46,050 nucleotides of DNA. Source: a virus. Its lineage: Duplodnaviria > Caudoviricetes. The position numbers and the translations under genes were made by a program. Every line of letters begins with the position of its first letter. Position 1 is the first letter of the stretch. Below are positions 1-46,050 of the stretch, in pieces. The stretch lies in IMG/VR virus record IMGVR_UViG_3300049058_000009, positions 1 to 46,050 of that record; one strand, written 5' to 3'. A model generated the notes under the pieces. The model searched no databases. It was not told the DNA's origin and saw nothing but the letters and a program-made list of their open reading frames with translations.

Positions 1-26
1 CGTGTAGACACATCCCTTGGAATAGC
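1..26. repeat. Terminal overlap, copy 1 (circular contig)
   Basis: cgtgtagacacatcccttggaatagc is identical to 46025-46050, and the scaffold ORF reads in frame across the join. Confidence 0.95.
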
Positions 27-1307
27 TTTAGCCTGTTCACGATACGACTTTCCGCTATTAGGGGTTGCGGATTTCCCAGGAGTCTTTCTTTCTTGAGGTC
101 CAGTTTTTACAGGCTCTGAACCATTAGCCTTTGGTTTCTCAGTCCTACCACCTAAAGCAGTTTTACGCCCCTTTTGTATAGCTGGGAGCAACAGCTGTCT
201 TGCTTTAGATAAAATGGCAGAACGTATTGCTTGTTTATCATTCTCTGCAAAATCACTCTTTGCAGCTTTTTCCCACAAACGAGTAATTACTGCCTGAAAT
301 CTCTTATCCGTTTTAATTGCTTCTTGAACATCTGCGAATACGTCACCGACTGCCTTTGTCTTAACGTATTCACTCATTGACTCTTTCGGGTCAATATTAC
401 GTTCAATCGTGGCCTTGATTACATTCTCTACTTTCGTAGTAATTTCACCCTTAGCCTGATTGAACTGACGCTGAAAGAACTCACGCTGCTTATTATCTAA
501 TTCCTTAGCGCGCGGGTCATCTTTCGGCTTATCTTGTGCTAACTTACCATGCGGCTGAAACTCTTTTGGCCCATAAACAAACTGATGAACCAATTGTGCA
601 GCAGCTTTTAATCCCTCGTTACCCTGTTTACTGCCCGCAGCAACCATCTCTGTAATAACTTCTTTAATTACTCCAGAGTATATATGAGTTACTACATCCT
701 TGTCAATACGATTCAGGGTTGGAATAAGTTCATCTACCATTCGATAGAATGAATTTTTATCCCCTTGTGCTACTGCCTCTAAGATTGGAGCAATTTCGCC
801 TTGTTGTAACTGGCTCTCCAATTTATCCCAAGTCTGAGCTTTATCCTGAGACGCTTCAGCATCCTTAATCGTCGGAAATATTTCGGTATATTTCTGCTCA
901 CGATAGAAAGCTTTTTCTAATTGAGGAAAGTCTTTGAATAACTTTGGATACTTAGCTAACATCTCTTTACGAGATGCAGGAATATCCGTAGGTTCTTCTA
1001 ACTTATCCTCATCGGGTTCTTCAAGGTCTTTCTCAAGCTCATCTTCGAGAGTTTCCTCATCTTCCTCCGATTCATCGCTTTCTTCGTCATCTTCTTTTTC
1101 TTCGTCCTCTTTAACTTCCTCTTTTTCCGGACTTTTAATTTTTTCAGGTTTCAGGTCGAGTGTTTCAGGCTCGCCTTCACCCTCACCTTCCTCATCTTTT
1201 AAAAAGTTCTCTAAATCATGCTGGTTCATTTCAACTGGTGGAGGCGTAACAGAACCCCCACCAGCATCTTCTGGACCTAATAATTCATTTTTAATTAACT
1301 TGAACAT
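1..1307 (-). CDS. Putative capsid scaffolding protein (442 aa, continues across the join to 46003); absent from ORF track
   Basis: ATG at 1307 preceded by GGAG; MFKLIKNELLGPEDAGGG..., highly acidic N-terminus, helical middle, basic C-terminus; lies between portal and major capsid genes. Confidence 0.8.
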   Translation of the reverse strand, partial: MFKLIKNELLGPEDAGGGSVTPPPVEMNQHDLENFLKDEEGEGEGEPETLDLKPEKIKSPEKEEVKEDEEKEDDEESDESEEDEETLEDELEKDLEEPDEDKLEEPTDIPASRKEMLAKYPKLFKDFPQLEKAFYREQKYTEIFPTIKDAEASQDKAQTWDKLESQLQQGEIAPILEAVAQGDKNSFYRMVDELIPTLNRIDKDVVTHIYSGVIKEVITEMVAAGSKQGNEGLKAAAQLVHQFVYGPKEFQPHGKLAQDKPKDDPRAKELDNKQREFFQRQFNQAKGEITTKVENVIKATIERNIDPKESMSEYVKTKAVGDVFADVQEAIKTDKRFQAVITRLWEKAAKSDFAENDKQAIRSAILSKARQLLLPAIQKGRKTALGGRTEKPKANGSEPVKTGPQERKTPGKSATPNSGKSYREQAKAIPRDVST

Positions 1308-3627
1308 CTCCGTCTCCAGTTATAGGTGCTTCTTTATCAGTCTCTTTTGGCTTTTCATTTGGCGTAGCACCGTTACCAGTTAAAGCCCCTTGTTGCATCA
1401 TTTCTTCCATCATCTTAGCTTGCATTGCCTGCTTATGCATACGCGCGTGTAAAAGCACGTTCTGATAACCAGCCTGATTTTCATATTTAGCCTGGAGACC
1501 AGCTTCACTATTTAACCATTTAATACAAATTTCAAGTTCTACTGCATCAACATCAAACTCGCCAACTTCAACAGATGGCATTTGCTGAGGCTGTAACAAT
1601 GCAGGGTCCACTGGAACTCCTGCTTCTGCATCCATTAATACTTCTGGAGGCGGAGGCATTTCCATTGGCTGCGAACTTAATAAAACTTTAATCTCCTCAT
1701 ACTGTTTATTACGACTATCTTCACCCGGAATATAAAGTTCAGGAATTCCGAGAGCCTCATAAAGCAACGGCAGATTTTCTGGATTAGCAAGTAATTGCAT
1801 AAGCTGCGGATTGCTAGCCTGCAACAACTGCATTAAAACATCCTTCTGCTGTGCAAAGGTAATAGGTAAGTTCTCGTTAGCCTCTAATTCAAAGTTACCT
1901 AACTTACCTTCAAGTTCTGCTTTATGAATTACGATGTTGATAAAGTTGCCCGTTGCATCTCGCTCAACATATCTCTCATCATCACGAACACACTTAATAT
2001 ACGCTGGAATTACTTTGGAGAAGATTTCTTTCCACCAAGTAGTAAACATCTTCCATGTATTCTGTAGTCTTTGGAGCGCTTGAGCTCTTGACATAGAATA
2101 TTGGCTAGCTGTTTTACTTCCTTGTAAATCTCCCCCAAACAGACTAGGCTGTGCGCCTACTACCATCTGACCTAGAGACTGAATACTCTGGCCAAATGGC
2201 ATAATTTCTTGACTTAATGTAGCAGTCTTAACTTCGTAGAATGCTTCCTGTAAACTCTTACCAGATTTCGGAGTAGCTGGATAAATTGCACCAGGCTGTG
2301 TTTCCTGCTGACCGTAAGCATCAAAATCTAATACTGCGGGGTCAGCGAAAGTCTGTGGAATTCCGTGTTCAACAGTCTGTAAAGTTAAGCTAATTAAGTC
2401 GTTTGTAATTTCCTGAACTGAAGTTAACATCAACCCAAGCGGGTCGAATGTAATGTAATCGCTAAACGGATTACGAGTAATGGTCCAAATATCATCTAAT
2501 GATTCGTTATGATATTCAGCACAATGCTCGTTAATTAAAACGATTCGTGCTCCATTCGGAAACTTTTTCTTTAAGAACTCTGCATCTTCTCTATTTTCTA
2601 AACAATCAAATGCACAAGGACGTAACCATGCGCGCCTGACTGTAGTTGTATTATCTGGATACTGCCCTAAATACTGTGGATTTAAACGTGCCCAACGCTC
2701 GTAATAATCTAACGCATTTTCATTGCCCGGAGTAATTTCATTCCATAAGAGCGGAAATTCGCTACGGACTTGCGCGTAATGCATTTCCTCACTAAAAAAT
2801 AGATAAGGAGTATCAGCAGGCGTGCGGGCATAGTTGGCAACTTTTACGTTTAAGCCACCATAAACTTCTGTGCACTGACGAGACTTAGGTTTCTCTGTTA
2901 CTCCGGTAATACGTTCAACAATTAAATTATGGCGCTGAGTTTCTGGAGCACCAAAATTTAAACACTGAGGACAAAGTTCCGCGTCAGCCTGAAGATAACT
3001 CTGCGCTAAAGCATCGTCATCATCTGGACCAAACTCATCTTTTGCTTCCCCAGAGAGGATAGAATCAGCTAACTGGAATTTACAAAGTGCACAAATTTTA
3101 GTTTCGTGCAACTCAGCTTCATTAACAGTTACATTCTCTTTAACAGTTCCGTATTCCTTTGATTCTTTAGTGTAGCCTTTGCAAGCTACCATTCCCTCAG
3201 TGCAATAAATGTATAACGCCTGAAGCCAAACTAAATTAGCATCATTATGACGATAAATTAATTTACCAATCTTGTCGCCAGCTTTGGCTGTAAGTAAGTC
3301 GAGCGGATTATCCGCATCATCGGGATAACATTTAATTGCCGGTATCGTAATGGATAACGCAGCAATAATAGATTCAAGATAAGCACGGAAAACGTTAATT
3401 GGCTTATCGTAATAATCCTGCTGACCACCATCATCAGCCTGTGAAGGTTCCCATACACGCCAATCATGCGCGACTTCCGAATACCAGGTTCTAGTAAAAC
3501 CTTCCCATAATAACTTGAGCCTACGCCATTTACGTAACTGTAGCTCACGAGTAGTTTGGTCTTCTTTCCAATACTCCTCGGCTACATACTTAAGAAGTTC
3601 TACAATCCGGTCGTTTTCTGCACTCAT
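1291..3627 (-). CDS. Portal protein with CxxC...CxxC insertion
   Basis: 778 aa, between TerL and scaffold; SKTASQYSMSRAQALQRL portal-like helix, Gln/Pro/Met-rich C-terminus. Confidence 0.85.
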   Translation of the reverse strand: MSAENDRIVELLKYVAEEYWKEDQTTRELQLRKWRRLKLLWEGFTRTWYSEVAHDWRVWEPSQADDGGQQDYYDKPINVFRAYLESIIAALSITIPAIKCYPDDADNPLDLLTAKAGDKIGKLIYRHNDANLVWLQALYIYCTEGMVACKGYTKESKEYGTVKENVTVNEAELHETKICALCKFQLADSILSGEAKDEFGPDDDDALAQSYLQADAELCPQCLNFGAPETQRHNLIVERITGVTEKPKSRQCTEVYGGLNVKVANYARTPADTPYLFFSEEMHYAQVRSEFPLLWNEITPGNENALDYYERWARLNPQYLGQYPDNTTTVRRAWLRPCAFDCLENREDAEFLKKKFPNGARIVLINEHCAEYHNESLDDIWTITRNPFSDYITFDPLGLMLTSVQEITNDLISLTLQTVEHGIPQTFADPAVLDFDAYGQQETQPGAIYPATPKSGKSLQEAFYEVKTATLSQEIMPFGQSIQSLGQMVVGAQPSLFGGDLQGSKTASQYSMSRAQALQRLQNTWKMFTTWWKEIFSKVIPAYIKCVRDDERYVERDATGNFINIVIHKAELEGKLGNFELEANENLPITFAQQKDVLMQLLQASNPQLMQLLANPENLPLLYEALGIPELYIPGEDSRNKQYEEIKVLLSSQPMEMPPPPEVLMDAEAGVPVDPALLQPQQMPSVEVGEFDVDAVELEICIKWLNSEAGLQAKYENQAGYQNVLLHARMHKQAMQAKMMEEMMQQGALTGNGATPNEKPKETDKEAPITGDGDVQVN

Positions 3628-4067
3628 TTTTTGCGCCTAACCGGAGGTGGGTCTAAAGAAATATCTCTAGTCCGAACAGGTCTAGTGCCTTCGTATGCAA
3701 AAGCTTCCTGTTCTTTCGGGTCTGCATCATAAGAACTATTCGCTGAGCGATATAATCCTTTGAGCGTATTTAATAGACCACCTTGATTCTGTTTCACATG
3801 AGTTAATTCATGTGCAAGAACTGTGCCTAAATCTTGTTTGTTCTTCTCAATCACATCTCTATTGAGAGCGATTGTTCCCCAAGGCCAAGTAATAGCATCA
3901 GCATCCGGAGCTGCAAAATTCTTTTCATACCAGTTCATTGGCCTAACTTTATTAGCCGCAGCAGTTTCTTTAGGCATTTCGATTTCTCGTCCTGCCCAAG
4001 CTGTATCTAACTGCGGCCAATTCTGCGAACTTACTTTAGGCCGGAAGTATTCAAGAATTCCTGGCAT
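3624..4067 (-). CDS. Zincin-like metallopeptidase domain protein (DUF4157-like)
   Basis: AITWPWGTIAL...LAHELTHVKQ (HExxH)...EQEAF; likely start MPGILEYF at 4067. Confidence 0.65.
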   Translation of the reverse strand: MPGILEYFRPKVSSQNWPQLDTAWAGREIEMPKETAAANKVRPMNWYEKNFAAPDADAITWPWGTIALNRDVIEKNKQDLGTVLAHELTHVKQNQGGLLNTLKGLYRSANSSYDADPKEQEAFAYEGTRPVRTRDISLDPPPVRRKK

Positions 4068-4488
4068 CGGCTCTACTTTCGTCAGCAGCAGACTGAAAAA
4101 CTTTAGCGATAACAGAATCAAGATTATCAACAGTTATTGGCTTCTCTTTTTCTGCCACTAATTGTTGTGCTTTAATCCTGTCAGCAGCTTCTAGTTCTGC
4201 ACGCCTAACAGACCACGGTTTATAACCCGATTGAATAGGCTTTGGATTACCACGAGGTTTATCATCTTCAACCTCACGTGTTTCCGGTTTAATGGTTAAA
4301 TCTCTAATTAAACGATTTGCTTCTGACAGCTGAGACTTCAGAGTTTCACATGATTGACAGATACTAGATTGGTATTCGTATTCCCCTCTAGCAGCAGCCA
4401 TTTCCAGCTCATGTTCATTCTGAAGCCTCAGCACTTCGAGTTCATGCGCGCGGGTATCTTTTAATAGAGATTTAAACCAATTAAACAT
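4051..4488 (-). CDS. Hypothetical coiled-coil protein with CxxC
   Basis: ORF abutting the TerL stop; CQSCETLKSQL coiled coil. Confidence 0.7.
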   Translation of the reverse strand: MFNWFKSLLKDTRAHELEVLRLQNEHELEMAAARGEYEYQSSICQSCETLKSQLSEANRLIRDLTIKPETREVEDDKPRGNPKPIQSGYKPWSVRRAELEAADRIKAQQLVAEKEKPITVDNLDSVIAKVFQSAADESRADARNS

Positions 4489-6132
4489 TTAATGCCGCCT
4501 TCGTTTATATCTTGATATTGCAGGATTAGCTTTCTTTCGTGGTTCAAGAATTCGCATTTGATGATAGAAAGCAGTCCAGTCTTGAGTGTTCTCAAGTAAT
4601 TTAGTTAAAACTTCCTGCTTTTGAATCTTTTCAAATGTAGTCTGTGACTCACGAATGAAAGCATCTGCCGCATCACAAATATATCTTAACCCATCAATTG
4701 GGTCATCACCATCAAATTCTGCAATATCTTCTACATTGTTATCGTCATACACACAAGTCTTGATGGCTTCGATTAATATCGGACAACCATCTGACTTGTT
4801 ATGTTCTGACGGTCCAAAGATTTGTAATCGAGGTATAATCTCAACTTCAATCTTTGGTGGTTCGTAAAGTTTTAAATATTCCTCGTAAGCAGCTTGTCCA
4901 TTCCTACGATAAATCTTTAATGCCGTAGCTTCATCGTAAGGCGGAATCTCATCTTCAGGAGTTTTAGGTTTATCAGTCCATCGTAAGAATTCATGAATCA
5001 TCATCTTACCAGCTACGCGACTTCCTCTGCTATTAGCTGTAAGTTCGATGGGCCTACCTAAAGCTTCTTCTAATTGTTGCTGAATTGTATGTTCTTGTCC
5101 TCTATCCTGTCCTGCCGATTTACAGAACTTAACTAATTTAATGTTCTCTCGGTCTAAGAAATATTTAACTTCAGGTGCCCACATCGAAATCTTAGTTCGA
5201 CGATAAGCAAGTTCTCTGTAAATATAAACTCTCTTAGACGGTGAGATTGCAGCAAATCCAATCCAAGTTAATGCTGCGAAACCCCAATCGCCGACCATAA
5301 TTCTAGGCCACCAATCAGGAATTTCAAACGGCGGAATTACATGCCGTGCATTTTCTGGTTCATTCGGATAAGGCTGTTCTCTAAACTCCTCAAATACTTG
5401 ACCCTGGAAAGCATTCCAATCTCCAAGTTTAGCTTTACGCTCCGCTTCAGGCAGAGCCATAATGCTATTCTTGTATTCAGGGTCAATATGCGGATTGTCC
5501 ATTAATGTTGCATGGACATAGAACCGCTTAATACCCGCTTTACCTTTTATAATTGACCCGCCTTCAGGACAAGGGTCAACAAATCTTTTCTTAACAAACG
5601 TGTGACCTTCTCCGCCTGGCATTCCGCTAGCACGAATAATAGCAGGAAGACTTGGGTCTGAAGTTCTCACACGAGTTAATCCAATATACAGATACATGAA
5701 CTCTGTATAGGATTGTAATTCGTCCGGTGTCCAGAGATTAATTTCCATTGAATCATATTGGTGAACATCTTTCTCATGCTCAATATGACCCATGAATATT
5801 CTGGCACCATCATTCCTCATCCCGCTACCATATTGGTCATCGCGGGGAAATGTCCAACACATATCGGTGCCATTGAATGTAGCACCAAAGTGTCGATACA
5901 ATTCATAACTACGAGGAACAATTTCTAACTTAAGTTCTCTGTAAGTTCTCCGTGTAAAGAGTTGCTTGAATCTTGGATTCTTATGTAATCCACGCGCAAC
6001 TGGATAAACGAGAAGGAGGTCAGATTTACCTCCACCTACACCACCACCAAAGAATCCTTCCTTAATAGTCCAAGGTAGCTTTAAGAAAGTCTCCTGAGGT
6101 TTAGTAGGTTCCCATTTATCCAGAAACGCCAC
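4489..6132 (-). CDS. terL: Terminase large subunit
   Basis: Walker A GGGVGGGKS, Walker B TPDELQ, RNase H-like GDWG and DDPIDGLRY. Confidence 0.93.
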   Translation of the reverse strand: MAFLDKWEPTKPQETFLKLPWTIKEGFFGGGVGGGKSDLLLVYPVARGLHKNPRFKQLFTRRTYRELKLEIVPRSYELYRHFGATFNGTDMCWTFPRDDQYGSGMRNDGARIFMGHIEHEKDVHQYDSMEINLWTPDELQSYTEFMYLYIGLTRVRTSDPSLPAIIRASGMPGGEGHTFVKKRFVDPCPEGGSIIKGKAGIKRFYVHATLMDNPHIDPEYKNSIMALPEAERKAKLGDWNAFQGQVFEEFREQPYPNEPENARHVIPPFEIPDWWPRIMVGDWGFAALTWIGFAAISPSKRVYIYRELAYRRTKISMWAPEVKYFLDRENIKLVKFCKSAGQDRGQEHTIQQQLEEALGRPIELTANSRGSRVAGKMMIHEFLRWTDKPKTPEDEIPPYDEATALKIYRRNGQAAYEEYLKLYEPPKIEVEIIPRLQIFGPSEHNKSDGCPILIEAIKTCVYDDNNVEDIAEFDGDDPIDGLRYICDAADAFIRESQTTFEKIQKQEVLTKLLENTQDWTAFYHQMRILEPRKKANPAISRYKRRRH

Positions 6133-6359
6133 TACATTACCTTACAACGAATAGTCGGTGAAGCAGTCGTGCAACGAACGAATCCACCTGCGCAATTAAT
6201 ACCAGTTGTATTAGCACCAGTTAATGCAGCGAACGAACCGCCCGAAGTATCTGCAACTTCAATAGCTGCACTCGACTTAACAAATACCAAGCGCGCAGGT
6301 AACGCGTAAACTACATCCTGAGTTAACGTATGCTCCGGTCCAATAGTTAATGTCGTCAT
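6132..6359 (-). CDS. Small beta-rich hypothetical (possible virion) protein
   Basis: AAGGA RBS, coupled to TerL start; Thr/Ala/Gly-rich. Confidence 0.7.
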   Translation of the reverse strand: MTTLTIGPEHTLTQDVVYALPARLVFVKSSAAIEVADTSGGSFAALTGANTTGINCAGGFVRCTTASPTIRCKVM

Positions 6360-6371
6360 CGTTATCCTTTA

Positions 6372-6436
6372 TTATGGGGGATAGAGTTCTCGTGGTTATG
6401 AGAAATATAATTAAAAAGAACTCATCTCCCCCATAA
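6372..6436. other. Long intergenic hairpin (processing or termination site)
   Basis: TTATGGGGGA-TAGAGTTC ... GAACTC-ATC-TCCCCCATAA inverted repeat. Confidence 0.55.
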
Positions 6437-6438
6437 AG

Positions 6439-6627
6439 CTACTGGCAATACAGACTGGGCCAATAATCTCCAGTCTGCACTGGCCTGCTATATCCTGGGA
6501 TTGTAATACTTCCTGTATTAATATTTACACCGTAGTAAAGTTCAACTCCAGCTAATCCGATATCTAATGTAGCTACCCAATTACCTTGAACTCTACCAAC
6601 TCGTGTAACAATAGCAGGAATTATTAC
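6439..6627 (-). CDS. Start-less open frame, possible -1 frameshift extension of 6624-7040
   Basis: 63 codons VIIPAIVTRVGRVQGNWVATLDIGLAGVELYYG...LYCQ*, phage-like codon usage, no ATG at its 5' end. Confidence 0.4.
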   Translation of the reverse strand, partial: VIIPAIVTRVGRVQGNWVATLDIGLAGVELYYGVNINTGSITIPGYSRPVQTGDYWPSLYCQ

Positions 6628-7040
6628 GCACCTCGAACACGAAACCCCGTTCTGGCCGCAGGCGGAACCAGCCGAGAAAAAGAAACTGAATTGCTAGGCG
6701 GAGATAAAGCTACAACACTTCCGCTAGTAGCTACCGCAACCAATGAAGCAGAATAATCCCCGATAGGTAAAGCAAATAAAGGCCCAGTGTTATTCCCAGT
6801 ATCATGAGAACATACAGTGCCCTGAGTAGGACCATCCCACACCAAATAGCGTGGATTAACAGTCCCAGCCCCACCAGGGTCAGTAGTAAGAGTGCAATTA
6901 ACTGTAGCCGCAGCGAATGAATAAGTAGAGCTGCTGGCTCCAGTAATACGTAACTCATAACTTGTTGGGGCAGGTGGAGTTTGAGCGAAAACAGAACTAG
7001 CAAATAACAGAAAGCTGCACAGAAAAAGAATTTTCTTCAT
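6624..7040 (-). CDS. Secreted beta-sandwich (FN3-like) protein
   Basis: Sec signal MKKILFLCSFLLFASSVFA/Q, Cys pair in the mature part, C-terminal PPAARTGFRV. Confidence 0.7.
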   Translation of the reverse strand: MKKILFLCSFLLFASSVFAQTPPAPTSYELRITGASSSTYSFAAATVNCTLTTDPGGAGTVNPRYLVWDGPTQGTVCSHDTGNNTGPLFALPIGDYSASLVAVATSGSVVALSPPSNSVSFSRLVPPAARTGFRVRGA

Positions 7041-7666
7041 TACTGCCTCAAATAATCAAACCAACCTTGGGTTAACCACAGATGCATCATTGAATCTTTT
7101 TTCAAAATTAAAGAATGGTCTATTTTCTCTAATTTATGATTCTCATCTGCATACTTACTAGCCCTAGAACCAAACCAGTTACCATCTCCAATTTGACCTA
7201 AGAACTGTGTTCTATCGGCTTGGTCGTAGATATGTAACCATTTATGAATATAGGGTCTAGCTCTTACTGTGATGTCCTCCATGTCATTACGTATAGGAGA
7301 ACATACAGATACCACATTATGAATATAATATCCAAAACTTGCACAGAACAGAAGCGGCTGCAAGCCGTGCGAATGAACAATAAAATTCCTGTGTTCTTCA
7401 GGAACATTTTGCAAGTAATAAACTAAAGACCAACCACCTGCTAACCAATCAACAAGTTTAGTCTTCGGCGCTAGAAATGTGTAGCCTATTCCGTTAATGT
7501 CACTAGACCAAATGAAGGGGGGAAGTTTATTCCACTGATGCATTGCATTGCGTCTAGCAAATTGTGCAAATGGTCCAGTGGTTTTCCACCAAGCCGTTTC
7601 ATTTTCATCTATAGCCCAAGTTCCATGTATTGGGATATAGTATGCTGGTCTAGGAAAGCTACTCAT
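7040..7666 (-). CDS. Alpha/beta hydrolase (lipase/esterase-like)
   Basis: IHGTW oxyanion motif, VHSHG nucleophile elbow, downstream D and DHS. Confidence 0.8.
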   Translation of the reverse strand: MSSFPRPAYYIPIHGTWAIDENETAWWKTTGPFAQFARRNAMHQWNKLPPFIWSSDINGIGYTFLAPKTKLVDWLAGGWSLVYYLQNVPEEHRNFIVHSHGLQPLLFCASFGYYIHNVVSVCSPIRNDMEDITVRARPYIHKWLHIYDQADRTQFLGQIGDGNWFGSRASKYADENHKLEKIDHSLILKKDSMMHLWLTQGWFDYLRQ

Positions 7667-7892
7667 AATTTATTTTAATTTCCCAGCAGGGTCGTTGTTT
7701 CTCCCATTCTGGGCCAGCAGTATTAACGCAAATCTGTCGAAGGAACTGTTGATGTATTTCTACCTTACGTTCTAACAAATTAAACTTTCCTTCGACCCTG
7801 ACACCCAGCCAAAAAGCAATAGCAAGGAGAATAGTTACGGGCAAGCCGACGTCTTTAACAACCTTCAAAAACCAGCCGTATTTTCTCTCCAT
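7659..7892 (-). CDS. Single-TM protein, holin/spanin-like
   Basis: DVGLPVTILLAIAFWLG TM helix, coiled coil, C-x12-C; likely start MERKYG. Confidence 0.55.
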   Translation of the reverse strand: MERKYGWFLKVVKDVGLPVTILLAIAFWLGVRVEGKFNLLERKVEIHQQFLRQICVNTAGPEWEKQRPCWEIKINYE

Positions 7893-7899
7893 ATCATCG

Positions 7900-8553
7900 C
7901 TATTCGTGGACATGGACGACATTGAATTCGCTTTCGTGTGCCATTTGTGGTGCATAAAGTGTGATAGTAGGCATGTTAATATTCACACCATTCCTATCAG
8001 ATGGAGGCTCCATATTTTTAATAATGGCAGCCATATTCTTAGCCACATTAGATGCCTCTAATGCAGTTAAGTCTTGTAGTTTTGAATCTTTAATTTCACG
8101 TAAAGACTTCATTAGCTTTCCGGCTGCGCGCTTTGAAATACGTTTACGCGTCTCACCAAGAAAGTCTTTTAAGTCTTTATCAGGCTTATTGTATGTTGCC
8201 GTGGAAGTGGCACCTTTACTATAAGCTGCAACTGAGGAATCAGAGATACCAAGAAACTGAGCGATAGCTAAACCTGCTGGTCTACCTTCCTCAATTACTG
8301 CTTCTCCAATAATTTTGCGGATTCCTTGCGGGACTTCTGTATTGCCCTTTCCTCTGCCCTTATCAATGTGTATAACTTCAGCAAGAACGTTGGGCGTGGA
8401 GCATTGTTCATCAGAACCGCTAGTCTCTGAAGGCAAATCATTCGGGAATACTTCTTCTGGTTTAGGAACGTCTGTCGTGTCGTTGGTGCTGACATTAGGA
8501 ACTACTCCTAACTCCTTATTGTAATCTTCGTCTTTTACAATACCTAGCGGCAT
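7900..8553 (-). CDS. Putative terminase small subunit / HTH protein
   Basis: First late gene; HTH-like AIAQFLGISDSSVAAY; C-terminal beta strand; AGGA RBS before ATG 8553. Confidence 0.5.
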   Translation of the reverse strand: MPLGIVKDEDYNKELGVVPNVSTNDTTDVPKPEEVFPNDLPSETSGSDEQCSTPNVLAEVIHIDKGRGKGNTEVPQGIRKIIGEAVIEEGRPAGLAIAQFLGISDSSVAAYSKGATSTATYNKPDKDLKDFLGETRKRISKRAAGKLMKSLREIKDSKLQDLTALEASNVAKNMAAIIKNMEPPSDRNGVNINMPTITLYAPQMAHESEFNVVHVHE

Positions 8554-8595
8554 AATATATCCTAGCAAAAGCCGGGCACACTGACACCCGCGCAC

Positions 8596-8604
8596 AGTCT
8601 ACCA
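8596..8604 (-). promoter_or_regulatory. Candidate extended -10 promoter for the late arm
   Basis: TGgTAGACT on the minus strand ~45 nt upstream of the 8553 start. Confidence 0.3.
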
Positions 8605-8615
8605 CAACTCGGCTA

Positions 8616-8645
8616 TTGACAGAACAGCCCAGTTCGCGCTACAAT
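8616..8645 (+). promoter_or_regulatory. Sigma70-type promoter
   Basis: TTGACA-N18-TACAAT at the start of the rightward arm. Confidence 0.55.
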
Positions 8646-8679
8646 GCCATCTACATGCATGTAAAATCGGGAGGCTGGT

Positions 8680-8838
8680 TTGACCCATAACCCTACGGTC
8701 GAGTCCGTAAGCTTAAAGGTATGTGCTAACTGTGACAAGAAATTTAAACCTAAACGCATATGGCAGAGATTCTGTAAGTCGAAGTGTCGAGATGAATGGC
8801 ATAATCGAGAACGAATATTAGGTCCATTAAGAAAGTAA
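8680..8838 (+). CDS. Small zinc-finger protein (52 aa, not in ORF track)
   Basis: GGAGG + TTG start; CANC-x-FKPKRIWQRFCKSKCR. Confidence 0.7.
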   Translation: MTHNPTVESVSLKVCANCDKKFKPKRIWQRFCKSKCRDEWHNRERILGPLRK

Positions 8839-8840
8839 AC

Positions 8841-9008
8841 ATGCGCGTTCTTGTTTGGCCGTATGCTGGTCAAAAAAGGGAGATTAAATTATATATTGGT
8901 GTTAAAGAAATTGAATCAACTGTTGAAGTCTATATCTTGAAGTTCTTCGATGGTAAAGTAGTAGTCCTTGAAAAGTCTTATATTCACAAAATGATGGTGG
9001 ACGAATGA
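8841..9008 (+). CDS. Hypothetical protein (55 aa)
   Basis: ATG just after the previous stop, ATGA overlap with the next gene. Confidence 0.55.
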   Translation: MRVLVWPYAGQKREIKLYIGVKEIESTVEVYILKFFDGKVVVLEKSYIHKMMVDE

Positions 9009-9271
9009 AGTATTATTTTCTCGTTGTGTGTAATGATCATAACCATTGTCTTGCGGTAATGAAACATTACTATGAGAAATTCCCCACAGCCGTAGCTAAC
9101 ACAGCTCTTAAGCATGTGATGATTGATAATATCGTTTTCGTGTTTATGTCACGTAACACTGACCCACATCAATTGTTATCTTCTCAATTTTTAGGAGTAG
9201 TTTATCCTCCGGGTTATGAGGGACCAATGAATTTTGAAAATACTGCAATGACTAGAACGAGGTGGACTTAA
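9005..9271 (+). CDS. Hypothetical protein
   Basis: Coupled ORF in small-gene cluster. Confidence 0.55.
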   Translation: MKYYFLVVCNDHNHCLAVMKHYYEKFPTAVANTALKHVMIDNIVFVFMSRNTDPHQLLSSQFLGVVYPPGYEGPMNFENTAMTRTRWT

Positions 9272-9489
9272 TGACTGCATTCGATAGGACATATAATCCA
9301 CTCGCGTTCTTGACTGAAGCTATTGCATATCTCGAACATGAATACGGTCAAGTAATGCCGATGGAACATTACTTATATACCGGCGATACAATGTATTACC
9401 TTTATGGCGCGCGGTTGTATAAACTGACTCCTACTAATTATCCAGGAGTTCCATTATCATTCAGTGTTGAGAAGATATTTGTGCCATGA
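9262..9489 (+). CDS. Hypothetical protein
   Basis: GAGGTG RBS, coupled to the previous ORF. Confidence 0.55.
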   Translation: MDLMTAFDRTYNPLAFLTEAIAYLEHEYGQVMPMEHYLYTGDTMYYLYGARLYKLTPTNYPGVPLSFSVEKIFVP

Positions 9490-9630
9490 CTGCTGAAGAA
9501 TATATGCGTTATAATGCATGGTTAAGATTTATGAGACTCTTAAACCGTGGTCGTGAATAATGAAAGAATATCTTTATTCTGTATGGGTCGGTCTTCGTAA
9601 CTGGTGGTATACAAAACTGGATGACTGGCT

Positions 9631-9873
9631 ATGATGGATAAAATTTGGGCTACTGTTTTAGTTGGTGTATTCATGCGATACATCATCTTCGCAGCTGCTT
9701 TCCTCAATACATTACTCAACACGCGCATTGGCTTCTGGTGTTATGTTGGGTTAATGTTCTTCATTATGATAATGGTTATGTTGGAGGATGAGAATGGACA
9801 GACGCGCATTCCTCATGTCTATAGCCGCGTGCCTGATACCGAAGATTATCCAGGTCACGGTCCCTTACATTGA
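9631..9873 (+). CDS. Small membrane protein
   Basis: Two hydrophobic segments; start uncertain. Confidence 0.4.
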   Translation: MMDKIWATVLVGVFMRYIIFAAAFLNTLLNTRIGFWCYVGLMFFIMIMVMLEDENGQTRIPHVYSRVPDTEDYPGHGPLH

Positions 9874-10012
9874 TTATCAACCTACTCTTGCACAATTAAG
9901 GTTTTATGATGCATCTCTGCATTATGAGACTTACATTAGATGGAACCAACTTTTCTATATAAATAATCCTAGTTCGTTCGGTAAGATAGATGGGACCCTA
10001 AATGAAGTTTGA
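9788..10012 (+). CDS. Small protein with twin-arginine-like N-terminus
   Basis: GGAGG RBS; MDRRAFLMSIAACLIP. Confidence 0.6.
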   Translation: MRMDRRAFLMSIAACLIPKIIQVTVPYIDYQPTLAQLRFYDASLHYETYIRWNQLFYINNPSSFGKIDGTLNEV

Positions 10013-10196
10013 TTTTAAAATCCCTACTACACTTGAAGAGCTTGCTAATAATGAGGCTCCAAAAACTGTAGCTGAACTCCATGCTTACAATACTCCTTGG
10101 GCGGACCTTATGTTATGGTGTGTTAAATCTATTATTCTGCTAGCTAAAGAAGTTGCTTTCTTAAAAACTTTGGTTAATGATATAAGGTTCAAATAA
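10002..10196 (+). CDS. Hypothetical protein
   Basis: Overlaps the previous ORF; last of the cluster. Confidence 0.55.
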   Translation: MKFDFKIPTTLEELANNEAPKTVAELHAYNTPWADLMLWCVKSIILLAKEVAFLKTLVNDIRFK

Positions 10197-10452
10197 AAAA
10201 TACACAAAAGCTTTGATTCAATATCCGTGCAATTGTGTGCAGTTATGGGACCCTTTGTATATTAGTGTATAGGGGTGTGATGTATAATCACGTATAACCA
10301 TGCGCAGTAATGTGTAACACTTTGTGTCATAGGTGACAATAATTGTTGTCACACTAGACATTTAGTGTCATACCTTTGTGCAATACTGTGTAATCACGCG
10401 CACTTCTTTCTGTGCCATACTGTGCAGTTACGGGAAATCTTTTGCTCGGAAG

Positions 10453-10469
10453 TTGGCAAGCGCCATGCA
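10453..10469 (+). promoter_or_regulatory. Sigma54 (-24/-12)-type promoter candidate
   Basis: TTGGCAAGCGCCATGCA = GG-N10-GC, intergenic. Confidence 0.5.
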
Positions 10470-10691
10470 TTACTAGTGGATGTCGGGCGCGCTGAGCGCA
10501 AACGGCAGAAACGGAGAATCGCAGAAAACGTAAAATTTACATTCTCGTAAAATTGAGCGCCACGCTGGGCGTAATGTTCGCAGGGTTGAATGCAATACAT
10601 CTCTGCTTACTTAAATACAGAATCCGTCTATAACCTGACGGCTGGGATGAGAAACCCACTGGGACGCTAAGAACGTCTGTAGAAGGTGTCG

Positions 10692-10801
10692 TGTGTAATC
10701 AAACGGGTAGCCTGAGAAAATGCTAGGGCGGATGAACTAGAATGCTCAGGTTTTAAAGGAAACCGTTATGTCTGAGCCTAACCGGAGGGACAGATTACAC
10801 A
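10692..10801 (+). ncRNA. Multi-stem structured RNA candidate
   Basis: TGTGTAATC/GATTACACA closing stem, inner AACGG/CCGTT, AGCCTGAG/CTCAGGTT, TGTC/GACA. Confidence 0.45.
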
Positions 10802-10808
10802 AAATAAA

Positions 10809-10880
10809 GATGCTGAGAACCTGCATACGCTCATACGCGAGTGACAGACACGTATGTATGCAGGTTCAGATTCCAGCATC
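10809..10880 (+). ncRNA. Long hairpin RNA
   Basis: GATGCTG/CAGCATC plus GAACCTGCATAC/GTATGCAGGTTC. Confidence 0.55.
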
Positions 10881-10913
10881 TAATTAGATGGCCGATAGAA
10901 AAGAGAGTAAAAT

Positions 10914-11111
10914 ATGCCCTACGGTTTGTTTAAGATGGAAGACCATCGTAAGCATTGCATGTGCGGCGATTGTAAGAATACATCTAAGAAATTTGTAAGA
11001 GTTTCTGACCGGATGTATTCAACGTTTGAAACTGCCGCATTTGTTTTTGCTCAACGAGTGTTAGACGCCAAAGGCGAGTTATATATTCGCTACACTTCGA
11101 GGATACGCTAA
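10914..11111 (+). CDS. Small Cys/His-rich hypothetical protein
   Basis: HRKHCMCGDC; purine-rich RBS. Confidence 0.6.
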   Translation: MPYGLFKMEDHRKHCMCGDCKNTSKKFVRVSDRMYSTFETAAFVFAQRVLDAKGELYIRYTSRIR

Positions 11112-11230
11112 TGATTCTCGAATTTAGAATTTGGCATGGTGCAGCTAAGTTTACTCATAGATTTGAGTTTACTAAGCTATATCGCTACTGGTATTTACGT
11201 CTAGGTCGGTTCGCGGTCACAGTTCGATAG
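11111..11230 (+). CDS. 39-aa aromatic/basic peptide
   Basis: TAATG coupling; MILEFRIWHGAAKFTHRFEF... Confidence 0.5.
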   Translation: MILEFRIWHGAAKFTHRFEFTKLYRYWYLRLGRFAVTVR

Positions 11231-11306
11231 GTCAAACCAATCGGCCATCCAATTAGGTGTTGGAGTCTGGATACGTCGGTTGTCAGCAGAAACCGAAAAT
11301 TTCCTG

Positions 11307-11335
11307 TTGACAAGCTGAGCCGCCTGCGCTAGAAT
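11307..11335 (+). promoter_or_regulatory. Sigma70-type promoter
   Basis: TTGACA-N17-TAGAAT. Confidence 0.75.
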
Positions 11336-11389
11336 GGTTCTAGTTCGGGACGGTCCCGGCAACCTTCGTAGAATCTAGGAGATAGAAAA

Positions 11390-11734
11390 ATGGCTAAGAC
11401 TGTTACCAAGAATGCAGAGATTTCTAAGGCTTATGGAAACGATTTGCCTAAGCCGCTTCCTTTCAGCTATTCTTTTGAGGAATTGCAGAAGGGTGACGAG
11501 ATTCCTGCAGATGAGCAGCCAGATGCAGAGGATATTCGCAATCTGGTAAACTCAAAGCGTAATGCTAAGGCTCGTGCTGCTGCTAGCAATCAGGCTCTTA
11601 CTGAGGCTGGTGTGCAGAAGCCTACGCTGGAGTCGCCTGAGTTTAGGCTTGCGTCTATGGTTAAGGTTCTTGTCGCAGCTGGTAAGTCTGAGGCTGAGGC
11701 TACGGAACTGGCCAAGACTGTTCTTGGAATGTAA
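11390..11734 (+). CDS. Hypothetical early protein, likely highly expressed
   Basis: Own promoter, AGGAG RBS, biased codons. Confidence 0.8.
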   Translation: MAKTVTKNAEISKAYGNDLPKPLPFSYSFEELQKGDEIPADEQPDAEDIRNLVNSKRNAKARAAASNQALTEAGVQKPTLESPEFRLASMVKVLVAAGKSEAEATELAKTVLGM

Positions 11735-11816
11735 TACTAGTGCAATGAAACCTTGTGGTGTATAGGTTAACCACAACTCGTCTAAGCGAGTATAAATAGA
11801 CGTTAGGCTTAGAGCG

Positions 11817-11872
11817 GTATCCACTATCAGCAGAGAATATCATAATAAATTCTCTCTCTGCATAGTGGATAC
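11817..11872 (+). other. Long hairpin
   Basis: GTATCCACTAT/ATAGTGGATAC with inner AGAGAAT/ATTCTCT. Confidence 0.6.
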
Positions 11873-11965
11873 GTCGTTTTAGGAATAGTATTATTGTCCT
11901 AAAAGGGTGACGGTATCTGTGGGGTATATATCTCTACCTCAGACTAGTGCCTCAACAATGGCCTA

Positions 11966-12071
11966 GTGACACAATTCGTCAGCCTAGAATTAGTGAGAGT
12001 GTTTTGTTTTTTATTTTTTTTTTTTTTTCTAATACTATTTCTAAACTTAGGCAGGTGACACAACTTGTCAG
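11966..12071. promoter_or_regulatory. Two operator-like sites GTGACACAAyTyGTCAG flanking a T15 tract
   Basis: 11966-11982 and 12055-12071 (15/17 identical); second abuts a -35 box. Confidence 0.55.
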
Positions 12072-12101
12072 TTGACCCGCTAGGGTCTGTCGTGGTAAGA
12101 T
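12072..12101 (+). promoter_or_regulatory. Sigma70-type promoter with extended -10
   Basis: TTGACC-N18-TAAGAT with TGn. Confidence 0.55.
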
Positions 12102-12169
12102 AGAGGGGGATACCCTACCCTCATACTGTCACCTCCAGAGGACACTTTAGCTAGAAATGAGGTTAGAGT

Positions 12170-12373
12170 ATGGAATTATCAGTAGGCGATAGACTGAGAG
12201 AAGCTGGTAAGCGTATACGCGAAAAGCAAATACGCAATGAGCCAGAGCGCGCGAGAGCATATGCAGACTTCGCGCAGTTCAGAATCGGCAAAGGTTTAGA
12301 GTCTAAGGAATATCTACAGGCTCTTACGCAATTCATGAAGCAATTTATTCATGATGTGGAGAATTCAATCTAA
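12170..12373 (+). CDS. Hypothetical protein
   Basis: GAGG RBS, downstream of promoter. Confidence 0.65.
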   Translation: MELSVGDRLREAGKRIREKQIRNEPERARAYADFAQFRIGKGLESKEYLQALTQFMKQFIHDVENSI

Positions 12374-12385
12374 CTATCAGCTTTA

Positions 12386-12540
12386 GCTGGCTAGAGTTGA
12401 GTGTTTAATACTACAGGTTAGCTGGTGTTGACTCCGTGCCACCTATTAGTGACGCATCGAACGGGTCCAGAATGGACAGCTAGTGTCCAAGAAACTAGCA
12501 ATTCGTTACCTGTAGTATTAAGCACTCAATTGTGGCTAGC
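12386..12540 (+). ncRNA. Structured RNA closed by a 22-bp stem
   Basis: 12397-12418 pairs with 12508-12529 (one G-U); internal hairpins GTCCA/TGGAC and GCTAGT/ACTAGC. Confidence 0.65.
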
Positions 12541-12630
12541 CCAAGGGTGATGCCCAATAAGCGCAATAAACAATATAAGGTTTAGTAGTGACCCTGATTC
12601 CCAAAACTACTATTTACCAAGGAGAACAAA

Positions 12631-12801
12631 ATGTTCGAGGTAATTTCGGTAATCGGTCAACTTAAGACTGTTACTGAATGTAATGGTCTTACAGAAGCAC
12701 TTCGACATGCGCGATTTCTTCAGAATCTATATTATGGCCCGTGTCCTGAAATTCTAGGCTCAGCGCCTGATGCAATGATTCTGATTAAACCTGTGAGGTA
12801 A
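12631..12801 (+). CDS. Hypothetical protein (56 aa, not in track)
   Basis: AAGGAG RBS; MFEVISVIGQLKTVTEC... Confidence 0.65.
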   Translation: MFEVISVIGQLKTVTECNGLTEALRHARFLQNLYYGPCPEILGSAPDAMILIKPVR

Positions 12802-12802
12802 A

Positions 12803-13048
12803 ATGTTTAGACTCTCAATACGAGATAAAAAGATGAACTCGCGCTATTATTATTGCACGAGCTTCGAAATGGGTCCACGAACTTTCTCTGGCGGCGATAA
12901 AGATGATATTCAGTATGACCTTTACGGCACTACTTCTATGGCTATTAATTTTCCTCACCGGAAAGACGCAGCAGAAGTAGTAATTACTACAAGTTACGCA
13001 TTGGTTGATACTGGTAGCATCGTTGATGGAGAATTTATCTGTGACTGA
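12803..13048 (+). CDS. Hypothetical protein
   Basis: GAGG RBS, follows the previous stop. Confidence 0.6.
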   Translation: MFRLSIRDKKMNSRYYYCTSFEMGPRTFSGGDKDDIQYDLYGTTSMAINFPHRKDAAEVVITTSYALVDTGSIVDGEFICD

Positions 13049-13277
13049 AGATAACAAAGCTCCAAAACTCCGAGAACTACTCGATGATTTATCACGCGCA
13101 GTTACAGGAATGACGCGCAATGAGGCTGTAGAACAGAACATTTGCATTGCTTGCAAGCAGCCTCCACGATTTAAAACTGAGTTAGGACGTAAAGAGTTTT
13201 TCATCTCAGGAATGTGCGAATATTGCTTTGATGAGCTATTTGCTGATGAGGCTGAGGAAAAGCCAGAAGGATATTAA
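13041..13277 (+). CDS. Small zinc-binding protein
   Basis: CIAC...ISGMCEYC; GGAG + GTG start. Confidence 0.65.
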   Translation: MTEDNKAPKLRELLDDLSRAVTGMTRNEAVEQNICIACKQPPRFKTELGRKEFFISGMCEYCFDELFADEAEEKPEGY

Positions 13278-13278
13278 A

Positions 13279-13515
13279 ATGTCAATGGTTTGGAGTCACG
13301 ACAGCACAAATATCTATGATATTGTGACTGCCGAATTCGCTAATCAAGCACTATTGATTCGAGGAACAGGCACACGATTTGGTAAATTTTTTGAATGGAA
13401 AGCTGCTGTAACATCAGAAGGTTGGTATGTTACAATTGGCGATAGAGGTTCTGTTCAAGGTTCAACATTCAATCTTCAGCTTGAAGTAGCTACTGCGGCT
13501 TCAAGATTATTGTAA
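13279..13515 (+). CDS. Hypothetical protein
   Basis: AGGA RBS, start MSMVWS. Confidence 0.55.
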   Translation: MSMVWSHDSTNIYDIVTAEFANQALLIRGTGTRFGKFFEWKAAVTSEGWYVTIGDRGSVQGSTFNLQLEVATAASRLL

Positions 13516-13524
13516 TCACCAAAC

Positions 13525-13596
13525 GGGCCATTAACTCAATGGTAGAGTAGCACCCTTTTAAGGTGAAGGTTACAGGTTCGAGTCCTGTATGGCCCA
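13525..13596 (+). tRNA. tRNA-Lys(UUU), no encoded CCA
   Basis: GGGCCAT/ATGGCCC acceptor, ACTC/GAGT D-stem, CT-TTT-AA loop, TTCGAGT T-loop. Confidence 0.9.
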
Positions 13597-13600
13597 TAAT

Positions 13601-13702
13601 TAGTTAAGTGTTGAGTTGGTTTACTAGGGCAGAGAAGTTAGATAATAGATTCGACGCCTATTAGACTAGCGGCTCTAGTAAACCTATTGAACACTTGAAC
13701 TA
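13601..13702 (+). ncRNA. Long irregular hairpin directly after tRNA-Lys
   Basis: AAGTGTT/AACACTT, TTTACTAGGGC/GCTCTAGTAAA, TAATAG/CTATTA nested stems. Confidence 0.55.
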
Positions 13703-13817
13703 GTTGGTTTCTCTCAATAATCTCGCCGCGAGTATACGGGCATCCTAGATGGATACAGTGAGAGAGAATGTCGGCCCTATGTCGGGCTTAGGGGGAGTAT
13801 TTATATTCCCCCATTAT

Positions 13818-13938
13818 GGAAGTAATAGTTTAATCTCGAAAGAGAGTTACATCTACAGAATATGTCGTAGCTCTGTAATGGCAAAATTACTTAGATTTAT
13901 CTAGGTGTTACAGGTTCGAGTCCTGTTTACTTCCGCTA
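13818..13938 (+). ncRNA. Aberrant tRNA-like RNA with 45-nt D-loop insertion
   Basis: 8-bp acceptor GGAAGTAA/TTACTTCC, intact T-arm, D-stem GTTT/AAAT interrupted by 13835-13879, 6-bp anticodon stem with ATTTAT loop, 3' GCTA. Confidence 0.7.
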
Positions 13939-13952
13939 GAATCGAGAATATT

Positions 13953-14252
13953 ATGAGTAAAGCACGACGGCATACACATAAATATCATCGTGTATCTTTA
14001 GAATTTGGTAATGTGTGGGCGTGCGCGCTTCCAGAATGCACTCACTACATGCCAAAGCATATCGAGCGCCTTGTTATTGGCAAGAAATCTTATTGTTGGC
14101 AATGTGATGAGGTATTTATTCTCGATACTGATGCACTTAAAGAGGATAAACCTCGTTGCATTCCATGTAGAACTGGAATTAAACCTCCTGTGACTGAGAC
14201 TGAAGCACCATTAAGTCCAGAATTAAGGGAGTTGTTAGATAGACTACAATAA
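13953..14252 (+). CDS. Cys/His-rich zinc-finger protein
   Basis: HTHKY, CALPECTH, CWQC, CIPC. Confidence 0.7.
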   Translation: MSKARRHTHKYHRVSLEFGNVWACALPECTHYMPKHIERLVIGKKSYCWQCDEVFILDTDALKEDKPRCIPCRTGIKPPVTETEAPLSPELRELLDRLQ

Positions 14253-14259
14253 AGATAGG

Positions 14260-14346
14260 GCTGGGAATGTGGCTGAATATGCGGATATGCGAATAAGCCA
14301 CTGCCGATAAAATGGCGATAGCGTTACGGCAGCATTTGTTCCCAGC
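14260..14346 (+). ncRNA. Three-way-junction RNA candidate
   Basis: GCTGGGAA/TTCCCAGC, GTGGCT/AGCCAC, TGCCG/CGGCA. Confidence 0.55.
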
Positions 14347-14356
14347 TGCAATATTA

Positions 14357-14448
14357 GGATGCTATCGAATAAAGCTATGCCGCCCAACCTATGCGAGCAC
14401 GGGGTATCGCATGAAAGAATGGGATTAGCTTAAATAAGATAGTTATTC
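14357..14448 (+). ncRNA. Rod-like RNA with internal bubbles
   Basis: GCTATC/GATAGT, AAGCTA/TAGCTT, CCCA/TGGG, ATGCGA/TCGCAT nested. Confidence 0.5.
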
Positions 14449-14684
14449 ATAGCCCGCTGAGGCCCGAGGCTAAATTACTGTGAGGTTAAGGATGTAAATG
14501 GGTTGTCCCCATTGTAAACTTACCAACAAATATCGGGCAATAGAGAGAACAGTATACGAATAAGCATAGCGGACGTCACTATGACATCCTAATAGCTCTA
14601 AATAACATTGTTTCACTTCTGAACTTTCATAATTCACCTGTCCTATTAGTAGTAATTCCACTACGTAGGAATCGGAGGTGAACA

Positions 14685-14924
14685 ATGAATGAAGTTCGCA
14701 ATGTAGCCACGTTTCACAATGCTATCTTCGCCGTCCGAGCCAATAGGCCAGTAAAAATATTGGCTATCGGAGACCAAGAAGGTAAGAGTCCTGTTTATCT
14801 TTGTGTAGATGAACAAGGAAAGTCAACGTGGCAGTCAACGACTGAATTTACAATCATTGACTCCAATGCATTGCCCAATGTTAACCCAGAAAGTTTGGGA
14901 AGATTAACTTCATCGGGTAGATAA
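14685..14924 (+). CDS. Hypothetical protein with hairpin-occluded RBS
   Basis: GGAGGTG RBS paired by TTCACCT (14633-14639). Confidence 0.7.
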   Translation: MNEVRNVATFHNAIFAVRANRPVKILAIGDQEGKSPVYLCVDEQGKSTWQSTTEFTIIDSNALPNVNPESLGRLTSSGR

Positions 14925-14935
14925 GACACAGAAAT

Positions 14936-14965
14936 TTAGGGCGGCCCTTACCCCAGCCGCTCTAA
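14936..14965 (+). terminator. Hairpin, possible terminator or processing site
   Basis: TTAGGGCGGC/GCCGCTCTAA followed by an AT-rich tract. Confidence 0.4.
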
Positions 14966-14976
14966 TTAATATTAAT

Positions 14977-15063
14977 GCCGCTATGGTGGAACTGGCAGAC
15001 ACAAGAGACTTAAAATCTCTCGCTAGAAATAGCATACTGGTTCGATTCCAGTTAGCGGCACCA
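14977..15063 (+). tRNA. tRNA-Leu(UAA) with CCA
   Basis: GCCGCTA/TAGCGGC acceptor, AGAGA-CT TAA AA-TCTCT, long variable arm, ACCA end. Confidence 0.95.
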
Positions 15064-15076
15064 CTTCGGAGGTGAA

Positions 15077-15226
15077 ATGTTGAACGTAGAAATCTTCAAT
15101 AGATTAGGCCGATTAAACGAAGAACAAAAGGAGTCAGTCATTCGCGTGCTAGTCGTGGCAGTCCAAGACCTACAAAAAAGAGTTGAGGATTTAGAGAATG
15201 AGCGAAACAGTAGAAAAACCAAATGA
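15077..15226 (+). CDS. Small coiled-coil protein (49 aa)
   Basis: GGAGGTG RBS; AVQDLQKRVEDLE. Confidence 0.55.
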   Translation: MLNVEIFNRLGRLNEEQKESVIRVLVVAVQDLQKRVEDLENERNSRKTK

Positions 15227-15950
15227 CCCTTTCGCGAAGTTACCTAATGGTAGCACGCGCACTGGGGATTGTGAATCATGTGAGGCTAAAGAAGTTATCC
15301 TCACTAAATGCGTTAAAATTTGGATGTGTAAGGAATGCATCCAAAAGGATATTGATGCAGCACTAGAGTATCAAGCTCCTGAATTACAAGAAGAAAGATT
15401 CAGAGCACATAAGAACATTGAGAATGTGCATCTGGCTCATGTTAAGTCCGAAAATCAAGCCATTAAGATATCGACAGATATTTTTAATGCAAAGATTAAG
15501 GCAATAACTGAATTAAAGCAAGCGATAGACGCAGACGAGTCCATCCAAAATAAACATTTTGCTCTGGCGCAGGTAATTAACCAGCGTTACGAGAACTTGT
15601 CGCAAATTTTATTTGGTGTAAATCAACAGAAAGCTGAGATAGAAAACGAACAGAAAGCTATCCAGCACTATTACAACGAACTCTCTAAACGATTACACAA
15701 GGAAGAACGCGATAAGATTAAACTCGCTGACCTTGATTATAAACCTGAAGTAGTTAAGGAACTCAAGCCTAAGGAAGAAAAAGCTAGGAAGAATTTCGAT
15801 AAGACTGGCATCGCAGCACAAGTTCTTATCACTGGCTTAAATGAAACACTTATCCAAATGACTTGTGTTGGTAGGAATGTGGCGCCTGAAATGGCAGTCA
15901 AACTCCTAAATGAACAGGGAATTTGGGGAGATAAGCAGAAGAAATCATGA
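15198..15950 (+). CDS. Zinc-finger plus coiled-coil protein
   Basis: CESC...CKEC then long helices. Confidence 0.75.
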   Translation: MSETVEKPNDPFAKLPNGSTRTGDCESCEAKEVILTKCVKIWMCKECIQKDIDAALEYQAPELQEERFRAHKNIENVHLAHVKSENQAIKISTDIFNAKIKAITELKQAIDADESIQNKHFALAQVINQRYENLSQILFGVNQQKAEIENEQKAIQHYYNELSKRLHKEERDKIKLADLDYKPEVVKELKPKEEKARKNFDKTGIAAQVLITGLNETLIQMTCVGRNVAPEMAVKLLNEQGIWGDKQKKS

Positions 15951-16165
15951 TACGTTCAATCTGCACTTATCAAGATAACGGCAAACGTTGCGGTAAACAA
16001 ACACGCGCGCGTAGGGTTCATGAATACTGTAGGGCGCATACATTAATTGTTACAGGTAAGCGACGCCCTATTCCACATCAGGATAAACGTAAGCGTTCAA
16101 CAGTAATTCAAAAGACTGTTGAGCAGATTGCTACTCCAGTATTGAAAAAGAAAAAGGGCAAGTAG
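15947..16165 (+). CDS. Small basic CCCH-type protein
   Basis: C-x8-C...CRAH, Lys/Arg-rich. Confidence 0.6.
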   Translation: MIRSICTYQDNGKRCGKQTRARRVHEYCRAHTLIVTGKRRPIPHQDKRKRSTVIQKTVEQIATPVLKKKKGK

Positions 16166-16253
16166 TTAGGATTTTTCTACATCCCTAGTGACAGTAGGGA
16201 TGAAGTAAACTTCTAGTGAAAGTGTCCACTATTTAGGACGGTAAAGATTACAC

Positions 16254-16282
16254 TTGACAAAGGGGAAAAACCGGCGTATAAT
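16254..16282 (+). promoter_or_regulatory. Consensus sigma70 promoter for the replication module
   Basis: TTGACA-N17-TATAAT. Confidence 0.85.
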
Positions 16283-16307
16283 TATTTCTTTTGGTTGAGC
16301 CAAACAT

Positions 16308-16634
16308 ATGGAAAGAATAGCAGCAACGAAATTTCTTCGTGAAAAACTAGATACAAACGGACTTTCTGACTGGTCCATTAGATTTAATCAGTCAGATAAT
16401 CCAAATTACTTTGCACTATGTTCATATCGTGATAAGTGTATTATCCTTAACGCACACTATGTAGACCAGAATCCTGCTGTTGAGGTAGAAAATACGCTTA
16501 ATCATGAAGTAGCACACGCGCTTACTGAGAGTGAGAAAGATATTCACGGTCCTTTGTGGGCTGCGAAAGCTAAAGAACTTGGATGCACTTATGTTTCTCC
16601 ATTCGTTCTGGCGCAGATGTTGAGATTGTGGTAG
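16308..16634 (+). CDS. SprT-like metalloprotease domain (probable frameshifted N-terminus of the helicase)
   Basis: TLNHEVAHAL...HGPLW SprT motif. Confidence 0.75.
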   Translation: MERIAATKFLREKLDTNGLSDWSIRFNQSDNPNYFALCSYRDKCIILNAHYVDQNPAVEVENTLNHEVAHALTESEKDIHGPLWAAKAKELGCTYVSPFVLAQMLRLW

Positions 16635-18388
16635 AGACTGAAACAGTCCATCACATTTCACACAAGATTACTCGGTTACAAGATAAGTGTCCGAAGTGCG
16701 GTAAGGTTGCAAAGGTTAGTCGTGAAACCTTAATCGCAGGTGATGAAGCAGATAAGAAGATTCTGTTTTATGAGTGCGGACACTTTGAAATTAAGACTAT
16801 CAAGAAGGGCACACCGTATCAGAAGTTAGTTTCTAACTGGTGGGAACCTCACGTTGCAGAGTGTAAGCATGATTGGGATATTAATCATTGCACTCAGTGT
16901 GGTGAATACAAGTTATTCGACTTCCAAGTTGAAGGTGCGCGCTTTCTTGAAACAGCTTTACAGATTCAATCAGGTGGAGCTGTATTCGATGAGATGGGAT
17001 TAGGTAAGACTGTTCAATCATTAGCTAATCTTAAGTTTGCTGATGATTCTTTCTTTCCTGTTCTGTTCGTTGTGAAATCAGGAATCAAATTCCAGTGGTT
17101 CAAGGAAATCTTACGCTGGCTTGGTCCTAAGCATATTGCCCAGATTATTGAGAAATCGAATGATTGGGTAATTCCTAATCTGAAGTGCTACATCATTAGC
17201 TATGACTTACTGGTTCCGAAGTCTAAGACACTTAAGTCCGGTAAGAAAGTTGAGCAGGGTTTTGATAGAACCAAGCTTGATTTCATTAAGACTATCGTGG
17301 CTGATGAAGTCCAGCAGATTAAGAATCCTGATAGCACACGAACGCAACAGTTCAGAATGCTCTGCAAGGGCAAAAAGGTTATTGCACTTAGCGGAACTCC
17401 TTGGAAGAACAGAGGTTCTGAATTCTTTTCGATTCTCAATATTCTCGCACCGAGTAAGTTTTATTCTTATCAGGGATTCCTCACTGATTGGGTAGATACT
17501 TATGAGGATGGGAAATATACTAAGCAGGGTGGTATTAAGCGAGTAGCGAAGTTCAAGGAATATATTAAGGACATTGCTATTCGTCGAGAGATTGCAGACG
17601 TTGCAATCGAAATGCCTGATGTTAAGCGAGATTTCATCTTCACTAACTTAGATGACGCTGAACAGAAGACATACGACCATGCTGAATCTGATTTCGTGAA
17701 GTGGTATAATGAACACGTAATCAGTGGCACTGAAGAAACTATGATGAGTGATATGAACATTCTAGCTGAAATGGCTAGGATGCGTCATCTCACTGGCTTA
17801 GCTAAAATCAGTTCCACGATGACATATCTTGAAGAATATTACGAGAACAACGAACGTAAGATAGTGATATTCACACATCATCAGGATGTAATGGATATTC
17901 TCTATCGACAGATGAAAGAGAAATTCTCTGATATTCCAGTGCTAAAGTTGTCGAGTGACTTGAGCGCACAAGATAGATTCGTAATGCAGGAGAAGTTTAA
18001 TAATTCTCCACGTGCATTCATGGTAGCTTCTACTCTAGCTGCTGGCGAAGGTATTAACCTTCAGACTTGCGGTGATGCTATCATGCATGAACGTCAATGG
18101 AATCCGCAGAATGAGGACCAAGCTGCACCAGGTAGATTTAGACGTATTGGTGCTGCACATAAGACAGTTAATGTAATCTTCATGACTGCTGCTGATACTA
18201 TTGATGAGACACTAGCTGCAATTGTAGAAAAGAAGCGAGCATTCTTTCACAACGCAATGAATAAAGGCGAAGTGCAGGGAATGAATATCTCGCTTGCTAA
18301 GGAACTTGCAGCGTCAATCGTGAAACGAGTTAATGAAAAGAAGAATAAACTACAATCAATGGCTTCTCTGAAGCTGGTGAGAAAATAA
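16583..18388 (+). CDS. SNF2-family helicase with N-terminal Zn ribbons
   Basis: DEMGLGKT, ADEVQ, LSGTP, AGEGINLQ, WNPQNEDQA..RFRRIG; no convincing own start. Confidence 0.9.
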   Translation: MHLCFSIRSGADVEIVVETETVHHISHKITRLQDKCPKCGKVAKVSRETLIAGDEADKKILFYECGHFEIKTIKKGTPYQKLVSNWWEPHVAECKHDWDINHCTQCGEYKLFDFQVEGARFLETALQIQSGGAVFDEMGLGKTVQSLANLKFADDSFFPVLFVVKSGIKFQWFKEILRWLGPKHIAQIIEKSNDWVIPNLKCYIISYDLLVPKSKTLKSGKKVEQGFDRTKLDFIKTIVADEVQQIKNPDSTRTQQFRMLCKGKKVIALSGTPWKNRGSEFFSILNILAPSKFYSYQGFLTDWVDTYEDGKYTKQGGIKRVAKFKEYIKDIAIRREIADVAIEMPDVKRDFIFTNLDDAEQKTYDHAESDFVKWYNEHVISGTEETMMSDMNILAEMARMRHLTGLAKISSTMTYLEEYYENNERKIVIFTHHQDVMDILYRQMKEKFSDIPVLKLSSDLSAQDRFVMQEKFNNSPRAFMVASTLAAGEGINLQTCGDAIMHERQWNPQNEDQAAPGRFRRIGAAHKTVNVIFMTAADTIDETLAAIVEKKRAFFHNAMNKGEVQGMNISLAKELAASIVKRVNEKKNKLQSMASLKLVRK

Positions 18389-18693
18389 TGCCCACAATCA
18401 ACTCGATTGAAGCAGGGAAGATTCTAGGAGTAAGTAATGCCCGAGTCACTGAATTAGCTAGATTCGGGCGTCTTCCTCACACTAATAAAGTAAAGAAGGG
18501 AGCTAAACGAATTGTTTGGAAGTTCGATAAGGCTGTTGTTGAGGAATATGCTCACGGTAAGAAGCCTATCGAAACAAGAGTTGAAGAAGTTCTTAAACAA
18601 AAAGTAACTCCAGCACCTCGAAAGAAAAATGGACAGAGTAGACTGGAGAGAATTGAAGCCAAGTTAGATAGGCTTCTGGAAATCTTATGCTGA
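18388..18693 (+). CDS. HTH (excisionase/MerR-like) DNA-binding protein
   Basis: EAGKILGVSNARVTELARFGRLP...WKFDKAVVEEY. Confidence 0.7.
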   Translation: MPTINSIEAGKILGVSNARVTELARFGRLPHTNKVKKGAKRIVWKFDKAVVEEYAHGKKPIETRVEEVLKQKVTPAPRKKNGQSRLERIEAKLDRLLEILC

Positions 18694-18881
18694 GATTGCA
18701 AAGATTACCCAAAGTTCGGGGTGAAGCACAGAAAAGAATTCCTCGCTCTGGTTCTTTTAGTCCTAGAGTTGAGGCAAAGATTGAGGCATTATGTAGAAAG
18801 CATGATGCTTCTAGGTCACGAATCATCGTTACCATCGTGTCCGAGTTTTTCAGGATTAAAGATGGGGGATTCGAGGAATGA
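18687..18881 (+). CDS. Ribbon-helix-helix protein
   Basis: IEALCRKHDASRSRIIVTIVSEFF. Confidence 0.55.
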   Translation: MLRLQRLPKVRGEAQKRIPRSGSFSPRVEAKIEALCRKHDASRSRIIVTIVSEFFRIKDGGFEE

Positions 18882-19054
18882 TGAATATGACCTCGGCAAG
18901 AAAGAAAATGTCAAAGCTCAATCGTAAGCGAGCTTTAATTAGAATTACAAGAGAACTACAGTATATCTTGAGTAAATCACAAGATGAGCCAAATGAAAAA
19001 GATTTAAGAAAGGCCATCTTTCACACAGCTCAAGCATTACAACAATATGATTAG
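18878..19054 (+). CDS. Hypothetical protein (58 aa)
   Basis: ATGA overlap; fills the gap before the nuclease. Confidence 0.5.
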   Translation: MMNMTSARKKMSKLNRKRALIRITRELQYILSKSQDEPNEKDLRKAIFHTAQALQQYD

Positions 19055-19059
19055 GACAT

Positions 19060-19941
19060 ATGGAAATTCTACCAACACCAAAACATAACATCGTTCTTGA
19101 TAGCCAAGTCCTATCATCCTTAATGTCGTGCGGTAGGATGACGGATTATACTTTCAATCGAGATTTACAGGCGAATGGTGGTAAGTCTATCTCGCTAGAG
19201 ATGGGTTCCATTGTTCATACATATCTTGAAACAAAGTATAAGTCTCTCAAGAATGGGATAAAGAAAGCAGAAGCAATTGCATACGGAATGACTGCTGCAC
19301 TTGCTTACTCGAAAAATAAAGAGGAAGTTAATAACTCTACCTCTGAGGATATTGCACTCGCGCTTGATACTTGCATTCAGTATGAGAATCATTATAAGAA
19401 TGACTCATGGGAAACGCAAGCTGTTGAGGAAGTGCGAAGCAAAGAAATCTATGAGGACGATAAACTTCGCATCATTTGGAAGGCTAAGTTCGATTGGATT
19501 GTAAATGTTCCAAATCAGATGAGTAATCTTGCTGTTGACCATAAAACGATGAAACAGCGTAGGGATTCACTCAATCTGAATAATCAGTTTACGGGTCAGG
19601 TTTTACTTACTGGCAATAGACTGATGTTCGTTAACAAAATTGGTTTCCAGAAGTCACTCAAGTTAGAAGAACGCTTTACACGCGCGCCTATTAACTATAC
19701 AGCAGCGCGACTTGAGGAATGGAGTAAAGAGATTGTTCCTTATTGGGCGTATAAGTTAGTTGAGTATGCTGAAAATAAGTATTGGCCCGCTAACTATACG
19801 CACTGTGAGAACAAGTATGGATTCTGTAGATTCAAGGAAGTATGTGAATCGAATCCTAATATGCGAGAAGAAGTTATTCGTATTAACTTCTACAAGGGAA
19901 AGAAGTGGGATATAGGCAATGATACCACGCCTGACGCCTGA
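19060..19941 (+). CDS. PD-(D/E)XK (RecB/Cas4-like) exonuclease
   Basis: GSIVH, KFDWIV...DHKT, Cys pattern C / C-x6-C-x5-C. Confidence 0.85.
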   Translation: MEILPTPKHNIVLDSQVLSSLMSCGRMTDYTFNRDLQANGGKSISLEMGSIVHTYLETKYKSLKNGIKKAEAIAYGMTAALAYSKNKEEVNNSTSEDIALALDTCIQYENHYKNDSWETQAVEEVRSKEIYEDDKLRIIWKAKFDWIVNVPNQMSNLAVDHKTMKQRRDSLNLNNQFTGQVLLTGNRLMFVNKIGFQKSLKLEERFTRAPINYTAARLEEWSKEIVPYWAYKLVEYAENKYWPANYTHCENKYGFCRFKEVCESNPNMREEVIRINFYKGKKWDIGNDTTPDA

Positions 19942-20149
19942 AGATGCAATGAAGATGACGTTAGAGATGGATGAAATGTTAACAAAGGAAGGCTGGAGTA
20001 GAGAAGACGTAGCAGTTGGTCTACTTTGGGTTTCAACTTTGTTAGCAATTTTCATGGACTTTCCCGTGCATAACATTAAGTTTACTAGAATTGTTCGTCT
20101 AGTAGCTGATGCAATGGATAGGATTCATTTCGGCGAAACAATGAATTAG
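19919..20149 (+). CDS. Hypothetical protein
   Basis: ORF overlapping the nuclease end. Confidence 0.55.
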   Translation: MIPRLTPEDAMKMTLEMDEMLTKEGWSREDVAVGLLWVSTLLAIFMDFPVHNIKFTRIVRLVADAMDRIHFGETMN

Positions 20150-20313
20150 TGGGATGAGGACTATGGAATTAATCATAATTGGATTAGCAATAGTCCTTAC
20201 CCCCTATATAATAAGGAAATTTATGTTGAAAATTTTTTGGTTTCTTCGGTTTTTATTCGCTCGACGCAATGATGATTACGTGCCAGTCAAGAATGAGTGG
20301 TTAATTAAATAAC

Positions 20314-20745
20314 ATGAACTTCTTTCCTCTCTTGTTGATGTTAGCACAGCAACCTGCGGAACCAGTTATTCCGACTTATAGAATTCGGAGAACTGCGATG
20401 ACTGCGTTAGTATATCCATATCCTACGCAAATTTCGCAGGAAATTCCAGCAACGGAATGGTTCTGTAATTTAGATGTAGCTGAGCCTGCACCAAGGTCAT
20501 TTAGAATTAGTGACCCTGATAGAGAGGGAAAAGATTGTGAATGGACAGCACCAGAAGGTGCGCCTATTCTTGACCCTACTAAATTGCATCCTCGATATCT
20601 TGCATATTATTATTTTGGGATTTCAATTAGAACAGAGATTGACCCATTGAATCCTTATGGTAATAACAATTGGTCCGAGGAAACAATAGCAGAAATTGAC
20701 CCTGATAATCCGACTAAGCCAATGAATTTTAGAGTAAAGCCATGA
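20314..20745 (+). CDS. Putative exported protein resembling 6624-7040
   Basis: Short hydrophobic N-terminus ending AQ, Cys pair, C-terminal PTKPMNFRV. Confidence 0.6.
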   Translation: MNFFPLLLMLAQQPAEPVIPTYRIRRTAMTALVYPYPTQISQEIPATEWFCNLDVAEPAPRSFRISDPDREGKDCEWTAPEGAPILDPTKLHPRYLAYYYFGISIRTEIDPLNPYGNNNWSEETIAEIDPDNPTKPMNFRVKP

Positions 20746-20960
20746 AATATGGACAACCCATTTACAAAAATGATACAGGTCAAATTTGTAAATTTTGTCA
20801 AGTTGGAAATATAATTCGCATAAGTGGATTGGGGTCATTAGGTGTTGGCGTAATGCATGAATGTAATGTTTGCGCCAAGAATACCTGGGATGTAGCACAA
20901 CAACAAGAAATACAAACATTAAGTGAGATTTTAGAAAAATGCCAACACTTGAAACATTAG
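20742..20960 (+). CDS. Small Zn-ribbon protein
   Basis: CKFC...CNVC. Confidence 0.5.
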   Translation: MKYGQPIYKNDTGQICKFCQVGNIIRISGLGSLGVGVMHECNVCAKNTWDVAQQQEIQTLSEILEKCQHLKH

Positions 20961-21751
20961 ACCCCACATATCAATTTTACATGTTTAAAGGTGAGCCTGG
21001 CACGCGCAAATCTACTGCGGCGCTGAGCTTTCCAACTCCCCAATATTGGTTTAGTTGGGATAAAAAGATGCAGTCGATGCTAGTTCCAATGATGAATTGG
21101 GGCATCAATGTAAATGAAGTTCAATATGATGATTACGGTAACTGGGATGATGCAAGAAAGAAACTTGAGTCACTCCAGATTAGCTCAAACTTCAAGGTAA
21201 ATGGAAAGAAGATTGAGACAGTTATTATTGATAGCATGACTTCTGCTATGGATATGACTATTCGCCAAGTCTCTAAGATTAAGGGACAGTCTGGCGATGG
21301 TAAGAAGATTGCTGGTATTCCAGTAGCAGGCTTCGAGGAATTTAACGCTGAGTCTTCAGCAGGTAATGAAATGATTGCCTTGCTTAAAGACATTCAGACG
21401 AACCATAAGTGCAATATTATTTTGATTGCTCATGTGATGGAAGTTAGTGGTAAAACTCCGGGCGGCGAAACTGTTATGTCACGCTCGATTGTAACAGCAG
21501 CAAAGCGATTAGCTGCAAAGATTCCGGGCTATTGTTCAGAGGTGTATCACTTTGATATTGAGTCTTCTATTAGTGCTAGTGTTCCTGGTGATTACACGAT
21601 TATTACTGAACATACCGGTGATGATTTCGCTCGAACTGGATTGAACTTACCACGTAGATGGAAGATGAATGCTAAGCCTTTGTATAAGGACTTGTTACTT
21701 CCAGCTATTGAGGAATTGAAGGCTAAGAAGATTCAGATGATTAAGGTGTAA
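20939..21751 (+). CDS. AAA_24/Sak4-like recombination ATPase
   Basis: GEPGTRKST, VIIDS, ILIAH. Confidence 0.85.
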   Translation: MPTLETLDPTYQFYMFKGEPGTRKSTAALSFPTPQYWFSWDKKMQSMLVPMMNWGINVNEVQYDDYGNWDDARKKLESLQISSNFKVNGKKIETVIIDSMTSAMDMTIRQVSKIKGQSGDGKKIAGIPVAGFEEFNAESSAGNEMIALLKDIQTNHKCNIILIAHVMEVSGKTPGGETVMSRSIVTAAKRLAAKIPGYCSEVYHFDIESSISASVPGDYTIITEHTGDDFARTGLNLPRRWKMNAKPLYKDLLLPAIEELKAKKIQMIKV

Positions 21752-21752
21752 T

Positions 21753-22085
21753 ATGAATATGGGTTACGTTAAATGGGCACGAATGAACGGTATTGACCCA
21801 CGACATCCGACATCGTTTGATGAATATTTACAACAGAATAATCCAAATTTAAGAGAGGAACTTGTGAATAAAAAGATTACGAAGAAATTTTATGTTGGCT
21901 CTCCGAAGATGAATCCGCTTGGCTCAGATGGTTCTAGTTATGCTATGTGGGCTAAGGATACACTTGAGAAAGCTGTTCAGAATGCTAAGGAACTCTGCGA
22001 GGAAACTGGTGAACCGCAGATTGTAGTTCAGATTGTGCGAGTAGTTAAGCCTCAGAAGGTTCCGATTCTTGTAGAGAAGGTATAA
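21753..22085 (+). CDS. Hypothetical protein
   Basis: Coupled ORF. Confidence 0.65.
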   Translation: MNMGYVKWARMNGIDPRHPTSFDEYLQQNNPNLREELVNKKITKKFYVGSPKMNPLGSDGSSYAMWAKDTLEKAVQNAKELCEETGEPQIVVQIVRVVKPQKVPILVEKV

Positions 22086-22306
22086 TGAGAACACACGATG
22101 ACGTCGAAAATCTTTTTAGCTACCATCGTCTTGACAGTGACGGAGTTATGCGCGTTACTCATTATCGGGAGAAGTTCAAGGCGCTGGCTCACGAAATTAT
22201 TAACACGGAAAAAGAAGGGCCAGAAAGAACTCTAGTTCTTCGTTCTTTGCATACTACGATGATGCAGTTAAACGTTCTTATTTCTTTGGATTATCCGAAG
22301 GAGTAA
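22085..22306 (+). CDS. Tad1/Acb2-like helical-hairpin protein (putative immune-signal sponge)
   Basis: NLFSYH...REKFKALAHEI...GPERTLVLRSLHTTMMQLNVLI resembles the FTYH...RExSLAxTxLEExxMWANxxI pattern. Confidence 0.6.
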   Translation: MRTHDDVENLFSYHRLDSDGVMRVTHYREKFKALAHEIINTEKEGPERTLVLRSLHTTMMQLNVLISLDYPKE

Positions 22307-22343
22307 GACGAATGCCTCCTAGAGTGGCTTCCAATACACTAGG

Positions 22344-22417
22344 TTGTGTGAATGCTTATGAGCTGCGGTAAGCACGTAAAATGACGGAACTCTTAACACC
22401 CGTTAAACGTAACACAA
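22344..22417 (+). promoter_or_regulatory. Structured 5' leader of the SSB gene
   Basis: TTGTGT/ACACAA, TGCTTA/TAAGCA, TGACGG/CCGTTA multibranch. Confidence 0.5.
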
Positions 22418-22435
22418 ACAGAAAAGAGAACAACA

Positions 22436-22882
22436 ATGTCAGACGCATTGCCTATCAAGTTCACTGACCGTGATTTAGCTCGTGGCCGACTGCTTCCGCC
22501 TGCATGGTATCGTGTGCGAGTGGATGATGTTACCACTAAGCTGGCTCAAAAAGGTGACTCAACGAATTACAACGTTGAGGCTACTGTCATTCATAACGCT
22601 GATGATGGTAGCACTGAGGCTGAGCACAATGGTGAGAAGGTTGAGACCGCTGGGTCTGTAATCTTCTGGAACTTTAACAGCAAGGCACCGGGATTTATGC
22701 AGGGTTATTTCCGTGCATTTCTTCCGCCGGATGCTAAGCTCACCTCTAATGAGGTTTATGACCTCAAGGGAACTAAGGGTAAGGAGTTAGAGGTTTTTGT
22801 TGAGAACGGCGAATGGAATGGTGCTCTGGTTAATCGTATCCAGAAGTATCGTGCTGTTCGTGAGGTTCGGGAAGGTAAGTAA
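22436..22882 (+). CDS. ssDNA-binding protein (DUF669-like)
   Basis: LLPPAWYRVRV...EWNGALVNRIQKY; follows the Sak4-like ATPase. Confidence 0.75.
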   Translation: MSDALPIKFTDRDLARGRLLPPAWYRVRVDDVTTKLAQKGDSTNYNVEATVIHNADDGSTEAEHNGEKVETAGSVIFWNFNSKAPGFMQGYFRAFLPPDAKLTSNEVYDLKGTKGKELEVFVENGEWNGALVNRIQKYRAVREVREGK

Positions 22883-22892
22883 AAACTAGATA

Positions 22893-22939
22893 GAAATGGT
22901 TGAGGGTAGGGATTTCCAGCCCCTACTCTCAACCTATTT
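22893..22939 (+). terminator. Hairpin after SSB
   Basis: GGTTGAGGGTAGGG/CCCTACTCTCAACC. Confidence 0.5.
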
Positions 22940-22952
22940 GCAGGAGAGCTAA

Positions 22953-23126
22953 ATGTTTGAACAAGACTCGCGCGCGTGGTATCTTCAGCAGGAAGAAACT
23001 CCTACTTCAGAGGATATTCAAACCGAGGATATTCCTGATACGGAAGATGTTGAAGAAGAACCTGAAGACACGGACGTAGACGAAGATATAGAGATTACGG
23101 ACGACGACGAAGAAGACGAAGATTAG
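22953..23126 (+). CDS. Hyperacidic 57-aa protein (not in track)
   Basis: AGGAG RBS; 29 of 57 residues D/E, one Arg, no Lys. Confidence 0.7.
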   Translation: MFEQDSRAWYLQQEETPTSEDIQTEDIPDTEDVEEEPEDTDVDEDIEITDDDEEDED

Positions 23127-23133
23127 TCACACT

Positions 23134-23172
23134 AATAGGGGAGTAGTTGAATAGTGCTACTCCCCTATTATT
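23134..23172 (+). other. Hairpin upstream of the cold-shock gene
   Basis: TAATAGGGGAGTAG/CTACTCCCCTATTA perfect inverted repeat. Confidence 0.6.
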
Positions 23173-23182
23173 TCGGAGACAT

Positions 23183-23527
23183 ATGGAAAAAGAATATCAT
23201 ATCGGGGTTACTGGAAAAATAACCTACTTAAATGAGGCAGGCTGGGGATTCATTAATTCCCATGCTATTGCTTTTGAACGAATCTATTTCCATTGGACAG
23301 GATTAACTAGCAACTCGCCTAACTTCAAGCACTTGGAGAAGGGTGATGGCGTTAAGTTCACTGCGCATACTAACGTAGATAAAAAAGGCCGCATTAAGTG
23401 GAAGGCCATTAATGTGGAGGTTACAAGTCGTGGACGAAAAGAATCTGGAAGCAATTCAAAAGGAAGCGGAAAAAATTTGGAAGACAGCAAGCCTACTTCC
23501 AGCGGGGACACAAGTCCAAAAGAATAG
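23183..23527 (+). CDS. Cold-shock domain protein
   Basis: GWGFI (RNP1), IYFHW (RNP2), KAINV; GGAG RBS. Confidence 0.8.
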   Translation: MEKEYHIGVTGKITYLNEAGWGFINSHAIAFERIYFHWTGLTSNSPNFKHLEKGDGVKFTAHTNVDKKGRIKWKAINVEVTSRGRKESGSNSKGSGKNLEDSKPTSSGDTSPKE

Positions 23528-23600
23528 GATTCACAATATCAAGGAGGCCGCTGAGTTAATCAAAGAACTCGCGGCTTCTATTAAGGATACTACTCCATGA
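23412..23600 (+). CDS. Hypothetical protein
   Basis: Overlaps the CSD tail; GGAGG before GTG ~23430. Confidence 0.45.
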   Translation: MWRLQVVDEKNLEAIQKEAEKIWKTASLLPAGTQVQKNRIHNIKEAAELIKELAASIKDTTP

Positions 23601-23767
23601 CTAGAAAAGAAGCGGAGACTGTCCTTAAAGTTCTTCAGCGCATTAAGCAGCAAGATTATCACGTTCAATTAGCTGTTATAATTGTTGAAAAGCAATTAAG
23701 ACAGTTTAATGATAGGCGTGGTCAACTCAAAGACCAATATGATTACGATAATGAAAGGCCGTGGTAA
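23597..23767 (+). CDS. Hypothetical protein (56 aa)
   Basis: ATGA overlap upstream, abuts the next start. Confidence 0.55.
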   Translation: MTRKEAETVLKVLQRIKQQDYHVQLAVIIVEKQLRQFNDRRGQLKDQYDYDNERPW

Positions 23768-24241
23768 ATGATTCCAGGCTTCCTTGAAATGCTTGAACGG
23801 ATGAAGGAAATTCATCTGAAGAAGAACAAGGATTATACAACTGACCCTAATGCCAATCCACTGGAGAATTTTGATAGGGCGAATATAATTGCTAGTTGGT
23901 TTCCTGATGAGTATAAGTCATACGCGGTTTTGATTGGCGTTAAACTTGCACGATTAGGTGCGTTACTTTCATCAGGTAAGACACCACAGAATGAACCTGT
24001 TGATGATTCGTTCTTGGATTTAGATACCTATGCAATACTTATGTATTGTCATTGGGTCAGGGAAAATAAAACCTTAAAAGATTGTTATCATTTTAGGGTT
24101 GATACAACATATAAATGTATAGATTGCGAGAAAAACATTCCTCCCAATTTACAATACATTTATCATTTTACAAATAATATTGGTCTGCGCTGCGTATTGC
24201 CAGATGGAATCGTGAACCCCTATGACTCTACCTTACGTTAA
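23768..24241 (+). CDS. Nmad1/DUF1599-like (MazG-like fold) protein
   Basis: KKNKDY...NF...KLARL...DSFLDLDTYAIL. Confidence 0.65.
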   Translation: MIPGFLEMLERMKEIHLKKNKDYTTDPNANPLENFDRANIIASWFPDEYKSYAVLIGVKLARLGALLSSGKTPQNEPVDDSFLDLDTYAILMYCHWVRENKTLKDCYHFRVDTTYKCIDCEKNIPPNLQYIYHFTNNIGLRCVLPDGIVNPYDSTLR

Positions 24242-26753
24242 AGGTTGGGGAAATACATCAGCAAAGTTAGTAATCGTCGGTGAATCTCCGTCGTTTGGCG
24301 AAGGCTCGGCGTTTACTTCTAATAAGAACTGGCGTGAATTCGATGATGTCCTGAAAATGTCAGACATTAATCGAAATGACGTATGGTTTACTTATGCCTG
24401 CAAACATTACGTTCCGCCGAATAAAAGAGGTGGTCGTAAGATTCCATTTCTCCAGCGTGCTAAAGATGCTGGGGTTAATATGGATGAGCAGGTTCACAAC
24501 CTTTCGATTGAAATTAATTCTCTCTCACCTAACTGTGTTCTTGCTCTTGGGAACATAGCACTTTGGGCTACAACTGGAAAGTCCGGCATTACGAATTATC
24601 GCGGCAGTATACTCCCTGGTATTGGTGGTAAGGTTGTTGGCTCTTATGACCCGCGCGGATTAAACATATTTGAACCCGCGGAGTTTGTTGGCTATTGGAA
24701 TAAGCAAGTAATTTTGTTCGACACCATTAGGGCAAAGAAGCAATCTGCCTTCAATGGAATAAATCGTCCTGTCAGAAATCTCTACATCGCAAGAAATTCA
24801 GACATGATTCTGAATTTCATTTCGCGATTTAGTAAAGCTACGCGCCCCGCTTGTGATATTGAAGCACGCGGGAAATGTATTCCATTCTGCGTAGGCTTTA
24901 GCTTTAATCCCAATGAAGGTATGTGTATTCCTCTCTGGAATAAAGGAGAGAGTGCATCTATTTTAAATGTATCCGATTCTGAAATGGCTCAGATGTGGAT
25001 ACTTATTCAACGCATACTTGACGAGAATGAAATCGTTGGGCAGAACTTCAAGTATGACGAAGATAAATTAAGGCGGCTTGGATTTAATATTCGTCGTCTT
25101 GTTTCCGATACGATGATGAAGTTATTTGCATGTTATCCTGAGTTTCCTAAGGGCTTGGGATTCATGACAAGTATCTTGACTGAGGAACCTTATTACAAAG
25201 ATGAAGGAATGTATGAGGGTTCTGCTGAAGACTTAATGATTGGTTGCGCGAGAGACTCTTGTGTAACTAAAGAGATTGACCTTGCATTAGATACTGAGGT
25301 AGATACCATTGGCACGCGCAAGTTTTTTGAGAATTTCCTCATGGAACTACATCCAATGTATCTTGAGGTTGAGGCTGAGGGATTTAATATTGATAAGGAA
25401 GTTCGGGAATCTTTGTTCAAGAAGTATGTAGGCATGTCGGAAGATATGCAATACAGACTATGGAAGATTCTCGGATACAATATCAATATCAATTCACCGA
25501 AGCAAGTATCATTGATGTTATATGATAACTTCGGTGTAACTAATCGGGGTCAGGGAACAGGCGAAGAAGAAATTACAGCTATCTTAAACACTGGTAAACT
25601 TAAGCCAGACCAGGTAGCAGCTTGTGATTTAGTTCTTAAGAAGCGTAGAGTAGATAAGACTCTTAATCATTATCTTGCAGCGATGCCAGATTATGATGGT
25701 AAGATGAAGACTACTTATTTCTTATGCTTGGAAACAGGACGAACTTCTACAAGTCAGCAGTCTCCACCTATTAGACCTGAAGTAGAAGTGCGTGATGAAT
25801 ACAATCGTAAGAAGTCACGAGTAATGGGCATTGCATTTCAGACCATTACTAAGCATGGTGACATTGGAAATGACGTTCGTAAACAATATGTTCCTGAGCC
25901 GGGATATGTTTTCTTAGGTGTTGATAGTGCTCAGGCTGAGGCGCGAGTAGTATTCTTACTTGCGAATGATGAAGATGCTCTCTATAAAATTGACCACCAC
26001 GATTACCATGCTCTTACAGCATCATGGTTCTTTGGTGGAACTGAAGCTGATTATTCCAAAAAAGCACTTGGCTACGAACATCCAATTAGATTCGTGGGAA
26101 AAACTTTACGACACGCGGGACATCTCGGTGCAAGTCCTAAACGAGCAATGGTCAATACTGATGCGAGGAAATTTGGAATTGACATTAAAATTACACAAGG
26201 TTTTGCTCAGGACGCTCTTGCTAAATTCCATAGGAACCAGCCAAGCATCCAAAAAGTCTTCCAAGAAGGCATCCGCGAAGCGTTAAGAAAAAATAACCGT
26301 TGGTTAATAGCAGGATTACCATATGGAATTGATAGTATATGCGGTGGTAAACGACAGTTCCTCGAAAGATGGGATGAAGAACTCTTTAGACAGAGTTTTA
26401 GTTACATTCCGCAAAGGTCCGTCAGTGATAACACGAAGTCTGCCGCTTTGCGACTTCGCAAACGGGAACCCAAACTTGCAAGACTTATTCTCGAAGCCCA
26501 TGACGGACTTCTTTATACTGTGCCAGAATCAGAAGTAGATTATTTTGCACCTATTGTTAAAGAAGAAATGGAGCGGCCTATTAGTTTCGAGGCTTGCTCT
26601 TTGCCCCGACGAGAACTAATTATTCCAGCAGAAGTTGAAGTTGGCTATAATTACATGGAGTTTAAGAAGTATAAGTTCAAGGCAACAGAGGCAGAAGGAC
26701 TCTACGATAAGTTTGCGCATCTGCTGGATAAAAAAATTTCCGTAAATGGATGA
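24222..26753 (+). CDS. Family A DNA polymerase with N-terminal UDG-like and 3'-5' exonuclease domains
   Basis: VIVGESP (UDG), CDIE/QNFKYD exo, ETGR, motif A DSAQAEAR, motif B RFVGKTLRHAGHLG, motif C HDGL. Confidence 0.92.
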   Translation: MTLPYVKGWGNTSAKLVIVGESPSFGEGSAFTSNKNWREFDDVLKMSDINRNDVWFTYACKHYVPPNKRGGRKIPFLQRAKDAGVNMDEQVHNLSIEINSLSPNCVLALGNIALWATTGKSGITNYRGSILPGIGGKVVGSYDPRGLNIFEPAEFVGYWNKQVILFDTIRAKKQSAFNGINRPVRNLYIARNSDMILNFISRFSKATRPACDIEARGKCIPFCVGFSFNPNEGMCIPLWNKGESASILNVSDSEMAQMWILIQRILDENEIVGQNFKYDEDKLRRLGFNIRRLVSDTMMKLFACYPEFPKGLGFMTSILTEEPYYKDEGMYEGSAEDLMIGCARDSCVTKEIDLALDTEVDTIGTRKFFENFLMELHPMYLEVEAEGFNIDKEVRESLFKKYVGMSEDMQYRLWKILGYNININSPKQVSLMLYDNFGVTNRGQGTGEEEITAILNTGKLKPDQVAACDLVLKKRRVDKTLNHYLAAMPDYDGKMKTTYFLCLETGRTSTSQQSPPIRPEVEVRDEYNRKKSRVMGIAFQTITKHGDIGNDVRKQYVPEPGYVFLGVDSAQAEARVVFLLANDEDALYKIDHHDYHALTASWFFGGTEADYSKKALGYEHPIRFVGKTLRHAGHLGASPKRAMVNTDARKFGIDIKITQGFAQDALAKFHRNQPSIQKVFQEGIREALRKNNRWLIAGLPYGIDSICGGKRQFLERWDEELFRQSFSYIPQRSVSDNTKSAALRLRKREPKLARLILEAHDGLLYTVPESEVDYFAPIVKEEMERPISFEACSLPRRELIIPAEVEVGYNYMEFKKYKFKATEAEGLYDKFAHLLDKKISVNG

Positions 26754-26761
26754 GGTAGGAG

Positions 26762-26950
26762 ATGAACATTGAGGTTAACTTTGAGAAAGACGGTTTAAGA
26801 TTCTCGGCGATTGTGATAACAAGTAGCCTTGAAACTCATTCCGCTTTGCAGGAAGTTCCAAAAGAAGATGTTGAGGTGGTTAGAACAGTAATTCGTAGTG
26901 GCTTAGAGACCTTAACAAATCTAGCTATAAAGCATCGTAAAAAAATATGA
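26762..26950 (+). CDS. Small protein between polymerase and helicase
   Basis: AGGAG RBS, ATGA overlap with the helicase. Confidence 0.65.
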   Translation: MNIEVNFEKDGLRFSAIVITSSLETHSALQEVPKEDVEVVRTVIRSGLETLTNLAIKHRKKI

Positions 26951-28218
26951 GCTGGATTGACACAGTAGTAGAGCAGCACAAAGAGTTTGAATCCCCGTTG
27001 AACTTTTGGCGATGGGCTGCAATTGCTTCTATCTCTGCTGTTGTCAAAGATAACGTTTATCTCAGCCAGCATATGTTCAATATGTATGCGAACATTTACG
27101 TGATGTTTCATGCTGATTCTGGTATGAAGAAGGGACCGCCAGTTAATCTAGCTAAACGTCTCGTAAGTAAGGTTGGCAACACGCGCGTTATCTCTGGCAG
27201 GAGTTCCATTCAAGGGATTCTAAAAGAGATGTCCCAAGGGGAATCAAAACCTGGTCAACCTGTAAGTAAAAAAGCTGTAGCATTTATCTGTAGCTCGGAG
27301 CTGTCTTCCTCCATCGTTGAAGACAAAGTTGCTACAACAATCCTTACGGACTTGTATGACCGTAACTACAACGCCGACCAGTGGAAGTCATTGTTAAAGA
27401 TGGAGTCTTTCGATTTAAAAGACCCAACTATATCAATGCTCACTGCAACTAATGAAAGTCATAGCTCAGATTTCTTTACGAGAAAGGATGTAAGTGGTGG
27501 GTATTTTGCCAGAACTTTCATCATCCACGAACGAGAAGAAAACAGAGTTAATTCTTTACTTGTGGCACCAGAAGTGCTACCTGATTACGATGGACTTGCA
27601 GCCTATCTCAAGGAATTGGCACAGCTCAATGGTCCATTTATGGCCTTAGGCAGTAGAGAAGAATCAGACTATCACAAGGTAAAAATTAAAAATGCTTACA
27701 AGGATATTGATTATTTCTACACTCCTGCTGGTGCCCTCTATGAAAATTGGTATAGAGAATTTGCTTCAGCACGGAAGAATATTAAGGATGGAACTGGAAC
27801 ACTTAACAGATTTGGTTCTTCAGTTCTTAAGGTAGCTATGCTTTTATCGCTAGCTGAGAAACCTGACTTGATTATCTCAGAGGAAGCGATGCGCACAGCT
27901 ATCAATATGTGCGAACAGTTAGTAGGTAACGTTCGTAAGGTTACAATCGGCAGGGATTCAACGGAGGGAACTAATGCTGAGCGGAAGATTCTATTATTAA
28001 ATGAATTGTTCTACGCACCGGAGCATAAACTAACACGCGCGGATTTACACCGTAAGTTCTGGATGCAGGGAACTGTTGCTGAGTGGGATGATTGTATTAA
28101 ATCACTTGTGGAGGCTGAGATTATGAACATTGGTCAGGAAGGAAATCATGTTGTTTTCCAGATGACCAAAGAATATGTAACAAAGTTGACAAGGTTCTAT
28201 GAAGGGAAGGCTAAATGA
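26947..28218 (+). CDS. DUF3987-type AAA+ helicase-like protein with C-terminal winged helix
   Basis: ESP..FWRW, ADSGMKKG P-loop, SELSS, LTDLYD, GGYFART. Confidence 0.75.
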   Translation: MSWIDTVVEQHKEFESPLNFWRWAAIASISAVVKDNVYLSQHMFNMYANIYVMFHADSGMKKGPPVNLAKRLVSKVGNTRVISGRSSIQGILKEMSQGESKPGQPVSKKAVAFICSSELSSSIVEDKVATTILTDLYDRNYNADQWKSLLKMESFDLKDPTISMLTATNESHSSDFFTRKDVSGGYFARTFIIHEREENRVNSLLVAPEVLPDYDGLAAYLKELAQLNGPFMALGSREESDYHKVKIKNAYKDIDYFYTPAGALYENWYREFASARKNIKDGTGTLNRFGSSVLKVAMLLSLAEKPDLIISEEAMRTAINMCEQLVGNVRKVTIGRDSTEGTNAERKILLLNELFYAPEHKLTRADLHRKFWMQGTVAEWDDCIKSLVEAEIMNIGQEGNHVVFQMTKEYVTKLTRFYEGKAK

Positions 28219-28391
28219 ATTCGTCGCAGCTCCCCCCAGGACTTTACATCGGGGATAAAATCAAAATGTCTAAAGTGTTTATTAAACGAGCACCTTATGA
28301 CTTAAACGAGGCGTTGTTAAATGTTCGGGTTAAGGAGATAATTACTCACGAGGACGGGACAAAAGAAATATGGTTCCAGAAGGAGGCATAA
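28215..28391 (+). CDS. Hypothetical protein (58 aa)
   Basis: ATGA overlap with the helicase stop. Confidence 0.45.
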   Translation: MNSSQLPPGLYIGDKIKMSKVFIKRAPYDLNEALLNVRVKEIITHEDGTKEIWFQKEA

Positions 28392-28675
28392 GTTTCCACT
28401 CAGGGGTGAATACTAGTGGCTTAAAAAACAAAGGAGGTAGACCTACCCTGACTACCTACAAGTTAATAACTAGTGGCCCATTTGAGGGTTATAAATGTTG
28501 GGGACCGTATTGCTATCAACGAAAAGCAAAACGGTCCCAATTTTACTATAAACTACAAAAAGATAATGAAAAGAAAATAGCAATTAACGAAGCAGATATT
28601 GACTTAGAAACCTTACAAGAAGTGAGGGAGAATAAAAAACCATTCATAGATTGGTTAGGCCCATGGAAAAATTGA
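28370..28675 (+). CDS. Hypothetical protein
   Basis: ORF track; start uncertain. Confidence 0.45.
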   Translation: MVPEGGISFHSGVNTSGLKNKGGRPTLTTYKLITSGPFEGYKCWGPYCYQRKAKRSQFYYKLQKDNEKKIAINEADIDLETLQEVRENKKPFIDWLGPWKN

Positions 28676-28941
28676 TGCAGCCTGGAATGTATTTTGAGTG
28701 TCGGTCATGTAGGGCCGCTTTGTATACCGTTAGAGCTGACGGTAGGTGTGTTAATTGTGGTAGTCAATTTATATCCGGTAAAGCTCTCCCCGACGGGATG
28801 TATATTGACGAAACTTTTAGGAAATTAATTCCTATTCCGGGATTGGAGTCGTCACATGCGCGAGCAGGAAAAGAAACCGTTAAAGGGTTTTGCATTACTT
28901 CTAAAGAAGAACCCGGAGAAGCTAAAGCAAATAGCCAGTAA
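28651..28941 (+). CDS. Zn-ribbon protein
   Basis: CRSC...CVNC; likely start ~28675. Confidence 0.45.
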   Translation: MVRPMEKLMQPGMYFECRSCRAALYTVRADGRCVNCGSQFISGKALPDGMYIDETFRKLIPIPGLESSHARAGKETVKGFCITSKEEPGEAKANSQ

Positions 28942-29071
28942 CGGCGGTAAGGCTGCACATAAAGCTGGAACCGCGCATGAATGGGATTCCAAGGAAGCCA
29001 GAGAAGCTGGCACTAAAGGTGGGAGTATTTCTAGGGGTGGACGTGGAAGGTTACACCCTGGAGCTATCTAA
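28856..29071 (+). CDS. KGG-repeat general stress protein-like
   Basis: GFA..PEKLKQIASNGGKAAHKAGTAHEWDSKEAREAGTKGG. Confidence 0.8.
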   Translation: MREQEKKPLKGFALLLKKNPEKLKQIASNGGKAAHKAGTAHEWDSKEAREAGTKGGSISRGGRGRLHPGAI

Positions 29072-29206
29072 ATGGAATTGAAATGCCCTAAATGTGGCGA
29101 AACAAGAGCTATAGAAGTAACTGGAAAATGGAGAACCAAGACTGAGATTTACTGTAATACTTGTGGTAAAACCTCAGTCTTGGACTCCGACGAATCTACG
29201 GATTGA
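29072..29206 (+). CDS. Zn-ribbon peptide (44 aa)
   Basis: GGAG RBS; CPKCG...CNTCG. Confidence 0.6.
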   Translation: MELKCPKCGETRAIEVTGKWRTKTEIYCNTCGKTSVLDSDESTD

Positions 29207-31454
29207 AAATAGAACGTTGACGCTGGGGGTATGTTAGGTCACTACCTAAGTCACCTAACATCCTCCGGCGTATATCTCCACCAAAACTCTGAGTGCCAAT
29301 TCCAAAGAAATCAGGAATAGCAGTTAGAGCTTGTCCAGCGTTTCCGTTCTCATCATTATAAATTTCAAGTAAATTCTGTAGGATAATCGGAACAACTAAT
29401 CTAGCAGTTGATTCCGGAATATCCATCCTATCATAATTATTATTCTTAGCTCGTAGGAAATCATGGATGTAACGAGTTAACGGAGCCTCTTTATTATAGA
29501 GAAAATTTCCTCCAATATCTGCTACCGATTTAGCAAAAGGCCCACCTTCCATCTCTCCTGTTGCACCCTGTTTTAATAACTGTGATGTTCTAGCAGCTAA
29601 TACTAAGAACTGCTGGAATCCACCCGCAGGGTCGAGCCTAGTATCTCCTACCTTAATCTTTCCAAAATCAGAACTAGTTGGGTCAAGACTAACATCAGCA
29701 CCAGCACTTGCAGCTAGTCCTGCCATTGTAGTCCAAGCACCTGCCATAGCCATCATAGATTTAAGATATTCTTTTTGAACACTTGGACCCATCATAGCAA
29801 ACTGTTGTGGGTCTAGTGCAATATCTTTCATTGCTACTGCTGAATTACCAAACATCTTCATGCGCGCTTCGATTAGGCGCGGGCTGAATAATGTGGCATT
29901 CAGAACATCAGCATATCTTTCAACACCTTTTAATGAACCACGACCCGAAGCATTGTTAACGAAATCTCCTAATGCTTTAAGCATAGTGTCATCTTTGGTA
30001 ATATCGACACCAGCTTTTGCGAAATCATTAACAATCGAATCGAACGTATCAGACCGAAGTTTATTTGCAAATGCTGTATAAGAACGATTACTAGCTTTAA
30101 CCCACGGCAGGTTCTCAGCCTTAGAACGCATATGTTCTAATTCACGAGCCGTTGAGTTATCAGTAATAGCTAGTCCTGCACGCTCATACACACTAGGTTT
30201 ATATACTGCTTTACCACCTTCCATGACGTTCTTGCCCTGAGCTAAAGGCTTAGCGGCAATAGAGTCTTGAACAGCTTGGAATGCTTTATCAGAACCAAAG
30301 GATTTAACCATTGGTCCCCATGCTTTCCACCATGCGCCTTTATGAATAAGTCCTAATCCCTGTCTAAATGGGAAGGACATATCCATAGAACCTACCATCG
30401 CGCGTGCAGTATTTCCTGCCTCAGTAATAAATCCTCTCTTAACTTCCTCAGGCACTGTCTTTAAATCAACTGGCTTACCACTATGGGTTCCAACAATTTC
30501 ACCAGTCTGTGCATTAACTTTATAATCAGGATATTTTTCAGGTGTCCAAGTTCCGTCTTTATTTAACGTTACTTTAGGCAGATTAGGCTTAGCAATTGAT
30601 TTATTAATTATTTCAGCCGCAGTCTTAGAACCCTGATGACCTGGCTGTAAAGTTTCAGCTAATTCAATAATCTGATTAGCCGATAGATTCTCCATCGGTA
30701 ATCCATTTTCACCTACAATTTTTGTAGCCTTCTTAAGCGATGTAGGACTATAGTCTAGGTTGTTAACTTTAGGTGCAGCTTCAGTTACTGCTTCTGCAAC
30801 AGCAGGAACTTTAACATCACCCGGAATAGATAACGTTGATTTACCTGTAATATATCCCGGTGCTATTTCAGCTTTAGGTGCTTTAGGATTAAATTTACCA
30901 GCAGCGCCTAACCCACCGCCAAGAGTTTCTAAAATACCTAACCCAGCACTAACAGGATTGTCAGCTTCTAAAGTATTTTGAACACCACTAACAGCTTGTA
31001 AAGCACCAGCCCCGCGCACAATTCCATTAAGTATCGGACTAGCTGTTGCACTTCCACCTAACGTAGCAATTGCTGGAATAGCATTCATAGGTGCAGTCAT
31101 ACTATCCGCAGCTTGACCAATTACACTTGGAGCTTCAGATAATGCACCTAATTCCATTTGTTGATAAGGGTCTAAATGGCTCATCTGAGAATAATCTGGA
31201 TGACCTCCAAAGTCTTCTAAAGCCTGACCTGCGCGTGAGAATATATCAGTCATAGGACTACGGAATCTCTCCCATAGGCTAGGCTGATAAGGTTCAGAAC
31301 TTACGGGTTGAACAGTTTGAGCAAATGATTCAGGGGAAACCCCCAGAGCACGAGACTCTAGGGGCTTATCCATGTCAGTTACTTCTGGTAATGAATCCCA
31401 TTCTGCATCTGCATCTGGTAATTCATCCCAAGGGTCTCTAGGTTTTTGCGGCAT
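29196..31454 (-). CDS. Large internal virion / ejection protein
   Basis: Last late gene; DPWDELP N-terminus, Ala/Gly-rich helices. Confidence 0.6.
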   Translation of the reverse strand: MPQKPRDPWDELPDADAEWDSLPEVTDMDKPLESRALGVSPESFAQTVQPVSSEPYQPSLWERFRSPMTDIFSRAGQALEDFGGHPDYSQMSHLDPYQQMELGALSEAPSVIGQAADSMTAPMNAIPAIATLGGSATASPILNGIVRGAGALQAVSGVQNTLEADNPVSAGLGILETLGGGLGAAGKFNPKAPKAEIAPGYITGKSTLSIPGDVKVPAVAEAVTEAAPKVNNLDYSPTSLKKATKIVGENGLPMENLSANQIIELAETLQPGHQGSKTAAEIINKSIAKPNLPKVTLNKDGTWTPEKYPDYKVNAQTGEIVGTHSGKPVDLKTVPEEVKRGFITEAGNTARAMVGSMDMSFPFRQGLGLIHKGAWWKAWGPMVKSFGSDKAFQAVQDSIAAKPLAQGKNVMEGGKAVYKPSVYERAGLAITDNSTARELEHMRSKAENLPWVKASNRSYTAFANKLRSDTFDSIVNDFAKAGVDITKDDTMLKALGDFVNNASGRGSLKGVERYADVLNATLFSPRLIEARMKMFGNSAVAMKDIALDPQQFAMMGPSVQKEYLKSMMAMAGAWTTMAGLAASAGADVSLDPTSSDFGKIKVGDTRLDPAGGFQQFLVLAARTSQLLKQGATGEMEGGPFAKSVADIGGNFLYNKEAPLTRYIHDFLRAKNNNYDRMDIPESTARLVVPIILQNLLEIYNDENGNAGQALTAIPDFFGIGTQSFGGDIRRRMLGDLGSDLTYPQRQRSIFNP

Positions 31455-32662
31455 TATTGAACCACCTTAGCCCCAAGACCTTCCCATTTTTTCTGTTCCG
31501 ACTTAGGAACTTTCTTACGCTTTCCATCCTTTTCCATTGTAATAAATTCTTCATTAGACCCACCACCTTCAATTTTTCCACCTGCATTGATGGTAGGATT
31601 ATTATTCATAAAGGGTGAAGCAATTTCTCCCGTATTACGGATAATCTTGCTTACATCAACACGAGGCTGATATACCCCAGTATTAATCTGACGCCATTGG
31701 TCATTAGTTGGACCTTGAGTTTTACGTCCTAAAGCATTCTTTAATTTATCAAACATAGTTCCGCCGTCACCAGCATTACCAGTTTGACCTGAACCTTCTT
31801 CTGGTCTAGGTGCATCAATAACAACACCCTTACCATCTGGACTAATGTGGACAAACTCTCTAGCCCACGGATTTTCATTAATGAATTGTGCAGCACGCGC
31901 AGCCTGGTCACTAAGGCTAGGAGTTTCCGAACCCTTACCAGTTGCAGCAGCAACAGCGCGCATGACAATTTCAGTTAAATCATTTTGATTATTAGCTGCT
32001 GTTCGTTCACCCATTGCAGTTGCCATAGTCTCTGCACGGGTCTGAGCAGCAGCATTATTAACACCAGCAAGAGTTTCTTTACCCTGCTGCTGTAATGTAA
32101 TTTTAGACCTATCATCCATTAATCCACTGGAATAACCAAGGTCAGTAACTTGATTAGTCTGTGGGTCAATAGCAACTACGTTACCACCGGGTAACATTTT
32201 AATAACGGCATTAGGATTCTCAGCCCTGAAACGAGCAATTGAATTTCTATCTAATGCAGTCTCAGCATTCATACGCCGAGTCTCTGCATCGTAACCTTTT
32301 AAGCCACCAAGATAATCAACTTGCTTTTCATTAATATCAAGCTGACGCTTCTTCAGTTTAAGTTCTTTTTCAAATTGCTCTGGTCTCTGGTCATACACAA
32401 CATTAGGTGCTTCCTGAGAGAATCCAGTAGTATTCTGAATTCCCTGAGGACCAAATTCATTACCTCGTTGTGCTGGTCCAAACATTCCTCTACCACCATA
32501 GTTCTGAGGCATAGGAATATTTACAGGTGCTGGGTCTGGACCTGCGCGTTCAATATACGGACGCATAGCATCAAGGTCTTCTCTGCCTACGGGTGTATAA
32601 GCGTAAGCAGAGTTACCATTAACACCAAAGCTAGGAGTTCTAAGACGGTCTAAGAAATTCAT
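31454..32662 (-). CDS. Internal virion / ejection protein
   Basis: Position and Gln/Asn/Gly-rich composition. Confidence 0.55.
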   Translation of the reverse strand: MNFLDRLRTPSFGVNGNSAYAYTPVGREDLDAMRPYIERAGPDPAPVNIPMPQNYGGRGMFGPAQRGNEFGPQGIQNTTGFSQEAPNVVYDQRPEQFEKELKLKKRQLDINEKQVDYLGGLKGYDAETRRMNAETALDRNSIARFRAENPNAVIKMLPGGNVVAIDPQTNQVTDLGYSSGLMDDRSKITLQQQGKETLAGVNNAAAQTRAETMATAMGERTAANNQNDLTEIVMRAVAAATGKGSETPSLSDQAARAAQFINENPWAREFVHISPDGKGVVIDAPRPEEGSGQTGNAGDGGTMFDKLKNALGRKTQGPTNDQWRQINTGVYQPRVDVSKIIRNTGEIASPFMNNNPTINAGGKIEGGGSNEEFITMEKDGKRKKVPKSEQKKWEGLGAKVVQ

Positions 32663-32665
32663 AGC

Positions 32666-33571
32666 TTACATTCCAATCGAAGCACCACCGCCACCGCCAC
32701 CACGTCTAACAACACCACTATTTCTAGCAGCATTCTGAGTAAGTCCTGTATTCTGTGCAACTTGCTGACCGAATGTATTAACTAATGCTGGCGTGGTTCC
32801 GTATAGGGAAGTTTGACCCTGTAAAGCCTGCATTCTACGCATAGCTTCACTGCTACTTAATTGAGCCATCCCACCTAATAAGCTGCCCATATTCTCGCCA
32901 TGCCTATTATCAGCATTAGCATTAAACATGCGCACTTGGTTCATACGTTCGCTTGAACTATTACCCAAGTTACCCATGATAGGTGCAGCAGTTAATCTAC
33001 CACGCTGGACCATTTCAGCAATTCCTGCATTAACATTATTCATAGCTCCAGCCATAGATTCTGACTGTTCACGAGCCATGCGTGATGCTGCTGCATTATA
33101 ATTAGCTGAACGTCCTCCGCCTAATCTAGCCTGTCGCTCCATGTTCCGAGAAGCATTCTGATAAGCCGCTCGAATCGGTGATACTCCACGAGCACGTAAA
33201 TTAGACTGGTCAGAATCAGATAACCCGCCAGTTCTCGCCAACTCACGAGCATTATTAAATGCCTCGTTGAATTGGCTAGTTTCGCCGTAAGTCGCATGTG
33301 ATGGACCGTTCTGCTGCTGATTTAACAGCTGCTGATAGCGCGACATTATGTTCCCGTATTCAGGATTACCAGCATTATACTGTTGCTGATAGCCCTGCAT
33401 AATACGGTCATAGTCTCCGGCCTGCTGTTCAATAGCTCTAGGTAGAGCATTTTCAGCAGTATAACTAGGAGGTGGCGCAGGAGTTCTCATCCATTGTCCA
33501 TCTGGACCCATGGAAAATCCTCCACCACCATTCATAGTTTGGATTCTATCTACTCCACCGCCTAATGGCAT
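32666..33571 (-). CDS. DNA transfer / ejection protein
   Basis: Gln/Ala/Gly/Met-rich coiled coil typical of podovirus pilot proteins. Confidence 0.6.
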   Translation of the reverse strand: MPLGGGVDRIQTMNGGGGFSMGPDGQWMRTPAPPPSYTAENALPRAIEQQAGDYDRIMQGYQQQYNAGNPEYGNIMSRYQQLLNQQQNGPSHATYGETSQFNEAFNNARELARTGGLSDSDQSNLRARGVSPIRAAYQNASRNMERQARLGGGRSANYNAAASRMAREQSESMAGAMNNVNAGIAEMVQRGRLTAAPIMGNLGNSSSERMNQVRMFNANADNRHGENMGSLLGGMAQLSSSEAMRRMQALQGQTSLYGTTPALVNTFGQQVAQNTGLTQNAARNSGVVRRGGGGGGASIGM

Positions 33572-33574
33572 GTT

Positions 33575-34210
33575 TTATCCCTTAAAGTCGTCAACAGGAA
33601 CGCCTAAAATTGAACACCAGCCAGCACGATGCTTATCAATTGCCTTCTGATAATTAATATTATTATTCAGGACTGCATCTGCAACAGCATCATACATTAC
33701 ACGGTTAAACCAAGTTCCCATACCTGGATTAGCAGCTTGTCCTGCGCGTTCATAATCGTGGAATAAAACATTGCCCACTTTATTACCAGCATTATCGCCA
33801 CCTAATGCTTCATATGCTGGCATTTTGCATGGCTTAGGCTGAGGTGTAGGAGTTCCACCACCGCCACCAGTTCCACTTTGAGGAACAATAGGTGCAACCC
33901 ACGGCCTACTAGAATTAGTATTCTGTCCTAAAAGATTAAATGTAGGAGTAGATTGTGCACCTGCACCAATTAAACAATCATATAAATTATTAGTGGGCTG
34001 ATGATGTAATACGTCATGCGCACACGTAGTTCCATCATATCGAGTTCCTAATGTGCCGCCATCTTTTTTATTTAATCCCCAACCATCTGCACGGTTCTTA
34101 TAAGCAACTGCATTACACAGTTCAACGCATTGATTATCATTCATCGTAGCGCCATACTTTGCGCGCTCGGCTTGTAAATCTGCTAACATACTTTCCGAAG
34201 TCCAGCTCAT
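33575..34210 (-). CDS. Two-domain hypothetical protein with Gly/Pro linker
   Basis: GTGGGGGTPTPQPKP linker; follows the peptidase. Confidence 0.65.
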   Translation of the reverse strand: MSWTSESMLADLQAERAKYGATMNDNQCVELCNAVAYKNRADGWGLNKKDGGTLGTRYDGTTCAHDVLHHQPTNNLYDCLIGAGAQSTPTFNLLGQNTNSSRPWVAPIVPQSGTGGGGGTPTPQPKPCKMPAYEALGGDNAGNKVGNVLFHDYERAGQAANPGMGTWFNRVMYDAVADAVLNNNINYQKAIDKHRAGWCSILGVPVDDFKG

Positions 34211-34560
34211 GGGTATTTTAATCCTTTCTTAACCTGAATGTGAAAATGTTCGTTATCTCCGCCTTCATTCTCTAGCAACACGCGAAAGAATGGGCCAAGA
34301 AACATTTCCAACTCGGCCCGAAATATTCGTTTATCTTCTCGACTATTAAAATTTTTAGACCTTACATCAACTGCTTCATTTGTGTAGTGACGACTTCCAA
34401 CTACATGACCTTTAAAATCTGCTATTGAAGTAATCCACAAATTATCAGGTTGATTAACTTTCTTTTGCCTATGGAATTTCTCCAAACCGTATAATATAAA
34501 TGCCAGCCCTGGAGTTAATTCCGTAAAAATAACCGCATTCGACTTTGTATATATTGCCAT
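34207..34560 (-). CDS. M15-like Zn peptidase (endolysin candidate)
   Basis: SRHYTNEAVD...EHFHIQ (H-x6-D...HxH). Confidence 0.75.
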   Translation of the reverse strand: MAIYTKSNAVIFTELTPGLAFILYGLEKFHRQKKVNQPDNLWITSIADFKGHVVGSRHYTNEAVDVRSKNFNSREDKRIFRAELEMFLGPFFRVLLENEGGDNEHFHIQVKKGLKYP

Positions 34561-35444
34561 TATTCATACCGAATAGCAAATGCCTCAGTTGTAACACTAG
34601 GTGATGGGCCGCGCCAGTTACTAGCTGCCGGTCCATTTGCCGCTGGAATACAATAGAAAACATGAGCAGCACCGTATGCATAAATTGTAGGTGTGCTACT
34701 TGGCGCAATATCACCTGTTAAATATCCACAACAACTTAATACAGGATTTCCAAATACTCCTTTTTCGGGGAAAACTGGCGCAACAATCGTCTGAACACCA
34801 GTAATACCTGTAGTATCAGGGAACATTCCAGCAAAGGTATTATTCACTGCCCATGCCGGTCCTACCATTCCAGTAGAACGATTCCAGAATCCAATTCCTA
34901 ACGAGTTAGAGTTAATATTCGCACGACCAAAGAACCAAACACCTTCCGAAGTAGGCTCGCCAGAAGAATCTAAAGTTCGTTCAAAGCCGAAATACAATCC
35001 CTGAGTAGCACCGTTGAATGTAACCATGCAGAATCGGTTAGTGCTACCAGAACCGAACAATGAACCAGCAGTAGCATAAGCCGTGAATCCTGCTGCCATT
35101 GTAGTAGATAATGTGCCAGTTAAGTTACCAGCACCATCACTACCAGTTCCAAAGGTGAACTGCATTAATGGATTATTGGCTGAGCTGGAACCAGAGCCAT
35201 ACTGCACTTTAAAATAAACAGGTGCAGTTGCCTGAAGTGTATCAGCAAATCGCCAAATTTCATAACCCTGGACAGTATTAGCAGCAACAGGCGCTAATAC
35301 AGTAGTCCAGTTAATTTGTCCAGTATCAGCAGTTTGAACTAATCCAACTGCTAAAAATCTAGCTGCAACGTAACTTCCCCATGAACGGAAATTAGCATCC
35401 GAGCTGTTTGTAAAATTCGATGGCGTAGCAGTAAATGACGACAT
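34560..35444 (-). CDS. Tail fibre / receptor-binding-associated protein
   Basis: Gly/Thr/Ser/aromatic beta-rich; follows the tail fibre. Confidence 0.6.
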   Translation of the reverse strand: MSSFTATPSNFTNSSDANFRSWGSYVAARFLAVGLVQTADTGQINWTTVLAPVAANTVQGYEIWRFADTLQATAPVYFKVQYGSGSSSANNPLMQFTFGTGSDGAGNLTGTLSTTMAAGFTAYATAGSLFGSGSTNRFCMVTFNGATQGLYFGFERTLDSSGEPTSEGVWFFGRANINSNSLGIGFWNRSTGMVGPAWAVNNTFAGMFPDTTGITGVQTIVAPVFPEKGVFGNPVLSCCGYLTGDIAPSSTPTIYAYGAAHVFYCIPAANGPAASNWRGPSPSVTTEAFAIRYE

Positions 35445-37165
35445 TAAGTTGTCCTAATATCAATAGTAAAAGCGAAATATGAAGCGTTAGCCGTTTGGTT
35501 AAAAGCTCTACCGCCACCTAATGGGAAAGTGCGAACAAGAATATAATTTCCGATTGCGGGGTCAGTAGTAGCATACACGTCAAATACTGCTGCACCAGCT
35601 TCCTGCGCGCCTACTAAATGTGCAGGAGTGCCAACTGGAACTCTACTATCAGGAATCAAGATTCTTAATTCTGTAACAGCACCAGCAACAGAAGCAACTG
35701 TAGTAGTTGCAAGATACACCTGAATTTTCATCAAGTTATATCCGATATAGCAATATCGGAATAAAACTTGGTCAGGTGCCGTTAAAGTCCAAGTAGGAGT
35801 TGTTCCACCATTGGCTGTGAAATTACCAGCAGCAAATGCAACATCAACCCATAAACCTACTGCTCTATCATTTACTTCTAATGTGCCAAAATCACCTTGC
35901 GGTGCTCCAACAGTTCCCAATCCAGTTAAATTTTGAACAGTAACACTAGCATTCAGAGCATCTAAATCTCCCTGAATATCTACATCACCATCAATATTTA
36001 AATCACCGTCAATTTGCGCGCTACCTGCAAGTTCTAAATCACTAGTCCAGCCAGGAACACCATCAATCGGTTGAATTACTTGACCAGTAATACCAACAGC
36101 TAATCTTTGCCACAAAGTTCCATATGTTGGATTAGCTAAATCTGGCGCCGGAACCATAGCAAGTAACGATGCTGCACATGCAAAGTTATTGCCTGTAATA
36201 TAGGGAAACCCACCAGGAGTTTCACCAATCATATTAAATCGGATACCCTCGAAATCTTCAACAACTGATGCCTGTGCAAAGAAATCAATTAGATTCCAAG
36301 TTAACCATGTATCCGGTTGTGGCGCATCAATATATTCTAACGGCGGTGGAGCACCCCAAAGCTGATTACCAGAATTTAATTCATTGCCATTAAACCCGCG
36401 CATGTAGCCGTATCTAATTCCCTCAAAGTCTTCGACTACAGCAGAACTTAAAAAGAACCCTGCATAAGTTCCGGGTAAATCTCCACCATTATCCGCAACA
36501 ATTAAATCCCCAAGAACAGCATCAGCAGGGAGGCTATCACTATGAGTAGGAGAGAGGACTTTGTGAGCCAATCCCACTGTAGTCCCACCGCTTCCATCAT
36601 CGACGTAAATTTGTAAAGTATCGTCCTGTATTTCAAGATTATCCCCCAGTCCGATTTCCTGGACATTTGCGGGAGCACTAATATCACCATTTCCTAATAA
36701 TTTTTCAGTGTCTGATACCTGCTGCATCTTTGCATAGGTAACAGCATTATCAGCTATTTTAGCAGTGGTTACATTATCATTAAGAATCTTAGCCGTTGTA
36801 ACTGCGTCATCTGCAATCTTCGGAGTTGTTACATTGGCATCTAAAATTTTAACCGTAGTTACTGCATCGTCAGCAATCTTACCTGTCGTAACAGCAAGGT
36901 TATCAATCTTAGCCGTTGTTACAGCTAAGGGTTGAATTGTAGCAGGAACCGCACCCGGACCTACTGCTACAACATCAGTAGTTAATTCAGTAATCGCATC
37001 AGCACTACCACCACCTGAAGATTCCGAAACGGCTGTGATTTCAATATTAGCAGCTCGGATAATATCAATCAGACTATTAATAATCTGGTATAAAGCAGGG
37101 TCTTTCTGCTGTAAGCCAGTATTTAATAGCTGTGATTTTAATCTATCTGGCTGCTGTAATGCCAT
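35444..37165 (-). CDS. Tail fibre protein
   Basis: 10-aa AVTTAKIADD repeats, internal VVEDFEGIR duplication, beta-rich tip. Confidence 0.75.
   Translation of the reverse strand: MALQQPDRLKSQLLNTGLQQKDPALYQIINSLIDIIRAANIEITAVSESSGGGSADAITELTTDVVAVGPGAVPATIQPLAVTTAKIDNLAVTTGKIADDAVTTVKILDANVTTPKIADDAVTTAKILNDNVTTAKIADNAVTYAKMQQVSDTEKLLGNGDISAPANVQEIGLGDNLEIQDDTLQIYVDDGSGGTTVGLAHKVLSPTHSDSLPADAVLGDLIVADNGGDLPGTYAGFFLSSAVVEDFEGIRYGYMRGFNGNELNSGNQLWGAPPPLEYIDAPQPDTWLTWNLIDFFAQASVVEDFEGIRFNMIGETPGGFPYITGNNFACAASLLAMVPAPDLANPTYGTLWQRLAVGITGQVIQPIDGVPGWTSDLELAGSAQIDGDLNIDGDVDIQGDLDALNASVTVQNLTGLGTVGAPQGDFGTLEVNDRAVGLWVDVAFAAGNFTANGGTTPTWTLTAPDQVLFRYCYIGYNLMKIQVYLATTTVASVAGAVTELRILIPDSRVPVGTPAHLVGAQEAGAAVFDVYATTDPAIGNYILVRTFPLGGGRAFNQTANASYFAFTIDIRTT
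36724..36926 (-). repeat. About seven 30-nt coding repeats ([A/N]VTTxKI[A/L/D]xx)
   Basis: Visible in the translation. Confidence 0.8.
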
Positions 37166-37449
37166 TACTGCGGGTATCCACTAGCTACTGGTTTAGTGTA
37201 GAACGTTAAGTTCTTGAGTGTAAAGTTCTCGTCTATAGCTTCCATACGCCCGTAAAACTGAACGCGCATGGCAGTCATATTAGCTAATAAACTTACAGGT
37301 CGATTCGGTGTAGACTGTAAAGTTACATCAGTTAATACTTGTTCAGGGTCGCCTTCAAGTGCTAATAACGTGCTTAAAAACTCCCCTGAACCTGAGATAC
37401 GCATTCGGACTGAAACTATATGCTGTTGAAAATCATAACCTGATGGCAT
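37165..37449 (-). CDS. Probable detached C-terminal domain of the tail nozzle protein
   Basis: HIVSVRMRISGSG...FTLKNLTFYTKP resembles gp10/stabilisation protein C-termini. Confidence 0.5.
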   Translation of the reverse strand: MPSGYDFQQHIVSVRMRISGSGEFLSTLLALEGDPEQVLTDVTLQSTPNRPVSLLANMTAMRVQFYGRMEAIDENFTLKNLTFYTKPVASGYPQ

Positions 37450-38321
37450 TAGTTTCCTCCGATAAATCCAGTCTTAAAGAAAGGTGCTGGAATCATGACA
37501 CTTATTGTCGTCGAAGTAGTTGTGCTAGTTCGCTGATATAATTCATCATGATACTGGCCTGGAACTAAAGTATAAATTCCAGAGGCATCAGTTAATGCTT
37601 GAATTACAGGCGCACCACCAAAACTTAATCCACCCAGAGGATTGATTGTCGGATTCGGCGGCGGTGGAAAACTATCATAAGTTCCATTAATTTCCCAAGA
37701 GTTAGAAGTTGCAACACCATTTGCATCGACTGTTGCGAATTGGGTGAATACGTATAATAAGTATGCACCAAATGCCGCAGACATCTGTGAGAATGTAATT
37801 TGAAATGTTCCCTGAGTTAAAAGAACATTTAAAAATCCATTCCACTTAGTAAGAACTGGAGGATAGCCAGCTCCTAAATAGGGGTCAGCAAGTGTTAATA
37901 CTGAAGCATTGACACCCGTATTAGTTTGATATTCCTGTAATCCGATAGGTTCAATAGTCCAGTAATACGCTGCTGCTCCACCACGTAACACATGACTATT
38001 TCCATCATCACTCGTTACTGGAAAGTTTGGAGTGAATGGATTAACACCATCCTTTATCCAAGGTGGAGTATCTTCATACGTAATAGAATCAATACCAAAA
38101 TCTTCTGGTAAGTCTGCATACGCGGTTGGGGTTACAGCACCATCTAAATAAAGTTGTCCAGTGCTTAATGCAACAGCAATTTTACCCCAAACACCATCAC
38201 CAGACCCCATCGGTTGATTTACTAATTCTGGTCCAGTATTTGGTAAATTACTCCACCAATAAGTCCCAGCATCAGTATATCGAATATTGGTAAATCCAGT
38301 TAATTTCCAAGTCCCTGCCAT
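37449..38321 (-). CDS. Virion protein ending in a nozzle-like segment
   Basis: Beta-rich body, Pro linker, C-terminal SGIYTLVPGQYHD...IPAPFFKTGFIG. Confidence 0.55.
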   Translation of the reverse strand: MAGTWKLTGFTNIRYTDAGTYWWSNLPNTGPELVNQPMGSGDGVWGKIAVALSTGQLYLDGAVTPTAYADLPEDFGIDSITYEDTPPWIKDGVNPFTPNFPVTSDDGNSHVLRGGAAAYYWTIEPIGLQEYQTNTGVNASVLTLADPYLGAGYPPVLTKWNGFLNVLLTQGTFQITFSQMSAAFGAYLLYVFTQFATVDANGVATSNSWEINGTYDSFPPPPNPTINPLGGLSFGGAPVIQALTDASGIYTLVPGQYHDELYQRTSTTTSTTISVMIPAPFFKTGFIGGN

Positions 38322-38728
38322 TATGCACCGCCTGAAATTGCAATGGCTGGATAAATTTTAATATACGCAGTATTTGCCGGAGTAAATGGATAATATGCAC
38401 CAGGCATAGGCTCTGCCCAATATAATGTAGTGCCTGCTGCATCAGTTACATAGTATCCATATACAAGCCCAGAGCCACCTGTAGTGCTAATGAAACTAAA
38501 TGTTTTAACTGCTTGAACGGCAGTAACGGGAGATGTGCTTCCCATTGTCCAATCAGCAGATAATAAATCTTTAGCTGCATATCCACCACCAGTTACCTCT
38601 GTAAACGAACCAATTACAGAGGTAGGACCGGGCGTATAGACATTAGAATATAACCGCAGTTTTAAATCTACAGAAAGTAATTCCGTAAGAACTGCTGTTT
38701 GAATGGTAACTGGAACAATTAAGCTCAT
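38321..38728 (-). CDS. Minor tail protein
   Basis: LRLYSN...FTEVTGGGYA...YGYYVTD pattern. Confidence 0.55.
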   Translation of the reverse strand: MSLIVPVTIQTAVLTELLSVDLKLRLYSNVYTPGPTSVIGSFTEVTGGGYAAKDLLSADWTMGSTSPVTAVQAVKTFSFISTTGGSGLVYGYYVTDAAGTTLYWAEPMPGAYYPFTPANTAYIKIYPAIAISGGA

Positions 38729-40242
38729 GGTGCGTTCAGGTCTGCTCCGATGATTAACTCGTTAATATTGACTAGAGCAATCGTATTAACTGTTACATCA
38801 AATCGCCAAATTGCCCAGCGAACATTTTGAGGGTCGAATCCATTATTATAATCACCAATCAATAATGTTTCATCAGGTAACGTGATGTAAATTATTTGAT
38901 TGATTGTATCATTAATAATCTGAACTCGACGAAATTCTGTCTTATCCTGTCCTAACCAGAATGCATGGATTTTCCAAGTTAACTCTGGTAATGCGTAACG
39001 ACCATTGAAAACTACAACACCGCGCGTGGTAGCAACAATTAAGAAATCTACGTTACCAGAACCAGAATCAATTACTGTTCCAATACCATGAATTGGAGCA
39101 CCATATGCTTGGTCAATAATTGATAAAGGCCAAGTTCCAGGCTCATCATCATTATCAACGTAAGAATATGTGCGGTTCAGTTTAAAAATATAAAGAACAT
39201 CTCGAAGTTCTGCACCATTAGTAATTGGATTACCATCAGCAGGAACTTCAACTAATCCATCAATCTGGTTAAATGCTTCTGGCTCTCCCGGTGCTGAAGC
39301 ATAGAAGACGCTAATATCAGTATACGGAGTGCATAAGCACAACCGATTGTGATACATGAAAAGATTAGCACCTGCCGGTATTTCAGCAAAGTTATCTAAT
39401 AAATGACTAGCATCGTCTAATAAGTCTTGGTCGTAGAATGACTGATTAGCTAATGTAGTAGTTACATTATCATTAACTGTTGCGCCGGGAATAAAGTAAT
39501 AAGTATAACCAGTAGTATTGCCGTTATAATCTTCAATTACTTTAGTCGCAACAATATGACGCGCTACGACAGCCGAATTAGCACTAACAGGAATGGAAGT
39601 AAAAGAGACAGAGCTAGTAGTGCTAGTAGTAAAATCGTCAAAAGCAGCAGGTGCCGAAAGATAACCGGAGTCCGTTTCAAAAACGACCCCAAATAAATGA
39701 GTTCCGGCATCAGTATGACCAGCAGCACCATTAGCAGCAACGACGTTACCAGTAGGGGCAGCACAAGCGGCTTTTCTAGCAGCAACCCCAGCGCCCATGT
39801 AAACATAAAGGAACTCCCCAGACATTCCTTTTTCTTGTTCTAATGTTCCACTAGTATAGGTTCTTACTGGCGAAATATATGCACGTCCAGCAAAAGGCTG
39901 AAATGCAAAATCTTCCATTCCAACAATCGTAAGAACTACATAAACAGTTGTAGCATTAGCTACATGATAAATTGTCGGAATACCAAGCGCGCTTGTCGCT
40001 AGCACCAGCAAAGTATTGCCTGTAGGCGTAATGTAATTATAAATTCTCTTTACATTTGCAATTGGAACATCTACGGTTTGATGTGGACCAATGCCATATC
40101 GAGTTGAAATAGCATCATCACTCGGAAATTGAATATTCTCACATTCCGTGAAATGGTCTAAAGGAACTTCTTCAACATCTCCTTGGTCGTAAAGTCCTTT
40201 AAACGAACTAATTTCAATTGGTTCATGACCACGGTATGGCAT
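38725..40242 (-). CDS. Tail nozzle / stabilisation protein (P22 gp10-like), C-terminally short
   Basis: FKGL...CENI...TRYG N-terminus, beta-propeller repeats (HNRL..FYASAPGEPEAF). Confidence 0.7.
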   Translation of the reverse strand: MPYRGHEPIEISSFKGLYDQGDVEEVPLDHFTECENIQFPSDDAISTRYGIGPHQTVDVPIANVKRIYNYITPTGNTLLVLATSALGIPTIYHVANATTVYVVLTIVGMEDFAFQPFAGRAYISPVRTYTSGTLEQEKGMSGEFLYVYMGAGVAARKAACAAPTGNVVAANGAAGHTDAGTHLFGVVFETDSGYLSAPAAFDDFTTSTTSSVSFTSIPVSANSAVVARHIVATKVIEDYNGNTTGYTYYFIPGATVNDNVTTTLANQSFYDQDLLDDASHLLDNFAEIPAGANLFMYHNRLCLCTPYTDISVFYASAPGEPEAFNQIDGLVEVPADGNPITNGAELRDVLYIFKLNRTYSYVDNDDEPGTWPLSIIDQAYGAPIHGIGTVIDSGSGNVDFLIVATTRGVVVFNGRYALPELTWKIHAFWLGQDKTEFRRVQIINDTINQIIYITLPDETLLIGDYNNGFDPQNVRWAIWRFDVTVNTIALVNINELIIGADLNAP

Positions 40243-40940
40243 TAGAATGGCGTCCTAGATTTCCAATTGCCTCTAAATGGGCGGCGACGAACAAAGATGT
40301 TTTGTTTCGCCTTGTTTTCGATATTAATACTACGGTCTAATGCTTGCTGAGCATCCATGTCTAATGCATTCGCGCGCTCTGGATTTTCCATCATGTAACG
40401 AGCGGCTAATGCTGCAACACGAAACTCTAAAAAAGTTTGACCGTTAATAACACCGATAGTTGAATTCTCGTCAGCAGGTTCAGTGAGCTGTTGAATATAT
40501 TGAAGCTTAATGTCAATATCACTGGTCATTGGTAATAACTCCATTGCGTTATTTAACCATGCCCAGTATGTTGGTCCCGTATATTCAATACCTTCTAACT
40601 GCGGTGGTAAGAATTCTTTACGAACTAAAGGATACCACGGATTAGTATCTCTAGTTCTCCACCAAGCCTGCCGAATTTCTACAAGAGTTGCGGGTAATCC
40701 TGGAGTTGTATCAAAACCAACTCGAATATTAGATGAACTTGCATCTACTTCAATGGGGTCGCTATCTACAACGTTAGTTACGGGAATATTAGATTGCTCT
40801 AAAAATTCCCGTAACTCCCGGAATGCGGTCTTCAGATAAACAAGCAGGCGCTCATTGGTATAAATTTGTGCATCCTGGTCATTTAACACACCACGCGCAC
40901 CATCCATTACGGTGCCTGCTGTTACATCTGGAGTTGCCAT
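40242..40940 (-). CDS. Head-tail adaptor protein
   Basis: Position; helical N/C termini with central beta insert. Confidence 0.65.
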   Translation of the reverse strand: MATPDVTAGTVMDGARGVLNDQDAQIYTNERLLVYLKTAFRELREFLEQSNIPVTNVVDSDPIEVDASSSNIRVGFDTTPGLPATLVEIRQAWWRTRDTNPWYPLVRKEFLPPQLEGIEYTGPTYWAWLNNAMELLPMTSDIDIKLQYIQQLTEPADENSTIGVINGQTFLEFRVAALAARYMMENPERANALDMDAQQALDRSINIENKAKQNIFVRRRPFRGNWKSRTPF

Positions 40941-40948
40941 TATTTACC

Positions 40949-41098
40949 TTACGGAATATACTGACACGTTACCTGACCCGAACCATCTTCGTAGGGAGTA
41001 AACCAACAATAATAACCAGAACTACTACCGTAGAAATACTCTAACAATCCATATGCTAGCCAAATTTCAGCAGCAGTAAACCAGAAAACTATCCACAT
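40949..41098 (-). CDS. 49-aa membrane micro-peptide, paralog B (not in track)
   Basis: AGGAG RBS; MWIVFWFTAAEIWLAYGLLEYFYGSSSGYYCWFTPYEDGSGQVTCQYIP. Confidence 0.75.
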   Translation of the reverse strand: MWIVFWFTAAEIWLAYGLLEYFYGSSSGYYCWFTPYEDGSGQVTCQYIP

Positions 41099-41106
41099 GA
41101 TAACTC

Positions 41107-41250
41107 CTATGGTAAATAGTAACAGATGACTTGAATATCCCCATTCTCATAGGGAATCGTCTGACACCAATACGCATCTCGATACATAATTTCAAGATAC
41201 GCCCATGAAGCCATTACCATTGCTGCTTCAACTAACAAGACAACCCACAT
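41107..41250 (-). CDS. 47-aa membrane micro-peptide, paralog A (not in track)
   Basis: AGGAGG RBS (alternative GTG at 41256); MWVVLLVEAAMVMASWAYLEIMYRDAYWCQTIPYENGDIQVICYYLP. Confidence 0.75.
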   Translation of the reverse strand: MWVVLLVEAAMVMASWAYLEIMYRDAYWCQTIPYENGDIQVICYYLP

Positions 41251-41268
41251 ACTCACTATCCTCCTGAG

Positions 41269-41961
41269 TTATTCAGCGAACTTCAGTTTCAACGTCTTAG
41301 CCTTTTCAACGTCTACCACCGCTTTACAAACCGGACAAACAGGATAATCAGGATTACGCATTGAACCACAAGCAACACATCGAACAACTTGTGGAGCAAA
41401 TTGTGCAGTAGCCGTAACCCATTCCCTATCCATTCCTAACGCTTGTGCAGCAATTTTAGCATCGTGGTGAATTGCTAAGGGATTACCGTTAGTTCGTGCC
41501 CAGAAGGAATCAGCAAGTTCTACCAACTTCTGGAAATAACGATGCTGATTTTCACGCGCTTTAAGTAGATGATTTAAGTATTTACTTTTTAATTCTTCAA
41601 CTGACACGTCATGTGGTAGCCAGAATAAACCTGGCATGGTGCGAACGTTATCACATCCTAACATTCCTGCAACTGCATCGCGAACAATAGATTCAGCTAA
41701 TACAGCAGAAGGAGTCGGAATTTCTAATAACGGTTCGTTTTCGTTAACTTCACGCCACCAGCTAGCAGGACCGATAACTAATCGACTCGGAGCCTCAAAA
41801 GAACCAGCAGGAATAACATACCTATCTGGCTGTAATGTAATCTTACGTTCATTGAATTCTTTAAAATAGATATTAAATAACGTGCTCTTATCGTATTCGT
41901 TAACCGGAGCGCGCACTGCAATCTTTTTAAAAGGATTCCAACTACCAACACCAACTGCCAT
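41269..41961 (-). CDS. Hypothetical protein with C-terminal Zn ribbon
   Basis: CVACG...CPVC. Confidence 0.75.
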   Translation of the reverse strand: MAVGVGSWNPFKKIAVRAPVNEYDKSTLFNIYFKEFNERKITLQPDRYVIPAGSFEAPSRLVIGPASWWREVNENEPLLEIPTPSAVLAESIVRDAVAGMLGCDNVRTMPGLFWLPHDVSVEELKSKYLNHLLKARENQHRYFQKLVELADSFWARTNGNPLAIHHDAKIAAQALGMDREWVTATAQFAPQVVRCVACGSMRNPDYPVCPVCKAVVDVEKAKTLKLKFAE

Positions 41962-41963
41962 GA

Positions 41964-42512
41964 TTACTCTCCAAACTGTTTATTGGGCACAACCACACCC
42001 TCTTTATATGCTAATGCATCGGTTGTGTTAGTTTCATCACCATAAAGGTAGTCATACATTTTTCTAAATTCTTTTTCGGCTTCTTCTCTTGGATTATCTT
42101 TATACTTTGCAAATGGATTCGGATGATTCATTGCCAACATAACCGAATCAATTACTAATTTAGTCACAGGCCAAATCGGTGGTAATGTTTTACCAGTTAA
42201 CAAATGCTGGTAAGTAAAAATTGGCTCGTAACTTGTTTTCTCTAATAATTCAGGATTTCCTTCAACACCCACTAAATGCTCTAACACATGCGCGGGTGGA
42301 TTAATATGAGTATATTTTTTAACTTCTCTTACTTCAGTAACAGTCCGAAGATAAATCGGTCCTGCGTAATCTTCAAACGTTCCGTATCGCTTTTCTACTT
42401 GGTCATCACTCCAAACAATTCGCCACATTGGACGATTTGATTCGGTATCAATGCCATAATGTTCTTTTAGTCGTTCATTTAAAACTTCTAAAGATTCTGT
42501 AATCTCTGGCAT
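41964..42512 (-). CDS. Hypothetical protein
   Basis: Tightly packed in the late operon. Confidence 0.75.
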   Translation of the reverse strand: MPEITESLEVLNERLKEHYGIDTESNRPMWRIVWSDDQVEKRYGTFEDYAGPIYLRTVTEVREVKKYTHINPPAHVLEHLVGVEGNPELLEKTSYEPIFTYQHLLTGKTLPPIWPVTKLVIDSVMLAMNHPNPFAKYKDNPREEAEKEFRKMYDYLYGDETNTTDALAYKEGVVVPNKQFGE

Positions 42513-42513
42513 T

Positions 42514-43269
42514 TTACACTTCCAGTAGAACTTCTCCGGCTGCTCTACGCCGTGCTAACATTTGCTCATACATATCATCAGGATAAAGTTGCTTCGGACC
42601 AGCAGGGAAAAACGCTGCATTTCCTCTACCCTGAGTATCGTATACAGTTAACCATTTACCATCTTGATAATCAGGCCATACAGCAACTGACGCCATATGT
42701 CCACATCTAACATCCAAATCGAGCCAGAGCTTATAACCAAAGGACCGACAGCGATTGAAAAACTCGATATCATCGTTCCACTCTTGGCTATTTAATTGGC
42801 CGATTGTAATCCAGTTAGGTCCACCTAATCGCTCAAAAACTTCACGCTTAATCAGGACACAACCTAATCCGATATTAGCAACTTGAACTAATCCAGTTTC
42901 ATCATCGTTCAAGAATTTAAATCGGCACTTTCCATCACTCATTGCTGCATTAAAAGCAATAGGAGCGTGAGGAAAGCTACGAAATAAATATAATCCTGAT
43001 ACAATATCTTTATCATGTGCGAGTAACTTCATTAATGCATCAGACGGAATTAAAACATCATCGTCAATAAAGAAGACATGAGTTACTTCCGGGTCTGCTA
43101 ATGCATTTTTAATAATCGCATTCCGATTTGACGCAGGAGATTGTCCATGCGCCAAAGACATTAAAGTGTTCTCTGGCTTCTGAATTGAATAGAGAGCATC
43201 ATAGAATCGAGCTTGCCTAGCAAACTCCATTGTAGGAATGCCCATTACAACTTTTACTTTTTTATCCAC
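42514..43269 (-). CDS. GT-A fold (GT2-like) glycosyltransferase
   Basis: NRNAII, FFIDDD, DIVSGLY, GLGCVLIKREVFE, DDIEF, CGH. Confidence 0.88.
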   Translation of the reverse strand: MDKKVKVVMGIPTMEFARQARFYDALYSIQKPENTLMSLAHGQSPASNRNAIIKNALADPEVTHVFFIDDDVLIPSDALMKLLAHDKDIVSGLYLFRSFPHAPIAFNAAMSDGKCRFKFLNDDETGLVQVANIGLGCVLIKREVFERLGGPNWITIGQLNSQEWNDDIEFFNRCRSFGYKLWLDLDVRCGHMASVAVWPDYQDGKWLTVYDTQGRGNAAFFPAGPKQLYPDDMYEQMLARRRAAGEVLLEV

Positions 43270-43790
43270 CAGATTGACTCCACTAAATTAATAGTTTTAT
43301 AAAACTCATCTACAGCTTTTTTAACACCGGGCCAGTCACAATGAGTATAATCATGACCGGCTAAAATTCCACCAGGTTTAAGAAGATGTAAACCTAACAC
43401 AATATCTAATTTTACAATTTCATACCTGTGGTCCCCGTCAATAAAAATAAAATCATACTGACGGCCCAACTGATATTTGAAATTTGTAGAATACTCCCTA
43501 ATTGGAGTTACGGTTCCATCATCAATCTTGTCTTTAAGATTAACAATGAATTCATCGTAAACATCCGTTCGGATTGAATGAATCCCACCATGTTGGTCTG
43601 GATAATCTCCATTCCAAGGGTCTACTGCGATAACTTTGCCTTTAGTGTTATCTGCAAGCGCGCGAGTGCTACGGCCTTTATAACAGCCGAATTCAATGAT
43701 TAGATTTGACTGAGCCGCAGTTTGAGCCAAAAACTCCAGCTCAGTCTCATTCATCCAACCATGTATTTTCTTGGCTCTTTCAATATTCAT
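43254..43790 (-). CDS. Class I SAM methyltransferase (Methyltransf_24-like)
   Basis: IEFGCYKGRST, FIFIDGDH.YE, LKPGGILAGHDY. Confidence 0.9.
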   Translation of the reverse strand: MNIERAKKIHGWMNETELEFLAQTAAQSNLIIEFGCYKGRSTRALADNTKGKVIAVDPWNGDYPDQHGGIHSIRTDVYDEFIVNLKDKIDDGTVTPIREYSTNFKYQLGRQYDFIFIDGDHRYEIVKLDIVLGLHLLKPGGILAGHDYTHCDWPGVKKAVDEFYKTINLVESIWWIKK

Positions 43791-43869
43791 AATATTAATT
43801 AGGAGACAGTAGCAAGTTACTAAGGCTCCCCCCTAACACATAATAACTAAATCTACTGTCCCCTAATCT

Positions 43870-44190
43870 TTACGTCAGGTTATTAGCCCAACCGTAGTAT
43901 TTCGCCTGCGCTGGGTCATACAAGAAACCACTAGGCACATTCTGAGTAGGCACAACGGCATTCAGAATATTACCCGTAGTTAATGTAGTTCCCGGAGTCG
44001 TATCTGTAAAGATAAGGAATAACAGATGCTGACCCGTAACCGGAGGCGTAATCGTCTTCAACTGCGTAGTTCCGCTTAAAATAGTAACAAGCGTAGTTGG
44101 CGCAATTGTAGTTGCCGCAGCCATACTAACAGGCGACGGCTGCTGATTGCTCTGAACAGTCGAAAAGTTCTGGAATAGTAAGTCGGACAT
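43870..44190 (-). CDS. Capsid decoration-like protein, paralog of 44200-44499
   Basis: AAATTIAP..TITP..GNI shared pattern. Confidence 0.6.
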   Translation of the reverse strand: MSDLLFQNFSTVQSNQQPSPVSMAAATTIAPTTLVTILSGTTQLKTITPPVTGQHLLFLIFTDTTPGTTLTTGNILNAVVPTQNVPSGFLYDPAQAKYYGWANNLT

Positions 44191-44199
44191 TTCCTCTCC

Positions 44200-44499
44200 C
44201 TAGCTAATTGCCGAAGGATACCACTTTCCAGTAGCTTTGCTGTATGCTAAAACAACAAGCATCTTATCTGGAATAGTGCGGGCCACAGCAATATTACCTG
44301 CTGCTGTAAGACCTAAGTTACCACCACTAGTATTTGCTAAAAGTAGGACTCCGCCAAATCCTTCAAAATGCGGAACGATAGTAGCAATATCAGTAGTAGT
44401 CGTGGTATCCGAAACATTAACAATGTCACTCTTAGCGTAAATCGTAGTAGCTGCTGCGAGTGCCTGTTCAGAACATTTAGAAGTTGACCCCGGAATCAT
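44200..44499 (-). CDS. Capsid decoration-like protein
   Basis: AAATTIYA..TIVP..GNI..KWY. Confidence 0.6.
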   Translation of the reverse strand: MIPGSTSKCSEQALAAATTIYAKSDIVNVSDTTTTTDIATIVPHFEGFGGVLLLANTSGGNLGLTAAGNIAVARTIPDKMLVVLAYSKATGKWYPSAIS

Positions 44500-44524
44500 T
44501 CCACCACCTCCACAGATTCTAAGG

Positions 44525-44743
44525 TTAACTAATGGTTAAGGTCCACGTGCTACCAGACTTAGTAGCAGTAACCGTGGCAGCTGCAACAACAGTAACGTAG
44601 CTTACAGTCTGAGAACCGTTCTTCTGGAAGCTAACAATATTGTTGACGCAATCTACATGGTAGAACAATAAATCGGTATAGACGGCAGCCGTGAGAGTTA
44701 CTCCCGGCCCCGTCTTACCAGTTACAGTTAAAGTTCCAGCCAT
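44525..44743 (-). CDS. Small Thr/Val-rich virion protein
   Basis: Coupled (TAATG) to the capsid gene. Confidence 0.65.
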   Translation of the reverse strand: MAGTLTVTGKTGPGVTLTAAVYTDLLFYHVDCVNNIVSFQKNGSQTVSYVTVVAAATVTATKSGSTWTLTIS

Positions 44744-45990
44744 TAATAACCTGAAGGAACCGACAGGCCATCAATATAAGCAGTGGCAGCAGGATTGCTA
44801 ACAAAGAACTGCATACCAGCAACCATGTAGAAGATGTCAGCAGTAGCAACGCCACCGCTAGCACCACGAATCTCGAAGATATTCCGACCGTCAGTCTTAT
44901 AGAAACCAACAGGAAGAATTTCTGCGCGACCCCAAACATCATTATTAACGAAGTCGATGCGCGAAGTATTCCAGTTAAACGACTGCTTAACCGGAGCACC
45001 AGCCATCTGCATGTTATCCGAGAAATACATATTCAGAGATTCGTCTTTTGCCTGCTTCTGAATAATAGAAACAAGCTGACCAATTTCCTCATATGCCTGA
45101 GCCTGAGCAGGATGCATCCATGCCTGAGGCTTAAAGTTCTCATCAATACCAACGCGATTGCCAATCTTATTTAAAGCAAGTCGCGGTAACGGTAAAGTGA
45201 GAGGATTGCTAGAAGCGTTAACACGGTTAGAACGAATTTCAGGCGTAGCCGAACGCGAGAAACCTAACCAAGTTCCGGTGCTAGCAGAGTTGTGATGGTA
45301 AGGCACACCATACAACGCAGGATACGAAGTCGGGCTAGAAATACCAGCAGTAACAATTAAGTCACCACCAGTAACACCCGTAATCTGCGGCGACAGCTTA
45401 ACCGTCTTGTTCTCAACATCCCAATACGTAATCGTAGCAGAACCACGATTAGTAGCAAGAGTCGAGTCAAAAACCTGAACGGTCTGACCAAAGCGCATTA
45501 AACGAACGCCGAAGTCATTTTCCGCAACAATAACGTTTTCACCACCCGCAGGCGTATCCGTATCAACAGTTCCAATAACTCCAGTGCCATCCTGCATAGC
45601 CTGTGAGTCTAACTGCCGACGAAGCTCTAAAAGAGCCGTAGCAGTTAACTTTCGAACTGCACCAGCGACAGCTTTACGGTCAGTGTTAGTAGACCAATCC
45701 GTGAGCTTGGTATATTCAATGTTCTCGCTAGCAAAAACACAGTTTAATACCGCTTTATCCCACGTAGGACCACCGCCACGACCTAAATCTCCGCCATTAG
45801 CATCGAAATACTGGAACGAACCACCGGGACGTAATTCTAACGGCACGCGCATCTGTCGATTAGAAATCTTCTCGACATCACGCTTCTCAATATTAGCGTA
45901 GAATTTATCGTCCCGTTCAAACGCAACTCGAATCTTCGGGATAACCCGCTCAAGTTCGAGTGCGCTTACCTGAGATTCAACAACTGCCAT
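44743..45990 (-). CDS. Major capsid protein
   Basis: 415 aa after scaffold, AGGAG RBS, HK97-fold-like C-terminus QFFVSNPAATAYIDGL. Confidence 0.85.
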   Translation of the reverse strand: MAVVESQVSALELERVIPKIRVAFERDDKFYANIEKRDVEKISNRQMRVPLELRPGGSFQYFDANGGDLGRGGGPTWDKAVLNCVFASENIEYTKLTDWSTNTDRKAVAGAVRKLTATALLELRRQLDSQAMQDGTGVIGTVDTDTPAGGENVIVAENDFGVRLMRFGQTVQVFDSTLATNRGSATITYWDVENKTVKLSPQITGVTGGDLIVTAGISSPTSYPALYGVPYHHNSASTGTWLGFSRSATPEIRSNRVNASSNPLTLPLPRLALNKIGNRVGIDENFKPQAWMHPAQAQAYEEIGQLVSIIQKQAKDESLNMYFSDNMQMAGAPVKQSFNWNTSRIDFVNNDVWGRAEILPVGFYKTDGRNIFEIRGASGGVATADIFYMVAGMQFFVSNPAATAYIDGLSVPSGY

Positions 45991-46002
45991 GTAATTTAAC
46001 TC

Positions 46003-46050
46003 CTAATCACGTTCTAAGAAAGAACGTGTAGACACATCCCTTGGAATAGC
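46003..46050 (-). CDS. C-terminal end of the scaffold gene (continued from 1-1307)
   Basis: ...AIPRDVSTRSFLERD*; the TAG overlaps the capsid RBS. Confidence 0.8.
   Translation of the reverse strand, partial: AIPRDVSTRSFLERD
46025..46050. repeat. Terminal overlap, copy 2
   Basis: Identical to 1-26. Confidence 0.95.

Follow-up and report, generated by a model that had tools for sequence, protein, structure and literature searches.

The 46,050 bases analysed here, in the following called the window, constitute a complete virus record with direct terminal repeats at its ends, in which terminase, helicase, DNA polymerase, primase and capsid genes of a tailed phage can be found. The sequencing runs that contain this phage are soil and rhizosphere metagenomes. 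The element that is the subject of this study (13818..13938) is located on the plus strand, and the early region around it contains many structured RNAs (Table 1). A TROVE gene could not be found in the phage genome, nor could a ligase, endonuclease or integrase among the proteins scanned.

The tRNA-Leu(UAA) of this region is also present in many related phages. TTA accounts for 218 of the 510 leucine codons in 13 large genes of the phage which suggests that tRNA-Leu(UAA) is scarce in the host. Directly 3' of the tRNA-Lys lies a long hairpin (13597-13710; z -6.3, none of 200 shuffles as good); at the matching place, long hairpins that differ in sequence are present in the related loci L102 and L108. 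Further upstream, a pistol ribozyme (11776-11844, 45.6 bits) follows just 3' of an ORF (11390-11734), and long inverted repeats pair 10867-10896 with 11240-11269, enclosing a 65-aa ORF, and 12381-12418 with 12508-12545. A long intergenic T-rich run (11995-12030) was treated as a repeat and skipped in read mapping.

Table 1. Parts of the element and neighbouring features, in positions of the window
Feature	Position	Strand	Remarks
tRNA-Lys(UUU)	13525..13596	+	canonical, neighbour of the element; no encoded CCA
Upstream structured non-coding motif	13693..13813	+	ends in a hairpin; 5' border of the variable slot
Acceptor, 5' strand	13818..13825	+	8 nt, starts GGAAG; alternative reading G-1 plus 7-bp stem
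U8-A9 linker, D-stem 5' strand (13828-13831), A14-A15-U16	13826..13834	+
D-loop insert	13835..13879	+	45 nt between positions 16 and 18
Box-A-like 10-mer of the Y-RNA-like module	13861..13870	+	weak match (9.9 bits), suggestive
G18-G19-C20-A21 and D-stem 3' strand (13884-13887)	13880..13887	+	last pair G-U
Anticodon-position hairpin	13888..13907	+	8 bp, TTTA tetraloop 13896-13899; pair probabilities 0.65-1.0
T-arm	13910..13926	+	canonical; identical to tRNA-Lys 13572-13588
Acceptor, 3' strand (13927-13934), and GCTA tail	13927..13938	+	no encoded CCA
Downstream ORF	13953..14252	+	99 aa, Cys/His-rich, no assigned family; syntenic anchor, starts 14 nt past the element
tRNA-Leu(UAA)	14977-15063		in the structured-RNA-rich early region

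The tRNA frame and its insert

The acceptor stem, claimed in a preliminary description to be a perfect 8-bp helix, does consist of Watson-Crick pairs throughout (13818-13825/13927-13934). It fits two readings, either the 8/5 helix with G73 of a tRNA-Sec-like molecule or a tRNA-His-like G-1:C73 pair (13818 with 13934) on a 7-bp stem. The Rfam tRNA model, the alignment of which sets position 1 at 13819, matches the element locally with 30.0 bits compared to a gathering score of 29 (E 0.0033 in E-value mode); in the genome-wide Rfam gathering scan and by ARAGORN with default settings the element was not called. U8, G18-G19 in the D-arm, the acceptor stem and the canonical T-arm are all present, the D-stem being weak, and the fold of the whole element reaches a z of -2.7, with one of 200 shuffles as good. 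The element is thus more than chance and constitutes a real tRNA-frame gene. The absent CCA carries little information, because the adjacent tRNA-Lys lacks it as well. TAAT at both insert junctions, the GCTA tail and the D-arm obtained after removal of 13835-13879 (GTTT-AAT joined to GGCA-AAAT) were also found just as claimed.

The claims on folding stood in part. The stems, which had been called intact, can all be drawn on paper, but the fourth D-stem pair is G-U and the predicted ensemble gives the D-stem a probability of about 0.01; forcing it costs about 3 kcal/mol. The T-arm reaches about 0.5, while the acceptor (pair probabilities of 0.58-1.0) and the anticodon-position hairpin are well predicted. 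The 6-bp anticodon arm with a 6-nt loop and a 3-nt variable loop is one of two readings only, the other being an extension of the arm to 8 bp closed by TTTA. The insert does pair into hairpins, but three near-equal folds lie within 0.5 kcal/mol of each other (a single stem of 8 bp, or two hairpins, one of them with a GAAA tetraloop), and folded alone it reaches a modest z of -2.1 with 5 of 200 shuffles as good. A hammerhead, twister, pistol or theta-ribozyme in the insert was considered and dropped, as Rfam gave no support.

The anticodon arm of a decoding tRNA has a 5-bp stem and a 7-nt loop with U33; here an 8-bp hairpin with a 4-nt loop is found in its place, and a valid anticodon loop is missing with the insert in or out. 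When the insert is deleted in silico, ARAGORN, which does not find the full element, accepts a 76-nt cloverleaf, but labels it 'tRNA-???'. The element does not decode. The likeness to tRNA-Sec and tRNA-Pyl that had been pointed out earlier is superficial. An 8/5 acceptor/T helix, a GGAAG...CTTCC acceptor and G73 are shared with bacterial tRNA-Sec (selC; about 20 genome matches), whereas the UCA anticodon is missing, as are the long variable arm and the 6-bp D-stem with 4-nt loop described as tRNA-Sec features (PMC7609411), the 3' end is CTA and not CCA, and the Rfam tRNA-Sec model RF01852 reaches 11.6 of 47 bits. For tRNA-Pyl, a CUA anticodon, a single base between acceptor and D-stem, and the lack of G18-G19 and of TPsiC are reported (PMC7609411), while in the element the linker is 2 nt long, G18-G19 and TTC are present and CUA is absent. 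The G-1 pairing would fit tRNA-His, a GUG anticodon loop being absent.

Archaeal non-canonical tRNA introns are short inserts in a tRNA gene, as is the 45-nt stretch of the element. That this stretch is a short D-loop intron, spliced out to leave a working Sec-, Pyl- or suppressor-like tRNA, is suggested by the cloverleaf of the joined form, by the TAAT at both junctions, by the GGAAG acceptor with G73 as in tRNA-Sec genes and by the unexplained introns of Lak phage tRNAs (PMC6784885). These 'enigmatic introns' are also short tRNA-gene inserts that match no Rfam family; in contrast to them, the element's tRNA has no valid anticodon and its insert is kept in RNA contigs, and the accessible text on the Lak introns does not mention D-loop sites (PMC6784885).

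Three RNA runs (X19, X23 and X12) and three DNA runs (X2, X3 and X4) were aligned over 20 kb; all were selected for containing 13300-14400, and the contigs that they provide carry no information on strand or transcript ends. The metatranscriptome X19 has one contig in the 20 kb (13782-13946), which is identical to the genome and includes the insert. In X23, a metatranscriptome from a different study, the deeper of two contigs (13828-13968) is again genome-identical with the insert present, and adapter at both of its ends indicates that it possibly represents a single molecule. The two contigs of X12, likewise genome-identical, lie downstream of the element (14091-14398). No variants were found within the element in the DNA runs, and a spliced joint appeared in none of the three RNA and three DNA runs at the low depth and contig level of these data. 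The X19 and X23 contigs both extend beyond the predicted mature ends and may derive from carried-over DNA, so that they represent a weak hint of an unspliced transcript. A further genome-identical X23 contig (11575-11712) falls inside the ORF that precedes the pistol ribozyme.

An intron is unlikely, since two metatranscriptomes hold the insert unspliced, no joint was found and the phage proteins scanned include no ligase or nuclease match. In addition, the 45-nt insert shows no group I/II self-splicing core and no known intron family (no Rfam match), and none of the five other D-loop inserts described below has a TAAT junction repeat. As the joined form, too, lacks a valid anticodon and reaches only 11.6 of 47 bits with the Sec model, a working spliced tRNA appears very improbable.

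The neighbouring tRNA-Lys offers another explanation. The 20-nt identity between it and the element (13569-13588 and 13907-13926) was confirmed, and positions 34-37, counted from A21, read UUUA as in tRNA-Lys; the element might accordingly be a decoy derived from tRNA-Lys(UUU) which shields phage and host lysine tRNA from an anticodon nuclease, and a viral Lys(UUU)-like tRNA with a D-loop hairpin (L225) would be in line with this. However, the acceptors of both RNAs have only 2 of 7 bases in common and the T-stem of the element recurs in a tRNA-Leu of the related phage L081 and in the shell L147a, which makes the identical T-arm poor evidence for a copy of tRNA-Lys. Moreover, what would be the anticodon loop is taken up by an 8-bp hairpin that leaves only a tetraloop, and positions 32-33 are G-A. 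We consider such a decoy quite improbable.

A variable slot among conserved RNA motifs

An alignment-based locus search with the downstream ORF family yielded 64 partly redundant loci (21 viral and 43 metagenomic), from all of which the element is absent; a search with the single protein yielded no loci. The two closest homologs of this ORF are P0001 (78%) and P0003 (65%), on Logan contigs of 15.6 and 36.5 kb. Three distinct relatives (L081, L102 and L108) keep the upstream non-coding motif. The slot behind it holds a different long hairpin in L081 and L102 and nothing in L108, and not the normal tRNA that had been named beforehand as the contrary case. The empty slot of L108 implies that the element is dispensable. 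The slot holds exchangeable RNA cargo, and the element is lineage-specific.

A T-loop pattern gave 20 matches in 16 of 45 helicase-related phage records, none of them a shell (a tRNA frame without a standard anticodon arm, as defined below), and the six matches which are not already known tRNAs were inspected with the same result. An Rfam tRNA screen of these 45 relatives was set aside, as it missed the known shell of L210. A BLAST search of 13480-14000 against 50,697 phage records recovered the tRNA-Lys part only, among the matches listed, and the exact 22-nt T-arm/acceptor pattern gave nothing in IMG/VR. A 22-nt similarity in L055 lies within coding DNA and was discarded as chance. No homolog of the element's interior was found anywhere searched, including the related phages for which a covariation check had been proposed, which leaves the insert and the D-stem without covariation. 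The earlier judgement that the structure is not random decay is therefore not established for this element.

Indeed, the element may be an orphan relic, a shell that came from another phage or from a Y-RNA-like array, possibly as a recombination chimera of two D-arms, and that is passively transcribed without a function in this phage. This reading is possible, if somewhat doubtful. In line with it, the element is missing from the slot in all three syntenic relatives and, by the T-loop pattern, from the 45 related records, the D-stem is weak, the insert adopts several states, the phage has no TROVE partner, and a second D-arm-like start (GTAGCTC) is located inside the 3' end of the insert. Inactive irregular tRNAs with destabilised stems have also been described from soil metagenomes (Mukai et al., PMC5389517). 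On the other hand, the acceptor and the T-arm are perfect and all tertiary-core bases have been retained, the element lies amid conserved structured RNAs, and two of the three RNA runs captured it out of a 1.1-kb query.

With a conserved RNA motif before it and a start codon 14 nt behind it, the element could also be a processing signal. Its acceptor/T helix would then bring RNase P and 3' nucleases to the early transcript, which is cut so that the non-coding RNA on the 5' side and the mRNA on the 3' side are released, whatever the interior may be. The acceptor/T half is the best-preserved part of the element, and the 7-bp acceptor of YrlA is reported to be cut by RNase P and to gain CCA (PMC4201824). 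Nevertheless, we regard this explanation as unlikely: the slot of the relatives contains plain hairpins or is empty, both RNA contigs span a predicted cut site, and nearby genuine tRNAs already offer cut sites.

Two further observations concern the surroundings of the slot. The upstream motif is conserved in four phages (window 13693-13813, L081 4570-4693, L102 537-652 and L108 897-1016) and consists of a long stem with compensatory changes by eye, followed by one or two hairpins. A second conserved non-coding motif (window 14258-14352, L081 4883-4985 and L102 1057-1220) has a near-invariant 23-nt core inside a closing stem and a variable arm. Neither motif has an Rfam match.

The 8/5 GGAAG shells and the Ro60 link

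For the comparison with other genomes we used a working group, the 8/5 GGAAG shells, defined by a fully paired 8-bp acceptor starting with GGAAG, T-R-G at positions 8-10, a canonical T-arm and the lack of a standard anticodon arm. The element shows all of these features. The search pattern for the frame (GGAAG, T-R-G, T-loop and CTTCC in 8/5 spacing) fixes 7 of the 13 pairs and was run with the GGAAG acceptor alone, so that an enrichment of GGAAG over other acceptors cannot be read off from the following numbers. The viral scan in three length bands gave 15 rows that represent 14 distinct elements, 11 of which are paired at all 13 positions; of 11 distinct viral elements with long interiors, 10 are paired at all 13, L216 being additional. 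The 36 matches in GTDB genomes were sorted by reading into 20 tRNA-Sec-like genes (two of them duplicates of others), 6 non-Sec shells, 1 ambiguous case and 9 with broken stems. L217 was rejected as a purine-rich repeat, and L218 failed the stem scan.

In 17 shells that were chosen as intact, 41 cells show a change on both sides of one of the six free pairs. The interiors are very diverse, even those of tandem copies within the same phage (L147). In that phage, two tandem GGAAG shells (1501-1765) with near-identical frames and unrelated interiors are located upstream of a PD-(D/E)XK nuclease gene. Full-length matches of the shells L147 and L214 were not found in cultured phages. Among the 16 other shells, two, L203 and L215, carry a hairpin of 18-20 nt at the same D-loop site as the element, and a separate D-loop-arm pattern with 10 viral matches yielded three clear arms (L219, L225 and L228), next to three chance matches, three of other architecture and one doubtful case. 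A tRNA mimic, or a scaffold displaying an RNA domain, had been proposed before; the recurrent D-loop hairpins and interchangeable interiors support it, as does the missing valid anticodon loop.

A further explanation starts from the 3' 29 nt of the element, which resemble tRNA-Sec ends. Since tRNA genes are common integration targets, this stretch could have been copied from the 3' end of a host tRNA-Sec and have served in integration. This possibility is practically negligible, as both acceptor strands and a D-arm are present; a reading of the element as attP was rejected because the complete genome encodes no tyrosine integrase or large serine recombinase domain.

At the level of the group, some shells adjoin TROVE genes or carry the module of TROVE-associated arrays, and this resemblance to the YrlA-type Y RNAs is the interesting result, the function proposed for the element itself being a candidate one. 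In 3 (L210, L213 and L214) of the 10 viral records searched, one of which contained a false match, a TROVE gene lies inside the shell locus. Other shells precede genes for DUF2828 (L146), RING_SCO0854-like (L180 and L199, below the curated cut-off) or vWA (L188) proteins. TROVE loci were also sampled without bias from 16 of 251 Bacteroidota and 7 of 201 Acidobacteriota genomes; the RNAs next to them mostly form arrays of permuted YrlA-like units, which bear a box-N7-WTACTTC module. A linear shell was called in 2 of 16 TROVE samples, neither with an 8-bp GGAAG acceptor, which indicates that linear shells are a minority form. The TACTTC box of the YrlA-like module can be found in 5 of the 16 other shells, and these five look like YrlA-type RNAs that have been opened at the acceptor and not at the Ro-binding stem. 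Of the YrlA-like arrays beside TROVE genes in Bacteroidota and Acidobacteriota (L245-L258 and L284-L289), those that were scored remained well below the Rfam cut-offs. tRNA-like RNAs beside TROVE genes are reportedly treated by Burroughs and Aravind in 2016 and in two reviews from the Wolin laboratory, which may already cover linear shells.

With YrlA-type Y RNAs (PMC4201824; bioRxiv 10.1101/312249) and with Yrl1 and Yrl2 of phage phiLo (PMC12135203) the element has in common that it is a non-decoding mimic with a D-arm, a T-arm and an acceptor. YrlA is described as a circular permutation whose acceptor is closed by a loop and whose Ro-binding stem occupies the anticodon position (PMC4201824), while the element has open ends in tRNA order and its extra domain in the D-loop, lacks the GNCGAAN(0-1)G Ro-binding motif and belongs to a genome without Ro60. 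Its D-stem does not have the GCUC/GAGC sequence of YrlA-like units, no TROVE gene was found in the relatives of the phage (0 of 45 related records), and in the Rfam YrlA model RF02553 the T-arm alone matched, with 9.2 of 69 bits. The box-A-like 10-mer in the insert is expected 0.037 times per 121 nt by chance; a strict two-box spacer test gave 0.022 expected per 83 nt, and a loosened spacer, chosen post hoc after the sequence had been seen, 0.002. Judged by sequence, the match to the Y module appears weak, and the element would not be classed as a Y RNA.

A probable tRNA mimic of the phage

Taken together, we favour the explanation, to which we give about even chances, that the element is an unspliced, non-decoding tRNA-shell mimic which probably acts on a tRNA-handling protein of the host, as a decoy or as a ligand. 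The shell would have been captured horizontally into the variable non-coding slot and would be transcribed within the same early operon as tRNA-Lys, tRNA-Leu and other structured RNAs. The acceptor/T/D frame is predicted to fold the tRNA elbow, a stable scaffold recognised by the host, with the insert of the D-loop retained as an extra arm. Release by RNase P and 3' trimming are established for tRNA-His and tRNA-Sec, both of which have 8-bp acceptors, and the element may be released in the same way by host RNase P and 3' nuclease trimming and may then be excluded from translation. The extra arm would probably bind or divert the host tRNA-handling protein, e.g. Ro60/TROVE, the partner being the least certain step.

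Ro60/TROVE is the best-motivated candidate partner because a phage Ro60, together with its Y-like RNAs, reportedly forms an assembly with the PNPase of the host (PMC12135203). For ROT/TROVE proteins of phages, a 'tRNA-like partner' is mentioned as well (PMC7824862), and the role of the tRNA-like module in Y RNAs is stated to be open (PMC4201824). In its most far-reaching form, the suggestion is that a phage free of Ro60 uses an un-permuted, Y-RNA-like shell with the protein-binding module shifted to its D-loop to capture the Ro60/PNPase decay and repair machine of the host or another tRNA-sensing defence, and that the GGAAG shells constitute a widespread, unrecognised class of natural RNA scaffolds of modular build, traded between phages and RNA-repair loci. 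This version is tentative and rather doubtful.

As a non-decoding tRNA shell with a D-loop arm, the element would be a variety of the known tRNA mimics. In the accessible literature on tRNA-like phage RNAs with D-loop or extended arms nothing pertinent was found. The irregular tRNAs described by Mukai et al. (allo-tRNAs, tRNA0/1/2, E-loop and G-1 tRNA1; PMC5389517) share with it the origin from soil, an extra loop or five-stem junction and an extra acceptor pair, but those tRNAs have 8/4, 9/3 or 7/5 branches and defined anticodons (PMC5389517), whereas the element is 8/5 without an anticodon loop. In addition, the extra loop of irregular tRNAs is located between acceptor and D-stem (PMC7609411), while the 45-nt insert lies within the D-loop. 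The G-1 species among them were charged with His in vitro without insertion of His in the reporter (PMC5389517).

tRNA finders miss such shells: ARAGORN missed the element, and the fast Rfam screen missed even a shell of 53 bits, so that the number of phage non-coding RNAs of this class is probably underestimated. The GGAAG frame ties tRNA look-alikes of phages to Ro60/Y-RNA biology, and with a Ro60-free phage that carries such an RNA it can be tested directly if the tRNA frame functions in the absence of a ring protein of its own. Should the element be a relic, the shell family stands, and the locus would be of little weight. Engineered tRNA scaffolds and aptamer-tagged tRNAs are tRNA frames that bear a foreign RNA domain, as the element is; the latter differs in being natural, in its 8-bp acceptor and in having its cargo in the D-loop. 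For tRNA engineers, natural D-loop arms would point to a second tolerated insertion site.

Other tRNA-like genes were noticed in the course of these searches. In L157 (G044; 1078-1645), a tRNA-Leu-like gene is split by a 500-nt stretch that contains a nested tRNA(UAA) and an ORF with an HNH-like motif by eye. In tRNA-like genes of three viral contigs (L222-L224, 801-879), the anticodon arm has a UUAUA loop and the T-arm is preceded by an extra arm. Finally, L188 (371-1180) and L201 (1001-1283) have arrays of irregular tRNA-like genes without CCA, which in L188 are adjoined by the vWA gene.
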